DNA of 64,000 nt from Stellaceae bacterium (GCA_036404275.1 DASXAM010000132.1:3175-67174); one strand, 5' to 3'. Counted from the stretch's first letter, positions 1-64,000 are shown. Notes: a model not told the origin generated them from the sequence alone. Numbers and translations: made by a program.

Positions 1-1
1 A

Positions 2-1558
2 TTGTCGCCGGCGCTGGCGGGCGAGGAGGAGGCGCCGAAATATGGCGGCACCTTGACCTATGTGATCCCGGCCGATGCGCCGCCCTCCTTCGACGCGCAT
101 CGCGAGACGACCTATGCGACGATCCATACGGCAGCACCGTTTTACAGCGTCTTGATCCGGGTCAATCCAAACGACCCGTCTTCCTCGACCGACCTCGTCT
201 GCGATTTGTGTACGGTGATGCCGACGCCGACCGACGGCGGCAAGACCTACACGTTCAAGATCCGCGAGGGGGTCAAGTTTCACGATGGCTCGCCGCTGAC
301 CGCCTCCGACATTGCCGCGAGCTGGAACCACATCGTCTTTCCGCCGAAGGATGTGCTGAGCCCGCGGCAAAGCCATTACATGATGGTGGACCGAGTCGAG
401 GCAACCGATCCGGCGACCGTCGTCTTTCACCTGAAATTTCCGACAAACGCGTTTCTGCCGGCGCTCGCCGACCCCTATTCCTGGATCTACGAAAAGAGCA
501 AGCTCGACCAGAACCCGCGCTGGTACGAAAAGAACATCATGGGCTCCGGCCCGTTCAAATTTGTCAGCTATCAGGTGGGGCAGGCGATCAAGGGTGTTAG
601 GAACCCTGACTACTATCACAAGGGGCTGCCTTATCTCGATGGTTTTATCGGCATCTATGCGCCAAAGCAGGCGGTGCAGCTCGACGCGATTCGCGCCGAC
701 CGGGCGGCGATCGAGTTTCGCGGCTATCCGCCCTCGGCGGTCGACCAGCTGAAGCAGGCGCTCGACGGCAAGGTCAAGGTGCAGTCGAGCGATTGGAACT
801 GCGGCACGTTTGTTGAAGTCAACCACCAGAAAAAGCCGTTTGACGATGTCCGCGTGCGGCGTGCCTTGACGCTCGCCATCGACCGCTGGCATACGGCACC
901 CGAGCTGGCCAAGATCGCGATCGTCCACACCGTCGGCGGTATCGTCTTTCCCGGCTCGCCGCTGGCCGCGACCAAGTCCGAGCTGGAGCAGATCCCCGGC
1001 TGGTGGCCCGATATCGAAAAGTCTCGGGCCGAGGCGCGGCGCCTGTTAAAGGAGGCCGGCGCCGAAGGGCTCAGCTTCGAATTGCTCAACCGCAATGTCG
1101 ACCAGCCCTACAAATACAACGCCACCTGGGTCATCGACGATTGGAGCAAGATCGGGCTCCATGTGACCCAGCGCGTTGTGCCGACCGGTCCGTGGTTTCA
1201 GGCGTTCCGCGAGGGCAATTACCAGGTCGGAGTCGTCGGCAACTGCCAGAGCATCGTCAACCCGCTGCTCGACGTGCAGCGCTACTTGCCGCCCAACGTC
1301 TATGCCGGCAACTACAGCCGGTCCGAGGACCGGCAGTCGATCGGCATCTACGACAAGATGCTGCGTGAGACCGACGCGACAAAGCAGCGCCAGCTGATGC
1401 GCGCCTTCGAAAAGCACGCGATCGGCGACGAGGTGCACGAGCTGTTCTTGCTATGGTGGTACCGGACTGTGCCGTACCGATCTTATGTGATGGGCTGGAA
1501 GATCGGCCCAAGCCATTACCTCAACCAGGATCTGGCGACGATCTGGCTAAACAAGTAA
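2..1558 (+). CDS. ABC transporter substrate-binding protein, family 5 (peptide/nickel/opine type), 5' partial
   Basis: The frame is open to the window edge. The mature N-terminus EEEAPKYGGTLTYVIP and overall length fit family-5 SBPs. It is a close paralogue of the next gene. Confidence 0.85.
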   Translation: MSPALAGEEEAPKYGGTLTYVIPADAPPSFDAHRETTYATIHTAAPFYSVLIRVNPNDPSSSTDLVCDLCTVMPTPTDGGKTYTFKIREGVKFHDGSPLTASDIAASWNHIVFPPKDVLSPRQSHYMMVDRVEATDPATVVFHLKFPTNAFLPALADPYSWIYEKSKLDQNPRWYEKNIMGSGPFKFVSYQVGQAIKGVRNPDYYHKGLPYLDGFIGIYAPKQAVQLDAIRADRAAIEFRGYPPSAVDQLKQALDGKVKVQSSDWNCGTFVEVNHQKKPFDDVRVRRALTLAIDRWHTAPELAKIAIVHTVGGIVFPGSPLAATKSELEQIPGWWPDIEKSRAEARRLLKEAGAEGLSFELLNRNVDQPYKYNATWVIDDWSKIGLHVTQRVVPTGPWFQAFREGNYQVGVVGNCQSIVNPLLDVQRYLPPNVYAGNYSRSEDRQSIGIYDKMLRETDATKQRQLMRAFEKHAIGDEVHELFLLWWYRTVPYRSYVMGWKIGPSHYLNQDLATIWLNK

Positions 1559-1587
1559 GTTGGCCCAAGGGCAGCGGAGAGGAGAAG

Positions 1588-3210
1588 ATGGTGGAGCTTA
1601 GGGCAGGCGTGTTGGCAGCGGGTTTGGGTACCTTGATGGCACTCGCGGCCGTGCCGGCGGCGGCGGCGCAATCCGAGGAGGAGGCGCCGAAACGCGGCGG
1701 CACCTTGACTTATATGATCCCGGCCGACGCGCCGCCGTCGCTCGACGGGCATCGCGAAACGACCTATGCGACCGTTCATTCGGGCGCCCCCTTTTACAGC
1801 GTGCTGATCCGGATCAACCCGCAAAACCCGGCCTCGACGACCGACTTCGTCTGCGATTTGTGCACGGCGATGCCGGAGCCGACCGACGGCGGTAAAACCT
1901 ATACGTTCAAAATTCGCGATGGGGTCAAATTTGCCGACGGGTCGCCGCTGACCGCCGCCGACGTCGCCGCGAGCTGGAACGAGATCATCTTTCCGCCGAA
2001 GGGGGTGCTGAGCCCGCGCTCGAGCAATTTCATCATGGTCGACAAGGTCACCGCCCCGGACCCGACGACCGTTGTCTTCAACCTCAAATTCGCGACGACG
2101 GCGTTTCTGCCGGCGCTCGCCGACCCGTTCGCCTGGATCTACGAAAAGAAGATCCTCGACAAGGATCCCCACTGGTACGAAAAAAATGTCATGGGCTCGG
2201 GCCCGTTCAAGTTTGTCGAATACCAGACCGGGCAATCGATCAAGGGGGTTCGCAACCCCGATTACTACCACAAAGGGCTGCCCTACCTCGACGGGTTCAC
2301 GGGGATTTACTCGCCAAAGCAGGCGGTGCGGGTCGAGGCGATCCGCGCCGACCGCGCAGCGATCGAGTTTCGCGGCTTTCCGCCGGCGGCGCGCGATGAG
2401 TTGGTCAAGGCTCTCGACGGCAAGATCACGGTGCAGGAAAGCGACTGGAACTGCGGCAGCTTGTTCACCCCCAACAATAAGAAAAAGCCGTTTGACGACG
2501 TCCGCGTGCGCCGCGCGCTGACCTTAGCGATCGATCGCTGGCACGGCGCGCCCGAGCTCGCCAAGATCGCCGATGTGCACACGGTCGGCAGCATCGTCTT
2601 TCCGGGTTCGCCGCTGGCGCCGACCAAGCCCGAGCTCGAAAAGATCGCCGGATTCTGGCCCGACATCGACAAGTCGCGGGCCGAAGCCAGGAAATTGCTG
2701 AAGGAGGCGGGGGCCGAGGGTCTCTCGTTTGAGCTGCTGAACCGCAATGTCGACCAGCCCTACAAATATGTCGCCACCTGGCTGATCGACGAATGGAGCA
2801 AGGTCGGGCTGCACGCGACCCAGCGCGTGGTCCCGACCGGCCCCTGGTTCGAGGCGATGCGCAGCGGCAAGTTCGACACCGTCCTCGAAGCCAATTGCCA
2901 CAGCGTCGTCAACCCGGCGATGGACGTGCAAAAGATGCTGCCGGCCTCGGTCGACAGCGAGAACTACGGCGGCTACGAAGACCCCAAGGAGGTCAAGCTT
3001 TATGACGCGATGCTGCGCGAGACCGACCCGGCAAAGCAGCACGCGCTGATGTACGATTTCGCCAAATATGTGATGGACGACCAGGCGCACGAGATCTGGG
3101 TGTTGTGGTGGTACCGGATCGTGCCCTACCGATCCTATGTGAAGGGCTGGAAGATCAGCCCGAGCCACTATATCAACCAGGATTTGGCGACGATCTGGCT
3201 CGACAAGTGA
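1588..3210 (+). CDS. ABC transporter substrate-binding protein, family 5 (tandem paralogue)
   Basis: ATG 1588 is preceded by GGAGAGGAGAAG. Signal peptide MVELRAGVLAAGLGTLMALAAVPAAAAQ. It is highly similar to the ORF at 2..1558 along its whole length. Confidence 0.85.
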   Translation: MVELRAGVLAAGLGTLMALAAVPAAAAQSEEEAPKRGGTLTYMIPADAPPSLDGHRETTYATVHSGAPFYSVLIRINPQNPASTTDFVCDLCTAMPEPTDGGKTYTFKIRDGVKFADGSPLTAADVAASWNEIIFPPKGVLSPRSSNFIMVDKVTAPDPTTVVFNLKFATTAFLPALADPFAWIYEKKILDKDPHWYEKNVMGSGPFKFVEYQTGQSIKGVRNPDYYHKGLPYLDGFTGIYSPKQAVRVEAIRADRAAIEFRGFPPAARDELVKALDGKITVQESDWNCGSLFTPNNKKKPFDDVRVRRALTLAIDRWHGAPELAKIADVHTVGSIVFPGSPLAPTKPELEKIAGFWPDIDKSRAEARKLLKEAGAEGLSFELLNRNVDQPYKYVATWLIDEWSKVGLHATQRVVPTGPWFEAMRSGKFDTVLEANCHSVVNPAMDVQKMLPASVDSENYGGYEDPKEVKLYDAMLRETDPAKQHALMYDFAKYVMDDQAHEIWVLWWYRIVPYRSYVKGWKISPSHYINQDLATIWLDK

Positions 3211-3355
3211 TGTCGGATCGAACGCGCACCGCGCCGCCGTTCCCGCGAATGCGGGAACACAAGGGCCAAACGCCGCTTCGCCGGCTCCGGGCGCCCGCCT
3301 TCGCGAGGACGGGACGGGGTCGGCGATCGCGGCCTGCAAAGCGGGCTTAATCCCG

Positions 3356-4327
3356 ATGTATCGCTATATCGTCAGCCGCTTCCTCCTCGTCTTCCCGACC
3401 CTGTTCGGGGCGGCGGTGCTGGTGTTTGGCTTGATGCGGCTCATTCCGGGCGACATCTGCGTCGTCCGCCTCGGCGCCGGCGGCGGCACCTTCGACGAAT
3501 CGGCGGTGCGCGCCTGCCATGCCGAAATCGGCCTCGACCAGCCGATCTGGAAGCAGTTCTTCGACTTCGTCTGGGGCTTTCTGCACCTCGATTTCGGCAC
3601 CTCGATGTGGTCGGGCAAGCCGGTCGCCTTCGAGATCGCGACCCGGCTGCCGATCTCGCTCGAGATCGCGCTGCTGGCGACGGTCGTGGCGCTCCTGCTG
3701 GCGATCCCGCTCGGAACGCTCTCGGCATTGAAGCAGAACAGCTGGATCGACCTCGTCGCGCGCACCTTCGCCATTGCCGGGATCGCCACCCCGTCCTTCT
3801 GGATCGGCATCCTGTCGATCCTGGCGGTGTTGACGATCTCGCAGGCGGTGTTCGGCTCGCCCTGGATGCCGCCGATCGATTACGTGCCGATATGGCAGGA
3901 CCCGGTGCGCAACCTGTCGCTGGCGATGTTGCCGGCGATCACGGTCGGCTACCGCTATTCGGCGGTGACGATGCGCATGACCCGCTCGGCGATGCTCGAA
4001 GTCCTGCGCGAGGACTATATCCGTACCGCCCGGGCCAAGGGGCTGATCGACCGCATCATCATCAATCGCCATGCGCTGAAAAACGCCCTGCTGCCGGTCG
4101 TGACTCTGGTCGGAATCGAGTTCGCGTTTCTGATCGGCGGTTTGGTCGTGACCGAGCAGGTGTTCAATCTGAACGGCATCGGTCGCCTTTTTGTGCTGTC
4201 GGTCTCGAACCAGGATTACACCTTGACCCAGGCGCTGGTCATGTTGACCGTTGTCGTGTTCGTGCTGACCAACCTCGTCGTCGATCTTCTTTACGCGTGG
4301 CTCGATCCGCGCATCCGCTTTGGCTGA
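3356..4327 (+). CDS. ABC transporter permease (DppB/OppB type)
   Basis: 323 aa with multiple TM segments and the conserved EDYIRTARAKGL permease loop. Confidence 0.9.
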   Translation: MYRYIVSRFLLVFPTLFGAAVLVFGLMRLIPGDICVVRLGAGGGTFDESAVRACHAEIGLDQPIWKQFFDFVWGFLHLDFGTSMWSGKPVAFEIATRLPISLEIALLATVVALLLAIPLGTLSALKQNSWIDLVARTFAIAGIATPSFWIGILSILAVLTISQAVFGSPWMPPIDYVPIWQDPVRNLSLAMLPAITVGYRYSAVTMRMTRSAMLEVLREDYIRTARAKGLIDRIIINRHALKNALLPVVTLVGIEFAFLIGGLVVTEQVFNLNGIGRLFVLSVSNQDYTLTQALVMLTVVVFVLTNLVVDLLYAWLDPRIRFG

Positions 4328-4338
4328 GGAGCTTTCCG

Positions 4339-5244
4339 ATGGCCACCACCGACACCGTCCTTGCCCCCTCCGCCGCCGACGAGCTCTTCGAGCTGCGCCG
4401 CTCGCTATGGCAGAAAACAGCGAAATTTTGCCGGCGCCAGCCATTGGGCGCGATCGGTATGGCGATCGTCTTCATCATGTTCATCGCCGGTCTCGGCGCC
4501 GACTGGATCGCGCCTTACAACCCGACCGCCAATGATTTTGCCGCGATGACCCAACCGCCGAGCTGGGCGCACTGGCTTGGCACCGATCAGTTCGGCCGCG
4601 ACCAGCTTTCGCGCATCATCTACGGTGCCCGCACCGCAATGGTCGTCGGGTTTTCGTCGGCCGTTGTCGGCGGCTTCGCCGGCCTCGTGCTCGGCGTCGG
4701 CAGCGCCTATTTCTCGGGCCGCATCGACCTCTTCGTGCAGCGTGTGCTCGATATCCTGATGGCGTTTCCGCTGATCATCATGGCGCTCGCCATGGTCGCG
4801 ATTTTTGGCACCGGCGTGCACAACGTCATCATCGCGATCACGATCCCGCTAATCCCGCGCTGCGCGCGCGTTGTGCGCTCGAGCGCCTTGGCGATCCGCG
4901 AGGTGCCCTACGTCGATGCGGCACGCGCCTGCGGCTTTAGCCATGCGCGGATCATTCTGCGCCATATGGTGCCGAATGTGATGGCGCCGTTTCTGATCCT
5001 GCTGACCGCCTTTGTCGGCCAGGCGATCCTCGCCGAAGCCTCGCTCTCCTATCTCGGTCTTGGCGTGCAGGAGCCGGTGCCGGCCTGGGGCCTGATGCTG
5101 CAAGGCGGCGCCGAGGAATATGCCGCAACCGCTCCGTGGATCGCAGTTTTCCCGGGGCTTGCGATCACCTTGACCGTGTTCGGCTTCAGCCTGTTCGGCG
5201 ACGCGCTGCGCGACGTCCTCGACCCCAAGCTGCGCGACCGCTGA
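4339..5244 (+). CDS. ABC transporter permease (DppC/OppC type)
   Basis: ATG 4339 lies 11 nt after the upstream stop, in frame within track ORF 3607..5244. N-terminal OppC-like segment (PLGAIGMAIVFIMFIAGLGADWIAPYNP) and multiple TM segments. Confidence 0.9.
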   Translation: MATTDTVLAPSAADELFELRRSLWQKTAKFCRRQPLGAIGMAIVFIMFIAGLGADWIAPYNPTANDFAAMTQPPSWAHWLGTDQFGRDQLSRIIYGARTAMVVGFSSAVVGGFAGLVLGVGSAYFSGRIDLFVQRVLDILMAFPLIIMALAMVAIFGTGVHNVIIAITIPLIPRCARVVRSSALAIREVPYVDAARACGFSHARIILRHMVPNVMAPFLILLTAFVGQAILAEASLSYLGLGVQEPVPAWGLMLQGGAEEYAATAPWIAVFPGLAITLTVFGFSLFGDALRDVLDPKLRDR

Positions 5245-5539
5245 TTTTGCCTCGCGGCACAAGCCCCGCTCGCCGGTAATCCTCTATCGAGGTGAGGGCG
5301 GGGTGGCCCGGCTCGGTCACTCTGTCGCCCCGATGTGAACCGCAGGTGGTGGAGAACGCGCTTTTTCGTGCGGTTGCCGATATGGCTGTCCCGCCACTCG
5401 CCGTGACGTGTCGAATGACCGGGATGGCGACTAAATCGCCTTACATGGCCGAGCGGTTTTTCGCGGTTTGCAAATTTCATCCGATCGGTGCAAACGATTG
5501 CCCAGTGAGAGCCTGCTTCCAAACGCTCGAAGGCGCCCA

Positions 5540-6205
5540 GTGCCCGAGCTCGTGATTTTCGATTGCGACGGGGTGCTCGTCGATAGCGAGGTGATTTTTG
5601 CCCGCGTGCTCGCCGAGTGCCTGACCGAGGCGGCCTGCCCGGCGAGTGCGGAAGAGGCGCTGTTCCTCGGCTTTGGGCGAAACCGGACCACCTTGACCGA
5701 AGCGGTCGAGGCGCGGTTCGGCCGCCGCTTGCCGGCAGGCTTTTTCGAGGCGATGCGGGCGCGCACCGCTGTGCTGCTCGAGCAGGAGCTCGCAGCGATG
5801 CCGGGGGTGGCGGAATTGCTCGGCGCGTTGCCGCTGCCGCGCTGCGTCGCGTCGAACGGCCATCTCGACCGCGTGCGCGAACGGCTCGCCCTGACCGGGC
5901 TTCTGCCCTATTTCGACCCGCATGTGTTCAGCGCGATCCAGGTCGCCGCCGGCAAGCCCGCGCCCGACCTTTTTCTTTTTGCCGCCCGGCGCCTCGGCGC
6001 CGCCGCCGAAGGCTGCCTGGTGGTCGAAGACAGCCTCGCCGGGGTCGAGGCGGCACGCGCCGCTGGGATGGCGGTCGTCGGCTTTTGCGGCGGGAGCCAC
6101 TGCCCGAACGACCATGCGCAGGCGCTGGCCGCTGCCGGCTGCTCGCAGGTGTTCGGGCGGATGGCCGATCTCGCCCGGTTTTTGAGCGGGGCACGATGCG
6201 CATAA
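5540..6205 (+). CDS. HAD-superfamily hydrolase (phosphatase / beta-phosphoglucomutase-like)
   Basis: [11 protein letters not shown] motif I near the N-terminus and a VVEDS..G..AA.AAGM C-terminal motif. The start is uncertain: GTG 5540 or TTG 5468. Confidence 0.75.
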
Positions 6206-7026
6206 TCCAGATCACCGACACCCATTTGAGCGCGAATAAAGCGCATTTCGCCGGCAACTGGCCGCCGCTTGCGCGCTGGATCGAGAGCGAGCAGCCCGAT
6301 CTGGTGATCCACAGCGGCGATGTGACGGTCGACGGCGCCGGCCTCGACGACGATATGGCGCACGCGGCCCGCCTGCTGGGCGATTTGCCGGTCCCGGTGC
6401 GCGCGATCCCCGGCAACCACGATGTCGGGGACGCGCTGCACCACCGCCAGCCGATCGACAAGGCGCGGCTGGCGCGTTGGCGTGCCCATTTCGGTCCCGA
6501 CCGGTGGATCGAGGACATTGCCGGCTGGCGGCTGATCGGCTTTAACGCGCTGCTTTTCGGCAGCGGTCTTGCCGAGGAGGCGGCGCAGGCGGACTGGATC
6601 GAGGCGGTCACCACCGGTGCGGCCGGACGCCGGGTCGCGTGGTTTCTGCACAAGCCGCTGTTTCTCGACAGCCCGGAGGAAGGCGACAGCGGATATTGGT
6701 CGGTCAAGCCCGAGCCGCGCGCGCGGCTGATGGCGCTGCTGCGTCGGCACCGGGTCGCGCTCGTCGCCAGTGGCCATTTGCACAAGGCGCGCGACCTCGA
6801 CCGAGACGGCACGCGTTATCTTTGGGCGCCGGCATCGAGCTTTCTGGTCGGCGAGATGCAGCCGGCAATGCCCGGCGAAAAGCGGCTCGGCGGCGTCCGC
6901 TATGAGCTCGATGCGGACGGACTCGCAGCCGAAATCGTCGCGGTGCCGGGGCTCGTCGAGCATTGGCTCGACCCGGTGATCCAGGAGGTCTACCCGCGTC
7001 GGCCCGAGCCCGCCGCCGGGAGCTGA
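6196..7026 (+). CDS. Metallophosphoesterase (calcineurin-like)
   Basis: [20 protein letters not shown] and PGNHD motifs. ATG 6196 overlaps the HAD stop by 10 nt. Confidence 0.8.
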
Positions 7027-7150
7027 TCGCGGCCATTGGCGCCGTAAAATTGCCCAGACTGCTCAGGAATTAGCCAATCCCGTCCGGCGAGCGCCGCGGC
7101 AAAAGCTCGGCTTGCCCGGCTTGGCCTTGCGATCGCGCTGACGCACCCGA

Positions 7151-7165
7151 TGGCACGGGATTTGC
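7151..7165 (+). promoter_or_regulatory. Sigma-54 type -24/-12 promoter (TGGCACGGGATTTGC) upstream of the porin gene
   Basis: Exact TGGCAC-N5-TTGC with GG-N10-GC spacing, about 40 nt upstream of ATG 7206. It is embedded in the palindrome CGATGGCA-N7-TGCCATCG. Confidence 0.5.
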
Positions 7166-7205
7166 CATCGGTTCTTGTCATGCCGAACCTCGAGGCTTGC
7201 CCGCA

Positions 7206-8450
7206 ATGAACGTCAACAAAAGCCGGATTATCGGCGCCGCGGCGCTGGGTTGCGTCGCCCTTTCGGCACGCCCGAGCGGGGCCCAGCAGGCGATCTCGCC
7301 GGCGCCGGCCGCAGCCCCGCCGCCCGCCGCCGCACCGGCATCTCCGGCGCCGGCGGCGCCGACCTCGCCGCTGATCGCGCCGACGATCACCGGCCCGCTG
7401 GCGATCCAATTGCCACCGACCAAATACACGCTGGGCGCGCTCGGCGACGTCTATCTCGATGGTGTGGCGAGCGGGCTCGGGCAATGGCAGAACAATCCCT
7501 TCCCGGGCAACCGCGCCTGGCAGCCCGATCTCACCAATGGCCAGTTTTTTGTCCAAAAGACCGATGGCCTCGTGCAGTTTTACGCCCAGGCCGGCGCCTA
7601 TTCGATCACCTCGCTGGGGGCGCCCTATCTGTCCGCGGCGCAGGCCACCTTTGGCCAGAATTCGCCGGCCGGCAATCTGTTCGGCTGGTTCCCGCAGGGC
7701 TTTGTCAAGCTCGCGCCGACCGATTCGTTCTCGATCGAGGGCGGCAAATTGCCGACCCTGATCGGCGCCGAATACACATTTTCGTTCGAAAACATCAATA
7801 TCGAGCGCGGCCTCTTATGGAACCAGGAGAACGCGGTCAACAAAGGCGTCCAGGGCAACTATACGATCGGGCCGGCCGCCTTGTCACTGTCGTGGAACGA
7901 CGGCTTTGATTCGGGCGTGTTCAACTGGCTCACCGGGTCCGTTACCTACACCTTGAACCCGTCCAATATCTTCTCGTTCGCCGCCGGCGGCAATCTCGGC
8001 AGCACCAATATCGCGACCCTGCGCACCCCGCTGCTGCTCGCCAATTCGCAAATCTACAACCTGATCTACACCTATAATTCCGACCCGTGGATCATTCAGC
8101 CCTATTTCCAGGCGACCCATGTGCCGACCAAGCACAAGATCGGCATCGACACCAGCGCCTCGACCTTTGGCGGCGCACTCTTGGTCAACTACAATCTCGG
8201 CGGGGGCTTTAACCTCGGCGGCCGCATCGAATATATCGGCACGACCGGCGACAACAACCTACTCTATGGGCCGGGCAGCGGCGCATTCTCGTTCACCTTG
8301 ACCCCAACCTACCAATACAAATACTTCTTCGCCCGCGCCGAATTCTCTTGGGTCAAGGCCAATGGCGTAGTCGCAGGCTCCGGCCTCGGCCCCAACCTCG
8401 ACGGCAATTCGCAGACCCGGATCATGGTTGAAACCGGCATTTTATTCTGA
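7206..8450 (+). CDS. Outer-membrane beta-barrel porin-like protein
   Basis: Signal peptide, a Pro/Ala-rich linker, then alternating G/Y/N/T-rich strands. The C-terminus ...MVETGILF ends in Phe, as in OM beta-barrels. Confidence 0.65.
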   Translation: MNVNKSRIIGAAALGCVALSARPSGAQQAISPAPAAAPPPAAAPASPAPAAPTSPLIAPTITGPLAIQLPPTKYTLGALGDVYLDGVASGLGQWQNNPFPGNRAWQPDLTNGQFFVQKTDGLVQFYAQAGAYSITSLGAPYLSAAQATFGQNSPAGNLFGWFPQGFVKLAPTDSFSIEGGKLPTLIGAEYTFSFENINIERGLLWNQENAVNKGVQGNYTIGPAALSLSWNDGFDSGVFNWLTGSVTYTLNPSNIFSFAAGGNLGSTNIATLRTPLLLANSQIYNLIYTYNSDPWIIQPYFQATHVPTKHKIGIDTSASTFGGALLVNYNLGGGFNLGGRIEYIGTTGDNNLLYGPGSGAFSFTLTPTYQYKYFFARAEFSWVKANGVVAGSGLGPNLDGNSQTRIMVETGILF

Positions 8451-8754
8451 AGGTACCGCGTCCGCGCCGAGATGCCGCGCGCGCGATGACATCTCGGCTC
8501 CAATGTGGGGCGTCGACCATCGCAAGAAACGCCACGGTAACCGCGCCGGCTACCATGGACGTCACGCGGGTGCCCGTGCCGCCGGTCCCCGATGATGGCT
8601 GCGCTGTCGTTTCTGGCGCTTGCGGCCGGGGCCGCGATCGGCCTGCGGTTGTCGCAATAGGGCCGGATTTCGGCTTATTGCGGGACCGACCCGCACATCC
8701 AGTGCCGGGCTGCGGCTTGAGCGCGGCGACGTATCGGACCGGCTGCCGAGAAAA

Positions 8755-8829
8755 TGGTGGGCGCGACTGGGATTGAACCAGTGACCCCTACGATGTCAAC
8801 GTAGTGCTCTCCCGCTGAGCTACGCGCCC
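8755..8829 (-). tRNA. tRNA-Val: tRNA-Val (anticodon GAC)
   Basis: The reverse complement reads GGGCGCGTAGCTCAGCGGGAGAGCACTACGTTGACATCGTAGGGGTCACTGGTTCAATCCCAGTCGCGCCCACCA. It forms a full cloverleaf with anticodon loop TTGACAT, T-loop TTCAATC and an encoded CCA. Confidence 0.92.
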
Positions 8830-8907
8830 GAATTGCTCCAAATGGAGCGCGTTGATAGCGGATCGGCGCCGCTCGGGCAAGCGGCGGGCGCGCTACCCAC
8901 GCCGCCC

Positions 8908-9096
8908 TCACCACCGCAACGGCTTGCGACAGACCGAATACCACAGGCCCAGATTTTCATCACGCCAATGCGGGTCGGCGCAATTTTTGGCGACCATCGC
9001 GGCCGATTCGGTGGCGCTCGCCGGAGCAACCGGCGTCGTCGAATCGCTGCATGCCGCCAAAAAGACGGCGGCGAGAAGCGCCAATGTCAATCGCAA
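8908..9096 (-). CDS. Small putative lipoprotein (62 aa)
   Basis: TTG 9096 lies 5 nt after GGAGG. The sequence RLTLALLAAVFLAAC gives a signal peptide plus lipobox (LAAC), with two further Cys. It is divergent from metC. Confidence 0.4.
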   Translation of the reverse strand: MRLTLALLAAVFLAACSDSTTPVAPASATESAAMVAKNCADPHWRDENLGLWYSVCRKPLRW

Positions 9097-9271
9097 GGAC
9101 ACCTCCGCTCGCTTTGCAAGGAAACGACGGGGATTCTCGGCCGCGGCTGCGGCGATTTCAAGGGGAGGGTGGACCGGGGCCTGGCTGGCGGCGTCCGCGG
9201 GGAGCAGGCTTTTGCGACGTCGCCGGCGCGGGGTAGAGTGCTCGCCGGCGCCGATGGGCGGAGCAAGGCTG

Positions 9272-10471
9272 ATGAAAAGCGACGATAGGCCGCGCAACTA
9301 CCGCCGGGACACGCTGCTCGCGCATCTCGGACGCCGGCCCGAGGCGCAGCACGGGGCAGTCAACCCGCCCGTTTACCACGCTTCGACGATCCTCTCGGCA
9401 AACATGGCCGAGTGGGAAGCGCGGCGCGCGCCGGACAAGCGCTTTGATGTCGTGCGCTATGGCCTACTCGGCACGCCGACCACCTTCGCCCTCGAAGAAG
9501 CGGTGGCGGCGATCGAGGGCGGCTACCGGGCGATGCTGATGTCCTCGGGGTTGGCGGCGATTACCGCCCCGCTGCAGGCCTGCCTCAAATGCGGCGACCA
9601 TCTGTTGATGGTCGATGCCGCCTATGGGCCGGCACGCCATTTCTGCGACAAGGTGCTGACCCGCTGCGGTGTCGCCACGACCTATTACGATCCACTGATC
9701 GGCGAGGATATTGCGCGCCTGATGCGCCCCAATACCCGCGTCGTCTATGTCGAATCGCCTGGCTCCCTGACCTTCGAGGTGCAGGATGTGCCGGCGATCG
9801 CCGCGGCAGCGCATGCCGGCGGAGCCAAGGTCCTGATGGACAACACCTGGGCGTCACCGTGGCTGTTTGCGTCGTTCGCACACGGCGTCGATGTGTCGAT
9901 CCACGCCGCAACCAAATACATCGTCGGCCATTCCGACGTGATGCTGGGTGCCGTCATCACCACCGAGGAGATGTACCTGCCGATGCGCACCATGGCGGCC
10001 GATCTCGGCCATTGTGCCGGACCCGACGACGCCTATTACGCCTTGCGCGGTCTGCGCACCTTGAGCGTGCGGCTCGAACGCCACCAGAAGAATGCGCTCG
10101 AGGTGGCGCGCTGGCTGCAGAGGCGGCCGGAGGTGGCTCGGGTGCTCTACCCGGCCTTGCCCGACGATCCCGGCCATGCGCTCTGGAAGCGCGACTTCAG
10201 CGGGGCGAGCGGGCTTATGGGCGTGATTCTGAAGCCGGCATCGAAAGCCTCGGTCTACGCGCTGATCGACGCGCTCGACCTGTTCGGCATCGGGTCCAGC
10301 TGGGGCGGATACGAAAGCCTTATCCTGCCGACCAGCCCGGCACGCGGCCGCACCGCGACAAAATGGACGGCAGAAGGCCCGACCTTGCGGCTGCATATAG
10401 GCCTCGAAGACCCGCAGGATCTGATCGAAGACCTTGAGCGCGGTTTTCAGGCGCTGCGCGCTGCGGCGTGA
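9272..10471 (+). CDS. metC: Cystathionine beta-lyase (Cys/Met-metabolism PLP enzyme)
   Basis: The N-terminal region (...DTLLAHLGRRPEAQHGAVNPPVYHASTI...) and the ATKYIVGHSD PLP-lysine region fit MetC. The longer track ORF 8852..10471 is an artefactual N-terminal extension. Confidence 0.85.
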   Translation: MKSDDRPRNYRRDTLLAHLGRRPEAQHGAVNPPVYHASTILSANMAEWEARRAPDKRFDVVRYGLLGTPTTFALEEAVAAIEGGYRAMLMSSGLAAITAPLQACLKCGDHLLMVDAAYGPARHFCDKVLTRCGVATTYYDPLIGEDIARLMRPNTRVVYVESPGSLTFEVQDVPAIAAAAHAGGAKVLMDNTWASPWLFASFAHGVDVSIHAATKYIVGHSDVMLGAVITTEEMYLPMRTMAADLGHCAGPDDAYYALRGLRTLSVRLERHQKNALEVARWLQRRPEVARVLYPALPDDPGHALWKRDFSGASGLMGVILKPASKASVYALIDALDLFGIGSSWGGYESLILPTSPARGRTATKWTAEGPTLRLHIGLEDPQDLIEDLERGFQALRAAA

Positions 10472-10600
10472 TCCTTTCGCTCCGCGGCGTGGCTTGTCGC
10501 CGATCCGGTAATGTGCCCTTAATTCGTCGGCGAAGCTGTCGGCGATTTTTACAGCTTTTTGGCCAAATGCCGTTTAGTTTTGCGTAATCAGGGCCGCGCT

Positions 10601-10628
10601 TTGGTTAATTTCGCCGAATCTTGGTTAA
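10601..10628 (+). promoter_or_regulatory. Two direct TTGGTTAA repeats 20 bp apart (possible activator-binding sites)
   Basis: TTGGTTAA occurs at 10601-10608 and 10621-10628, in a lower-GC intergenic region about 120-140 bp upstream of the sigma-54 core promoter at 10743. Confidence 0.3.
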
Positions 10629-10742
10629 CATTTGCGTAGGAACGACGAGTCTGACGGTAATCCTTACAAAACTAGCGTCCAACTTTCGTCAAAAATTGTT
10701 TAAGGCATTGATTTAACGTCGGAATCTCTCCGAGGCCAAATT

Positions 10743-10757
10743 TGGCACAATGTTTGC
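10743..10757 (+). promoter_or_regulatory. Sigma-54 type -24/-12 promoter (TGGCACAATGTTTGC)
   Basis: Exact TGGCAC-N5-TTGC, 39 nt upstream of ATG 10796 of the PEP-CTERM gene. Confidence 0.55.
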
Positions 10758-10795
10758 CAAATGCGGTGCGGATCATCCGAATGGGACTCCAAGCC

Positions 10796-11413
10796 ATGAG
10801 ACTGAGAACTGCACTTTTTGCTACTGCCCTTACCGCGGTCGCCGCGGTCCCGGGCGCCTACGCTTTTCCGCCGCCGGGCGTGCCCGATACGACAAACCCC
10901 GGACTCTTGACCGGCAACGGCACCGACGCGAAAGCGATTTTCGCTTTCCAAGACGCCGGCGACACCGACCTGCTGCTGCTAATGGGCTTTGGCGGCAACC
11001 CGATCTTCAACAATCACACGGACGCGATCGGGACGACGAAGGATCTCGGCGTTCTCAGCGGCGGACAGGAATTCGAACTCAACAACCTTAACACGAACAC
11101 TCTCTTCCTGAGCGATGTAGCCGATTCTCAAGGCAACTTTCACGTTCACTACTCCACGAACTTCGCCGATTTTGGGGTAGGAGCCTTGCCGGCCGCTGCC
11201 GCCACCGCGATCGGAAATTTGCCAGCAGGCAGCTCGGTGATTTTCGCGGGCTGGGAGGATCTGAGGGGGAATCAGGGAGGCGACTTCGACTACAACGACC
11301 TCATCTTCGCTTTCAGCAATCTGACGCCGCCATCGGTGCCGGAGCCGGCGACGTTGACGCTGGTGGGCGCCGGGCTCGTGGGCTTGGCGTTGGCGCGGCG
11401 GCGCAGAAAATAA
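10796..11413 (+). CDS. PEP-CTERM sorting-domain protein with a DUF4114-like domain
   Basis: Signal peptide MRLRTALFATALTAVAAVPGAYA. GGDFDYNDLIFAF motif. C-terminal VPEPATLTLVGAGLVGLALARRRRK gives the PEP motif, a TM segment and a basic tail. Confidence 0.8.
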   Translation: MRLRTALFATALTAVAAVPGAYAFPPPGVPDTTNPGLLTGNGTDAKAIFAFQDAGDTDLLLLMGFGGNPIFNNHTDAIGTTKDLGVLSGGQEFELNNLNTNTLFLSDVADSQGNFHVHYSTNFADFGVGALPAAAATAIGNLPAGSSVIFAGWEDLRGNQGGDFDYNDLIFAFSNLTPPSVPEPATLTLVGAGLVGLALARRRRK

Positions 11414-11436
11414 CGGCAACGTCAAATCAAGTCACT

Positions 11437-11466
11437 GGGCGGTGGGCGACCACCGCCCTTTTATTT
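11437..11466 (+). terminator. Rho-independent terminator
   Basis: GGGCGGTGG-GCGA-CCACCGCCC followed by TTTTATTT, 24 nt after the PEP-CTERM gene stop. Confidence 0.7.
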
Positions 11467-11470
11467 ATGC

Positions 11471-11713
11471 TCAATGCGTCCCGGCGGGGCAGAAGCGGAT
11501 GTCGTCGCGTTCGTTTTCGTAGTCGTCCATCGCCTGGTGCAGGACGTTGTCGGCCGGCAGCGCCCTCAGCGCCTGGCTGATCTTTTTGAGCGTCGCATCG
11601 TCATAGGCGACGAGCTTTGGGCATTGGCACGCGGTCTGGGACGAGCTGCTGCACCCGCTGGCAGCCAAAATCGCGGCGAGCGCCGTCACCGCCAGACCCG
11701 CCTTCACCGCCAT
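11471..11713 (-). CDS. Small lipoprotein (80 aa)
   Basis: MAVKAGLAVTALAAILAASGC gives a signal peptide and lipobox. Four further Cys. The remainder of track ORF 11471..12016 is an upstream extension. Confidence 0.6.
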   Translation of the reverse strand: MAVKAGLAVTALAAILAASGCSSSSQTACQCPKLVAYDDATLKKISQALRALPADNVLHQAMDDYENERDDIRFCPAGTH

Positions 11714-11781
11714 CCGACCCCCCGACCGCGCCACGGCAAGATGCCGAGCGCCGCGGTGGCGATCAAGCCGCTTTGCGCAAG

Positions 11782-12957
11782 CTATTCGGCCGCGTCGCGC
11801 CGGGGTTCGGTGGCGCGGGCGGCGTGGCGATCGATTTCTTTTTGGATCGCCGCACTCGCCTGGCCGGTGAAATCGACATGGTGGCTGGTGGCGAAATCGT
11901 AGCTGCCGCGCAGCAAATCCCGACTTTGCTGGAAATGCGGGTGAACAAAGCGGGCCATCAGCTCGTAATGCCGTTTGGTCGCGTCCCAGTCGGCCCAGTT
12001 CTGCGCCAATTCGCACAATACGCCGAACCCGCCAGAGCCTTCGACCAGCCGCTCGACATATTGAATCGCGTCATCCGGGGTGCCGATGCACGCCGTGCCG
12101 GTCTCAATGAGCCATTCGATCGGATCGCCGACCTCGGGCGGGATGATCGGAAAGGTCGCGACATCGCGGAAATAATTGGCGAAAGCCTGGACGCCAAACT
12201 GCATGTTCCGGCGTGCTTCTTCGCGCGTCTCGGCGATGTGGAACAGGCCGACGACACGCCAATTCTTGCGGTCAGGAACATGGCCATTGGCGCGCGCCGT
12301 CTCCTCGTAAAGCCCCCAATTGGCGGTGTGCCGCTCCATCGCCATCGGGCTCGTCCCGCCGATCGACAGCATGCCGATGCCGTATTTTCCGGAGAGCAGC
12401 GAACCCGAGGGCGAGCGCGCCGCCGCCACCGCCAATTCCATCGTCGGGCGCGTATAGGGGCGTAATTGCAGCTGCGCCTCGGTCAGGTTGAACCAGTCGG
12501 TCTTTTTGGTGACCGTCTCACCGTGCAGCAGCCGGACGACCACATCGAACGATTCGTTCATCATGCGGCGCTGCTCACTCGGATCGATGCCGATCTTCAG
12601 CGCATCGTGCACGAGGGCGCCGGGGCCGACCCCGAGCATTGCCCGGCCGCGCGTCATGTGGTCGAGCTGGACCATGCGGTCGGCGAGCATGAACGGGTTG
12701 TGGTACGGCAGCGATACGACCCCGGTGCCGAGCCGGATGTGGCGGGTGCGCTGCGCCGCCGCGGCAATGAACATCTCGGGGCAGGCGATCAGTTCGAACC
12801 CGCCCGAATGGTGCTCGCCGATCCACGCTTCGTGATAATTGAGCCGGTCGAGATGCTCGAGGAGCTCGAGGTCGCGCTCGATCGAAAGCGTCGGGTTTTC
12901 GTCGTGATTGTGGAACGGCGCGAGAAATATGCCGCTCTTCAGATAGAGATCGTCCAT
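11782..12957 (-). CDS. LLM-class flavin-dependent monooxygenase (luciferase-like)
   Basis: From ATG 12957: MDDLYLKSGIFLAPFHNHDENPT...EAWIGEHHSGG...LGTGVVSLPYHNP, a typical luciferase-like monooxygenase pattern. Confidence 0.85.
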   Translation of the reverse strand: MDDLYLKSGIFLAPFHNHDENPTLSIERDLELLEHLDRLNYHEAWIGEHHSGGFELIACPEMFIAAAAQRTRHIRLGTGVVSLPYHNPFMLADRMVQLDHMTRGRAMLGVGPGALVHDALKIGIDPSEQRRMMNESFDVVVRLLHGETVTKKTDWFNLTEAQLQLRPYTRPTMELAVAAARSPSGSLLSGKYGIGMLSIGGTSPMAMERHTANWGLYEETARANGHVPDRKNWRVVGLFHIAETREEARRNMQFGVQAFANYFRDVATFPIIPPEVGDPIEWLIETGTACIGTPDDAIQYVERLVEGSGGFGVLCELAQNWADWDATKRHYELMARFVHPHFQQSRDLLRGSYDFATSHHVDFTGQASAAIQKEIDRHAARATEPRRDAAE

Positions 12958-13107
12958 GCCGAGCCCTCCGGCGGATTGCCTGTTGTGGCGGATCGTCGGT
13001 GATCGCATCCGCCGCGGCAAGCGGAATCCCGGCATGGCGGCCGCCCGTGCGTCGCCGTGGACCGGAACACGGACCCGGACGGGCCGATTTTTCCGCCCGG
13101 CGCGTGA

Positions 13108-14739
13108 TCAGGTCGCGGCCGCCCTCCCGGCGCCGAACATTTCGCGCAGGCGGGTCTTCATGATCTTGCCGGTGGCGGTATGCGGCATCTCGTCGATATA
13201 GACGACGTCATCGGGCAGCATCCATTTCGGGAATTGGCGGGCGAGGAGGGCGATCAACGCGTCGCGCTCGGGACGGCAGCCCGGCCGCGGCATCACGATC
13301 AGCAAGGGCCGCTCGCCCCAGCGCGGGTCGGGCACGGCGATGACCGCCGCCTCGGCGACATCGGCATGCGCGACCGCCGCGTTTTCGAGCTCGATCGAGC
13401 TGATCCATTCGCCGCCCGATTTGATCACGTCCTTGCGGCGGTCTGTGATCTGCAGATAGCCGTCGGGATCGATGGTCGCGACATCGCCGGTGTGAAACCA
13501 GCCATCGGGCTCGACCGCCGCGGCGCTCGCCGCCTCGTCGGCAAAATAGGCAGCGACGATCCAAGGTCCGCGCACGAGCAATTCGCCCATCGATTTGCCG
13601 TCATGCGGCAGGGCCTGGCCGGCATCGTCGACGAGCTTCATCTCGACCCCAAAAACCGGTCGTCCCTGCAGCGATTTGAGGGCGGTTCGGGCGGGCCCGT
13701 CGAGGTCCCGGTGCTTCGCCTTGAACGCGGCAGTCGTGCCGAGCGGGCTCATTTCGGTCATGCCCCAGCCCTGGCGCACGTCGATGCCGTGACACGCAAA
13801 GGCTTCGATCATCGAGGGCGGCACCGCCGACCCGCCCGATAGCAACCGCTCTAAGCTCGAGCAGCGCTTGCCCGACGCCGAAAGATAGGCTTCGAAACCG
13901 AGCCACACCGTGGGCACGCCGAGGGCATAGGTGACGCGCTCGACCTCGAACAGCTCGTACAGGCTTGCGCCGTCAAGCTGAGGGCCGGGCAGCACGAGCT
14001 TTGCCCCGTTCATCGGCACCGCATAGGGGATGCCCCAGCCGCAGGCGTGAAACAGCGGCACTACCGGACAGACCACGTCGCGGGCCGATATCGAGATCGC
14101 GTCGGGAAGCGAAATTGCGAATGCGTGCAACAGGGTGGAGCGGTGGCTGTAGAGCGCGCCCTTGGGCCGGCCGGTGGTGCCCGAGGTGTAGCAAAGCGAG
14201 GCGGCGGTGCGCTCGTCAAATTCGGGCCAATCGAATTCCGCCGTCTCGGCGGCGACAAGGGCTTCGTAAGCGGGAAGCAGCGGCAGCTCCGTTGCCGGAT
14301 CGGCGTCCGCGGGCGTCAACGGCACGATGCGGCACTCGGCGGGAAAGCGCGGCGCCAACCGCTCGACCAGCGGCAAAAACGTCGTGTCGACAAACAGGAG
14401 CCGGTCGGATGCGTGGTTGACGATGTAAACGATTTGGTCGTCGAAAAGCCGCGGGTTGATCGTGTGGCAGACTGCGCCGATGCCGGAGATCGCGTAATAG
14501 AGCTCGACATGGCGAAATGTGTTCCAGGCGAGGGTGGCGATTCGGTCGCCGGGCTCGACGCCGAGCCGCAGCAGCGCGCGCGCCAGCTGTTTCGCGCGCA
14601 GTTCGGCGTCCGCGTAGGTGTAGCGGTGGATTGGACCTTCGATGGTCCGCGAGACGATTTCACCGTCGCTGTGACAGGTCGCGGCGTGGGTCAGGATCGA
14701 CGAAACCAGGAGCGGCCGCTCCGACATCAGTCCCAGCAT
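13108..14739 (-). CDS. Acyl-CoA synthetase / fatty-acid-CoA ligase (AMP-forming)
   Basis: ATG 14739 is immediately preceded by GGGAGGAAGC. YTSGTTGRPKG AMP-binding motif and GWFHTGD...DRRKDVIKSGGEWIS core motifs. Confidence 0.9.
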   Translation of the reverse strand: MLGLMSERPLLVSSILTHAATCHSDGEIVSRTIEGPIHRYTYADAELRAKQLARALLRLGVEPGDRIATLAWNTFRHVELYYAISGIGAVCHTINPRLFDDQIVYIVNHASDRLLFVDTTFLPLVERLAPRFPAECRIVPLTPADADPATELPLLPAYEALVAAETAEFDWPEFDERTAASLCYTSGTTGRPKGALYSHRSTLLHAFAISLPDAISISARDVVCPVVPLFHACGWGIPYAVPMNGAKLVLPGPQLDGASLYELFEVERVTYALGVPTVWLGFEAYLSASGKRCSSLERLLSGGSAVPPSMIEAFACHGIDVRQGWGMTEMSPLGTTAAFKAKHRDLDGPARTALKSLQGRPVFGVEMKLVDDAGQALPHDGKSMGELLVRGPWIVAAYFADEAASAAAVEPDGWFHTGDVATIDPDGYLQITDRRKDVIKSGGEWISSIELENAAVAHADVAEAAVIAVPDPRWGERPLLIVMPRPGCRPERDALIALLARQFPKWMLPDDVVYIDEMPHTATGKIMKTRLREMFGAGRAAAT

Positions 14740-14844
14740 CGCTTCCTCCCGATCGGCCACCCCCACAACCAGTCATAAAATAGAGCGCGAGCGCCGCATC
14801 CCGACAAGGGGAGCGGCAGCCCCGGCCAGATCTGCCGCGCTCTC

Positions 14845-15549
14845 TCAGTAGTGGCGGAAGAGACCGACGAGACGGCCCTGGACCTTGACGCGGTCGGGGC
14901 CGAAGATTCGCGTCTCGTACGCCTTGTTGGCCGGCTCGAGAGCGATCGAGGCGCCGCGCCGGCGCATCCGCTTCAGCGTCACCTCCTGGTCGTCGATCAG
15001 GGCGACGACGACGGTCCCGTTCTCGGCGGTGTCGCTGCGCTGGATGATGACCGTGTCGCCATCGAGAATCCCGGCGTCGATCATGCTGTCGCCGGCAACT
15101 TCGAGCGCGTAATGCTCGCCGGCGCCGAGTAGGGTCGTCGGCACGCCGATCGTCGTGCTCTGATCGCGCAGCGCTTCGATCGGGGTGCCGGCGGCGATGC
15201 GGCCATAGAGCGGCAAATCGACCGCCTCGACATTGGGCGCCGCTGGAGCGCCCGACAGCGACCCGGAAAAGTCGCCGCGGATCACCGTCGGCGAGAAACG
15301 GCCGGCGCGCTCGGAGGCAGGGCCGACCGCGGTCGATTCGGGCAATTTCAGGACTTCGAGCGCACGGGCGCGATGCGGCAGCCGGCGAATAAAACCGCGC
15401 TCCTCGAGCCCGCTGACGAGCCGATGAATGCCTGATTTCGATTTGAGGTTAAGCGCGTCCTTCATCTCGTCGAAGGATGGCGAGACGCCGGTCGCGGTCA
15501 GCCTTTGATTAATGAACAGCAGCAGCTCGCGCTGCTTGACGGTCAGCAT
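14845..15549 (-). CDS. lexA: LexA repressor
   Basis: [17 protein letters not shown]...SPSFDEM...[17 protein letters not shown] wHTH domain. The C-terminal S24 peptidase region has GDSM and the downstream Lys (VTLKRM). Confidence 0.95.
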
Positions 15550-15570
15550 GGGACCCTCATAGTGCAGACA

Positions 15571-15585
15571 GAACGAATCCTAAAC
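15571..15585. promoter_or_regulatory. Degenerate second SOS-box-like site (GAAC-N7-AAAC)
   Basis: GAACGAATCCTAAAC is adjacent to the perfect box. It has one mismatch to GAAC-N7-GAAC. Confidence 0.3.
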
Positions 15586-15594
15586 GCTGGATGC

Positions 15595-15609
15595 GTTCTA
15601 GTTTAGTTC
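15595..15609. promoter_or_regulatory. Alphaproteobacterial SOS box GTTC-N7-GTTC
   Basis: GTTCTAGTTTAGTTC lies 46-60 nt upstream of the lexA start, in the moeA-lexA gap. Confidence 0.75.
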
Positions 15610-15642
15610 GCGAGCCGCGTCAAGTGTCGTTCTTGCGGCGCC

Positions 15643-16857
15643 CTAGACAGGCAGCGCGTCCGCGGGAAAGCGGACGATCGGCACCATCGTTCCAGCCGCC
15701 GCGGCGGCTGCGTGCGGCGGGCGCACGACGAGGCAGTCGGCGGCCGAAAGCGACCGCATCATCGAGCTGTCCTGGACCTCGAACGGGAACACCTCCTCGG
15801 CGCCGTCCGCGGCGTGGGCAAGCCGCGCGCGCAGGTAATCCTGGCGCCGATCGTTTTTCGACAGGTCGGCGCCGAGCCGCGCCGTCTCGTTCGGCCCTAC
15901 CGCCGCCACCAGGCCGCTCATGCGGTCGAGCGCCGGCTTGAGGAACAGGAGCGCGCAGACAAAGGTCGAGACCGGATTGCCAGGCAGGCCCAGCATCGGC
16001 GTCCCTCGGTATCTGCCGACCATCAAGGGCTTCCCCGGCCGCATTGCGATTTGCCAGAAATCGAGCTCGAACCCGTCTTCGGCGAGCGCTTCGCGCACCA
16101 AATCATGCTCGCCGACCGAGGCGCCGCCGGTGGTCACCAACAAATCGACCCCGGCGGTGGCGGCAGCCATCCGGCGCAGCGCCGTCGAATCGTCGGGCGC
16201 GTTGCCGACCGAAACCGCGACCCCGCCGCAGGCCGTAACAAATGCGACCAGCGCAAGGCTGTTCGAGCTGACGATCTGGTGCGGGCCAATCGGGTCGCCC
16301 GGCATGACGATCTCGTCGCCGGTCGACAGCACACCGATCCGCGGCCGACGATGGACCATCAGCCACGGCCGGTTCATCGCCGCCAAAAGGCCGATATCAC
16401 GCGCCGCGAGCCGCCGGCCGGCATGCAGCAGCACATCGCCTTCAGCGAAATCGAGGCCCTCGTGACGAACATATCGGCCACGCGGCGCGGCTTCGCGGAT
16501 CTGGACCCGGTCGCCATCCCGCTCGGCATCCTCCTGGATCACCACCGTGTCGGTGCCGGCCGGCATCGGCGCGCCGGTAAAGATGCGTGCGGCTTCGCCC
16601 GGTCCGACCCGGCCGCCAAACCCGGCCCCGGCCGGCACCTCGGCGACGATGCGCAAGGTTGTCGGGATTTGGCGCAGATCGTCGGCCTGCACGGCATAGC
16701 CGTCCATCGCCGAGGCGGCGAAGGGCGGCTGGGTGCGGCGGGCGGCGACATCCTCGGCGAGCACCCGGCCGAGCGCGTCGGCGAGCGAGACCTGCTCGGG
16801 CGGCAGGATATCGACATGGGCCAGCAGACGCGCGCGGGCTTCCTCAACCGAAATCAC
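15643..16857 (-). CDS. moeA: Molybdopterin molybdotransferase MoeA
   Basis: [11 protein letters not shown]...SAMDGYAV... pattern. GTG 16857 is preceded by GGGAGG and overlaps the upstream stop (GTGA). Confidence 0.9.
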
Positions 16858-18119
16858 GGCTTCGCCTCCCAATTTCCTGACTTACCTCCTGATTTCTTCA
16901 GCAGTCGAAGATCGGTTACAACCATGCCGCGATCGATCGCCTTGCACATGTCGTAGATTGTCAGCGCCGCCACCGAAGCCGCTGTCAACGCCTCAATTTC
17001 GACACCCGTGCGGCCGCGCAAACGGCAGGTGGCGGTGATCTCGACCGCGGTCTTTTCTGGCAAACAGGCGAGCTCGAGCTCGACTGAGGTCAATGCCAGC
17101 GGGTGGCAGAGCGGGATCAGCTCGGCGGTGCGCTTAGCCGCCATGATGCCGGCGAGGCGCGCTACCGCCAGCACGTCGCCCTTGGCGACATTGCCCGAAC
17201 GAATGCGTTCGAGAGTCTCGGGGCGCATCACAACACGCGCACCGGCGACGGCCTCTCGATACGTCTCGTCCTTGGCCGAAACATCGACCATATGGGCGCG
17301 GCCTTCGGCGTCGAGATGGGTCAGATCGGGCAGCCGCAGCAGGCGCCGGGTCGCGGCGGCGACATCGTTTTCGCGCATCAACGTCTCGCCGACGAGAAAA
17401 CAACGTGCGCCGGCGGCGGCCAGGCGGTCGAGATCGTCCGGGCTTCGGATACCGCTTTCGGCGACAACCAGCCGATCGCCGGGCACCCGCGCCGCCAGCT
17501 CTTCCGTCGTGTGAAGATCGACCGCCAAGGTTTTGAGATTACGGTTGTTAATGCCGATGAGCCGGGTCTCGAGCGCCACGGCGCGATCGAGCTCGGCGGC
17601 GTCGTGGACTTCGGTCAAAACATCGAGTCCGAGCTCGGTGGCGGCGACGGCGAGCTCGCGCGCTTCCGGGTCCGACAATGCGGCCATGATCAGCAGCACG
17701 CAATCTGCCCCAAGGTCGCGGCTTTCGAGGATCTGGTAGGGGTCGAGAATAAAGTCCTTGCGCAGCACAGGCAGCGTGCAGGCGGTGCGGGCGGCGCGCA
17801 GATCGTCGCCGCTGCCCTGGAAGAACGGGGTGTCGGTCAGCACCGAAAGACAGGCCGCACCGCCCGCCAGATAGGCCTGCGCCAATGCCGGAGGGTCGAA
17901 ATCGGGACGGATCAGCCCGGCGCTCGGCGACGCTTTCTTAATCTCGGCGATTAGACCGTAGCGCCCCTCGCCGAGCCGGCGCTCGAGCGCCGCCGCAAAC
18001 GGCCGCACCGCCGATGCCGCGGCAAGACGCGCCAGCAGCGCCGCCTCGGAGACGACCGCTTTCGCTTGCGCGACATGAGCGCGCTTTTCCATGCAGATGT
18101 GGGTCAGCACATCGTTCAT
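16854..18119 (-). CDS. trpC: Fused indole-3-glycerol-phosphate synthase (TrpC) and cyclic pyranopterin monophosphate synthase (MoaC)
   Basis: One uninterrupted 421-aa frame. The N-terminal part (...[14 protein letters not shown]...LSVLTD...LRKDF...) is TrpC. The C-terminal part ([21 protein letters not shown]...IPLCHPL...TIYDMCKA) is MoaC. Confidence 0.85.
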
Positions 18120-19156
18120 CGCGGCGCTTCCTCGGTCGCCGCGGGTGCGTTGGTGCGCGCGACGAGATCGTCGAGCACTTGTCGCGCCGCACCCGAATCG
18201 ATGGTGCGGGCGGCGAGCTCGACCCCGTTGGCGAGACTCGCCGCGCGACCGGCGACGAGGAGTGCGGCGGCGCTGTTCAACAGCACGATGTCGCGCAGCG
18301 GCCCGCCGGCGCCGCCCAAGAGATCGCGCATCAGCGCAGCGTTGTGCTGCGGCTCGCCGCCGGCGAGGTCACCGAGCCGGGCCTGCGGCAAGCCGGCATC
18401 GGCGGCGGTGATCTCGAAGGTTTCGACCCTGCCGTCTTCGAGCGCCGCGACGGTCGTCGGCCCGGCCGTGCTCAATTCATCGAGGCCGTCGCCATGCACC
18501 ACCCAGACCCGCTCGGCGCCCAGCCGGCCCAGCACTTCGGCCATCGGCCGCGCCCATTCGGGGGCGAAGACGCCGACCAGCTGACGCCGCGCCCCGGCCG
18601 GGCTCGACAACGGGCCCAACAGGTTGAAGATCGTCCGGGTGCCAAGATCGACGCGGGTGGGCGCGACATGGCGGGTGGCGCTGTGATGGCGCGGCGCCAT
18701 CAGAAAGCCGATGCCGATCTGCCACAAGCAATCGCGCACTACCGTGAAATCGGCGTCAATGTTGACACCGAGCGCGGTCAGCACATCGGCCGAGCCCGAA
18801 CGCGAGGAGAGCGCGCGGTTGCCATGCTTGGCGACCGGGACGCCGCAGCCGGCCGCGACCAGCGCCGCCGCGGTCGAAATGTTGAAGCTGCCGGAGGCGT
18901 CGCCGCCGGTGCCGCAGGTGTCGATCGTGCCCGGCGGCGCATCGATTCGCAGGGCTTTGGCCCGCATCGCCCGCGCCGCGCCGGTGATCTCGTCGACAGT
19001 CTCGCCGCGCACCCGGAGCGCCATCAGAAAACCGCCCATCTGTGAGGGGGTGGCGTCGCCGCTCATGATGATGTCGAACGCCGCCTCGGCGTCACCCTCG
19101 CTGAGGCTCCTGCCCTGGGCAACCTGGGCGATCAGCGCCTTCAGATCGCTGACCAC
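18116..19156 (-). CDS. trpD: Anthranilate phosphoribosyltransferase
   Basis: [22 protein letters not shown] and KHGNRA motifs. The stop overlaps the trpC start (ATGA). The start is probably GTG 19156, after GGAGAA. Confidence 0.9.
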
Positions 19157-19431
19157 GCGCCCGTTCTCCGCTGATCGATCGCCCGCATATGCTGCGCCCA
19201 TCCGCACCGGTGCGTAACTATATCAGCCGCCGCTACTCGACGGAAACCGCGCACAGCGAATACCGAGGCGCCTCCTTCCCTCGTTTGACGCGTGACGGCC
19301 ATTCAAGGTAGCGGTGGCTTGGTGGGCCCGACGGCGAGGTTTAGTTGATCCCGAAGTTTTGAGCCGGTGCGAGGCAGGAAACGGCAGGCGCTCACACTCA
19401 TCGCGTCGGACGCTCAAAGCGGCACCGGTTT

Positions 19432-20442
19432 TTGCGGGTGTTGCGGCGGCATGCAACAGGCTGTCGGCGTATCGGGCTCGTGCTTCTGCCGGTGCTTGTT
19501 GGCGCGGGGATTTGGCTCGCAATGTCGCCGTGGCGCCACGGCACCGAGCCGGCGCGTCCGGCGGTGCCGCGCGCCGCCCCCGCGGCGATCGTCGGCGCAA
19601 CCCCGCCGCCGCTTGTGAAAAAGCCGGCCGCACCGGCGCAGAAGCCCAAAGAGGAAGCAATGTTGCGGCCGCCGGCGCCATTGCCGGCGCCGCCGCGCGC
19701 CGAGCCCGCCTGGCTGCGATTTGCGGTGCCCGCGGCGCCCACCGATGGTCGGCCGCTCGTTGCCGTGGTGCTCGACGACCTCGGCCTTGACCGGGTGCGG
19801 ACCGCGGCGGCGATTCGGCTGCCGCGGCCGCTGACCCTCTCATTCATGACCTATGCCCGCGACCTGCCCGCGCAGACCGAAGCGGCGCATCGGGCCGGGC
19901 ACGAACTGTTGCTGCATGTGCCGATGGAGGCGATCGACCGGCGCGAAGACCCCGGCCCCCATGCGCTCTACACGTCGCTCTCTCAGCAGGCGATCGTCGA
20001 CCGGCTGCGCTGGGGGCTCGACCGTTTTTCCGGCTATGTCGGGATCAACAACCATATGGGTAGCCGGTTTACCGCCGATAAGCGGGGGATGGCGGCGGTC
20101 ATTGGCGAGCTGCGAGCACGCGGCCTGGTTTTTCTCGATTCGCGGACGAGCGCGGCGAGCACCGGAATCGCGCTGGCGGCGGCGGACGGGGTACCACACG
20201 CGGCGCGCGATGTGTTTCTCGACGACGACCTCACCCCGGCCGCGATCGCGCGTCAACTGGCCGTCCTCGAGCATGTGGCAAGACGGCGCGGAAGCGCCAT
20301 CGCCATCGGCCACGCCCATGATCCGACCTTGGCAGTGCTCGCCGCCTGGTTGCCGACATTGTCGGCGAAAGGGCTGGTGCTCGAGCCGCTCAGCGCCGTT
20401 GTGCGCTACCGAATCATGCGGGCCGACGAGACTGCCCGCTGA
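19432..20442 (+). CDS. Divergent polysaccharide deacetylase family protein (YibQ-like)
   Basis: N-terminal TM segment, Pro/Ala-rich linker, then VAVVLDDLGLD...LSFMTYA...HELLLHVPME... The TTG/GTG start is uncertain. Confidence 0.7.
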   Translation: MRVLRRHATGCRRIGLVLLPVLVGAGIWLAMSPWRHGTEPARPAVPRAAPAAIVGATPPPLVKKPAAPAQKPKEEAMLRPPAPLPAPPRAEPAWLRFAVPAAPTDGRPLVAVVLDDLGLDRVRTAAAIRLPRPLTLSFMTYARDLPAQTEAAHRAGHELLLHVPMEAIDRREDPGPHALYTSLSQQAIVDRLRWGLDRFSGYVGINNHMGSRFTADKRGMAAVIGELRARGLVFLDSRTSAASTGIALAAADGVPHAARDVFLDDDLTPAAIARQLAVLEHVARRRGSAIAIGHAHDPTLAVLAAWLPTLSAKGLVLEPLSAVVRYRIMRADETAR

Positions 20443-20445
20443 ACT

Positions 20446-21303
20446 TTATGGCGCGCCGAGCCCGAGGAGGCGGCGGGCGAGCGTCAAATGCGGCCGGTCG
20501 AGCATCTTGCCATCGAGCGCGATGGTTCCGGCATCGGGATTTGCGGCGAACAGCTCGACCACCTTGCGCGCCCAGGCGCGCTCCGCCTCGGCGACCGAAA
20601 AGGCGGTGTTGATCGCGGCGATTTGCGCCGGATGGATCGCCATCTTGCCGGTAAAGCCGGAGCGACGCGCCGCGGCGCACTCGCTGGCGAGCCCCTCGGC
20701 GTCTCGAAAATCGGTGTAGATCGTATCGATCGGCGCGACCCCGGCCGCCGCGGCAGCGGCGAGGCACAGCGAGCGCGCCAGCAGATAGATGTCGTCATAG
20801 CTACCGTCGAGCCGCCGGTTGTTGCCGCCGATCGAGGCGGCGAGGTCTTCGGCACCCCAGGTAATGCCGGCGAGCCGCGCGGAGACGCCGGCATAGCCGC
20901 CGAGCGCGAACAGCGCCGTTGGGGTTTCGGTGGCGATCGCGATGATTTGGATGGCGCCCCGCGGCAGCGCCGCAGCGGCCTCGAATGCGTCGAGGTAGTG
21001 GTCGAGCCGGCGCAAATCCTCGGGCACGCATTTCGGCAGCAGGATGCCGTCCGGCCGGACGGGCGCGACGGCGGCGAGATCGTCGAGCGCGGCATCGCCA
21101 GCGAGCGGGTTGATCCGCACCCAGCGGCGGAACGCGGCGGCGCCGGTCGATTCGAGAAAAGCGCGCGCCTGCGCGCGGGCCAGCGGTCGGTTTTGCGGCA
21201 CCACCGAATCTTCGAGATCAAGGATCAGCGCGTCGGCGCCCGATTCGGGAGCGCGGGCGAGCTTGCGTTCGCTGTCGGCCGGAACAAACAAAAACGAGCG
21301 CAT
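20446..21303 (-). CDS. HpcH/HpaI aldolase / citrate-lyase beta (CitE)-like acyl-CoA lyase
   Basis: MRSFLFVPADSERKLARAPESGADALILDLEDSV is a typical CitE/malyl-CoA lyase N-terminus. Confidence 0.85.
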   Translation of the reverse strand: MRSFLFVPADSERKLARAPESGADALILDLEDSVVPQNRPLARAQARAFLESTGAAAFRRWVRINPLAGDAALDDLAAVAPVRPDGILLPKCVPEDLRRLDHYLDAFEAAAALPRGAIQIIAIATETPTALFALGGYAGVSARLAGITWGAEDLAASIGGNNRRLDGSYDDIYLLARSLCLAAAAAAGVAPIDTIYTDFRDAEGLASECAAARRSGFTGKMAIHPAQIAAINTAFSVAEAERAWARKVVELFAANPDAGTIALDGKMLDRPHLTLARRLLGLGAP

Positions 21304-21771
21304 TCAGCCTTCTCCCCCGGCCGGCCGGGATCGCATCAGCGCGGCGCGGCGGCAGATCGCGACAACCTCGCCGCGCTGGTTGATGCCCTGATGCTCGAAT
21401 TCGACGATGCCGGCGTCGGGACGCGAGCGGCTCTTGCGCTTGCCGAAGACGACCGTTCGCGCGTGCAGGGTGTCGCCGTGAAACACCGGCTTTGGGAACC
21501 GCACCTCGGTCATCCCCAGATTGGCGAGCGTGGTGCCCAAGGTCGTGTCGCCGACACTGAGGCCGATGACGAGGCCCAGCGTGAAAATGCTGTTGACGAG
21601 GGGCCGGCCGAACTCGGTCGTCCTGGCAAATTCGGCGTCGAGATGGAGCGGCTGCGGGTTCATCGTCAGGGTGGTGAACAGCACGTTGTCCATTTCCGTG
21701 ATGGTGCGGGTCGCCTGGTGCTCGAACACCTGCCCCTCGTGGAATTCGTCGAAATACAAGCCCGCCATCAC
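21304..21771 (-). CDS. MaoC-family (R)-hydratase / dehydratase (hotdog fold)
   Basis: 155 aa with the [12 protein letters not shown]...NPQPLHLD... MaoC pattern. It abuts the CitE-like gene with no gap. Confidence 0.85.
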
Positions 21772-21945
21772 CAGCTCCGGTCAGCTCCACCAAAGATTAG
21801 CCGGGACCGAGACGTACGGGAAACCCCGCTGGCGGCGACGGCAGGCGCCGGGTTTTCAAATCCGCTCGACCATCGGCTTCGAACAACCTAGCATGACACG
21901 CAGGTGGCTGAGGGGACTCCGCGGCGGCGGAAATTCGGTCGGGGA

Positions 21946-22557
21946 ATGGACATCAACCAGCTCATCGCCGAATACGGCTTCTGGTTTTACCCGATCGCGT
22001 TTGTCTGGACCTTTCTCGAAGGCGAGACGATCGTGCTCTTTGCCGGTTTTGCTGCGGCGCAGGGATTGCTCGATCCGTTTCTGCTGCTCGCCGCGACGGG
22101 GCTTGGCAGCTTTGCCGGCGACCAAACGTATTTCTGGATCGGCCGCCATTTCGGACCGGGGGTGATGGGGCGCTTTCCGCGCTGGCAAAACGGCGTCGAA
22201 GGCGCGCTGCGCTGGCTCGAACGCTACAACACGCTTTTCATCCTGTCCTTCCGCTTTATCTACGGGGTGCGCAACTTGTCGTCGTTTGCGATGGGGTTGA
22301 GCGCGATTCGCTGGCAGCGCTTTCTATCGCTGAATTTGTTGGCCGCGATGCTGTGGGCGGCTTGCTTTATCACGATCGGTTATTTTCTCGGCGGCGCGTT
22401 CCGCGCAGTCCTTGGCGACATCGTCCACTCGTTCAGCCTCAGCCTGCTCGCGGTTTTTGTGGCGTTTGCGCTTGGCGTCGGGCTCATGCATCGGCTGCAA
22501 AAGCGACGCCAGCTCAAGATTTTTTTAACGGGCCCGCGGGCGGCGCCGCGATCTTGA
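21946..22557 (+). CDS. DedA family membrane protein
   Basis: From ATG 21946: ...FLEGETIVLFAGFAAAQG...GDQTYFWIGRHFG... DedA signature. Confidence 0.85.
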   Translation: MDINQLIAEYGFWFYPIAFVWTFLEGETIVLFAGFAAAQGLLDPFLLLAATGLGSFAGDQTYFWIGRHFGPGVMGRFPRWQNGVEGALRWLERYNTLFILSFRFIYGVRNLSSFAMGLSAIRWQRFLSLNLLAAMLWAACFITIGYFLGGAFRAVLGDIVHSFSLSLLAVFVAFALGVGLMHRLQKRRQLKIFLTGPRAAPRS

Positions 22558-23287
22558 CGGGCGCGAGGATCGCCACCGGGCTGCCGATGGCGAGGCCGAG
22601 CACGCGGTCGGCGCGGCCGCCATTGACGGCGATTTCGGCGAGCCCGTTCGAATTTTCATACCAAAAGGCCGCGCCCGGCGGGACATCGGAAAAGGTCCGG
22701 GCGCGGGATAGTTTGCGGCCGCCCGCGCCGAGCCGAACGCCCTCGCGCAGCATGGCGGCGCGCAGCCCCGTTATGGCGTTGCCGAACCCGTCAATGTAGA
22801 CGATCTCGGGCAAGTCGTCCGGCCATTCCGGACGGCGGCGGATTTGGCCGTCGCGCAACAGGGTTTCGGGCGCATCGCCGCGGCGCAGCCGGGCCGCCAT
22901 CGGGGCGAACAGGTCGCGGCCGTGAAACGTTGCCGACAATGCCTCGGGTCGCCAGGCGATCTCCCAACCGCGAGATGTCACGGCGCGACGCAGCACCAAT
23001 TCGAAGAGACCGTTGTCCGGGCCGACATAAATGCGGCCATCGGCTTCGACCACCACGGCACCTCGGCTGCCGCCGACGCCGGGATCGACGACGGCGACAA
23101 AAACCGTGCCGGTGGCAAACCAAGACGCATAGGCGGCGAGGAGATAGGCGGCAGGCTTTGGCAGGCCGGGCGCCAGATCAGCGAACAAATCGATGACCGC
23201 CGACCCCGGCGCCTCACGGTGCAGCACCGCCTTGACCTGCCCGATATAGGGGCCGGCAAGACCGAAATCGGTAAACAGCACGATCAT
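22514..23287 (-). CDS. SAM hydrolase / SAM hydroxide adenosyltransferase family protein (DUF62)
   Basis: MIVLFTDFGLAGPYIGQVKAVL...VVDPGVGGSR...VGPDNGL motifs. Confidence 0.8.
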   Translation of the reverse strand: MIVLFTDFGLAGPYIGQVKAVLHREAPGSAVIDLFADLAPGLPKPAAYLLAAYASWFATGTVFVAVVDPGVGGSRGAVVVEADGRIYVGPDNGLFELVLRRAVTSRGWEIAWRPEALSATFHGRDLFAPMAARLRRGDAPETLLRDGQIRRRPEWPDDLPEIVYIDGFGNAITGLRAAMLREGVRLGAGGRKLSRARTFSDVPPGAAFWYENSNGLAEIAVNGGRADRVLGLAIGSPVAILAPVKIAAPPAGPLKKS

Positions 23288-23520
23288 CCGCGTCCCCGCT
23301 TGCTGTAATAGCGGCATCGCTCCTCGCTGTCAGGATAGAATATCCGTTGATCGCGGGCGAGAGCCTGTGGCAATCGATGGTTGAGTATTGGCGCGGGTTT
23401 TACGCCCAACTAGCCGGGTGTGTTCTTTGCCGAGCGGGCGGTCGCGTTGCGGTTTCTCTTGAATGCCGCGAGCGGCTGGGTATGCTGTCTCGCTCGTGAA
23501 GTTCATTCGGGGGAAGTACG

Positions 23521-23979
23521 ATGGGGAAGATGCTCCTGGCGGCGGCGCTGCTGGTCGCGGCCGGTATGCTGCCGGCGGCGGCGGCCGACCGGGATTGCTA
23601 TTCGCAGGCGGATTTGGAGGCCGAGCAGGCGCTGTTGTTTCAGACCAATCTGATGGTGGTCAGTTCAGCCTGCCGCGATCCGGTTTATGGCGAGTTTCGC
23701 GCGCGCAACAAGAACGCGATCATCGCTTACCAAAAGGAAATGATCGCCCATTTTCGGCGCGCCGGCTTTCGCAACGCGCAAGGCAAGTTCGACGCCTGGA
23801 ATACCAGCCTTGCCAACGAGATTTCGCTGAAGCAGGGGGCGATGCCGACCGTCCAAGTGTGCCAGCAGGCGGCGCAAATGCTCAAGCTCGCGAGCACCCT
23901 CGACTCCAAGGGTTTCCACGATTATGCGGTCGCTCATATCGCAACCGCCACGGTTACGCATCCGAGGTGCGGTCGGTAG
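23521..23979 (+). CDS. Secreted hypothetical protein
   Basis: GGGGGAAG RBS. Signal peptide MGKMLLAAALLVAAGMLPAAAA. Four Cys in the mature part. No family recognised. Confidence 0.55.
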   Translation: MGKMLLAAALLVAAGMLPAAAADRDCYSQADLEAEQALLFQTNLMVVSSACRDPVYGEFRARNKNAIIAYQKEMIAHFRRAGFRNAQGKFDAWNTSLANEISLKQGAMPTVQVCQQAAQMLKLASTLDSKGFHDYAVAHIATATVTHPRCGR

Positions 23980-25177
23980 CGGGCGTTCTCCGGGAGGGCG
24001 GAGGGCGGCCGAGCCGAACGGCGCCGGCAAGCCCGACCGCAGACAGCAGCGCCATAAAGAGGTAGGCGTGCCCCCCGTATAAAGCGTAGAGCGCGCCGGC
24101 GGCCAGCATGACGAGGCCGCCGCCGAAGCCCGAGGACACCGCCGCGTAGATTGTTTGTGCGCCGGCCGCCGACTCGGGAACGATGATGCGCGACAGAAAA
24201 TACATGGTGCCGAGATGACTCGCGCCGAAAGTCAGCGCATGCAGCAATTGCAGCGCTGCGGCGGCCGGCAGGCCCGGCAGCGCGGCGGCGAGCGTCCAGC
24301 GCACAACCCCCGCCGCACCGCCCAGCGCCATCAATCCGGCGGGACCCAATCGAGCGACGAGCCGGCCGCCCTGCCAAAACAGCACAATCTCGGCCAGCAC
24401 CCCCTCGGCCCAGAGCCAGCCCACCGCGGTGTCGGAAAAACCGAGCGAGCGCCAGTAGAGGGTGCCGAACCCGTAATAGACCTGATGGCTCGCCTGCAAT
24501 GCCGCGGCGGTTGCGACGACGCCCCAGAAGCGCGGATTTGCGGCGACGCCGCCAAGGCTGTGCCATGCCGCGCGCTGCGCGCCGCGGTTGCTTTCGGGCA
24601 GCGCCGGCACTCCCAGGCAGGCCAGCAGCAACAGCGTCGAGGCGCCGAGCACCAACGGCAGCACCCGCTCCGACGAGCTCGCGGCGAGCACCCTGCCGGC
24701 GACGAGCGAAGCCAGGATAAAACTGACCGAGCCCCAGACTCGGACACGCCCATAATCGAGAGTGCGCGTGCGGGAAAACCCGAGCGCCACCGCATCGCCG
24801 AGCGGCATCAATGCCGATTGCGCGGTCAGCGCCAACAGGTTGAGAGCCAGAAGCGCAGCGAGCCCCGCGGTCCAGAACAGCCCCAAATAGGCGGCGAGCG
24901 CGGCGGCGGCGAGCGCGGCCATGACCGCGCGGCGCTGCCCGAGCCGGTCGGCGATCATGCCGATAGCGGGTGCGGTGGCAACCTTTGCCCAGATCGCGGC
25001 GGCGAACAGAAACGCGATCTCGCGCGGGCCGAGGCCGCGCGCCGCGAGCCAGACCGGCCAGAACGGGAGCTGGATGCCGTTTACCAGAAAGGCGGCGGCA
25101 TAAAACCCCGAGAGACGAGCGGCGGCGAGCGGCGCAGCCTGCTCCGATCTCGCCGACAGCCTCGACGATCCGCGCAT
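23954..25177 (-). CDS. MFS transporter (HcaT / MFS_1-like)
   Basis: 407 aa with about 12 TM segments. N-terminus AAARLSGFYAAAFLVNGIQLPFWPVWL. Confidence 0.8.
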   Translation of the reverse strand: MRGSSRLSARSEQAAPLAAARLSGFYAAAFLVNGIQLPFWPVWLAARGLGPREIAFLFAAAIWAKVATAPAIGMIADRLGQRRAVMAALAAAALAAYLGLFWTAGLAALLALNLLALTAQSALMPLGDAVALGFSRTRTLDYGRVRVWGSVSFILASLVAGRVLAASSSERVLPLVLGASTLLLLACLGVPALPESNRGAQRAAWHSLGGVAANPRFWGVVATAAALQASHQVYYGFGTLYWRSLGFSDTAVGWLWAEGVLAEIVLFWQGGRLVARLGPAGLMALGGAAGVVRWTLAAALPGLPAAAALQLLHALTFGASHLGTMYFLSRIIVPESAAGAQTIYAAVSSGFGGGLVMLAAGALYALYGGHAYLFMALLSAVGLAGAVRLGRPPPSRRTPATDRTSDA

Positions 25178-25187
25178 CAGTGCCTAT

Positions 25188-25832
25188 GTGGCGAGGGTGC
25201 CGATCGGGGTAAATCAACTCAGCGCGCTGTTGTCGGTGGTCATCATCGACGTGGTGCTCGCCGGCGACAATGCGGTCGTGGTCGGCATGGCCGCCGCCGG
25301 GCTGCCGCCCAAGCAGCAGCGCCGCGTGATCGCGCTCGGTATCGCCGCGGCCACGGTGCTGCGCATCCTGTTCGCATACTACACGGCCAAGCTGCTGGAA
25401 ATCATCGGGCTCACCTTGGCCGGCGGCGTGCTGCTGCTGTGGGTGGCCTGGAAAATGTTTCGCGAGCTGCGCGAAGCCCGGCGCGCCGAGCAGGCGAAGC
25501 AGATGCTCGAGTGTCGCGGCGCGACACGGGTGCTGCAGCGCAAGAGCGCGCGGGAGGTGCTGTTTCGCATCGTTCTCGCCGATGTGTCGATGTCGCTCGA
25601 CAACGTCCTCGCCGTCGCCGGGACCGCGCGCGACCATTTCTGGGTGCTGGCGTTCGGCCTCGTCCTTTCGGTCGCGCTGATGGGCGTCGCCTCGACCGTC
25701 ATCGCGCGGCTGCTCGATCGGCATTTTTGGATATCGTGGGTCGGTCTCGGCATCATCGCCTTTGTCGCCGTGCGGATGATCTGGGAGGGCTCGACCGAGG
25801 TCCTGGGCCAGACCGCGGCGCTCGGGTTTTGA
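25188..25832 (+). CDS. TerC/YjbE family integral membrane protein
   Basis: Duplicated DNAVVVG and DNVLAVAG motifs in a multi-TM protein. Confidence 0.85.
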   Translation: MARVPIGVNQLSALLSVVIIDVVLAGDNAVVVGMAAAGLPPKQQRRVIALGIAAATVLRILFAYYTAKLLEIIGLTLAGGVLLLWVAWKMFRELREARRAEQAKQMLECRGATRVLQRKSAREVLFRIVLADVSMSLDNVLAVAGTARDHFWVLAFGLVLSVALMGVASTVIARLLDRHFWISWVGLGIIAFVAVRMIWEGSTEVLGQTAALGF

Positions 25833-25883
25833 GGTTGCGAGCTCGCATTGCAGCGCTCGCTGTGGTGCGGCTGCGTCGGTGCG

Positions 25884-26810
25884 CTAGCCGCGGCTGCAGG
25901 CGGCGCCGCCCAGCACACAGAATTTGGCGCAATGCGGGTGGTTGAGCGGCACCGCACCGCTCGCCGCAGCGAGGGTCGGGCCCAATTCGAAGCGCTCGTC
26001 GTAAGGCAATAGCGTGCAGGCGAGCACCGCCGGGCGCGCAGCACCCTTGCGCTTGACCACCATGCGGGCGCTCGCGCACATCACGCTGTGCGGCGATTTG
26101 CCGAGGATGCCCCAGCACGCCTCGGTGATCTCCGGCACGTCCGCGGCGGTGTCCATCTCGGGAAAGACCATCAATGCCACCGGATCGTCGGCGTCGATCG
26201 CGACCGCGAGCTCGGCAAAAAGCCGGGCAAAGCCGGCGCGGATTTCGGCTTCCGATTCGCCCGACAGGCGGCGGCTCGCGACGTGCAGCGAGAACCCGTT
26301 GCGGGCGAGCCACAGCAACCCGTCGATCGTCGGCTGCCAGCTGCGCCGGCCACGTTCTTCCTCGTGGATCCGACGCCCGTAATGGTCGATCGAGACCCGG
26401 ATCGTCAGCCGCTCGCCAAAGCGTTTGTTGAGCCGCAGCAATGCCGGCTTGCATTTGGCCATGGGCCGCATCGCGTTAGTCAGAACGAGCGCACGAAAAC
26501 CGCGGACGAGCGCGTCTTCGAGCATCGCCGGCAATTCCGGGTTCATAAACGGCTCGCCGCCGGTAAAGCCGATCAGCGAGGTCGGCAGGCCCGACCTCTC
26601 GATTTCGTCGAAAAATTCGCTGGCTTCGGCCGCGCTCAAATAGACGAGCCGGTCGTTCTTTGGCGATGACTCGATGTAGCAATGGCCGCAGGTCAGGTTG
26701 CACAAGGTGCCGGTGTTGAGCCACAGCGTTTCGAGACCGACGAGCGCCACCTGCGCGCGCCGGTCACCGCCGGCGGTAACGAACGGGTCTTGAAACTTGC
26801 GCGGATCCAT
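25884..26810 (-). CDS. Radical SAM protein with a Cys-rich C-terminal domain (ArsS / TIGR04167-like)
   Basis: CNLTCGHC (CX3CX2C) cluster in TLWLNTGTLCNLTCGHCYIESSP. C-terminus HPHCAKFCVLGGAACSRG. Confidence 0.7.
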   Translation of the reverse strand: MDPRKFQDPFVTAGGDRRAQVALVGLETLWLNTGTLCNLTCGHCYIESSPKNDRLVYLSAAEASEFFDEIERSGLPTSLIGFTGGEPFMNPELPAMLEDALVRGFRALVLTNAMRPMAKCKPALLRLNKRFGERLTIRVSIDHYGRRIHEEERGRRSWQPTIDGLLWLARNGFSLHVASRRLSGESEAEIRAGFARLFAELAVAIDADDPVALMVFPEMDTAADVPEITEACWGILGKSPHSVMCASARMVVKRKGAARPAVLACTLLPYDERFELGPTLAAASGAVPLNHPHCAKFCVLGGAACSRG

Positions 26811-26908
26811 GGCTGGCCGCTCGCGGCGGTTTGTTCACTTGTGCCAGCTTAACCCGCCGAACCGTGTTAACGATCGCTTTTGGCGATCAAACCGCCGTGA
26901 TTTCTGTC

Positions 26909-27154
26909 TCAGTGGCCGGTATTCGAGTTTGGCTGCGTCTGCGACTTTTGCTGCTGCTCGCGGGCGTGCTTTGCCGCCTCGTGGTGGCCGATGATGCAGC
27001 CGGCGCCGGCGCCGATCAGCCCGTGATGACCGGCGAAGTGTCCGGCAACACCGCCGACGACCGCGCCTTTTAGGCAACCGGCGGCGCGTGCCGGCGCCGA
27101 AATCGAGCCGAGCAACCCGATCGTGCAGCATGCCGCTATCAACATGAATTTCAT
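26909..27154 (-). CDS. Small secreted Gly-zipper/His-rich protein (81 aa)
   Basis: GGAAGAGGA RBS. Signal peptide MKFMLIAACCTIGLLGSISAPARA, then GAVVGGVAGHFAGHHGLIGAGAGCIIGHH. Confidence 0.5.
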   Translation of the reverse strand: MKFMLIAACCTIGLLGSISAPARAAGCLKGAVVGGVAGHFAGHHGLIGAGAGCIIGHHEAAKHAREQQQKSQTQPNSNTGH

Positions 27155-27260
27155 TGTGGATCCTCTTCCAGGTGTCGCAGCTGCGAACACCCTGCCAGCG
27201 CCGCGGGTTCACCGGACCGGAGGTTGCAGCGACGCCGCCGCAAGACTACGTTGCGCCGTC

Positions 27261-28685
27261 GTGGAATATCTCAGCACGCGCAGCATCCGGCCGCGGCCGA
27301 GCCCGCTCGGGTTCACCGATGTGCTGCTGAAGGGGCTTGCCGAGGACGGAGGCCTTTTTGTGCCGGCCGAGCTGCCCGGGCTCGATCAAGCCGCGCTGCA
27401 CGGCTTTTCCGGCCTCCCCTATGCCGAGCTGGCCGCGCGACTGGTTGGACTGTTTGCCGGCGCCGAGCTTGTCGCGGACGAGCTGCAAAGCCTTGCAACC
27501 GCGGCTTATCGCGAGTTTCGCCACGCCGCGGTGGCGCCGCTCGTCCAGCTCGACGAGCGGCTATGGCTTTTGGAGCTGTTTCACGGCCCGACGCTGGCGT
27601 TCAAGGACCTCGCCCTGCAATTCGTCGGACGGCTCTTCGATCGGGCATTGGCGCGGCGGCGGGAGCATGCGACGGTCATTGCCGCGACCTCGGGCGACAC
27701 CGGATCGGCGGCAATCGCCGCCTGCCGCGACCGCGAGGCGATCGACATCTTTGTGCTCTACCCGCACGGCCGGGTGTCCGAGGTGCAGCGGCGCCAGATG
27801 ACGACGGTCGAGGCGGCAAACGCGCATGCGGTCGCGATCGAAGGCACTTTCGACGATTGCCAGGACCTGGTCAAAGCGCTGTTTGCCGACGCCGAGCTGC
27901 GGGCGAACCTCAATCTCGCCGCGGTCAACTCGATCAACTGGGCGCGGATCGCCGCGCAGACCGTCTATTATTTTGCAGCCGCCGCGGCGCTCGGCGGCCC
28001 GGCGCGGCCGGTGTCGTTCAGCGTGCCGACCGGCAATTTCGGCAATGTCTATGCCGGACACATCGCCCGCCGCATGGGGCTGCCGGTCGAGCGCCTGGCA
28101 ATCGGCACCAATAAGAACGATATCCTTGCCCGTTACTTGGCGAGCGGAGTGATGAGCGTGGCGGCGGTCGAGCCGAGCCTGAGCCCGAGCATGGACATCC
28201 AGGTGGCGAGCAATTTCGAGCGGCTGTTGTTCGAGCTGAAAGGCCGCAACGGAGCGGCCGTCGCCGAGGCGATGGGCGTTTTCCGGCGCACCGGGACCCT
28301 GCACGAAGACGGTCAGGCATGGCGCGCGGCGCGCGGCTTGTTTTCCGGACATCGGGTGGACGACACTCTGACCATGCGCACGATCGCCGAAACCCATGCC
28401 CGCGCGGGTATGCTGATCGATCCGCATACCGCGGTTGCGGTCGCCGCCGCCCGCGCCGAAATCGCCGCTGCCCCCAAAGGCGCGCCTATGATCGCGCTCG
28501 CCTCTGCCCATCCGGCGAAATTCCCGGACGCGGTCGAGCGTGCGACCGGCATCCGCCCGGCCCTGCCGCCCGCCCTCGGCGATCTTTTCGATCGGCGCGA
28601 GCGGATCACCGTGCTGCCGAACGATCTTAGCGCCGTCGGAAGCTTTATTTGCGCGCATGCGCGCCGTGCCCGGAGAATCAAATGA
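27261..28685 (+). CDS. thrC: Threonine synthase
   Basis: (V)EYLSTRS...FHGPTLAFKDLALQ (PLP-Lys motif). GTG 27261 is inferred from the typical ThrC N-terminus. Confidence 0.9.
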   Translation: MEYLSTRSIRPRPSPLGFTDVLLKGLAEDGGLFVPAELPGLDQAALHGFSGLPYAELAARLVGLFAGAELVADELQSLATAAYREFRHAAVAPLVQLDERLWLLELFHGPTLAFKDLALQFVGRLFDRALARRREHATVIAATSGDTGSAAIAACRDREAIDIFVLYPHGRVSEVQRRQMTTVEAANAHAVAIEGTFDDCQDLVKALFADAELRANLNLAAVNSINWARIAAQTVYYFAAAAALGGPARPVSFSVPTGNFGNVYAGHIARRMGLPVERLAIGTNKNDILARYLASGVMSVAAVEPSLSPSMDIQVASNFERLLFELKGRNGAAVAEAMGVFRRTGTLHEDGQAWRAARGLFSGHRVDDTLTMRTIAETHARAGMLIDPHTAVAVAAARAEIAAAPKGAPMIALASAHPAKFPDAVERATGIRPALPPALGDLFDRRERITVLPNDLSAVGSFICAHARRARRIK

Positions 28686-29941
28686 CGACACGCGTTTCAA
28701 CCTTGAAGAACGGGCTGCGCGTCGCGACCGACCGGGTCGATACCGTGGACACGGTCTCGCTCGGCATTTGGGTCGATGTTGGTACTCGCCACGAGCCGGC
28801 AGCGATCAATGGGGCCGCGCATTTTCTCGAGCACATGGCGTTCAAGGGCACCGAGCGGCGCAGCGCTCTCGCCATCGCCGAGGAGATCGAGGCGGTCGGC
28901 GGCCATCTGAACGCCTATACCTCGCGCGAGAGCACCGCGTATTACGCCAAGGTGCTGAAGGAGGATGTGCCGCTCGCCCTCGATATCCTCGCCGACATTT
29001 TGCAGAACTCGACCTTCGCGGCCGATGAGCTCGAGCGCGAGCGCACCGTGATCCTGCAGGAGATCGGCCAGGCCAACGACACGCCCGACGACATCATCTT
29101 CGACCATTTCCAGGAATGCGCCTATCCCGACCAGCCGATGGGCCGGCCGGTATTGGGGCGTCCGGAGATCATTCGGCGGCTCGGCCGCGAGGCGATTGTC
29201 GATTACTTGCGCGGCCATTACAGCGCCTCGCGCATGGTGTTGGCGGCCTCGGGCAATCTCGACCACGACCGTCTGGTGGCGCTTGCCGAAAAGCTGCTCT
29301 CGGATGTTCCAGCCGAGCTGCCGCTCACGACGGAGCCGGCGCGCTACGAGGGCGGCGACCGGCGCGAGGCGCGCGAGCTCGAGCAACTGCATCTGGTGCT
29401 GGGCTTTCCCGGCCCGGTGCTCGGCGACCCGGACTATTTCGCCGCCGCGGTGCTGTCGACGGCGTTTGGCGGCGGCATGTCGTCGCGACTCTTCCAGCAG
29501 ATCCGCGAGAAGAAGGGCCTCGTCTACGCGATCCATTCCTTCGTCCACAGCTACCGCGACGCCGGCCTCTTCGGCATTTACGCCGGCACCGGGGAAGAGG
29601 AAGCGGCCGAATTGGTGCCGGCATTGTGCGAAGAGGCGCTGCGGCTCCGGGACGGGTTGACCCCGGTCGAGCTGGCGCGAGCCAAGACGCAGATGAAGGC
29701 CGGCCTCTTGATGTCGCTCGAAAGCACCTCGGCGCGTTGCGAGCAGATGGCGCAGCATCTGCTGATCCACGGCAAACCGTTCGACCCGCCCGAAATCGTG
29801 AGCCGGATCGAGGCGGTCGATGATGCGGCGATCGCCCGTATCGTCGCCGGCTGGGGCGCAGCGCCGCCGACGCTGGCGGCGCTTGGGCCGCTCACCGGGC
29901 TCGAGGAATTCGACCGCGTGCGCACGCGGCTCGCCGCCTGA
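28682..29941 (+). CDS. M16 family zinc peptidase (processing-protease-like)
   Basis: HFLEHMAFKGT inverted zinc motif. The start overlaps the thrC stop (ATGA). Confidence 0.9.
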   Translation: MTTRVSTLKNGLRVATDRVDTVDTVSLGIWVDVGTRHEPAAINGAAHFLEHMAFKGTERRSALAIAEEIEAVGGHLNAYTSRESTAYYAKVLKEDVPLALDILADILQNSTFAADELERERTVILQEIGQANDTPDDIIFDHFQECAYPDQPMGRPVLGRPEIIRRLGREAIVDYLRGHYSASRMVLAASGNLDHDRLVALAEKLLSDVPAELPLTTEPARYEGGDRREARELEQLHLVLGFPGPVLGDPDYFAAAVLSTAFGGGMSSRLFQQIREKKGLVYAIHSFVHSYRDAGLFGIYAGTGEEEAAELVPALCEEALRLRDGLTPVELARAKTQMKAGLLMSLESTSARCEQMAQHLLIHGKPFDPPEIVSRIEAVDDAAIARIVAGWGAAPPTLAALGPLTGLEEFDRVRTRLAA

Positions 29942-29949
29942 CCGCTGCG

Positions 29950-30564
29950 ATGGCGCCGCAGCGCAAATCCTTCCCGCGCCTCTTTCTGGCTCGGGCGGAC
30001 CCGTTCCGGCTCAGCGGCGAACGGGTCTTTTTGCGTCTTCCCGAGCGCGGCGATTATGAGGCCTGGGCCAGCCTGCGCGCCGGCTCACGAAATTTTCTGG
30101 TGCCGTGGGAGCCGATCTGGCCGCCCGATGCATTGTCACGCGCCAATTTTCGCGCCCGCATCGCCCGCTACACCGAGGACTGGCGCACCGACCAGGCCTA
30201 CAATTTTTTTATCTTTGCCCACGACGAAGCGCTTGTCGGCGGGATCGGCCTGTCGAATGTGCGGCGCGGTGTGTCGGAGACCGCGAGCCTCGGCTATTGG
30301 GTCGGCGAGCCGCATGCCCGCCAGGGCTATATGACCGCGGCCTTGCCGTTGGTCCTCGATTTTGCTTTCGAGCGGCTGCGCCTGCATCGGGTCGAGGCGG
30401 CGTGCCTGCCGACCAATGTGCCGAGCCGCGCGCTATTGATGCGGGCCGGCTTTCAGCAGGAAGGCTACGCCCGCCAATACCTCTGTATCGAAGGCAAATG
30501 GCAGGACCATCTGCTGTTCGCGATCCTGCAACAGGACCCGCGCAGCGGCTCGGGGCGGGGATAG
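29950..30564 (+). CDS. GNAT family N-acetyltransferase (RimJ/RimL-like)
   Basis: 204 aa. ...YWVGEPHARQGYMTAAL...HRVEAACLPTNVPSRALLMRAGF... Confidence 0.85.
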   Translation: MAPQRKSFPRLFLARADPFRLSGERVFLRLPERGDYEAWASLRAGSRNFLVPWEPIWPPDALSRANFRARIARYTEDWRTDQAYNFFIFAHDEALVGGIGLSNVRRGVSETASLGYWVGEPHARQGYMTAALPLVLDFAFERLRLHRVEAACLPTNVPSRALLMRAGFQQEGYARQYLCIEGKWQDHLLFAILQQDPRSGSGRG

Positions 30565-30575
30565 GAGGCGTCCGC

Positions 30576-31133
30576 TCAGGCGCGGCCGGCTTCGGTGGAG
30601 AGCATCGACAAATCGATGCCGAGCTTGGCGAGCGCTCGCTGCCATTTGCCGTCGTAGTCGGGATCGAACACGATCCCGTCGTCGGCCGCGACCGACAACC
30701 AACCATTGGCCTGGATCTCGGCATCGAGCTGGCCCGGCCCCCAGCCTGCGTAGCCGAGCGCCAACAGGCATTGCCGCGGCCCCTGCCCACGGCCGATCGC
30801 GCGCAGGATCTCGATCGTCGCCGTCACCGCGATATTGCCTTCGACGTGGAGGGTCGCCTCCTCCTGGTAATCGGCGGTGTGCAGCACAAAGCCGCGGCCG
30901 GTTTCGACCGGTCCGCCAAAATGGACCGGGCGCGCGGTGCCGGTGCCTTGCGGGTTGATCTCGAGCTGGTCGAACAGCTCGCCCATCGTCAACGAGCCGA
31001 TCGGCTTGTTGATGACCAGCCCCATCGCCCCGGCATCGTCGCTATGCGCACACATATAGATGACCGAGCGGGCAAAGCGCGGGTCGCCCATCTGCGGCAT
31101 CGCCACCAGCAGCTGGCCTGCGAGCGAGGTCAC
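30576..31133 (-). CDS. YqgE/AlgH family protein (UPF0301)
   Basis: [40 protein letters not shown] signature. Confidence 0.9.
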   Translation of the reverse strand: [185 protein letters not shown]

Positions 31134-31332
31134 GCCCTACTCCGACCGTTCATCGCGCAGCGCTCCTTATTGCCGCCCGCCTCATAGAGCTTATACGTCT
31201 ATATAGGCATTTGATTGCGTCGGTGTGCGCACGATCGCGTGTGCTCCGGGCCAAGACAGCCGCCGGGTTTGCCGCCCCGGTCGCCCTGTGCTATCGCTCG
31301 GCCCGGCCCGTTTCACCATCGGAGGGAAGCTC

Positions 31333-31821
31333 ATGACGATCAAAGTCGGCGACCGGCTGCCGTCGGCGACGCTGCGGCAGGTTACATCCGAAGGACCAAA
31401 AGAGGTCAGCACCGACGATTTTTTCCGCGGCAAAAAGGTGGCGTTGTTCGCCGTGCCTGGCGCCTTCACGCCGGCCTGCTCGCAGCGCCATCTGCCGGGT
31501 TTTGTCGAGCGTGCGGCCGAGATCAAGGCAAAGGGAGTGGACGAGGTCGCTTGCGTTGCGGTCAACGATGCCGCGGTGCTGACCGCTTGGGGCAAGCAGC
31601 AGAAAAGCGAGGGCAAGGTCACGATGCTGGCCGACGGCAGCGGCGAATTAGCCCGCGCGCTCGGGCTCGAGCTCGACCTGTCAAAAGCCGGTCTCGGCGT
31701 CCGCTCGAAGCGCTATTCGATGCTGGTCGATAACGGCGTCGTCAAATCGCTGAACGTCGAGGCTCAGCCGGGCCAAGTCGAGGCATCAAGCGCCGAAGCG
31801 ATGCTGAAGGCGCTCGGCTGA
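31333..31821 (+). CDS. Peroxiredoxin (Prx5-type)
   Basis: GGAGGGAAG RBS. MTIKVGDRLP...FAVPGAFTPACS... peroxidatic Cys motif. Confidence 0.9.
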   Translation: MTIKVGDRLPSATLRQVTSEGPKEVSTDDFFRGKKVALFAVPGAFTPACSQRHLPGFVERAAEIKAKGVDEVACVAVNDAAVLTAWGKQQKSEGKVTMLADGSGELARALGLELDLSKAGLGVRSKRYSMLVDNGVVKSLNVEAQPGQVEASSAEAMLKALG

Positions 31822-31903
31822 CGCGGCGCCGTCCAGAACGGGCGATTCTCGCCGCAACGGGGCCGACACCAGCCAAAATGCCGTGCAATGGCGACGCCGC
31901 CCG

Positions 31904-33775
31904 CTATTTCGGCGGAGCGATCGGCGGCATGGCCAGGAGTCCCGGCGCGTCGAGCAGGAGCGCGAGGCGCTGGGCCAGCGGCGCCAAATTTGCGATCGCG
32001 CGGACGAGCGGGCCGGCGGCGATGCCGGGTTGCGGCTCTTCGCCCGAAAGGCGGTCGAAGATCCGCTCGAGGGTGCTTTTTTTGCGCGGGAACACGGTCA
32101 ATTCGATCGGCGCGTCGGCCGGAATGTCGGCGGCTTGCCGCGCGAGGCGGAGCGCCGTTTCGTAGCCGCCGAGCGCATCGACGAGACCGCGCGCCTTCGC
32201 CTCCTCGCCGGTCCAGACCCGGCCTTTGGCAACCGCCTCGACCGCTTCGGGCGACATATGGCGGCCGTCGGCGACGTGCTGCTTGAAACCCTTGTAGGTG
32301 TCGTCGAGAAAGGCTTCGAGCCGGGCATGCGCCTGGGCCGAGAATTCGCTGGTCGCGCTGAACATCGCGGCATTGGTGCCGAGCTGTGCCGAATCGGTCG
32401 AGACCCCGATCTTGTCGAGCAATTTGCCGATGACGAGCTTGCCGGCGAGGACGCCGATCGAGCCGGTCAAGGTTGCCGGCTCGGCGATGATCTTGTCCGC
32501 CGCCGCGGCAACATAGTAGCCGCCGGAGCCGGCGACGTCGCCCATCGACACGATGACCGGCTTGCCGTGCTCGCGGGCATAGACGACGTCGCGCCAGATC
32601 GATTCCGAGGCGACGACCGAGCCGCCGGGGCTGTCGATGCGGAACAGGATGGCGCGCACCCGCCGGTCGCGGATCGCGGCGCGAAAGGCGCGGCCGGTCG
32701 CCTCCGCCGCCATTTCCTTCGACCCGGCCAGGAGGTCGGTCGAGCCGCCGCCGCGCACGATAAGGCCGTTGCCGTAGATCAGCGCGATGCGCTCGCCATT
32801 CGCATTCGGATGCCCGGCGCGGTCGAGATAGCGCGCAAGCCTGACCGGTTGCGCATCGCTGCCGGCGCGTTGTCGCGCCGCCGCAAGTGCCTGGTCACGG
32901 TAGCCGAGCCGATCGACGAGCTTTGCCTGGCGCGCCTCGTCGGCCAAGAACGGTCCGCGGTCGATCGTGCTGCGCACCGCCTGCGGCGCCAGCTTGCGGC
33001 CTTGCGCGATGCCGTCGACGATCTGGCCGCCGAGCGAAGCGAGCAGCGCCTCGACCTCTTGGCGGTGCGGTGGCGTCATCCTGGTTTCGGTCAATACGTT
33101 CATCGCGGTCTTGTATTCTTCGCGATGATCGAATTCGGGGGCGATTCCCAACAGGTCGAGCGTGCCTTTGAGAAACGGGACCTGCGAATAAAGCCCGGTG
33201 AGCCCGACATTGCCCATCGGCTGCAGCCAGATTTCGTCGAAGGCGGTCGCCAGGTAATAGGGGCGCGTGCCCGGACCAAACTCACCAAAGCTGTCGGCGT
33301 AGGCGACGGCGAATTTGCCTTTGGCGCGAAAGGCGGCAATCGCATCGCGCACCTGCTGGGTTTCGCCGAGCCCCAGCGTGTCGGGGCCGACGACGGCGAC
33401 GAGCCCTTTGACCCGCGGATCAGTCGTCGCCCGCTCGATCCCGTCGAGAAAGTCGCGCAAAGTCGGCTCGGTGCCGGTCAGGAGCTGCAGCAGCCGATCC
33501 TCGCCGGCATTGTCGGCAAGCCCCTTGGTCAGATCGGCGGTGATCAGGATGGTGTCCGGCAACGCAGCCGGTCGCGGCGCGAGACGCCAGGCGAGCAGCC
33601 CGCCGGCGACGGCGAGCAGCACCGCCAGCAGGCCGATCGCCGCGAAAAATCCGACGATGAGGCGCCTGAGACGGGTCAGACCGCACCGCCCAGCGCGCGG
33701 TGGCGCAACAGATGGTCGGCAAGCACGCAGGCCACCATCGCCTCGCCGACCGGCACCGCGCGAATGCCGACGCAT
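31904..33775 (-). CDS. sppA: Signal peptide peptidase SppA (67K type)
   Basis: N-terminal TM segment and two ClpP-like S49 domains (...[11 protein letters not shown]...[12 protein letters not shown]...). The only canonical in-frame start is ATG 33775, 100 nt inside aroC. Confidence 0.8.
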
Positions 33776-34752
33776 GGGTCGTGCCGGCCGTGGGTGGCGA
33801 TCTCGACCTCGTTGCCTTCGGTGTCGATCGTACGCATCGGGGTCGGGATCGAGCTCGTCGGCTTGACCGCAAAGCGGGCGACGATGTCCTGTCCCGTCGA
33901 GATGCCGCCCAGGATGCCGCCGGCGTTGTTCGACAAAAAGACGACGCGGCCGTTCTCGATCCGCATTTCGTCGGCGTTTTCCTCGCCGCCAAGTGCTGCG
34001 GCGGCAAACCCGGCGCCGATCTCGACCCCTTTAACCGCGTTGATCGTCATCAGCGCGCGAGCGAGATCGCCGTCGAGCTTGTCGTAGACCGGCTCGCCGA
34101 GGCCGGCAGGGACGCCGCTTGCGACGATCTCGATGACGGCTCCGGCCGAGGAGCCGGATTTGCGCACCTGATCGACGTAATCGGCCCATTTGAGCGCCGT
34201 CGCCCTGTCCGGGCACCAGAACGGGTTCTCCTCGACCGCCCGCCAATCCCAGGCGTCGCGGTCGATGCGGTGCGGGCCGATCTGCACCAGCGCGCCGCGG
34301 ACCCTGATGCCGGGGCCCAGCACCTTGCGCGCGACTGCGCCGGCGGCGACGCGCGAAGCGGTCTCGCGGGCCGAGGCCCGGCCGCCGCCGCGATAATCGC
34401 GCACCCCATATTTTTTCCAGTAAGTGTAGTCGGCGTGACCCGGGCGGAACCGGTCGGCGATGTTGCGGTAATCCCTCGAGCGCTGATCGGTATTTTCGAT
34501 CAAGAGCTGGATCGGCGTCCCGGTCGTCACCCCGTCAAAGACGCCGCTCATGATGCGGACCAGATCGTCCTCGCGGCGCTGTGTCGTAAACCGTGACTGG
34601 CCGGGCTTGCGCTTGTCGAGCCAGATCTGGATGTCGGACTCGGCGAGCTCCAGCCGAGGCGGTACGCCATCGACGACCACGCCGATCGCCGGCCCGTGGC
34701 TTTCCCCCCAGGTCGTGAACCGGAACAAGGTACCGAAACTGTTGCCAGCCAT
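33676..34752 (-). CDS. aroC: Chorismate synthase
   Basis: [29 protein letters not shown]...GRHDPCV... Confidence 0.95.
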
Positions 34753-34783
34753 GGCCTCAGCGCCCCTGCCACTCCCACCCTAA

Positions 34784-34861
34784 CCCTCCCCCGCAGGCGG
34801 GGGAGGGAATGGGAGGGGGCGACCCTCCCCCGCAGGCGGGGGAGGGAAGGGAGGGGGCGGG
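34784..34861. repeat. Tandem pair of 39-bp REP-like units, each with palindrome CCCTCCCCCGC-AG-GCGGGGGAGGG
   Basis: Units at 34784-34822 and 34823-34861 are nearly identical. They lie in the fabI-aroC intergenic gap. Confidence 0.75.
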
Positions 34862-34891
34862 GCTAGCAGAAAACGTCCGTAAACGGTCATC

Positions 34892-35704
34892 TCACACCAC
34901 CGAGATGTCCGGCGCGTCGACGGCTTTCATGCCGACGACGTGATAGCCGCAATCGACATGGTGGACCTCGCCGGTGACGCCCGCCGACAAATCGCTTAAC
35001 AGATAGACGCCGGCGCCGCCGACCTCGTCGGTCGTGACGTTGCGCTTCAAGGGTGAATTGTACTGGTTCCATTTGAGGATATAGCGGAAATCGCCGATCC
35101 CCGAGGCGGCCAAGGTCTTGATCGGCCCGGCCGAGATCGCGTTGACGCGGATGTTTTGCCCGCCCAGATCGACCGCAAGATAGCGCACGCTGGCCTCCAG
35201 CGCTGCTTTGGCCACCCCCATGACGTTGTAGTTCGGCATGACCCGCTCGGCGCCGTAATAGGTCAGGGTCAGCAGGCTGCCGCCATCCGGCATCAGCGGT
35301 GCCGCGCGTCGGCAGATATCGGTGAACGAGAAGCAGGAAATATCGAGCGTGCGGAGAAAGTTTTCGCGCGTTGTATCGACGTATTTTCCCCTGAGCGCAT
35401 TGGGGTCGGTGCCGCCGATCGCGTGCACGGCAAAATCGAGCCGGCCCCAGCGCTCTTCGATCGCGGTAAACACCCGGTCGAGGCTCGCCTCGTCGGTGAC
35501 GTCGCATTCAACGACAAAGTCGCTGCCGGCGCTGGCGGCGAGCGGCCGCACCCGCCGGCCGAGCGCCTCGCCCTGATAGGTGAAGGCGAGCGCCGCCCCT
35601 TCCGCCGACAGCGCCTTGGCGATGCCCCACGCGATCGAGCGCTCGTTGGCGACACCCATGACCAAGCCCTGCTTTCCCGCCATCAGCGGCATCGTCGTCC
35701 CCAT
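34892..35704 (-). CDS. fabI: Enoyl-ACP reductase (NADH) FabI
   Basis: GKQGLVMGVANERSIAWGIAKAL... SDR-type FabI pattern. The exact ATG is uncertain among M1, M5 and M8. Confidence 0.9.
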   Translation of the reverse strand: MGTTMPLMAGKQGLVMGVANERSIAWGIAKALSAEGAALAFTYQGEALGRRVRPLAASAGSDFVVECDVTDEASLDRVFTAIEERWGRLDFAVHAIGGTDPNALRGKYVDTTRENFLRTLDISCFSFTDICRRAAPLMPDGGSLLTLTYYGAERVMPNYNVMGVAKAALEASVRYLAVDLGGQNIRVNAISAGPIKTLAASGIGDFRYILKWNQYNSPLKRNVTTDEVGGAGVYLLSDLSAGVTGEVHHVDCGYHVVGMKAVDAPDISVV

Positions 35705-35820
35705 CCCCGCCTGCCGGCCATCCTACACGAACCCGGCGGACGCGGCCAATCGGCGCGCAGCGGTAGGATCGCCAGCCTCGTCTCCTTGTTTACGGCGCAG
35801 GAGGCTCGTAGGCTCTGAGC

Positions 35821-37176
35821 ATGACGCGCGCGGACGACGAGGGGCCCAACGGCGCGGGCCGCGGCGGCTTGCGCCGGCGGGCGGCGACGATGGCGGCCTT
35901 CGCGCTCTATTCCCTGCGCCGCTTCAACGCCGACGGCTGTTTTGCCGCCTCGGGCGCGCTGAGCTATACGACGCTGGTGTCGCTGGTGCCGCTGGCCGCA
36001 ATCGCGCTCGGCTCATTGTCGGCCTTCCCGATTTTCGCCAAGGTGCACGACCAGCTCCTGGCGCTGGTGTTCCGCAATTTCGTGCCGTCGATCGGCGAGC
36101 AGGCGGCCTATTGGTTTAGCGCCTTCACCAACTCCGCGGCGCAGACGACGGCGATCGGCGTCATCGGCATTGCCGCCACCGGGGTGCTACTGCTGGTGAC
36201 GGTCGAGGACCAGCTCAATCTGATCTGGCGGGTGACCTCGGCGCGGCCCTGGGGGCAGCGCGTGCTCGCTTATTGGACCTTGATCACACTCGGGCCGCTC
36301 TTGGTCGGGATCAGCCTGTCGCTGTCGACCTATTTCGAGATCGCCGCGAGCCGCGCCGGCTTTGGCCAGCAGGCGGCGCAGTGGATCGCCAGCGGCTGGC
36401 TGCACGGGTTGGCGCGGGCGGTGCCGGCGCTGCTCGAATTTCTCGCGCTGAACCTGCTCTATTGGCTCATTCCGAATTGCGCGGTGCGGTGGCGCGACGG
36501 CTGCGTCGGCGCGCTGATCGCCACGGTCGCGATCGAAATCCTGAAGGTCGGGTTCACCGCCTATATCGGCGCCATGTCCTGGTACCAGACCGTCTACGGC
36601 GCGCTCGCGGCGATCCCGATCTTTCTGTTGTGGATGTATATTTCGTGGATGGCGGTGCTGCTCGGCGCCGTGGTCGCGGCAGCCTTGCCGCATTGGCGCA
36701 TCGATGAGCGCCTTGGCAAGAGGTCGCCCGGCGGCATCCATCTCGGGCTCAGCCTCGCGCTGATTGCGGCACTCGCACGCGCCCAGCAGCATGGCCGGAC
36801 AGTCACGACGGTGGCGCTCGCCGTCGATCTCGGAGTGGCGACGACGGTCATCGACGAGCACGTCAAGCCGCTGGTCGAAGCCGGTTTTGTGGCGCATACC
36901 CAGGGCGGCAATTGGGTGCTCGCCTGGGACCCGAAGGCCGCCACCCTCGGTGACCTCTATCAGGCATTGCACATGCCGTTTGCCGGCGCCTGGACCGGCG
37001 ATCGGATCGCGGCGCCGTGGCAGCGCCAAGTGGCGCCGGCGCTGGCGCGGATCGCCGATGCCGAGGCCGCGGCGATGCAATTGGCGCTCGCCGAGCTGAT
37101 CGGCGAAAGCGCGGCCCCGATGCCGGCGCTGCGGCGCAGCCGGCACCATGCCGGCGAGAAGATTGGCTCACGCTGA
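35821..37176 (+). CDS. YihY/BrkB family membrane protein with a C-terminal soluble extension
   Basis: ...FNADGCFAASGALSYTTLVSLVPL... YihY core of about 290 aa, followed by a tail of about 150 aa. Confidence 0.8.
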   Translation: MTRADDEGPNGAGRGGLRRRAATMAAFALYSLRRFNADGCFAASGALSYTTLVSLVPLAAIALGSLSAFPIFAKVHDQLLALVFRNFVPSIGEQAAYWFSAFTNSAAQTTAIGVIGIAATGVLLLVTVEDQLNLIWRVTSARPWGQRVLAYWTLITLGPLLVGISLSLSTYFEIAASRAGFGQQAAQWIASGWLHGLARAVPALLEFLALNLLYWLIPNCAVRWRDGCVGALIATVAIEILKVGFTAYIGAMSWYQTVYGALAAIPIFLLWMYISWMAVLLGAVVAAALPHWRIDERLGKRSPGGIHLGLSLALIAALARAQQHGRTVTTVALAVDLGVATTVIDEHVKPLVEAGFVAHTQGGNWVLAWDPKAATLGDLYQALHMPFAGAWTGDRIAAPWQRQVAPALARIADAEAAAMQLALAELIGESAAPMPALRRSRHHAGEKIGSR

Positions 37177-37241
37177 TGGAAGCCGTCAGAGATATGACAC
37201 CGTGGGTCTGGGACGTCCGCGCCCGCCCGGCCCGCTCCCTT

Positions 37242-37265
37242 CCTTCCCCCGCCAGCGGGGGAGGG
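37242..37265. repeat. Third copy of the GGGGGAGGG-type REP palindrome
   Basis: CCTTCCCCCGC-CA-GCGGGGGAGGG in the yihY-pdxH gap. It matches the 34784 family. Confidence 0.6.
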
Positions 37266-37331
37266 TCAGGGTGGGGGTGCCGCACCGCGGAAAAAGCACT
37301 GGGCGCCAAGCGTCGGGAGCGCGCCCATTAG

Positions 37332-37946
37332 ATGTGCGCAAGCTCAGCAAAGATGGACGAAATCGCCGATACCGAGCCCTTCGCTCCTTTTGCCCGTTGG
37401 TATGACACGGCCCAGCGGGAGGAGCCCGACCCGCATGCGGTGACCTTGGCGACCGCAACCAAGGGCGGCGTTCCGTCAGCGCGCATGATTCTACTGAAGG
37501 GTTTCGACAGCCGCGGCTTTGCTTTCTACACCAATCTCGAAAGCCGCAAATCTCTGGAATTGCTCGAAAACCCACAGGCCGCGCTGTGCTTTTTGTGGAA
37601 GGTGCTGCGCCGCCAAGTGCGGATCGAGGGAACCGCCGAGCCGGTCTCGGCGGCCGAAGCCGACGCCTATTTCGCGAGCCGCCCGCGCGACAGCCGGATC
37701 GGCGCCTGGGCCTCGGACCAGTCGCGCCCGCTGGCGAGCCGCGCCGTGCTTGAAGACCGGTTCGAAACCTTCTCCCGCCGTTTCGCCGCGGGCGACAGCG
37801 ATGTGCCGCGGCCGCCCTTCTGGTCGGGCTTTCGCATCGTGCCGCGGCGTATCGAATTTTGGCAGGAGCGGCCGTCGCGGCTGCACGACCGGTGGCTGTT
37901 TGTCCGCGAGGGCGCGGGATGGCGGCGGCAGCGCCTCTACCCTTGA
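37332..37946 (+). CDS. pdxH: Pyridoxamine 5'-phosphate oxidase
   Basis: ...[23 protein letters not shown]...RIEG...[16 protein letters not shown]... The start is ATG 37332 or ATG 37353. Confidence 0.9.
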
Positions 37947-38863
37947 TTTACGGCCCCGCGGCCGACCGGCTGCGCCGGCGCGCGACCTATGCCTCGGTCG
38001 CGGTCGCGGCGATCCTGATCGCCGCCAAGTTTGTCGCCTGGCTCGACACCGGGTCGGTGGCGCTGTTGTCGAGCCTCACCGATTCGCTGCTCGACGCCGC
38101 CGCCTCGATCTTCAACCTCGTTGCCGTGCGGCATGCGATGATCCCGGCGGACCGCGAGCATCGCTTTGGCCACGGCAAGGCCGAGCCGCTCGCCGTCCTC
38201 GGCCAGTCGGCGTTCATCACGGGCAGCGCGCTCCTGCTGCTCGCCGAGGGCGTGCGCCGGCTGTTGCATCCGACACCGGTCGAGAACCCGCCGGTGGGCA
38301 TTGTCGTGGTCGTGTTTGCGATGGTCATGACCGTGGCGCTCGTGACCTATCAGCGCCATGTCGTGCACCGCACCGGCTCGATCGCAATCAGCGCCGACGA
38401 ATTGCATTACCGCAGCGATTTGGTGCTGAACGGCAGCGTTCTGCTGGCGCTCATTCTCGGCGGCATTTTCCGCATCGAACGGGTAGACCCGATGTTCGGC
38501 ATCGGCATCGGGTTGTGGATCGTTTGGTCGGCAGCGCGGCTCGCGCGGATGTCGCTGTTCCAGCTGATGGACCACGAATTGTCCGACGACAACCGCGAAA
38601 AGATCCGGGCGATCGCGCAATCGCACCCGCAAGTTGCCGCGGCGCACGATTTGCGCACCCGCGTCGCGGGTCCGACCGCCTTTATCCAGGTGCATCTCGA
38701 AATGGACGGCAATATGAGCCTGAAACAGGCGCACGAGATCTCCGACGAGGTCGAGGCCCGGCTGAGCGCGGCCTATCCCAACGCCGAGATCATCATCCAT
38801 CAGGATCCCGAGGGGATCGAAGAGCCGCGCGCGAATTTTCCGCGGCGGGTCGGCGCGCGATGA
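37919..38863 (+). CDS. Cation diffusion facilitator family transporter (FieF-like)
   Basis: ...[19 protein letters not shown]...HRFGHGKAE... plus a C-terminal cytoplasmic domain. The start is ATG 37919 or TTG 37943 (TTGA overlap with the pdxH stop). Confidence 0.85.
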
Positions 38864-39612
38864 CGACCGCCATCCTTCCCGGCGAGCGCAAGGTCCTGCT
38901 GTTGACCGGCGCCAGCCGCGGCATCGGCCACGCCACGGTCAAGCGCTTCAGCGACGCCGGCTGGCGCATCGTCACCTGCTCGCGTGAGGCGGTGCCGCCC
39001 GAATGCAAGCGCGACCCGAACTGGACCCATCACATCACCGCCGATCTCGGCGACCCCGACGATCTCGATCGCTTTGTCGCCGAAGCCGAGGAATTTCTCG
39101 ATGGTCGGCTCGACGCCCTCGTCAACAATGCCGGGGTGTCGCCAAAGACGCCGACGCATGAACGCCTCGGCGTGCTCAACGGCGACCTCGACGATTGGCG
39201 CCGCGTGTTCCATCTCAATTTCTTCGTGCCGCTGATCCTGTCGCGCGCCTTTGCGGTCGCCTTGGCCCGGGCCAAGGGGGCGATCGTCAACGTCACCTCG
39301 ATCGCCGGGCGCCGCGTGCATCCGTTTGCCGGCTCGGCCTATTCAACCTCGAAGGCAGCGCTCTCGGCGCTGACCCGCGAGATGGCGGCCGAGTTCGCCG
39401 AGCAGGGCGTGCGCGTCAACGCTGTCGCGCCCGGCGAGATCGAAACCGCGATGCTGTCGCCCGAGACCGAGATTTTGCTGCCGCGCATCCCGCTGCACCG
39501 GCTCGGCGTGCCGTCCGACGTTGCCGGCACGATCTTCTTTCTGTGCAGTGACGACGCTGCCTATGTCACCGGCACCGAAATCTTCGTCAACGGCGGCCAG
39601 CACGTTTACTGA
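38860..39612 (+). CDS. SDR family oxidoreductase
   Basis: LLLTGASRGIGHA Rossmann motif, NNAG and YSTSK catalytic motifs. The ATG overlaps the CDF stop (ATGA). Confidence 0.85.
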   Translation: MTTAILPGERKVLLLTGASRGIGHATVKRFSDAGWRIVTCSREAVPPECKRDPNWTHHITADLGDPDDLDRFVAEAEEFLDGRLDALVNNAGVSPKTPTHERLGVLNGDLDDWRRVFHLNFFVPLILSRAFAVALARAKGAIVNVTSIAGRRVHPFAGSAYSTSKAALSALTREMAAEFAEQGVRVNAVAPGEIETAMLSPETEILLPRIPLHRLGVPSDVAGTIFFLCSDDAAYVTGTEIFVNGGQHVY

Positions 39613-39651
39613 GTGGTCGAAACAGTCGGCTAAAATCCGAAGTCAATTTGA

Positions 39652-39901
39652 TTAAGCGAATGCCTTAATAACTAAAGAAGCAACGCCAGCGATGACGATG
39701 CCAAGCATCCATTTTACCACTGCTAAGTCGGTCTCGATCTTGGCAAATCGTGTTTCATAGCCCGACAATTCTTCCGCTGCTTCGCGGGCTTTCGCTTCGG
39801 GGCGCGCCGGCGGCAACCAGAGCCTCATAGGTCTTCGACAGCATGACCGCCATTGCCCGCATCCCCTTTCGTCCGTCGCCGTTTAAGTTGGAGTTTGCCA
39901 T
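39652..39901 (-). pseudogene. Frameshifted small tail-anchored coiled-coil protein (DUF1640-like)
   Basis: The N-terminal frame (ATG 39901...LSKTYEALVAAGAP) and the C-terminal frame (EAKAREAAEELSGYETRFAKIETDLAVVKWMLGIVIAGVASLVIKAFA, stop 39652) join if one base of the GGGG run at 39799-39802 is removed. The region has lower GC than its surroundings. Confidence 0.45.
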
Positions 39902-39935
39902 CGTATCCGCAATGTGAAGCTTGTCACGCCGGCGG

Positions 39936-41141
39936 TCACGCGGCGCGGCGGAGGGTCAAGCGGTCCCAGATGTCGGCGAGTGCGGTGACGAGCGCCTCGA
40001 TATCGGCGTCGCTGTGCAGCGGGGTCGGGGTCAGGCGCAGCCTTTCGCGGCCTTTGGGCACGGTCGGATAGTTGATCGGCTGGACATAAATGTGGTGGCG
40101 GTTGAGCAGCTCGTCGCAGGCGGTCTTGCACATCCCCGCATCCCCGACCATGACCGGGACAATGTGGCTCTCGGACGGCATCACCGGCAGCCCGGCCGCG
40201 GCGAGACAGCGTTTGACGGTTGCCGCACGTTCCTGGTGGCGCTGGCGCTCGACCTGGCTCTGCTTCAGGTGGCGGATGCTGGCGATGGCGCCGGCGGCGA
40301 GCGTTGGCGGCAGCGAGCTCGTAAAGATAAAACCGGGCGCATGGCTGCGGACAAAATCGACGAGTGCCGCCGAGGCCGCGATATAGCCGCCCATGACGCC
40401 GAACGCTTTGGCCAAGGTGCCCTGGATCACGCTCGGCCGGTCGAGTACTCCGTCGCGTTCGGCAATGCCGCCGCCGCGCGCGCCGTAAAGCCCGACCGCA
40501 TGGACTTCGTCGAGATAGGTCATTGCCCCGAACCGGTCGGCGACGTCGCACAAGGCTTTGATCGGGGCGATGTCGCCATCCATCGAATAGACCGACTCGA
40601 AGCACACGAGCTTTGGCCGGACGGGTTCGATGCCGGCAAGCAGGCGGGCGAGGTCGTCGGGGTCGTTGTGGCGGAAGATGTGCTTTTCGGCGCGGCTGTT
40701 GCGAATGCCGGCGATCATCGAGGCGTGGTTCAGCGCGTCCGACAACACGACCGTGCCCGGCATCTCGCGCGCCAGGGTCGAAAGCACGGTCTCGTTGGCG
40801 ACATAGCCCGAGGTGAAGACGAGGGCGGCCTCGCGCTGGTGCAAATCGGCGAGCTCGCGCTCAAGCTCGAGGTGCAGGTGGCTGTTGCCGGAAATGTTGC
40901 GCGTGCCGCCGGCGCCCGCTCCGGTCGCATGCAGCGCCTCTTCCATCGCCTGCAGCACCGCCGGACATTCGCCCATGCCGAGATAATCGTTCGAGCACCA
41001 CACCGTGACTTCGGCGCCGATGCGGTGGTCATAAGCGCGCGGAAAGCGGCCGCAGCGCCGTTCGAGATCGGCGAAGACGCGGTAGCGCCCTTCGCTGCGC
41101 AACGCATCGAGGCGCTCCTTGAAGAAGCCGTCGTAATCCAT
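39936..41141 (-). CDS. hemA: 5-aminolevulinate synthase
   Basis: [35 protein letters not shown]...WCSNDYLGM...GTRNISG... ALAS pattern. Confidence 0.95.
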
Positions 41142-41220
41142 CTTCCTCCCGTCCCCGCAATCGCCGCGCACCATAGCACAATCGTTTGCCCCCATAGCGG
41201 ACGCCGTGTCGCAGCGCCCG

Positions 41221-42663
41221 TCACTCGGCCTGCGGCCCGAAGGTCAGGCTCAGCAGGTATTGGATGAGGTCACTTTTCTCGCCCTTGGTCAGGCCGAGCT
41301 TCATGCATGTGTCGTAATGGTCGACGACGGCGGCCAAAGTCTTGAACCGGCTGTCATGGTAAAAGCCGCCTTTCACATGGGTGAAGAGCTCGCCGATCGG
41401 CGCGGTGCGGTAGCGGTGGTCCGGGGCGCGGTCGGCTTGAAAGCTGTCGATGCAGATCTCGGCGGGGGTGTGCAGGTTCCAGCCCGGATCGGTCCACAGC
41501 GGCTCGACATGGCAGCTGTTGCATTTGGCCTTGCCGCTGAAGAGCTTGTCGCCGCGGGCGGCGGCCGCCGCGTTGAAGCTGCCCTTGGGCGGCGCCGGCG
41601 CCGGGATCGCCAGCTGGTAGAACTGGAGGGCGGCAAGTTTCTTGGTGACCAAATCCTTGTCGGGCGGGATGTGCGGCAGGTCGCCAAAGCCGTTTTTGGC
41701 GGCGATCGGGAATTGCGTCGCATCGTCGAGCCGCGGATCCCAAAACCGGCCGACCCCGTGCATTTCGAGGGTGGCGACAAACGCGTTCCAATACGGCACC
41801 GAACCCCAGCCGGTCCAGGTGTGCAGATTGACGCCGCCCAATCCAAAAGCCGGCGGGATCAGGCTGGCGCCCGACACGTTGCGGCCGGTCACGACATGGT
41901 CGGTGACCTGCTTCGGGTTGAACGCCTTGCCGTCGAGAAACAATTCGGCGTCGAACTTCCCCGGTCCCCAGCTCGCCAACACCTTCTTCACCGTCGCCTG
42001 GCTGACGCCAAGCAGGCTGGCGACCGGGCCGAGATCGGCGGCGAGCGACACGATCGCGCCGACATTGAGGTCGCGGTTCGGCCAGCCGTCGAGACGGTGG
42101 CCGATGCAGCCGGTGCCGGGGTTGGGCTTGACCACACCGGCGCAAAGCGCCGGCTGCGAAGCATCGACCGTCGAATGGCAGGCGGCGCATTGCAATCCGA
42201 CCGATGTCAGCTTTCCGGCGGAGTTGAAAAACCCTTTGACGCCGACGACCGCATTCAATTTGAGAAGGGCGAGCGTCACCGCCGGGTCGTCGAGATCGAG
42301 CTTGCCGCTCGACAATTGCGCGACAAGCGCCGCCGGCAATGCATCCACATCGACCTTGAGACCCGCTGCAAGCGCCGCCTTGGGGCTCAAGCCCGGTCCG
42401 ACGCCGCCATGCGCCGCGCCTTCGATCGCCTTGTGCAATTGCAGCGCTCCACCCCAGAACGCCTGATCGCCAAAGGTATCGAAGCGAAAAATCTGTCGTC
42501 CCTGTCGGATCAGGTCTTCGGCGTTTTCGACAACGGGATCGGACCGCCCCGCGGTGGCTGCAACCGCGGTTTCAGCGTTTTGGCTATAAGCCCGATACCC
42601 GCCGCACCCGACCGCCAGTGCCGCGACCAGCACGCCGACCCGTAATACTCCGCGGCCTCCCAT
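41221..42663 (-). CDS. Secreted di-haem c-type cytochrome of unknown function
   Basis: ATG 42663 follows GGGGAGGAG. Signal peptide present. Two CxxCH motifs (CAACH and CNSCH) about 240 aa apart. Confidence 0.7.
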
Positions 42664-42807
42664 GGGCTCCTCCCCGACAGCGTTTTGCGCATGGCTGCGC
42701 TTGGGAGGCAGATGCGGCAGCAGGCACGATGTTCCCGCTTTCACGAAAAGTTTACCGTCGCCACCAGCGGGTCGGACGATCCTGCGACGATCGAAATAGA
42801 GGACGGC

Positions 42808-43560
42808 ATGCAAGGACGAGGGGCAACCGTCGCGACGATGGTCGTTTTATCAGTGATGATTCTTGCCCCTCCGGCGGGCGCCCGAAACCTGGTGCAGCAA
42901 GGACGGATCGCGGTCAGCCGATGTCAGACGATCAATCAGCCGGGCTCGTATCGTTTGGCCAACAATCTCCGGGCCACCGGCAATTGCTTCGTCATTTCAG
43001 CCGAAGGGGTCACGATCGATCTCGGCGGTTTTTCGATAACCGGCAACGGGACGGGGACTGCGATCATCGGCAAACCGACAAAAGCCGGAACCATCCCGCC
43101 GGCACGGACCGTTGTGCGCAACGGCGACATCTCGAATTTCGCGCTGGCGACCAATGTGAGCGGCACGGTCGAGAGCCTGCGCGTCACCGACAACGCCAAG
43201 GGAATATTGGTCGGCGTCGGCATCGTGCGAAACAATATTGTCCAGTCCAACAATGCTGCCGGGATACAAATCGCCGATGGCATCGTGACCGGCAATTTGC
43301 TGGTCGCCAACGGCACCGGCATTGTCGTCGAAGAGGCAGGGGTCATCACCGGCAATCAGGCAGCCGGCAACAAGGCCGGCATCGATGTCAGAGGCACTGG
43401 CAGCACACTGATCGGCAACGTCGCCGACGGCAACGGCGAGATCGGCATCCGCGTCGCCTGCCCGTCGAACCTCACCAACAACACGGCAATCGGCAACCCC
43501 CGCAACCTCGTGCTGATCGGCAAAACCTGCCGCAACGACGGCAATGTATTCGGTCCTTGA
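42808..43560 (+). CDS. Secreted right-handed parallel beta-helix repeat protein
   Basis: Signal peptide MQGRGATVATMVVLSVMILAPPAGA. Repeats of about 22 aa (..NNIVQSNNAAGIQI.., ..GNLLVANGTGIVV.., ..GNVADGNGEIGIRV..). Confidence 0.7.
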   Translation: MQGRGATVATMVVLSVMILAPPAGARNLVQQGRIAVSRCQTINQPGSYRLANNLRATGNCFVISAEGVTIDLGGFSITGNGTGTAIIGKPTKAGTIPPARTVVRNGDISNFALATNVSGTVESLRVTDNAKGILVGVGIVRNNIVQSNNAAGIQIADGIVTGNLLVANGTGIVVEEAGVITGNQAAGNKAGIDVRGTGSTLIGNVADGNGEIGIRVACPSNLTNNTAIGNPRNLVLIGKTCRNDGNVFGP

Positions 43561-43595
43561 GTATTCGACGGGAGGGAGATGCCCGACGAAAGCAA

Positions 43596-43895
43596 CTATT
43601 TCTTCGGCGTGCAGACAAAGGTGGCGCGGGCCGGCAGCAGGAGCGGGCAGTTGAGGAGGAGCCAGTCGGTGTCGATGCGGGCAGCGAGCGTGTGCGCCGG
43701 GCATTCTTCCTGCGCGGTCTGCTGCACGCTGACATTGCTGCTAACGAGGGTGTCGTAGCAGACGGCGACGCGCGGCCCGGCATCCTTGACGCCTGCCTCA
43801 GGCTGGCGCGGATAGGTCGCGTAGGGATCGAGCGCCGAGCAGCCGGCGAGCGCCGCCACGGCGAGCAGGACGCCGAGGAGCCTCAAGCCGCTCAT
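43596..43895 (-). CDS. Small lipoprotein (99 aa)
   Basis: MSGLRLLGVLLAVAALAGC lipobox and four further Cys. The ATG overlaps the amidase stop (ATGA). Confidence 0.6.
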   Translation of the reverse strand: MSGLRLLGVLLAVAALAGCSALDPYATYPRQPEAGVKDAGPRVAVCYDTLVSSNVSVQQTAQEECPAHTLAARIDTDWLLLNCPLLLPARATFVCTPKK

Positions 43896-45181
43896 GCGGT
43901 GTCAGTGAGGAAGCGTTCGAGAAAGAGGGCGCAGGCCAAGAGCCGCGCGTCGTCGCCGACCCGGCCGACAAGCTGCGCCCCGGCCGGCAACCCGCTGTCG
44001 CCCCAATATGCCGGCACCGTCGCGCAAGGGGTGCCGAGCAAGGTCCACATCCGGTTGAAAACGGGGTTGCCGGTGTAGCCGAGCCCGGCCGGCGCCTCGC
44101 CCGGTGCGGCCGGTGTCAGGACCGCATCGCACCCGCCGAAAAAGGTCCCGAGCCCGGCGCGCGCGGTTTCGGCCGCGGCGCGGGCGGCGTCGTATTCGTC
44201 GGCGCCCACCGCCATGCCGGCATCGAGCATCTGGGCGAGCCGCGGCGACAATTGCGCGCTGTGGCGGATGCGCTCATGCGCCAAGGCCCGCGCCATCTCG
44301 AACCCCATGATCTTGTCCTGCGCCTCGCTCAAGGGCTCGTGCTCCGGGGCGATCGCCAATTCCTCGACCATGGCGCCGGCCCGCTCGAGTGCCGCCCGGG
44401 CGCGATCGAGCGCCGCCGCGGCAACCGGCTCGGCCTCGGCCCAGACCGGCGTGCGGTAAAGCCCGATCTGCGGCGGCCGTTCCGGCGGCATCAAATGGCG
44501 CAAGGCCGGCCGCTCGGTCAGCACGCCGGCAAAAAAGGCGGCGTCGGCGACATTGCGCGCCATGACGCCGACGGTGTCGAGGCTGTCGGCGAGCGGCTTG
44601 ACGCCGGCGCGGGCGATCATGCCGAGGCTCGGCTTGTAGCCGACGACGCCGCAAAACGAGGCCGGGCGGATCACCGAGCCGGCGGTTTGGGTGCCAAAGG
44701 CGAGCGGCGCCATGCCGTCGGCGACCGCCGCTGCCGAGCCGCTCGATGAGCCGCCCGGCGTGTGCGCCGGATTGTGCGGGTTCGCAGTCTTGCCAGGCGT
44801 GAAAGCCGCAAACTCGGTGGTGACGGTCTTGCCGAGGACAACGGCACCCGCGGCGCGGGCGAGCGCCACGCAGGAAGCATCGGCGGCCGGCCGATGGCGC
44901 TCGTAGATCGGCGAGCCGTAGCCGGTCGGCATGTCATGGGTGTCGATCAAATCCTTGACCGCGATTGGCACGCCGTGCAGCGGTCCGCGCGGCGGCTCGG
45001 CGTCGCGCGCCCGCGCCTCGGCAAGGGCCTGCTCGCGATCGAGGTAATGCCACGCCCCAACCACGCTTTCGCGCGCCTCGATCCGGTCGAGATAGGCGCG
45101 GACCAGCGCCTCCGCGCCGAGCCTTCCCTCGGCGATCTCGCGGGCGGCGTCCCGGGCGGTCAGCGAGCGCGGATCGGTCAC
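43892..45181 (-). CDS. Amidase (amidase-signature family)
   Basis: GTG 45181 is preceded by AGGAGGAA. GGSSSGSAAAV signature and GVPIAVKDL. Confidence 0.9.
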   Translation of the reverse strand: MTDPRSLTARDAAREIAEGRLGAEALVRAYLDRIEARESVVGAWHYLDREQALAEARARDAEPPRGPLHGVPIAVKDLIDTHDMPTGYGSPIYERHRPAADASCVALARAAGAVVLGKTVTTEFAAFTPGKTANPHNPAHTPGGSSSGSAAAVADGMAPLAFGTQTAGSVIRPASFCGVVGYKPSLGMIARAGVKPLADSLDTVGVMARNVADAAFFAGVLTERPALRHLMPPERPPQIGLYRTPVWAEAEPVAAAALDRARAALERAGAMVEELAIAPEHEPLSEAQDKIMGFEMARALAHERIRHSAQLSPRLAQMLDAGMAVGADEYDAARAAAETARAGLGTFFGGCDAVLTPAAPGEAPAGLGYTGNPVFNRMWTLLGTPCATVPAYWGDSGLPAGAQLVGRVGDDARLLACALFLERFLTDTA

Positions 45182-45194
45182 GGCAATCTTCCTC

Positions 45195-45593
45195 CTATCG
45201 AAACGGATCGACGACGTGCAGTCGATCGGCAAGCACCATCCCATCCTGGATGTCTTCAGACCACAGCGTGTCGCATTCGGCATCGAGGGCCGCGGCGGCG
45301 ATCATCGCGTCGTACACCGACAGACGGTAGCGTTCGGCGAGATCAAGACCGTGCTCGTGCACCTCCACGCTCAGCGGTCGAACCGACAACAGGCGGCGAA
45401 GGATAGACAAAAATGCCCGAGCCTCGCTCCACGGCAGAGCCATCTTGCGGCGCGCGACATTGCTGAATTCGTTGAGCACTTGGACACTGATGACGCCACC
45501 TTCCGCAATCAGCTCTTCCACCCGCGCGGCCTTCGCCGGATCGCCCGAGGCTATGTAAAGGAGAACATTGGTGTCGAAAAACCTAGCGGGCAT
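45195..45593 (-). CDS. vapC: PIN-domain toxin VapC
   Basis: MPARFFDTNVLLY...E...D(A)MI...SED acidic PIN residues. 132 aa. Confidence 0.9.
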   Translation of the reverse strand: MPARFFDTNVLLYIASGDPAKAARVEELIAEGGVISVQVLNEFSNVARRKMALPWSEARAFLSILRRLLSVRPLSVEVHEHGLDLAERYRLSVYDAMIAAAALDAECDTLWSEDIQDGMVLADRLHVVDPFR

Positions 45594-45813
45594 TTGCTTC
45601 TTCGCGGTCGAATTTGAAATCCACCGGGAGACGTCCACGAAAGCGGTGAAGTCGCCGCAACAACTCGTCTCGTCCGGGCTTGCGGGATATTGCAAATTCG
45701 CGGGCATCGTCGACACGGATTTCGATCTCGTCGCCGGCTTTCAGCTCCAACACCTCGACCACCGCAGCCGGCAAACGGATTGCCAGGCTGTTGCCCCATT
45801 TTGCGACTTGCAT
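45583..45813 (-). CDS. vapB: AbrB/MazE/SpoVT-type antitoxin VapB
   Basis: GGAGGAAGC RBS. MQVAKWGNSLAIRLPAAVVEVLELKAGDEIEI swapped-hairpin motif. It overlaps vapC by 11 nt. Confidence 0.85.
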   Translation of the reverse strand: MQVAKWGNSLAIRLPAAVVEVLELKAGDEIEIRVDDAREFAISRKPGRDELLRRLHRFRGRLPVDFKFDREEANAR

Positions 45814-45822
45814 GCTTCCTCC

Positions 45823-45854
45823 GCGGATATACGCTGGTCGCAATATATATCCGC
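45823..45854. promoter_or_regulatory. Perfect 9-bp inverted repeat GCGGATATA-N14-TATATCCGC (putative VapB operator/promoter)
   Basis: It lies immediately upstream of the vapB RBS. The AT-rich arms could double as a -10 element. Confidence 0.5.
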
Positions 45855-46081
45855 TCGAGCTCGTTGCACCAAACGATAGCGGCTTTCAAAGCGCGGTATC
45901 GACCAGCAGAAGGGAGCTGCGCCCAGCGCGTGCCGGGCGCGATGCCAATCCGGAGGTTCCGATCCGCGGCACCTCGCCGACTGTCGCCCGAGTGCGGCCG
46001 GCTGGCAAGCCGAGATCGCCGGCGCTGATGATGGAGCCGGTTGCCTATAACCTTGAGCCGCATCACCAATCGGAGACCAGC

Positions 46082-46279
46082 ATGACAGATCCCGACGATC
46101 GCCAAGGCGAGGAGCGGCCGCGCAAGGCGGCGCTGATCGGCCTCCTCGTGGTGGCGGTGCTGGTCGTCGCCGGCATTTGGCTCTTTCATGCGCTGCGCGA
46201 GGAGGGACGGCTCGAGGATTGCCTGATGTCGGGGCGAAGCAATTGCGCGCCGATCGAGCTGCCGGCCAAGAGCGGATAG
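46082..46279 (+). CDS. Small single-TM protein (65 aa)
   Basis: MTDPDDRQGEERPRKAALIGLLVVAVLVVAGIWLF... with two Cys in the tail. It ends 12 nt before the DUF1989 gene. Confidence 0.35.
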   Translation: MTDPDDRQGEERPRKAALIGLLVVAVLVVAGIWLFHALREEGRLEDCLMSGRSNCAPIELPAKSG

Positions 46280-46290
46280 GGGAGGTGGCG

Positions 46291-46881
46291 ATGATCGAAA
46301 TTCCGGCGCGGCGCGGCAAGGCGGCGCGTATAGGATATGGCCAGATTGTCAGGGTCATCAATACGACCGGCCAGCAGGTGGTCGATACCTGGGCCTTCAA
46401 CACCGCCGATCTGGGCGAATTCATGTCGATGGCGCACAGCCGCGTCGCGATCGGCCATATCATTCCAGCGGTCGGCGATACCCTCGTCACCAACCGGCGC
46501 CGGCCAATCCTGACCCTTATCGAGGACAATTCGGGCGGCATCCACGACACTTTGTTCGCCGCTTGCGATCGCTGGCGCTACGAGCTCCTCGGCTGTACCG
46601 AGCCGCACGACAATTGCACCGACAACCTTGCCGCGGCACTCGCCGAGCTCGGGCTCGCCTCGGCGCAGACGCCGGCACCATTGAACCTCTTCATGAATAT
46701 TCCGATCCTCGACGGCAATCGGGTCGAGGTGCGCCCGCCGGTCAGCACCCCGGGCAGCCATGTCGCGTTGCGCGCCGAAATGGATTGCGTCGTCGTATTT
46801 TCCGCCTGCCCGCAGGACATGGTCCCGGTCAACGGGCCGGCGATGCGGCCGACGCACGCGCATTTTGCAATTTTTGGCTGA
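46291..46881 (+). CDS. DUF1989 (urea-carboxylase-associated) family protein
   Basis: GGAGGTGGCG RBS. MIEIPARRGKAARIGYGQIVRVINTTGQQVVDTWAF... Confidence 0.8.
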   Translation: MIEIPARRGKAARIGYGQIVRVINTTGQQVVDTWAFNTADLGEFMSMAHSRVAIGHIIPAVGDTLVTNRRRPILTLIEDNSGGIHDTLFAACDRWRYELLGCTEPHDNCTDNLAAALAELGLASAQTPAPLNLFMNIPILDGNRVEVRPPVSTPGSHVALRAEMDCVVVFSACPQDMVPVNGPAMRPTHAHFAIFG

Positions 46882-46965
46882 GCGGCGCAAAAGCTAAATG
46901 CGCAATGCGACCGAAACCGTCTGCATTCCGTTAGCCGGGAGGATGCGTATTTCGAGAGCCGGGTC

Positions 46966-49125
46966 ATGTCGCTGAAGATCAAGGTCGGGCCGCCGCTATT
47001 GACGATCAACCAGGGCGGCAGCCTCTTGGTCACCGATCTCGATGGCCAGATCCAATGGCCGAGCAAGGGCGGCTTTTTTGTCGGCGACACCCGGGTGATC
47101 AGCGCCTGGTCGCTCTGGGCGAATGGCGAGCCGTGGACCTTGTTGAACTCGGGCGCGATCACCTATTTCGCCGCTCAGGCGTTCATGACCAATCCCGGGA
47201 TCGTTACCGAGACCGGCAATATCGCAGATCGCACGCTGATGCTGCAGCTCGGCCGCTCGATCGACGAGGGCGGGCTGCACGAAGACATCGACATCACCAA
47301 TCACGGCACCGATGCGGTCAAGTTCAATCTCGAAATCGCGATGCGCAGTGATTTTGCCGATCTTCTCGAAGTCAAAAGCGGCCATCTCGTGCGCCGCGGC
47401 CGCATTACCACGGAATGGTCGGAGCGCGAGGCTAAGCTCGTCACGCGCTACCGCAACCGCGACTTTTTGCGCGAGGTCGAAATCGTGCGCCGGCGCAACA
47501 AATCTCCGTGCCTCTACGCCAACGGGCGCATCAGCTTCGAGGTCGCGATCGAGCCGGGAGCGACCTGGCATAGCTGTCTCGAATATTCCGTGACCGCCGG
47601 AAAGCGACGCTACCGCGCCCCCGAGGCGTGCATTGCCCATGCGCCCGGCTCGCAGCTCGGCGAGCCGCTCGAAAAATGGCGTCAGACGGTGCTTAAGCTG
47701 CATTCGAGCAATGAGGATTTCGAAAATCTTTTTTGCCAGGCGGTCGAGGACATGGCGGGCCTCCGCTTGCCGGTCGATGGCACCCACCACCTCGAATTCA
47801 CGCCGGCCGCCGGCATTCCGTGGTTTGTCGCGCTGTTCGGCCGCGACAGCCTGATCGCGGCGCTGCAAAACGCGCATGTCTATCCCGATTTCGCCCGCGG
47901 GGCGCTTGATGTCCTGGCGCGCTACCAGGCGAGCGAATGGGACGACCGGCGCGATGCCGAGCCCGGCAAGATCATGCACGAGCTGCGCACCGGCGAGCTC
48001 GCCCATTTCAAGGAAATCCCGCACACGCCCTATTACGGCACCGCCGATGCGACGCCGCTCTATTTGATCGTCTTGCACACGGCGTGGCGCTGCACCGGCG
48101 ACCGGCGGCTCATCGAGCGCCATCTCGGCACGGCCGAGCGCTGTCTCGACTGGATCGACCGCTTTGGCGACCGCGACGGCGACGGCTTTCAGGAATACCG
48201 GACGCGCTCGCCCGACGGGTACGAGAACCAGAGCTGGAAGGATGCCGGCGACGCCGTGCTCTACCCCGACGGCAGCCTGGTCAAAGGTCCAAAGGCGCTG
48301 TGCGAATTGCAGGGCTACGTTTATGACGCATGGCGGCGCATGGCCGAAATCTACGACGCGCTGGGGCAAGGCGGACGCGCCCGCGAATTGCGCGCCAAAG
48401 CAAAGACGCTGTACGAGCGGTTCAACGACGTGTTCTGGGACGAGGCGAGCGGTTTTTATGCCTATTGCCTCGACGGCGACAAAAGGCAGGTGCTGACCGT
48501 CGCCTCGAACCCCGGCCATTGCCTGTGGAGCCGGATCGTGCCGAAGGAGCGGGCGCGGCGGGTCGTCGAGCGCCTCCTGCAGCCCGACATGTGGAGCGGC
48601 TGGGGCGTGCGCACGCTGTCGCGCGACCACCCGGCCTACAATCCGCTCTCCTACCAGAACGGGTCGGTCTGGCCGCACGACAACGGCATCATCGCGATCG
48701 GCTTCAAGCAATACGGCTTTGCCGAGGAGGCGGCCAAGGTGGCGCGTGCGGTGACCGAAGCCGGCAGCTATTTCGCGCTCTACCAGATGCCCGAGCTCTA
48801 TGCCGGGCTCGAGCGCGAGGACTCCAACTTCCCGGTGCAATACCCCGACGCGAATGTGCCGCAGGCCTGGGCTGCGGGGTCGGTTTTTTCGCTGCTCCAG
48901 GCGCTTTTGGGCTTCGATCCCGACGCCCCCAACGGCAAGCTCTACATCGACCCCACCCTGCCCGATTGGCTTCCCGACCTCGAATTGACCGATCTGCGCC
49001 TCGGCAAACATGTCTTCGACATGCGATTCCGGCGTGACGGCGCCGAGACGCGATTTGAGGTGACCAGAGGCAATGCCGGGGTCATCGAAACGCGCGCTCT
49101 GGCGAGCGGCCTCACCGGCAAATAA
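46966..49125 (+). CDS. Amylo-alpha-1,6-glucosidase / glycogen debranching enzyme-like protein
   Basis: 719 aa. N-terminal GDE_N-like domain (FFVGDTRVIS) and C-terminal (alpha/alpha)6 domain (...YYGTADATPLY...SWKDAGDA...). Confidence 0.85.
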   Translation: MSLKIKVGPPLLTINQGGSLLVTDLDGQIQWPSKGGFFVGDTRVISAWSLWANGEPWTLLNSGAITYFAAQAFMTNPGIVTETGNIADRTLMLQLGRSIDEGGLHEDIDITNHGTDAVKFNLEIAMRSDFADLLEVKSGHLVRRGRITTEWSEREAKLVTRYRNRDFLREVEIVRRRNKSPCLYANGRISFEVAIEPGATWHSCLEYSVTAGKRRYRAPEACIAHAPGSQLGEPLEKWRQTVLKLHSSNEDFENLFCQAVEDMAGLRLPVDGTHHLEFTPAAGIPWFVALFGRDSLIAALQNAHVYPDFARGALDVLARYQASEWDDRRDAEPGKIMHELRTGELAHFKEIPHTPYYGTADATPLYLIVLHTAWRCTGDRRLIERHLGTAERCLDWIDRFGDRDGDGFQEYRTRSPDGYENQSWKDAGDAVLYPDGSLVKGPKALCELQGYVYDAWRRMAEIYDALGQGGRARELRAKAKTLYERFNDVFWDEASGFYAYCLDGDKRQVLTVASNPGHCLWSRIVPKERARRVVERLLQPDMWSGWGVRTLSRDHPAYNPLSYQNGSVWPHDNGIIAIGFKQYGFAEEAAKVARAVTEAGSYFALYQMPELYAGLEREDSNFPVQYPDANVPQAWAAGSVFSLLQALLGFDPDAPNGKLYIDPTLPDWLPDLELTDLRLGKHVFDMRFRRDGAETRFEVTRGNAGVIETRALASGLTGK

Positions 49126-49136
49126 GCTGCGCGTCC

Positions 49137-49520
49137 ATGAAACAGATCGCGCTCGGCGCCAAGGGCGCCTTTACGCTGCTGGTGCAGCCGGAGCATTTGG
49201 CGAACCGGTTCAAGGACGCGACCTTGCCGCCGGTGCTGGCGACGCCGGTCATGATCATGGTCATGGAGAATGCGGCGCTGAACGCGATCCGCGAATTTCT
49301 CGAGCCCGGCGAGAGCGCGGTCGGCACCGCAGTCGATGTCCGCCATCTCGCGGCGACGCCGGCGGGGCGGCTCGTCACCGGCGAGGCCGAAGTCACCGGG
49401 GCCGAGGGGCGCCGCGTCGAATTTGTGGTCCGAGCACACGAGGGCGACAAGGAGATCGGCGCCGGCACGCATCGGAGGGTGGTTATCGACGTCGCGCAGT
49501 TCACCGCGCGGATGCGCTAG
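49137..49520 (+). CDS. Hotdog-fold thioesterase (FlK-like)
   Basis: 127 aa. ...VLATPVMIMVMENAA...AVGTAVDVRHLAATP... Confidence 0.7.
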   Translation: MKQIALGAKGAFTLLVQPEHLANRFKDATLPPVLATPVMIMVMENAALNAIREFLEPGESAVGTAVDVRHLAATPAGRLVTGEAEVTGAEGRRVEFVVRAHEGDKEIGAGTHRRVVIDVAQFTARMR

Positions 49521-49570
49521 AACATGGACCTTTCAAGTGTGGTCATTTGTTCTCGTCACCCCGCACTTTC

Positions 49571-49652
49571 TTCGTCACCCCCGCGAAAGCGGGGGTCCAG
49601 AGCCTGCCCCTGGCATAACCAGGGGGCGCGCGAATTCCCGCTTTCGCGGGAA
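49571..49652. repeat. REP/BIME-like cluster of three GC-rich hairpins
   Basis: CCCCCGC-GAAA-GCGGGGG (49578-49595), CCCCTGG-CATAA-CCAGGGG (49607-49625) and TTCCCGC-TTTC-GCGGGAA (49635-49652). The first and third are inverted copies of one motif. Confidence 0.7.
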
Positions 49653-49729
49653 CGACGAATCGGAGCGGACGCGATTAGATCTGATCGGATCATGCGCTAA
49701 GATCGCTCATCCGCTCGCCGGGGGGCCGA

Positions 49730-51040
49730 ATGCGCGCTCACATCGCTGCTGTCCTGGCCGTCGCGATTGGCGCTTTTGCCGCCGGTCCGGCCCGTGCCGA
49801 GGACGCGCTCGCCGCGGCCGAGGCGAGCAACATGCAGATCATCGGGCGCAGCGACCTGAATGGTGCGGGCAAAGGCGGCGAGGGGCTGGCGCTGAAGCGA
49901 TACCCGGACGGCGAGCGGGTGCTCTACCTAGCGCATGAATCGGCGCCGATGTGCTTTACCGCGATCGACGTGACCAAGCCGGAAATGCCGAAAATCGTCG
50001 CCCAGATCCCGGTCGAGGCCGATTTTGTGCGCTGCAATTCGCTCGGCCTCGCCGGCGACACGCTGGTTGTCGCGCACCAGACCGAGAAGCAGGGCCAGCC
50101 TTATGCCGGCATCGATATCTACGGCATCGCCGACCCGGCGCGCCCGAAAAAGCTCGCGCATTTCGACACCTCGGGCCCGCATTCGCGCGGTGTCCATTTT
50201 GTCTGGTTTGTCGATGGGCATTACGCCTATCTCTCGACCGGCGCGCGCAATTTTGTGCCGCGCGACCCGAAGGACGACCAGTTTCTGATGATCGTCGATG
50301 TCTCCGACCCGGCGCAGCCGCACGAGACCGGCCGCTGGTGGCTGCCGGGCACGCGCGTCGGCGACGCCGCCGCCTCGCCGCCCAGGGTCGAAACGCGCGA
50401 CGCCGGCATCCGCATGCACTCGCTGACCGTCCCGGCGGATCAGCCGAACCGCGCCTATGTCGGCTGGATCGACGGCGGCTGGGTGATCCTCGACATTTCC
50501 GACAAAGCCCGGCCGCGCGCCATTGCTCACCGCTCCTGGCAATCGCTCGACCAGGGCTTCGCGCACACCGTGCTGGCGATCCCGTCGCGGCATATCGCAA
50601 TCCAGAGCGAGGAGGCGGTCGGGCAGAATTGCGCCGACTGGCCAAAGCGCAATTGGGTATGGGACATCGCGAACGAGCGCCATCCCTATCCGCTGGCCGC
50701 GTTTCCGCCGGTGCACGACCAGGCTGCATTGTGCAAGGCCGGCGGCCGGTTCGGCGCGCACAATATCGACATGAACCGGCCGATCGCCACCTCGCGCACG
50801 CTCGTCAACACGGTGGTCGGCAGCTATTTCAACGGCGGCGCGCGCGCCTATTCGATCGCCGACCCTTCGCATCCCGCGGAAATCGGCTATGTGGTGCCGC
50901 AGGCGCCGCCCGGCAATTCGACCCATACGATCCAGATCAACGACGTCTATGTCGATGAGAACGGGCTGATCTACGCCAACGACCGCTTCACCGGCGGCCT
51001 CTACATCATCCGCTATACCGGCAAGGTGCCGCTCGACTGA
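49730..51040 (+). CDS. Secreted beta-propeller protein (LVIVD-repeat-like)
   Basis: Signal peptide MRAHIAAVLAVAIGAFAAGPARA. Repeated ...L.V.D.SDP..P... blades. Confidence 0.6.
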   Translation: MRAHIAAVLAVAIGAFAAGPARAEDALAAAEASNMQIIGRSDLNGAGKGGEGLALKRYPDGERVLYLAHESAPMCFTAIDVTKPEMPKIVAQIPVEADFVRCNSLGLAGDTLVVAHQTEKQGQPYAGIDIYGIADPARPKKLAHFDTSGPHSRGVHFVWFVDGHYAYLSTGARNFVPRDPKDDQFLMIVDVSDPAQPHETGRWWLPGTRVGDAAASPPRVETRDAGIRMHSLTVPADQPNRAYVGWIDGGWVILDISDKARPRAIAHRSWQSLDQGFAHTVLAIPSRHIAIQSEEAVGQNCADWPKRNWVWDIANERHPYPLAAFPPVHDQAALCKAGGRFGAHNIDMNRPIATSRTLVNTVVGSYFNGGARAYSIADPSHPAEIGYVVPQAPPGNSTHTIQINDVYVDENGLIYANDRFTGGLYIIRYTGKVPLD

Positions 51041-51888
51041 TGACCGACAGCGCCGATATCGACGCCTATTGCGCCCGCATCGGCTATTCGGGTGCACGCG
51101 AGCCGTGCCTTGCCGTGTTGCAGGCGCTGGTCGCGGCGCACACGGTGGCGATCCCGTTCGAAAACCTCGACGTTTTGCTCAAGCGGCCGATCCGGCTCGA
51201 CCGGCCGTCGCTTTATCGAAAGCTCGTGCGCGAACGGCGCGGCGGCTATTGCTTCGAGCACAATCTGCTGCTGCTCGACGTGCTGACCCGGTTCGGCTTT
51301 CGCGCGGTGGGGCTCGCCGCGCGAGTGCAATGGGGCCGCGCGCCGGGCGCTGTCGGGCCGCGCACCCATATGCTGCTGCGCGTCGATCTCCCCGATAGCC
51401 TATACCTCGCCGATGTCGGCTTTGGCGGGCTGACACCGACAGCACCTTTGGCGCTGGCACCGGGACCCGAGCAGGCGACGCCGCACGAAACCTTTCGGTT
51501 GGTCGCGGCCGAGGGTGAGTTCGACCTCGAAGCGCGGCTCGGCGGTGCTTGGGCGAGCCTCTATCGGTTTTCCTTGCAGCCGCAATTCCCGGTCGATTAC
51601 GAGGTCGCGAACTGGTTCACCTCGACCCATCCCGCTTCGCTTTTCGTCAACCACCTGATCGCGAGCCGTGCCACGGCTGGGCGGCGCCACGCCTTGTTCA
51701 ACAACCGGTACACGGTTCGTGGCCGTGATGGCGGTATCGAGCGCAAGGTGCTGCCGGACGCTGCGGCGTTGCACAGCATTCTCGACCGCGAGTTTGGCAT
51801 AGCGATGCCGGAACCAGACATTGCGGCGATTGCCGCCCTCGCCGAAGCCAACGCCGCGCAACCGAGCCCGTTCGACGGCGGCCAATGA
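51040..51888 (+). CDS. Arylamine N-acetyltransferase
   Basis: ...IPFENLDVLL...RGGYCFEHN... catalytic Cys motif. The ATG overlaps the upstream stop by 1 nt (TGATG). Confidence 0.9.
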   Translation: MTDSADIDAYCARIGYSGAREPCLAVLQALVAAHTVAIPFENLDVLLKRPIRLDRPSLYRKLVRERRGGYCFEHNLLLLDVLTRFGFRAVGLAARVQWGRAPGAVGPRTHMLLRVDLPDSLYLADVGFGGLTPTAPLALAPGPEQATPHETFRLVAAEGEFDLEARLGGAWASLYRFSLQPQFPVDYEVANWFTSTHPASLFVNHLIASRATAGRRHALFNNRYTVRGRDGGIERKVLPDAAALHSILDREFGIAMPEPDIAAIAALAEANAAQPSPFDGGQ

Positions 51889-51941
51889 GCCTCACGCTCA
51901 GTTGAACCGCAGCCTATGCCAATGGCGGTAAGCTTCGCGGT

Positions 51942-52652
51942 ATGAACAAAGCCCAGACGCTGGCGGCCTCGCTCTGCCTTGCTTTTGCCGCCATGCCGGC
52001 AGCGGCGGCCGGCCGACCCATCGTGGTCGAACTGTTTACCTCGGAGGGCTGCTCGTCCTGCCCGCCGGCGGACGCACTGCTTGCCGAGCTGGTAAAGCGC
52101 CCGGATGTGCTCGCACTGTCGTTTCATGTCGATTATTGGGACCGGCTCGGCTGGAAGGACCCGTTTTCGAGTGCCGCGGCAACCGCACGGCAACGCGACT
52201 ATGCCGCGCTCCTCGGCCTCGGCTCGGGTTACACCCCGCAGATCGTCGTCGATGGCCGCTGGCAGGCGGTCGGCTCGGACCGCGGCGAGGTCGCTGATGC
52301 GCTCTCCGCAGCCAAGCATCCGCTCGATGCAGTGTCGATTGCCCTGACGGTCGCCGGCGGCCGCGCGCGAGTCGAGCTGGGTGCCGCCGCCGGCGCACTC
52401 CCTGCCGAGGTGGTGCTGATCGGCTTTGACCGGCGGCACACCGACGTAGTCCGGGGCGGCGAAAACGACGGGCGCACGCTGACCCATGTCGATGTCGTGC
52501 GCGGCTTTGCCAAAATCGGCCGGTTCGACGGCACAGCGGCGGCGATCCAGGCGAAAGTGCCGTGGCCGGCCGACCGCGTCGCCGCGATCGTTCAGGCCAA
52601 GGACGGCCGGATTCTCGGGGTCGCGATCGCCGACGCCGCCCCGGCCTCCTGA
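51942..52652 (+). CDS. DUF1223 domain protein (thioredoxin-like, secreted)
   Basis: Signal peptide, then VVELFTSEGCSSCPPAD...SFHVDYWD... Confidence 0.85.
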   Translation: MNKAQTLAASLCLAFAAMPAAAAGRPIVVELFTSEGCSSCPPADALLAELVKRPDVLALSFHVDYWDRLGWKDPFSSAAATARQRDYAALLGLGSGYTPQIVVDGRWQAVGSDRGEVADALSAAKHPLDAVSIALTVAGGRARVELGAAAGALPAEVVLIGFDRRHTDVVRGGENDGRTLTHVDVVRGFAKIGRFDGTAAAIQAKVPWPADRVAAIVQAKDGRILGVAIADAAPAS

Positions 52653-52721
52653 GGCAAAGGCGTCGTCGACACCGCAGCCGTGCTAACCTCCACCCACCCG
52701 AATAGGCCGGAGGGCTGCCTT

Positions 52722-53099
52722 ATGAAAATCGAGCGCCTCGATCACCTGGTCCTGACCGTCGCCGATATCGGGCGCACTTGCGACTTTTACACCCGCGTTT
52801 TAGGGATGGAGGTGGTCACCTTTGGCGAGGGTCGCACCGCGCTCAGATTCGGCCAGCAAAAGATCAATTTGCACCCGGCCGACAACATCCCCGGTCTTGT
52901 CGCCGACAAACCGACCCCGGGCTCGGGCGACCTGTGCTTTATCACTAATACACCGCTCGCCGAGGTGACCGCTCATATCGCGCAATGCGGCGTGCCGATC
53001 GTCGCCGGACCAGGCCCACGCGCCGGCGCCGTCGGCACGATCCAGTCGGTCTATATTCGCGACCCCGATCAGAATTTGATCGAAATTTCGAACTATTGA
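52722..53099 (+). CDS. VOC (glyoxalase/bleomycin-resistance/dioxygenase) family protein
   Basis: GGAGGG RBS. MKIERLDHLVLTVADIGRTCDFYTRVLGM... Confidence 0.85.
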   Translation: MKIERLDHLVLTVADIGRTCDFYTRVLGMEVVTFGEGRTALRFGQQKINLHPADNIPGLVADKPTPGSGDLCFITNTPLAEVTAHIAQCGVPIVAGPGPRAGAVGTIQSVYIRDPDQNLIEISNY

Positions 53100-53140
53100 G
53101 CCTATCGGTCGGCTGTCGAAGAGCAAAGGCGCTGCGTTCG

Positions 53141-53545
53141 GTGGTTATCGACACCTTGCGGATGGCGAAACGGCTGCGTGAAGCGGGTTTCAGCGACCCG
53201 CCGGCGGAAGCGGTGATCACGACCGTTCAGGAGTCGGCCGAGGGCACCGACCTCGCCACCAAACACGATCTCGCTGAGGCGATAGCCGTGCTCAAAGCCG
53301 ACATCGCCGAGCTGCGCGCCAGATTCAAAGCCGACATCGCCGAGCTGCGCGCCGAGCTCAGAGGCGAGAACGCCGCCGTGCGGGCGGAGGGGCGCGAGGC
53401 AGAGCTGCGACTCGAAGCCCGGATGCAAGCCCTAAATTCGCAGCTCATCACTCGAGTGTTCGGCATGATCCTGAGCGCCGTCGTGATCAACATCGTCGCG
53501 ATTGTCGGGGCGGTGTTCGGCGTGGCCAAGCTGCTGGGGCACTAA
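53141..53545 (+). CDS. DUF1640-like tail-anchored coiled-coil protein
   Basis: ...DTLRMAKRLREAGFSDPPAEAV...coiled coil...C-terminal TM VFGMILSAVVINIVAIVGAVFGVAKLL. The start is GTG 53141 or ATG 53162. Confidence 0.65.
   Translation: MVIDTLRMAKRLREAGFSDPPAEAVITTVQESAEGTDLATKHDLAEAIAVLKADIAELRARFKADIAELRAELRGENAAVRAEGREAELRLEARMQALNSQLITRVFGMILSAVVINIVAIVGAVFGVAKLLGH
53294..53353 (+). repeat. In-frame tandem duplication (period 33 bp; the 27-bp core AAAGCCGACATCGCCGAGCTGCGCGCC occurs twice)
   Basis: Copies at 53294-53320 and 53327-53353 are identical. They encode KADIAELRA twice. Confidence 0.85.
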
Positions 53546-53559
53546 GCGCTGGAAGTCCG

Positions 53560-54234
53560 TCATTCGTCGGTCGAGGCGGCGAGGATCAGGCTCAATTGGC
53601 ACAAGGGCCGGCCGGTTTCCGCGGCCCATGCGTTGAAATGCGTCTGGACCGCGGCGCGGTCGGCGCGGTTTTTTGGCGGGGCGGCGATCGCACCCCAGTG
53701 CTTCAGCGCGCCGACTACCGCAGGGGTCAGGATGAAGGTGTCCTTGCCGACCATGCGCAAAAAGGTCGGGCCGGAATTGCCGCCCATCTGGTTGAACCGT
53801 TTCGCCAGCGCCTCCCACAGCCCGGTGATGTCGGTCGCGGGCCAATCGGCGAGCCACGCGCCAAACCCGCCATGCTCCTCGGCGATAGCGAGCATCGCCG
53901 CCGCATTGTCGCGCACCGATTTCAATTTGCCCCAATGGCGGATGAGCCGCTTGTCGGCGAGCAGTGCTTCGAGCGCCTCGTCCGGCATCGCCCGCACCCG
54001 GCGCGGCTCGAAACCCTCGAACACCTCCTCGAAGGCCGGCCATTTGGCATCGACGAGGCTGTGCTTGAGCCCGGCGCGGAATATCCGCAGCGACATCTGC
54101 GACAGATAACGGTTGTCGCCGAGCGCGCGCAGCTCGTCGGAGGTGCGTGACTGCGGCAGCCGCGCCTCGAGCGCCGCAGCCCCGTGCCGCGCCTGCGCCG
54201 CTTCGAGGATCGGGCCGAACGGGAGCGCCGGCAT
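53560..54234 (-). CDS. DNA-3-methyladenine glycosylase I (Tag)-like HhH protein
   Basis: ...RIFRAGLKHSLVDAKWPAFEEVFEGFEPRRVRAM.DEALEALLADKRLIRHWGKLKSVRDNA... aligns by eye with the Tag core. The ATG shares one base with the upstream stop (TGATG). Confidence 0.65.
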   Translation of the reverse strand: MPALPFGPILEAAQARHGAAALEARLPQSRTSDELRALGDNRYLSQMSLRIFRAGLKHSLVDAKWPAFEEVFEGFEPRRVRAMPDEALEALLADKRLIRHWGKLKSVRDNAAAMLAIAEEHGGFGAWLADWPATDITGLWEALAKRFNQMGGNSGPTFLRMVGKDTFILTPAVVGALKHWGAIAAPPKNRADRAAVQTHFNAWAAETGRPLCQLSLILAASTDE

Positions 54235-55187
54235 CAGCCGCTCCCCGCCTTGAGCCGCGGGATGATCTCGCGGGCGATGATCTCGACCTGCGCGGGCTCG
54301 TAGCGATAGGGGATGAAGATCAGCTTTTGCACACCGGCGGCGAGCTGGGCGCGCAATTGCGCGACGCATTCATCGGCCGTGCCGATCACCGCTGAATCCT
54401 TGGTCGATTGGCTCCAGGCGGCGTAATCCCATTCCTGGCCGAGCCATTCCATCATCCCCGGCTCGACCGCCGCGCGCGACGCGCCGACGCGGATCGCCAG
54501 CTGGTTTGCATTGAGCAGAGCGGCCGGGTCCTTTCCCGCTTCTTGTGCAAAACCGCGGACTTTGGCCCAGGATTGGGTAAAGCCTTCCGGCGTGTAGAAA
54601 TAGGTGAGCCAGCCGCCGTTCAGCGCCGCGCGCTGCAATACCCGGTCGACATAACCGCCGATCAAGATCGTCGGCAGACGCGCGGGCTTGGGCGCCATGT
54701 TCGAGCCGCGCATGACATGCGGCGGGTATTCGCCATTGACCTGGTCCTCGGTCCACAACCGGCGCAGAATTTCGAGGTTGCGTTCCATGATCCGACCGCG
54801 CCGGTCGAACGGCACGCCGACCGCATCGAACTCGCGCTTGTACCAGCCCGAGGCCATGCCGAGGAGCAGACGGCCGCCGGCGATCAACTCCAGGCTCGCC
54901 AATTCCTTGGCCAAGACCACCGGATTGCGCAACGGCAGCACCAGGACGCCGGTGCCGAGCTTGATCCGGTTCGTGCGTGCCGCTACCGCGGCGAGGAGCG
55001 TCAACGGCTCGATGATCGGAAACGGCGGATCGACGCCGAGCAGAATGTGGTCCCACACCCAGACCGAATCGAACCCCAGCGCCTCGGCCTTGACCGCGTA
55101 ATCGATCAAGGTCCGCGGGTCGGGCACCTCCGGCCAGGTCGTAAAATTGCGCATCGCCAAGCCGAAGGTATTGGTGAAGGCTGTCAT
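54234..55187 (-). CDS. LLM-class flavin- or F420-dependent oxidoreductase
   Basis: ...ALGFDSVWVWDHIL...IKLGTGVLVLPLRNPVVLAKELASL... luciferase-like pattern. Confidence 0.85.
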   Translation of the reverse strand: MTAFTNTFGLAMRNFTTWPEVPDPRTLIDYAVKAEALGFDSVWVWDHILLGVDPPFPIIEPLTLLAAVAARTNRIKLGTGVLVLPLRNPVVLAKELASLELIAGGRLLLGMASGWYKREFDAVGVPFDRRGRIMERNLEILRRLWTEDQVNGEYPPHVMRGSNMAPKPARLPTILIGGYVDRVLQRAALNGGWLTYFYTPEGFTQSWAKVRGFAQEAGKDPAALLNANQLAIRVGASRAAVEPGMMEWLGQEWDYAAWSQSTKDSAVIGTADECVAQLRAQLAAGVQKLIFIPYRYEPAQVEIIAREIIPRLKAGSG

Positions 55188-55200
55188 CTGGGCGCGCTCG

Positions 55201-55974
55201 TCAGGCGGTATAGACCCGGTCGGGGTCGAGACGGCGAAGCACCGCAAGCTCGTGCTCGCTCGGCGGGTCGGTGGGGCGGAGGCCGGGTGCGGCGGTCAGC
55301 GCGAAGCCGGTATTGGCCTCTATCTCCTCGATCGTGACGCCGGGGTGCAGGGCCAGTACCGTCATCCGCTTTGACGCCTCGTCGAAACCCAGAAGGGCGA
55401 GGTCGGTCACCACGCGGAACATGCCGCCCGCGGTGAGCCCGGAAGTGTGCCGGCTGTCGCCGCCGGAGAGAAAGCCCGGGCTCGTCACAAAATCGACCCG
55501 TTCGACAAAGCGCCGCTTCTCGTGCTTCATCGCCACGATCATCCGGGTCAGGCTGGCGATGTCGTTGCCGCCGCCGGTGCCGGGCAGCCGGGTCGTCGGG
55601 CGCTGCGGGCTGCCGATAAACGAGCTGTTCAGATTGCCATGCTGGTCGATCTGGGCGCCGCCCATAAAGCCGACATCGACATAGCCGCGCTGCAGCAGCA
55701 ACAGCACATCGGTGCTGGACAGCACCATGTTGGCGCGCCGGCAGCAGCGCTGCTCGTTGGTCGAAGGCGGCAGTTTGCCGGGCTCGATATGGGGGCCGAT
55801 CGTGCCGCCTTCGAACAGGATCGTCAGGCCGGGCGCGTGCAGCCGCTGCGCCAGAGTTGCCGCCAAAAGCGGGATGCCGACGCCGGCGAAGACGATCTCG
55901 CCATCGCGCAGCAGGCGTGCGCTCATCACCGCCAGCAGCTCGCCGGCGGAGTAGGGGAGGGCATCAGTCGTCAT
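55201..55974 (-). CDS. CoA-transferase subunit B (glutaconate / 3-oxoacid CoA-transferase-like)
   Basis: ...FAGVGIPLLAATLAQ...GGAQIDQHGNLNSS...GTGGGNDIAS... Confidence 0.85.
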   Translation of the reverse strand: MTTDALPYSAGELLAVMSARLLRDGEIVFAGVGIPLLAATLAQRLHAPGLTILFEGGTIGPHIEPGKLPPSTNEQRCCRRANMVLSSTDVLLLLQRGYVDVGFMGGAQIDQHGNLNSSFIGSPQRPTTRLPGTGGGNDIASLTRMIVAMKHEKRRFVERVDFVTSPGFLSGGDSRHTSGLTAGGMFRVVTDLALLGFDEASKRMTVLALHPGVTIEEIEANTGFALTAAPGLRPTDPPSEHELAVLRRLDPDRVYTA

Positions 55975-56917
55975 GGATGCTTTGCCCCCGACGGGCGGCG
56001 TCGAGCAATTCGGCGAGGCTGAGCCGGTCGAGGTATTCGGTCCAGGATCGGGGCTCGTAGAAATATTTGTCGAGGTATTCTCGCATGGCGGCTTCGGGGT
56101 CGTGCCGCAGCGAGGCGGCGTAGCGGTCGAGATGCGCGAACATCGGCTCGTAGAGGCCGTAGCATTCGTGCGGGGCGGCGCCGAACGGCGCCTCGACCAC
56201 CGCGTCCACCGCGAAAAAAGGGATTTTCGTCTGGTCGGGCGTGCGGCGGATCTGGTCGTTCGAGACGATCCGCTCGGCGCTGAGGATTACCCGGTTTGCC
56301 GCCATCGCCAGATCGAGATCCATAAACGGCAGCCCATCGATCTGGGCGTTGCCGTAGGCGTCGCAGCGCTGGACATGGATCAGCGCCACATCGGGGTTGA
56401 GCGCCGGCACCAGCGCCAGCTTTTCGCCGGTAAACGGGCAGTCGATCACGCGCGCGTCGGGGAGCTGTGCCAACACGTCCGAACCCAGCATCGAGCGCAT
56501 CGGTAAAAACGGCACGCCCATCGCACCGGCGCGAAAGCGCAGCCCCATCGCCAGATGGCTCCATTCCTCGAAGCGGGCGCGGCCGGTCTCGGTATAGGCG
56601 CGCATGATCCGCGACACGCCCCAGACGATCCCCAGGCTGAACCAGCTCGTCACCAGGTGGCGGCTGGCCCCGGCAGCAAACAGCAATTCGCCCTCGTTCG
56701 AGCTGATGCCGCGGGCGCAGACGAGATCGCGGCGGCCGGCACGGATCAGCGCCCAGACCAGCGCCAAGGGTGTGCGCGAGAGCGTGCTGCCGCCGATCCC
56801 GACCATGGCGCCGTCGGGCACCAGCGCCGCCGCCTCGGCGAGCGACATCACCTTCTCGCGCAGGCTCCGGTCGCGCTCTCGCGTGCGCCGGCAGAGCTCG
56901 TCATAGGCGAGAGTCAC
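55964..56917 (-). CDS. CoA-transferase subunit A (GctA-like)
   Basis: ...[21 protein letters not shown]...[13 protein letters not shown]...; it overlaps subunit B by 11 nt. Confidence 0.85.
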
Positions 56918-58410
56918 ACAGCGTCTCCAAGGCCGGCCGCGGCGTTGAACTCGACGATTAGCGCGTCGAGCGCCGGCAGGCTTTCCCGCAATTCGGCCCA
57001 GAAAGCCGGCGAGCGCCGCCGCTCGAAGGCGTCGAGCGAGACGCCGCGCTGCTCGACCCAGGTATAATAGCCGAGGTTGAAGATGCGCGAGCGCTCGTGC
57101 CGGGTCAATTCGAGCACATCGTTGTCGGCGGCGCCCAAAAGATGCTGGCCGAAGATCTCGCCGGCGCCGACCATGTCGAGCCCGTCCGGGTAATGCGCGG
57201 CAAGATATTTGCGGCGCTCGCTTTCATAGAGTGCGGCGCCGTCGGTGGCGAGGGTCAGGACGGCTTCGTCTTCGCCGAGATCGAGCCGCTTGGCCACCTT
57301 GATCGCGGCGACGACATTGGCGATCCCGGAGAGCCCGAGAAACCGCAAATCGGCGGCGAGCGCCGGGTCGATATGCCGGCGGCCGGTCAGATAGGCGCGG
57401 CCGGTATCGCTGTTGAACAACAGGTCGAGCGCCGCGGCGCTGCGGTCGGAGACGGCGACGACGAGGTCGGTGTTCATCACGTTGTGAATGAGCGGCACAT
57501 GCTTGTCGCCGATCCCCTGGATGCCGTGCTCGCCAAACCCGTTCCGCAGCAAGGTCGCGCATTCGCTGGCTTCGACAGCGACGATCGGTGTGCCGTGCCT
57601 TTCCTTCAAATAGTCGCCCGCCGCCAATGTCCCGGCAGAACCCGAGGCGGCGACAAAGGCGGCTGGCTGCAGGCCGGGGCGGCTTGCCCGCACGGCCTCG
57701 AACACGGCCGCCATGGCGTGGCCGCTGACCGCCCAATGGGCGAGGTAATTGCCGAAATCGGCGAACTGGTTGACGATCACATTCGCGGGATCGCGGCCGA
57801 GCTCATCGCATTTGTCGTAGATTTCCTTGACGTTGCTTTCCGAGCCCGGGGTACGGATGATGTCCTCGGGCTGCGCCGCCCAGTGGGCGAGCCACGTAAA
57901 GCGCTCGGCGCTCATCCCTTCCGGCAACACCGCGATGCCGCGGCAGCCGAGAATGCGCGACAGCGCTAGCCCGCCGCGGCAGAAATTGCCGGTCGAAGGC
58001 CAAACCGCGCATTGCCGTTCGGGCTCGAACCGGCCGGTCACCAGATGCGGCGCGAGACAGCCATAAGCCGCCAGCACCTTGTGCGCGCCGATCAGCGGGA
58101 AGAGCGCGGCGAGTGCGACAATGATCGGCGCCGGCACGCCGGTCAGCTGCGGCGGCAGCACCAGATGCACCGGAACCGCAGCAAGATCGCGGCGCGCGCG
58201 GTCGTTGTACCAGTGCATGCGAAAAAGATTGGCCGGACGCGGCTCGTCCGCGCCGATGCCGCCGAGCGACGCGGCGATACTTTTCGGGATGCGCCGCGGC
58301 TCGGCGAGCTCGGCGAAGAGTGGCAACCGCACCCGGTTTTGGGCGAGCCATGCTGCCGCACGATCGCGCGCAGTCCGATCCAGGACGCTCGTCGCGACCG
58401 CCTCATCCAT
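56914..58410 (-). CDS. PLP-dependent enzyme of the cysteine-synthase/Trp-synthase-beta (PALP) fold, with an N-terminal extension of about 100 aa
   Basis: ...GAHKVLAAY... (candidate PLP-Lys), ...[11 protein letters not shown]... glycine loop, ...[10 protein letters not shown]...; the stop overlaps the CoA-transferase A start (ATGA). Confidence 0.75.
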
Positions 58411-58476
58411 GGCCGCGTAGCCGCGAGGCGAAGCCGGCAGCCTCCGCCACCGGAACCCGCGCCAAATCGAGCGCGG

Positions 58477-59208
58477 CTATTTTTCGCCCAGCTGGGCCCC
58501 GTCGAGACCGCAGCGGACGCATTTGGCGAGCGTGAAGGTCACCGTCCCGGAATCGTCCGGGGCCTCGAACTTGACCGGCACGCCGTGGCTGTCGATCCAC
58601 ACGGTGTAGCGGTCGTGGCCGTCGATCTCGTATTTGCGGGTCGATACCGAGCTGCCGTCGATCGTCACCGCGGTCGGCTTGCCGCCGCTGACGCGCACCG
58701 GCTCGACCTTGCCGTTGTCCGGTCGCATCATCGCGCTCGAGCCGACGAAGTTGGCCGACCATGGGTTGGCCGGGTGAACCGTAGCGGGCGCGCTAAAGGT
58801 GCCCAACGGCGAGGTGATGACAAAGCTGTTGCCGCGCGCGACACCCTTGACCTCTTTCGGCCCGGACCCTTTGTCGGTCACGCCGTCGAACGAAACGAGG
58901 CGATTGCCTTCCCAACGTTCGGTGCGCCGCGCATCTTCGCGATGCATCGTAACGCCGAGCATCTTGACCTCGAAATGCGCGCTAGTCATGACCATCGTGC
59001 CGGTGCCGATCGGCTCGATCGTGTTGATGTAGGTGCCGATATTGCCGAAGACCGAGTGGGTCACACGGTAGATCAGCTGTGTCGGCGCTCCTGCTGCGAC
59101 AGCCGGGCCCATGCCGGCGAGGAGGGCAAGCCCGGCGATGGCGACGATGGGCAGAACCGCCGCCAGGCACGGAATTCGCCGCCGTGAACCCAGGTAATTT
59201 TTGGACAT
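58477..59208 (-). CDS. Secreted hypothetical protein
   Basis: GGGGGGA RBS. MSKNYLGSRRRIPCLAAVLPIVAIAGLALLAGMGPAVAA signal peptide. Beta-rich mature part; no family recognised with confidence. Confidence 0.6.
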   Translation of the reverse strand: MSKNYLGSRRRIPCLAAVLPIVAIAGLALLAGMGPAVAAGAPTQLIYRVTHSVFGNIGTYINTIEPIGTGTMVMTSAHFEVKMLGVTMHREDARRTERWEGNRLVSFDGVTDKGSGPKEVKGVARGNSFVITSPLGTFSAPATVHPANPWSANFVGSSAMMRPDNGKVEPVRVSGGKPTAVTIDGSSVSTRKYEIDGHDRYTVWIDSHGVPVKFEAPDDSGTVTFTLAKCVRCGLDGAQLGEK

Positions 59209-59299
59209 GATGTCCCCCCAACCAAAGCGGACAGCCGCAGTGCCAATCCGTGGATCCGAGCGGGCAAACAATCCACGAAATTGACGCGCTAGCACACGA

Positions 59300-59327
59300 A
59301 GCATACTCCCTGTCGCCGCCCGGTCAA
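59300..59327 (-). promoter_or_regulatory. Possible sigma-70 promoter TTGACC-N16-TATGCT
   Basis: Read on the minus strand, in the 168-nt gap between the GrdB-like gene and the secreted-protein gene. Confidence 0.3.
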
Positions 59328-59376
59328 AGCAAATATCGTCCAGGCGGGTTTCGACATCGGCGGCGGCGCGGGCCGA

Positions 59377-60306
59377 TCATTCAGGTTTGGCACGGATTTC
59401 TCTGGCGATCTCCTTTTGCTGATCGAATTCCTGTCGCCGGCGCTGCACTTCTTCCGGCGACAACCGGTCGATGTTCGAGTAGTCGAGCTTCCACGCCGGA
59501 TCGGTGCTCCAGCGCAGCGGCGACTGCACGGTCGTGCGCGGCGCCGGCGCCGCTTCCAGGAGGCGCAGCGCCAGATCGAGGGTCACGGCCTGCGAGTCGG
59601 GGTCGTGCGGACGGCCGGCCGCATTGCCGAGCGGGAAATCACTGAACAGAAAGCGCGGAACGCCGCAATGTTCGACGATGTCCTTGGCGCAGCCCATGAC
59701 CACCGTCGCGATGCCGTTTGCTTCCAAATGCCGGGCGGCCAGGCTCACGGTCTGGTGGCACACCGGTCAGTTGGCAACGAGGATCGCGGCCTCGGCGGCA
59801 TCTTCGCGGCACCGCGCCAACAGCTCCGGGCAATCTCGCTCGATCGTGGCGCGCTGGCTGCGATCGGTCGGCGCACCATGGAACCGCGGCGCTATCGGGC
59901 CTATCCGGCCTGCGACCGCCGCGCGCCGCAATTGGGGTAGCGGAAACCAGGTATTCCGGTCTTCCGCCGTGGTATGCGCCCGGTCATAGGCCAGGTGCGA
60001 GATGCGCAGATCGTGATCCTCGCCGCTATCGCCCGAATAGACCCGGTAGAATTTGGCGGCGGCGTTGTAGGCCGCACCCGGACCCTGATCGCCTTTGTCC
60101 GGCTGATAGGGGGCGGCGGTCGTTATCAGCGCGACCCGTGCCTCTGCTAGCGGCTTCGCCAAGGGCCGGAACGGCACCTCGGCATAATGCGCCCAGCGAT
60201 ATGGCGCGCCGTAGCCGAGCGCCGCGTAGTATTCGGCAATCCGCCGCATATAGGGGATCGGCAGGTCGTAATCGGCGGCAAACCCCGGAATTTCTCGCTC
60301 GCTCAT
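59377..60306 (-). CDS. GrdB/PrdB-like reductase family protein with an in-frame TGA (candidate selenocysteine at 59767-59769)
   Basis: ATG 60306 is preceded by AGGAG. Track ORFs 59767..60615 and 59377..59763 share one frame and are split only by the TGA. Read-through gives ...AAILVAN-U-PVCHQTVSLAARHLEANGIATVVMG... Confidence 0.55.
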
Positions 60307-60319
60307 CGCCGCTCTCCTC

Positions 60320-61288
60320 TCAGTTCTCGAAGCCGAAGAGGCGCTGGGCATTGTGGTTGAGGATTTTGTCGAGGTCGGCCGGTGCGAGGCCGAGCCGCGA
60401 TATGTAGGCGAAGGTCTCCTTGTAGGCTTCGTAATCCTGCAATACCGGATAGTCGCTGCCGGTGACGAGATGGTCGGCGCCAAACGCTTCGAGCGCGCAG
60501 GTGAAAGCCGCCTTCGAGCCGTAGCATACGGTGTCGTAATAGAATTTTTTGGCGGAGACCGACGGCGCCTCGGCCAGGTTCGGATGACCGCTCGGGCTCT
60601 GGCCTTGCTTGTCAAGCCGGTTCAGCAGCATCGGGATCGGGCCGCCGAGATGCGGCACGATAAATTTGATGTTCGGATAGCGATGCGGGATTTGCCTGGC
60701 GATCACGTGCAGCACAAAGCTCGCGTCCTCGAGCGAGGTACCGACCGAGGCGGTGTAGCGGTAGCCGGTGATAAACGGCGAGCAGATGCCGGTGCCGGCA
60801 GGATGGACGAAGAGCACTGCGCCTCGTCGGTTCATCTCGGCATAGATCGGCTCGAACTCGGTTTCGGCGACCGACCGGTTGAGGCAGCTGATGTTCATGT
60901 TGACGCCGACGCAGCCGAGCTGGTCGAAGCCGCGCTCCATCTCCCTCAACGCCGCGTCGATATGCGGCAATGGCAGCATGACGTAGGAGGCGATGCGCTT
61001 CGGGTAGCGGTGGGCGAGGTCGGCATAGCCGTCGTTCAGCATCTGCACCGCTTTTACGCACTCCGCCTCGTCCGGCAGGTAGGGTGGATGGTTTGGCGAC
61101 AACACCTGCTTTTCGACACCGGCTGCATCCATCAGCTCGAACCGGCCCTGGATGTCCTCCGGCGAATCCGAGAACGGGTGCCGCGCCATGCCGCGCTTGA
61201 CCGGTAGGTGCACCGGCGAGGCGAAGCGGTCGCCCATAAACTCGCTGAAATTTCGTGGGGTGTAATGCGCATGAACATCGCAGATCAT
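60320..61288 (-). CDS. Amidohydrolase-2 family protein (ACMSD-like decarboxylase/hydratase)
   Basis: MICDVHAHYTP... metal-binding HxH start, ...FVHPAG..., ...VPHLGG..., ...TGSDYP... The rest of track ORF 60320..62464 is an artefact. Confidence 0.85.
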   Translation of the reverse strand: MICDVHAHYTPRNFSEFMGDRFASPVHLPVKRGMARHPFSDSPEDIQGRFELMDAAGVEKQVLSPNHPPYLPDEAECVKAVQMLNDGYADLAHRYPKRIASYVMLPLPHIDAALREMERGFDQLGCVGVNMNISCLNRSVAETEFEPIYAEMNRRGAVLFVHPAGTGICSPFITGYRYTASVGTSLEDASFVLHVIARQIPHRYPNIKFIVPHLGGPIPMLLNRLDKQGQSPSGHPNLAEAPSVSAKKFYYDTVCYGSKAAFTCALEAFGADHLVTGSDYPVLQDYEAYKETFAYISRLGLAPADLDKILNHNAQRLFGFEN

Positions 61289-61423
61289 CGGCTGGACTTT
61301 CCCGAAACGAGGTGGATCGTTGAGCGTAAGCCGCACGGTCGCAATCCGGCAAGCCGGGAGGATTCGATGGACCTGGCTCGGCCCCGCGGCTAGGCTTACA
61401 CGTCCGTAAGCAAGGAGGAATCG

Positions 61424-62344
61424 ATGCGCGCTGCAACGGCATTGCCGAAGGGTTGCGTCAGAACATTGCCGACCGCGGGGCTCGCGGTCGTAGCGCTGCT
61501 GGCGGGTTCGCCGGCGCCGCGCGCCGATACCATTTTGTGGGCCAATGACGGTCGCGGCTCGCCCGGCCCGACATTGGACGAGTGGAACATCAACGAAGCG
61601 GCCGGCACCGGCACCTTGATCAATTCGTTCGCGGCGCCGAACCCGGTGGCGCAGCGCGGCGGCCCCGGTGGGATCGCCATCCTCGGGACGAGCATCTACT
61701 ACGGGGTCAGCAATTCCGGATCGGTGTTTCTGACCAATCCCGCCGGCGCCGATCTCGGTGTAGCCTTTGACACGGGTCTGCCCGGCATCAGCGCGATCAC
61801 CTCCGACGGCACATTTCTCTATATCGCAGCGACTGGCGACAGCTCGCTGACCGAGAAGGTGTATCAGTACACGCTCGGTGGCAACCTGGTGAACACGCTC
61901 ACTCTGGTTCCGACGGCCGGTGGGCCGTTTCTGGTCGGACGGACCGGGCTCGAAATTGTCGGCGGTAATTTCGTTGCCAATCAAGGCAACGACCAAGGCC
62001 CCTACAACAAGTTCGACTCGGCCGGAAATCTGGTCACGACGGAGTTCCTGCAGCAGACGGACGATTTCGGCTTTAGCGGCGTCGCCTTCGACGGCGCATT
62101 TTATTATGTAGCCGATGTCGAAGACCAACCGTCGATTTTTCGGGCCTTCGACGCAGCAGGGAACCTGCTGAAGGAGATTGCGCTGACCGGGTGCCCCGGA
62201 CCCAACCAGCAATGCGACTTTGCCGATCTGGCGGTCGAGCATGTGGTGCCGGAGCCGACGACCCTCGGACTCGTCGTTCCTTTTCTGCTCGCGGCGGGCC
62301 TGACGTGGCGCACCCGGCGCGGCGGCACCTTCAGAACAGCGTGA
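61424..62344 (+). CDS. PEP-CTERM sorting-domain protein with a beta-propeller-like repeat region
   Basis: AAGGAGGAA RBS and a signal peptide. C-terminal VPEPTTLGLVVPFLLAAGLTWRTRR. Confidence 0.8.
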   Translation: MRAATALPKGCVRTLPTAGLAVVALLAGSPAPRADTILWANDGRGSPGPTLDEWNINEAAGTGTLINSFAAPNPVAQRGGPGGIAILGTSIYYGVSNSGSVFLTNPAGADLGVAFDTGLPGISAITSDGTFLYIAATGDSSLTEKVYQYTLGGNLVNTLTLVPTAGGPFLVGRTGLEIVGGNFVANQGNDQGPYNKFDSAGNLVTTEFLQQTDDFGFSGVAFDGAFYYVADVEDQPSIFRAFDAAGNLLKEIALTGCPGPNQQCDFADLAVEHVVPEPTTLGLVVPFLLAAGLTWRTRRGGTFRTA

Positions 62345-63413
62345 GCTGATCGCCCCTCTGCGGCGGCGGGCGAAAGCGGGTCGTGTCGAGCGGATGGGTC
62401 TTGCGCGGGCTGAAACCGAGCCGGCGGCAGGCGCGGTCGAACCTGAGCCGCAGCATCTCGGCATAAGGACCGCTGCCGGTCATCCGTTTCGACCAGGCCG
62501 AGTCGTAAAGCCTTCCGCCATGCGCTTGTGCCACGAGCGAGAGCACATGCGCCGCCTTGTCCGGGAAATGCGCTTCGAGCCATTCGCGGAACAGCGCCTT
62601 CAATTCGAGCGGCAGGCGCAGCAGCGTATAGCCCGCCGATGACGCGCCGGCGTCGCGCGCCCGCTCCAGGATCGCTTCCATCTCGCTGTCGTTGAGGGCC
62701 GGGATCATCGGTGCGCTCAATACGCCGGCTGGGACGCCGGCGGCGGCGAGCGCGGCGATCGTTTCGAGCCGGCGCTCCGGGGTGGCGGCGCGCGGCTCCA
62801 TGACCCGCGCCAGACCGCGGTCGAGCGTCGTCACCGACACCGTGACGATCGCCAATCGCTCTTTCGCCATATCGGTGAGGATGTCGAGGTCGCGCCGGAT
62901 CAGCGCCGATTTGGTCACGATCGTGACCGGGTGCCGGAAATCGCGCAGCACTTCGAGGATGGCGCGGGTGACGCCGAGCCGCCGCTCGACCGGCTGATAG
63001 GGATCGGTGTTGCTGCCCAGCGCCAAGGGGCGCGCGGTGTAGCCCCTTTTGCGCAATTCGGCCGCGAGCAGCGCCGCCGCCTGCGGCTTGTAGAACAGCC
63101 GGCTCTCGAAATCGAGGCCCGGCGACAGCCCGAGATAGGCGTGGGACGGGCGCGCATAGCAATAAATGCAGCCATGCTCGCAACCGCGATAGGGGTTGAT
63201 CGAGCGGTCGAAGCCGATATCGGGCGAGTCGTTGCGGGCGATGATGGTACGCGTCGCATCGACACCGAGCGTCGTCTTCAGTGGCAGCGGCTCGCGATCA
63301 CCGCTCCCCCAGCCGTCGTCGAACGGCACCCGCTTTTCGTTCTCGAAGCGGCCGCTGCCGTTGCTCGCCGCCCCGCGTCCCTTGCGCTCTTGCGCCATGC
63401 CCGGCATATCCAT
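62331..63413 (-). CDS. PA0069-family radical SAM protein (SplB-like)
   Basis: ...NPYRGCEHGCIYCYARP... CX3/4CX2C cluster. The start is among ATG 63413, 63407 and 63398. Confidence 0.85.
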   Translation of the reverse strand: MDMPGMAQERKGRGAASNGSGRFENEKRVPFDDGWGSGDREPLPLKTTLGVDATRTIIARNDSPDIGFDRSINPYRGCEHGCIYCYARPSHAYLGLSPGLDFESRLFYKPQAAALLAAELRKRGYTARPLALGSNTDPYQPVERRLGVTRAILEVLRDFRHPVTIVTKSALIRRDLDILTDMAKERLAIVTVSVTTLDRGLARVMEPRAATPERRLETIAALAAAGVPAGVLSAPMIPALNDSEMEAILERARDAGASSAGYTLLRLPLELKALFREWLEAHFPDKAAHVLSLVAQAHGGRLYDSAWSKRMTGSGPYAEMLRLRFDRACRRLGFSPRKTHPLDTTRFRPPPQRGDQLTLF

Positions 63414-63434
63414 GCGGGATATCTTGCCGCGACA

Positions 63435-64000
63435 ATGCGAACTTTTCAAGAACAAATTTTATCGGCCGTAATTCCGACGCTGAACGCGGCTGCGAGCCTG
63501 CCGCAAACCTTGGCGATAATCGCCGGGTCGCCGATCGTGCGCGAAATCATCATCGTCGATGGCGGCTCGTCCGACCAAACCCGCGCGATGGCGCAAGGGC
63601 CCGGCATCCGGGTCATCGTCGCGGCACGCGGTCGGGGCAATCAGCTGGCGGCCGGGGCAAAGGCGGCGGTGGGCGAATGGCTGCTGTTTCTGCACGCCGA
63701 TTGCCGGCTCGAACCCGATTGGGAAGACGTGGTCGCCGACTTCGTCGCGGCTGACGGCGCATCGGGTCGGGCCGGATATTTCGACCTTGCGCTCGACGAC
63801 ACGGCGCCGGCGGCGCGCCGGCTCGAACGGCTCGTTGCCTGGCGCTGCCGTGTCTTGGTCCTGCCTTATGGCGATCAGGGGTTGCTGATCTCGCGCGCTC
63901 TTTATGACGCGGTCGGCGGGTTTGCTCCGATCCCGCTGATGGAGGATGTCGATCTCGCCCGTCGGCTCGGCCGCCGCCGGCTCGCCCCGATCGGCGCGCG
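63435..64000 (+). CDS. Family-2 glycosyltransferase, 3' partial
   Basis: Frame not in the track because it is open to the window end. ATG 63435: MRTFQEQILSAVIPTLNAAASL...IIIVDGGSSDQT...LFLHADC... Confidence 0.75.
   Translation, partial: MRTFQEQILSAVIPTLNAAASLPQTLAIIAGSPIVREIIIVDGGSSDQTRAMAQGPGIRVIVAARGRGNQLAAGAKAAVGEWLLFLHADCRLEPDWEDVVADFVAADGASGRAGYFDLALDDTAPAARRLERLVAWRCRVLVLPYGDQGLLISRALYDAVGGFAPIPLMEDVDLARRLGRRRLAPIGA

Follow-up and report, generated by a model that had tools for sequence, protein, structure and literature searches.

PrdB of C. difficile forms an active enzyme together with the pyruvoyl proprotein PrdA, and the selenocysteine of PrdB (Sec151) attacks the alpha-carbon of D-proline while this substrate is bound to the pyruvoyl group of PrdA. 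Replacement of the residue by cysteine (U151C) yields an inactive protein, and the enzyme is re-reduced by PrdC (PMC11229817). Proteins assigned to the same family have also been catalogued in surveys of ocean bacteria. A "Proline reductase (PrdB)" family with a UxxC motif, represented by 42 genes, ranked third in abundance among the selenoprotein families of the Sargasso Sea (Zhang et al. 2005, PMC1088965), and the PrdB family was among the top families in the GOS data, where 235 selenoproteins and 110 Cys homologues were found in 38 samples (Zhang and Gladyshev 2008, PMC2398784). Supplementary file 3 of the GOS study gives, under "#Proline reductase", the sequence JCVI_READ_189537, which reads ...DVVLLVPN-U-PVCHQTVSLVARHLEAN... 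(PMC2398784).

The locus analyzed here lies on the minus strand of a 64,000-nucleotide (64 kb) stretch of DNA from a Stellaceae bacterium, called the window below. A pair of adjacent reading frames in this window had been read, from the sequence alone, as halves of a single selenoprotein gene. Comparative analysis supports that reading: the locus very probably contains one 309-residue selenoprotein gene, from a stand-alone PrdB-like branch, in which the UGA at 59769..59767 would be recoded to selenocysteine.

A probable single gene with an in-frame TGA

The features of the gene are as follows.

59377..60306, minus strand: predicted selenoprotein gene, complete; 309 residues with Sec at 180, plus a terminal TGA stop (translation)
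59767..59769, minus strand: UGA codon predicted to be read as Sec180, opening the U-P-V-C motif (Cys alignment and TGA recurrence)
59758..59760, minus strand: codon of Cys183, presumed resolving Cys of the U-x-x-C pair (invariant in a 51-sequence alignment)
60314..60318, minus strand: AGGAG, Shine-Dalgarno-like, 7 nt before the ATG (direct sequence reading)

Translation confirmed that the two open reading frames, 60306..59770 and 59766..59380, share one frame and are separated solely by the TGA at 59769..59767. The start codon is the ATG at 60306..60304, from which 179 sense codons lead to this TGA; beyond it the unchanged frame contains another 129 sense codons and ends with the TGA at 59379..59377. 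Read-through would yield ...AAILVAN-U-PVCHQTVSLAARHLEANG..., with ILVAN-U-PVCHQTVSLAAR as the peptide that spans the UGA. The TGA falls three residues ahead of a cysteine, as the sequence-only reading had it; this is Cys183, which is invariant in every TGA form and Cys form compared. The description of the start region was likewise correct in all respects, with AGGAG ahead of ATG 60306 and the ATG 13 nt past the stop codon of an amidohydrolase gene (TGA at 60322..60320). The downstream half was said to have no Shine-Dalgarno sequence of its own and only a GTG as a candidate start, and the sequence agrees: the GTG at 59763..59761 is its sole start-like codon, and direct reading of the sequence revealed no Shine-Dalgarno sequence ahead of it. 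The GTG begins 3 nt past the TGA and not 6 nt as first given, a trivial discrepancy.

The in-frame TGA is not an assembly error, since the same codon is carried by three independently assembled JGI metagenome contigs (L001-L003) that are 99.85-99.9% identical to the window; TGC was not found in its place in any of the three. Within the gene, the assemblies differ by two SNPs (60202 and 59875), both at third codon positions and both synonymous by reading of the sequence, and the TGA allele is fixed in 3-4 samples. Standard gene callers had been expected to miss the gene, and the JGI annotation of all three contigs indeed splits it into genes of 179 aa and 128 aa. TGA serves as the true stop codon of both the PrdB-like gene and the upstream amidohydrolase gene, so that any recoding is local and does not reflect a variant genetic code. 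When the window was searched for a second selenoprotein gene, no other in-frame TGA looked credible in terms of coding flanks and proximity to a Cys.

Relationship to the PrdB and GrdB families

Profile searches were run with Cys substituted for the in-frame stop. The best match was to the NCBIfam PrdB model TIGR04483 (E=6e-22), in which residues 46-260 of the protein align with positions 20-228 of the 238 in the profile; the score of 78.2 bits compares with an equivalog cut-off of 300. The score with Pfam PF07355 was 21.9 bits against a cut-off of 22, that with TIGR01918 was 27.4 bits against 65.45, and the GrdF, GrdH and GrdB models matched more weakly than TIGR04483. Many homologues that are 75-80% identical to the window protein carry a precomputed PF07355 match. 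Because all of these scores fall under the curated cut-offs, the protein is by sequence no PrdB or GrdB equivalog but a homologue from a divergent branch within the GrdB/PrdB superfamily. The sequence-only assignment to the PrdB/GrdB family therefore stands at the level of the superfamily. A subunit of D-proline or glycine reductase in the strict sense was considered and rejected, on the grounds that the scores lie far under the cut-offs and that no PrdA or GrdE gene is nearby.

When 5.8 billion proteins were searched, thousands matched, and the best 120 of these are full-length proteins of about 312 aa that are 73-83% identical to the window protein. All 120 have Cys at the position of the TGA, within the motif LV[PA]N-C-PVCHQ, and none ends there. 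This protein sample is biased, since gene callers truncate TGA forms, and the recurrence of TGA was therefore examined at the DNA level.

The pattern GTNSCNAAYTGACCNGTNTGYCAYCA (V-[PA]-N-TGA-P-V-C-H-Q) was scanned over one genome per GTDB species. At least 119 loci were recovered, against about 0.5 matches expected by chance according to our own estimate, and among the matches listed at least 117 species genomes contain family members with TGA at the Sec codon. The frame stays open for 126-136 codons past the TGA in nearly all of these species loci, and the joined orthologues among the matches listed are 56-82% identical to the window protein over the full length. The hosts among these matches are mostly Alphaproteobacteria MAGs (Stellaceae, Rhodospirillaceae, Acetobacteraceae, Hyphomicrobiaceae), with many Gammaproteobacteria (Pseudomonadales, the K189A clade, the HTCC2089 group) and some Rokubacteria/Methylomirabilota, Chloroflexi and Entotheonella; those closest to the window among the matches listed, about 82% identical, come from MAGs of Alphaproteobacteria and Stellaceae. 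In an unbiased scan of metagenomes, with TGA, TGC or TGT (TGH) permitted at the same codon, 117 contigs yielded 19 TGA, 76 TGC and 22 TGT, so roughly one family member in six uses TGA. Genomes and metagenomes together provide more than 130 independent sequences in which TGA occupies the Sec codon.

Purifying selection on the codons downstream of the TGA

Signs of decay in the downstream half would have pointed to a pseudogene, and none were found. All 129 codons are intact, and comparison of the window with 12 TGA-form orthologues gave dN/dS values of 0.11-0.22 over these codons, next to 0.07-0.20 over the 179 upstream codons. Amino-acid identity to the same 12 orthologues is 0.76-0.84 downstream versus 0.74-0.80 upstream. 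The low dN/dS past the TGA reflects purifying selection and argues that the downstream half is translated.

A hairpin specific to the TGA forms

The RNA just past the UGA contains the following elements.

59728..59769, minus strand: UGA and SECIS-like element, 42 nt (covariance model R1, 65.8 bits)
59745..59749, minus strand: apical loop CGUGA (G22 at 59748 and U23 at 59747 invariant in the alignment)
59743..59743, minus strand: third base of the Ser188 codon, AGC in the window (AGU in most TGA forms)

In the numbering of the hairpin, nt 1 is the U of the UGA. The upper helix is formed by nt 15-20 and nt 26-31 (CCAGAC/GUCUGG), and lower pairs join nt 11 with 35 and nt 12 with 34. The consensus of 135 TGA forms is 5'-UGYCAYCAGAC-CGUGA-GUCUGRNNGCN, with a 5-nt apical loop that reads CGUGA in 117 of the 135 and GGUCA in another 13, and in which G22-U23 is invariant. 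The CCAG-N9-CUGG pairing potential that had been pointed out by eye is thus real and constitutes the core of a conserved hairpin.

Codon usage provides a clear signature of this element. Over codons +5 to +9 (CAG ACC GTG AGY CTG), synonymous sites are near-invariant in the TGA forms, with counts among the 135 of 132 for CAG, 113 for ACC, 118 for GTG, 112 for AGT against 21 for AGC, and 115 for CTG against 17 for TTG. AGT is dominant here although G+C-rich genomes seldom use it. In the 98 Cys forms, the same peptide is encoded with free use of codons (ACC/ACG/AGC, GTC/GTG/ATC, AGC/GCG, CTG/CTC). Covariation is equally specific. Pair 15-31, which joins the third base of the His codon with the first base of the codon ten residues past the Sec, is C-G in 95 TGA forms, U-A in 33, of the G-U type in 4 and mismatched in 2; the association is strong (Fisher p=1.5e-24, uncorrected for phylogeny), and none was detected between the same positions in the Cys forms (p=0.75). 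RNAalifold recovered the helix from the TGA forms and no structure from the Cys forms. Among 95 distinct TGA-form sequences, 96.1% of cells are paired, versus 22-34% after a shift of the partners by 1-3 columns, and double-sided changes occur in 30 cells compared to 10.9 +/- 2.1 in shuffles. These comparisons show a conserved and covarying SECIS-like hairpin that is specific to the TGA forms.

A covariance model, R1, was built from 95 TGA forms with window-identical sequences excluded. It scored 65.8 bits (E=2e-13) at 59769..59728, the only match better than E=1 in the 64 kb. The window lies at the median of the TGA forms (50-69.6 bits, median about 65) and above every Cys form (10-56.5 bits, median about 31); much of the R1 score comes from sequence conservation that is also imposed by protein coding, as the 56.5 bits of the best Cys forms illustrate. 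An Rfam scan of 59300-60400 at E<=10 returned chance matches only, with no SECIS family among them.

The hairpin of the window is a weakened version of the consensus. Its Ser188 codon is AGC, as in 21 of the 135 TGA forms, rather than the AGU found in 112, which results in an A.C mismatch at pair 19-27; in addition, GCC at codon +10 precludes the 14-32 pair. The consensus helix has 6+2 bp, whereas that of the window amounts in effect to 4+1+2 bp; the core hairpin energies are -12.3 and -5.5 kcal/mol, respectively. Folding the RNA past the UGA, a check that had been proposed at the outset, gave a mixed outcome: a single-sequence fold of the 65 nt past the UGA (MFE -18.3 kcal/mol) was no more stable than shuffled sequences (z=+0.79), and the hairpin emerged by comparison. 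Since the single-sequence fold is uninformative alone, the element is revealed only by comparative analysis. The AGC variant evidently supports read-through, because diverged orthologues that carry it (L026, L029, L036 and L053; dS 0.58-0.74 from the window) maintain a downstream dN/dS of 0.16-0.22 versus the window.

Probable selenocysteine insertion and the alternatives

The proposal of a selenocysteine in a U-x-x-C motif is supported by the alignment of the UGA with Cys, the recurrence of TGA, the preservation of the downstream frame under purifying selection and the hairpin specific to TGA forms, all of them shown by comparison of sequences. From these we infer the recruitment of SelB, the actual incorporation of selenium and the catalytic chemistry. 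When a ribosome reaches the UGA, the mRNA just downstream would be folded as a short hairpin (nt 11-35, with loop CGUGA and G22-U23). By analogy with characterized bacterial SECIS elements, this hairpin would recruit the complex of SelB, GTP and Sec-tRNA(Sec), Sec would be inserted at the UGA, and translation would run 129 codons further. The product would bear Sec180-Pro-Val-Cys183 on a loop that joins a beta-strand to the next helix, and homology with PrdB suggests that Sec180 and Cys183 most likely act as a selenol/thiol redox pair. The selenol could then attack an activated carbon of the substrate, after which Cys183 would resolve the adduct to give a selenenylsulfide, to be re-reduced by an external dithiol.

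The machinery for this process was sought near the gene. ARAGORN found no tRNA-Sec in the 64-kb window, none was found in 60 TGA-form loci, and a Pfam scan of 30 window ORFs (64 kb) found no SelA, SelB or SelD. A weak additional test, tblastn with SelA and SelD of E. coli as queries, likewise gave no match in the window or at any of the loci.

A recent pseudogene, derived by a TGC-to-TGA mutation or left behind when the lineage lost the Sec trait, would make a 179-residue product and retain a downstream half that had not yet decayed. The weakened hairpin and the lack of Sec machinery seen within the 64-kb window would fit such a history, and decay does occur in the family: four TGA-form loci (L059, L091, L126 and L166) are frameshifted just past the hairpin. 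We nonetheless consider this explanation improbable; the chief doubt about the Sec reading concerns a very recent loss of the trait in this lineage. The window has the full set of synonymous codons specific to TGA forms and not the codons of Cys forms, and a chance TGC-to-TGA change in a Cys-form gene would not bring these codons along. The 129 downstream codons are intact and better conserved than the upstream half, the TGA allele is fixed in the samples mentioned above, and the AGC version of the hairpin is shared by 21 TGA forms, including some from diverged species with purifying selection downstream.

The gene callers' output corresponds precisely to a different model, in which a 179-residue protein ends at the TGA and a 128-residue protein re-initiates at the GTG 3 nt further on. 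That GTG is indeed present at 59763..59761, but no Shine-Dalgarno sequence precedes it, and 33 of the 135 TGA forms have GTC, GTT or GTA after the Pro codon and hence no start codon, so the downstream half cannot generally initiate its own translation. The break would also fall at an invariant catalytic Cys of a single-domain protein, at a residue that, in the predicted model, links a strand to a helix within a single fold, and all Cys forms are single polypeptides. Two separate genes are accordingly very unlikely. Least credible of all is a sequencing or assembly error that conceals a TGC, or a genome-wide reassignment of UGA. Such explanations have some prior plausibility for metagenome-derived sequence and nothing more; the former is opposed by the identical TGA in three independent assemblies, and the latter is ruled out by the use of TGA to terminate both the predicted selenoprotein gene and the upstream amidohydrolase gene. 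Recoding of the UGA to Sec within a single gene is thus the reading adopted below.

Gene neighborhood and possible function

The predicted selenoprotein gene is surrounded by the following genes.

60320..61288, minus strand: Amidohydro_2 gene, upstream (Pfam PF04909, E=7e-33; the JGI gene call agrees)
58477-59304, minus strand: DUF6134 gene, downstream (Pfam)
56914-58410, minus strand: PLP-dependent enzyme gene (Pfam)
55964-56917, minus strand: CoA-transferase subunit A gene (Pfam)
55201-55974, minus strand: CoA-transferase subunit B gene (Pfam)
54234-55247, minus strand: luciferase-like monooxygenase gene (Pfam); the downstream block spans 54234..59304

The operon order in the window is Amidohydro_2, PrdB-like, DUF6134, PLP enzyme, CoA-transferase A and B (family I subunits) and luciferase-like monooxygenase, and the Amidohydro_2 gene is probably co-transcribed with the predicted selenoprotein gene. 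The downstream gene context is conserved only in part at other loci. An Amidohydro_2 neighbor is found at only 5 of 235 loci, and context therefore yields no firm functional assignment. The commonest neighbor, next to Sec and Cys forms alike, is a family III CoA-transferase located 13-18 nt downstream in 33 of 233 loci, followed by DUF6134, a TPP enzyme, a SnoaL-like protein, a sulfatase, an enoyl-CoA hydratase and TauD. No PrdA/GrdE-type partner, and no PrdC or PrdH, was found among the window neighbors, the 30 scanned ORFs or the 14 commonest neighbor clusters of the 233 loci, 8 representatives of which were scanned with Pfam.

Structural evidence comes from an AlphaFold model (pLDDT 76, pTM 0.82) of a Cys homologue, P0005, that is 82% identical to the window protein. 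The C/U-P-V-C motif lies between the strand 174-178 and the helix 184-197 of this model, and this predicted location is the classic position of a redox dyad. Searches of the PDB by sequence and by profile gave no match, and neither did Foldseek with the P0005 model at E<=1e-3, so the fold provided no functional lead.

The failure to find a PrdA partner makes D-proline improbable as the substrate, which is probably some other compound. We suggest with low confidence that, instead of being a D-proline reductase, the protein is a selenol/thiol reductase whose substrate is a small activated compound, possibly a CoA thioester. A more specific version, possible but doubtful, is that the family comprises PrdA-independent reductases of aerobic bacteria that act on CoA-activated small organic acids and are subunits of neither proline nor glycine reductase. 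This idea derives from the missing PrdA/GrdE partner taken together with the recurrent tight linkage to CoA-transferase genes (33 of 233 loci, and the operon of the window). Mechanistically, a thioester carbonyl would replace the pyruvoyl-imine as the activator for selenol/thiol attack, leading to reductive C-X cleavage. If true, the proposal would reopen the function of a highly abundant environmental selenoprotein.

Consequences for annotation

In practical terms, the annotation should join the 179-aa and 128-aa ORFs as a single selenoprotein gene and record a translation exception at 59769..59767. Well over a hundred MAG species representatives call for the same treatment. The family-specific SECIS consensus, UGA-N7-UGYCAYCAGACCGUGAGUCUGR..., separates TGA forms from Cys forms and could be used in re-annotation of the family. 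Besides marine bacteria, the family is also common in soil-type Alphaproteobacteria, Rokubacteria and Chloroflexi. There is otherwise little new biology in this finding, as the Sargasso Sea and GOS surveys had already revealed PrdB-like proteins of aerobic Proteobacteria in which Sec and Cys are interchangeable.

Comparison with known systems

Clostridial PrdB and the window protein are homologous over nearly the whole PrdB domain and share the U-x-x-C motif. By coordinate arithmetic on the HMM match, Sec180 would correspond to about position 148-154 of the TIGR04483 profile, near U151 of C. difficile PrdB. By analogy, the window protein may share the chemistry of selenol attack and thiol resolution. 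Unlike clostridial PrdB, it extends further by about 45 residues at the N-terminus and about 50 at the C-terminus, and no prdA, prdC, prdH or other prd genes lie near its gene. The hosts of its family are aerobic Proteobacteria and not Stickland fermenters, and Cys occupies the Sec position in 84% of family members, whereas the U151C form of C. difficile PrdB is inactive. Homology with GrdB, GrdF and GrdH is more distant and involves the C-terminal half of those proteins (profile positions ~208-423 of 435, E=1e-10 to 1e-4). The predicted Sec of the window protein lies in a UxxC context as it does in these proteins, but the window protein is about half the length of GrdB and is not accompanied by grdA, grdC, grdD or grdE genes.

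The hairpin resembles SECIS elements of the E. coli fdhF type in being located within the coding region, directly 3' of the UGA. Counted from the UGA, the loop has G-U at positions 22-23, reminiscent of G23/U24 of E. coli fdhF, the nucleotides that SelB contacts. The small apical loop with a conserved G also matches a feature of bacterial SECIS elements described in PMC1088965. The window hairpin departs from known bacterial SECIS elements in its family-specific sequence, which has no Rfam match, and in its short helix.

The closest parallel is provided by the marine PrdB family. Over 198 aa without gaps, JCVI_READ_189537 and the window protein share 61% identity; the U of the GOS sequence aligns with residue 180, and the string PVCHQ occurs 86 times in the GOS supplementary file. 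The marine and window proteins belong to the same orthologous family and share the position of the Sec, and in both sets Sec forms occur together with Cys forms (GOS, 235 Sec and 110 Cys; metagenome scan reported here, 19 TGA and 98 Cys). They differ in that the window gene belongs to an apparently soil-type alphaproteobacterial lineage with 66% G+C, in that the TGA forms closest to it among the matches listed are MAG sequences and not marine reads, and in that its SECIS-like hairpin is the minority AGC variant. The sequence-only reading had regarded a Sec-containing member of the family in an aerobic alphaproteobacterium as unusual; such members proved to be widespread, and had been published in 2005 and 2008 (PMC1088965, PMC2398784). 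Catalogs of 2005-2008 from aerobic ocean bacteria already included a family with Sec at exactly this site, and the window gene is almost certainly a real, mis-annotated selenoprotein gene that adds a further case to that known family.

Sec and Cys forms of the PrdB-like genes

Some of the PrdB-like genes that carry TGC or TGT at the selenocysteine (Sec) codon, the Cys forms, reach 53-56 bits with the SECIS covariance model, near the scores of the TGA forms. The high-scoring elements lie at these positions of three comparison loci:

L170, 461-502: Cys-form element
L206, 11444-11485: Cys-form element
L182, 13000-13041: Cys-form element

These three genes look like recent Sec-to-Cys conversions in which the hairpin has been retained.

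The TGA forms are themselves not all intact, since at four loci (L059, L091, L126 and L166) the first 30-40 nt or so after the TGA contain an indel or frameshift. These disrupted loci represent either decaying copies or assembly errors. A further TGA-form gene is carried by a contig (L110, CAYZKM010000349.1) whose bin is labelled "uncultured Bifidobacterium sp.", and this contig is probably mis-binned because the PrdB-like family is otherwise proteobacterial in its distribution.

Genes flanking the PrdB-like genes

Across the 233 loci, the commonest neighbour of the PrdB-like genes is a family III CoA-transferase (PF02515), which is found with Sec and Cys forms alike and which, at 33 of these loci, follows the PrdB-like gene directly and in the same orientation. 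The gap between the two genes is 13 nt at one of the comparison loci (L024). The family III CoA-transferase is possibly a functional partner of the PrdB-like protein.

Three features lie upstream of the PrdB-like gene in the window:

60320-61288 (-): amidohydrolase gene, 322 codons
61424-62344 (+): gene for a 306-aa product
62331-63455 and beyond (-): radical-SAM, glycosyltransferase family 2 and DUF2064 genes; also at L243, 1-3046

A 714-codon ORF that is also listed there (60320-62464, minus strand) is an open-frame artefact, the true amidohydrolase being the shorter gene. A Pfam scan of the 306-aa gene gave no match. Just upstream of the operon, the radical-SAM gene adjoins the glycosyltransferase family 2 and DUF2064 genes, and together these form a small conserved cluster.

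Domain combinations elsewhere in the window

Two other ORFs in the window each join two domains:

16854-18119 (-): 421 codons; indole-3-glycerol-phosphate synthase domain (TrpC), residues 5-260; MoaC domain, residues 277-412
35821-37176 (+): BrkB/YihY-type membrane domain, residues 37-292; C-terminal Rrf2-type transcription-regulator domain, residues 315-420

No stop codon intervenes between the TrpC and MoaC domains, and this ORF is either a trpC-moaC fusion or the product of a stop codon lost between two normally adjacent genes. The pairing of BrkB/YihY and Rrf2 domains within a single ORF is an unusual domain combination.
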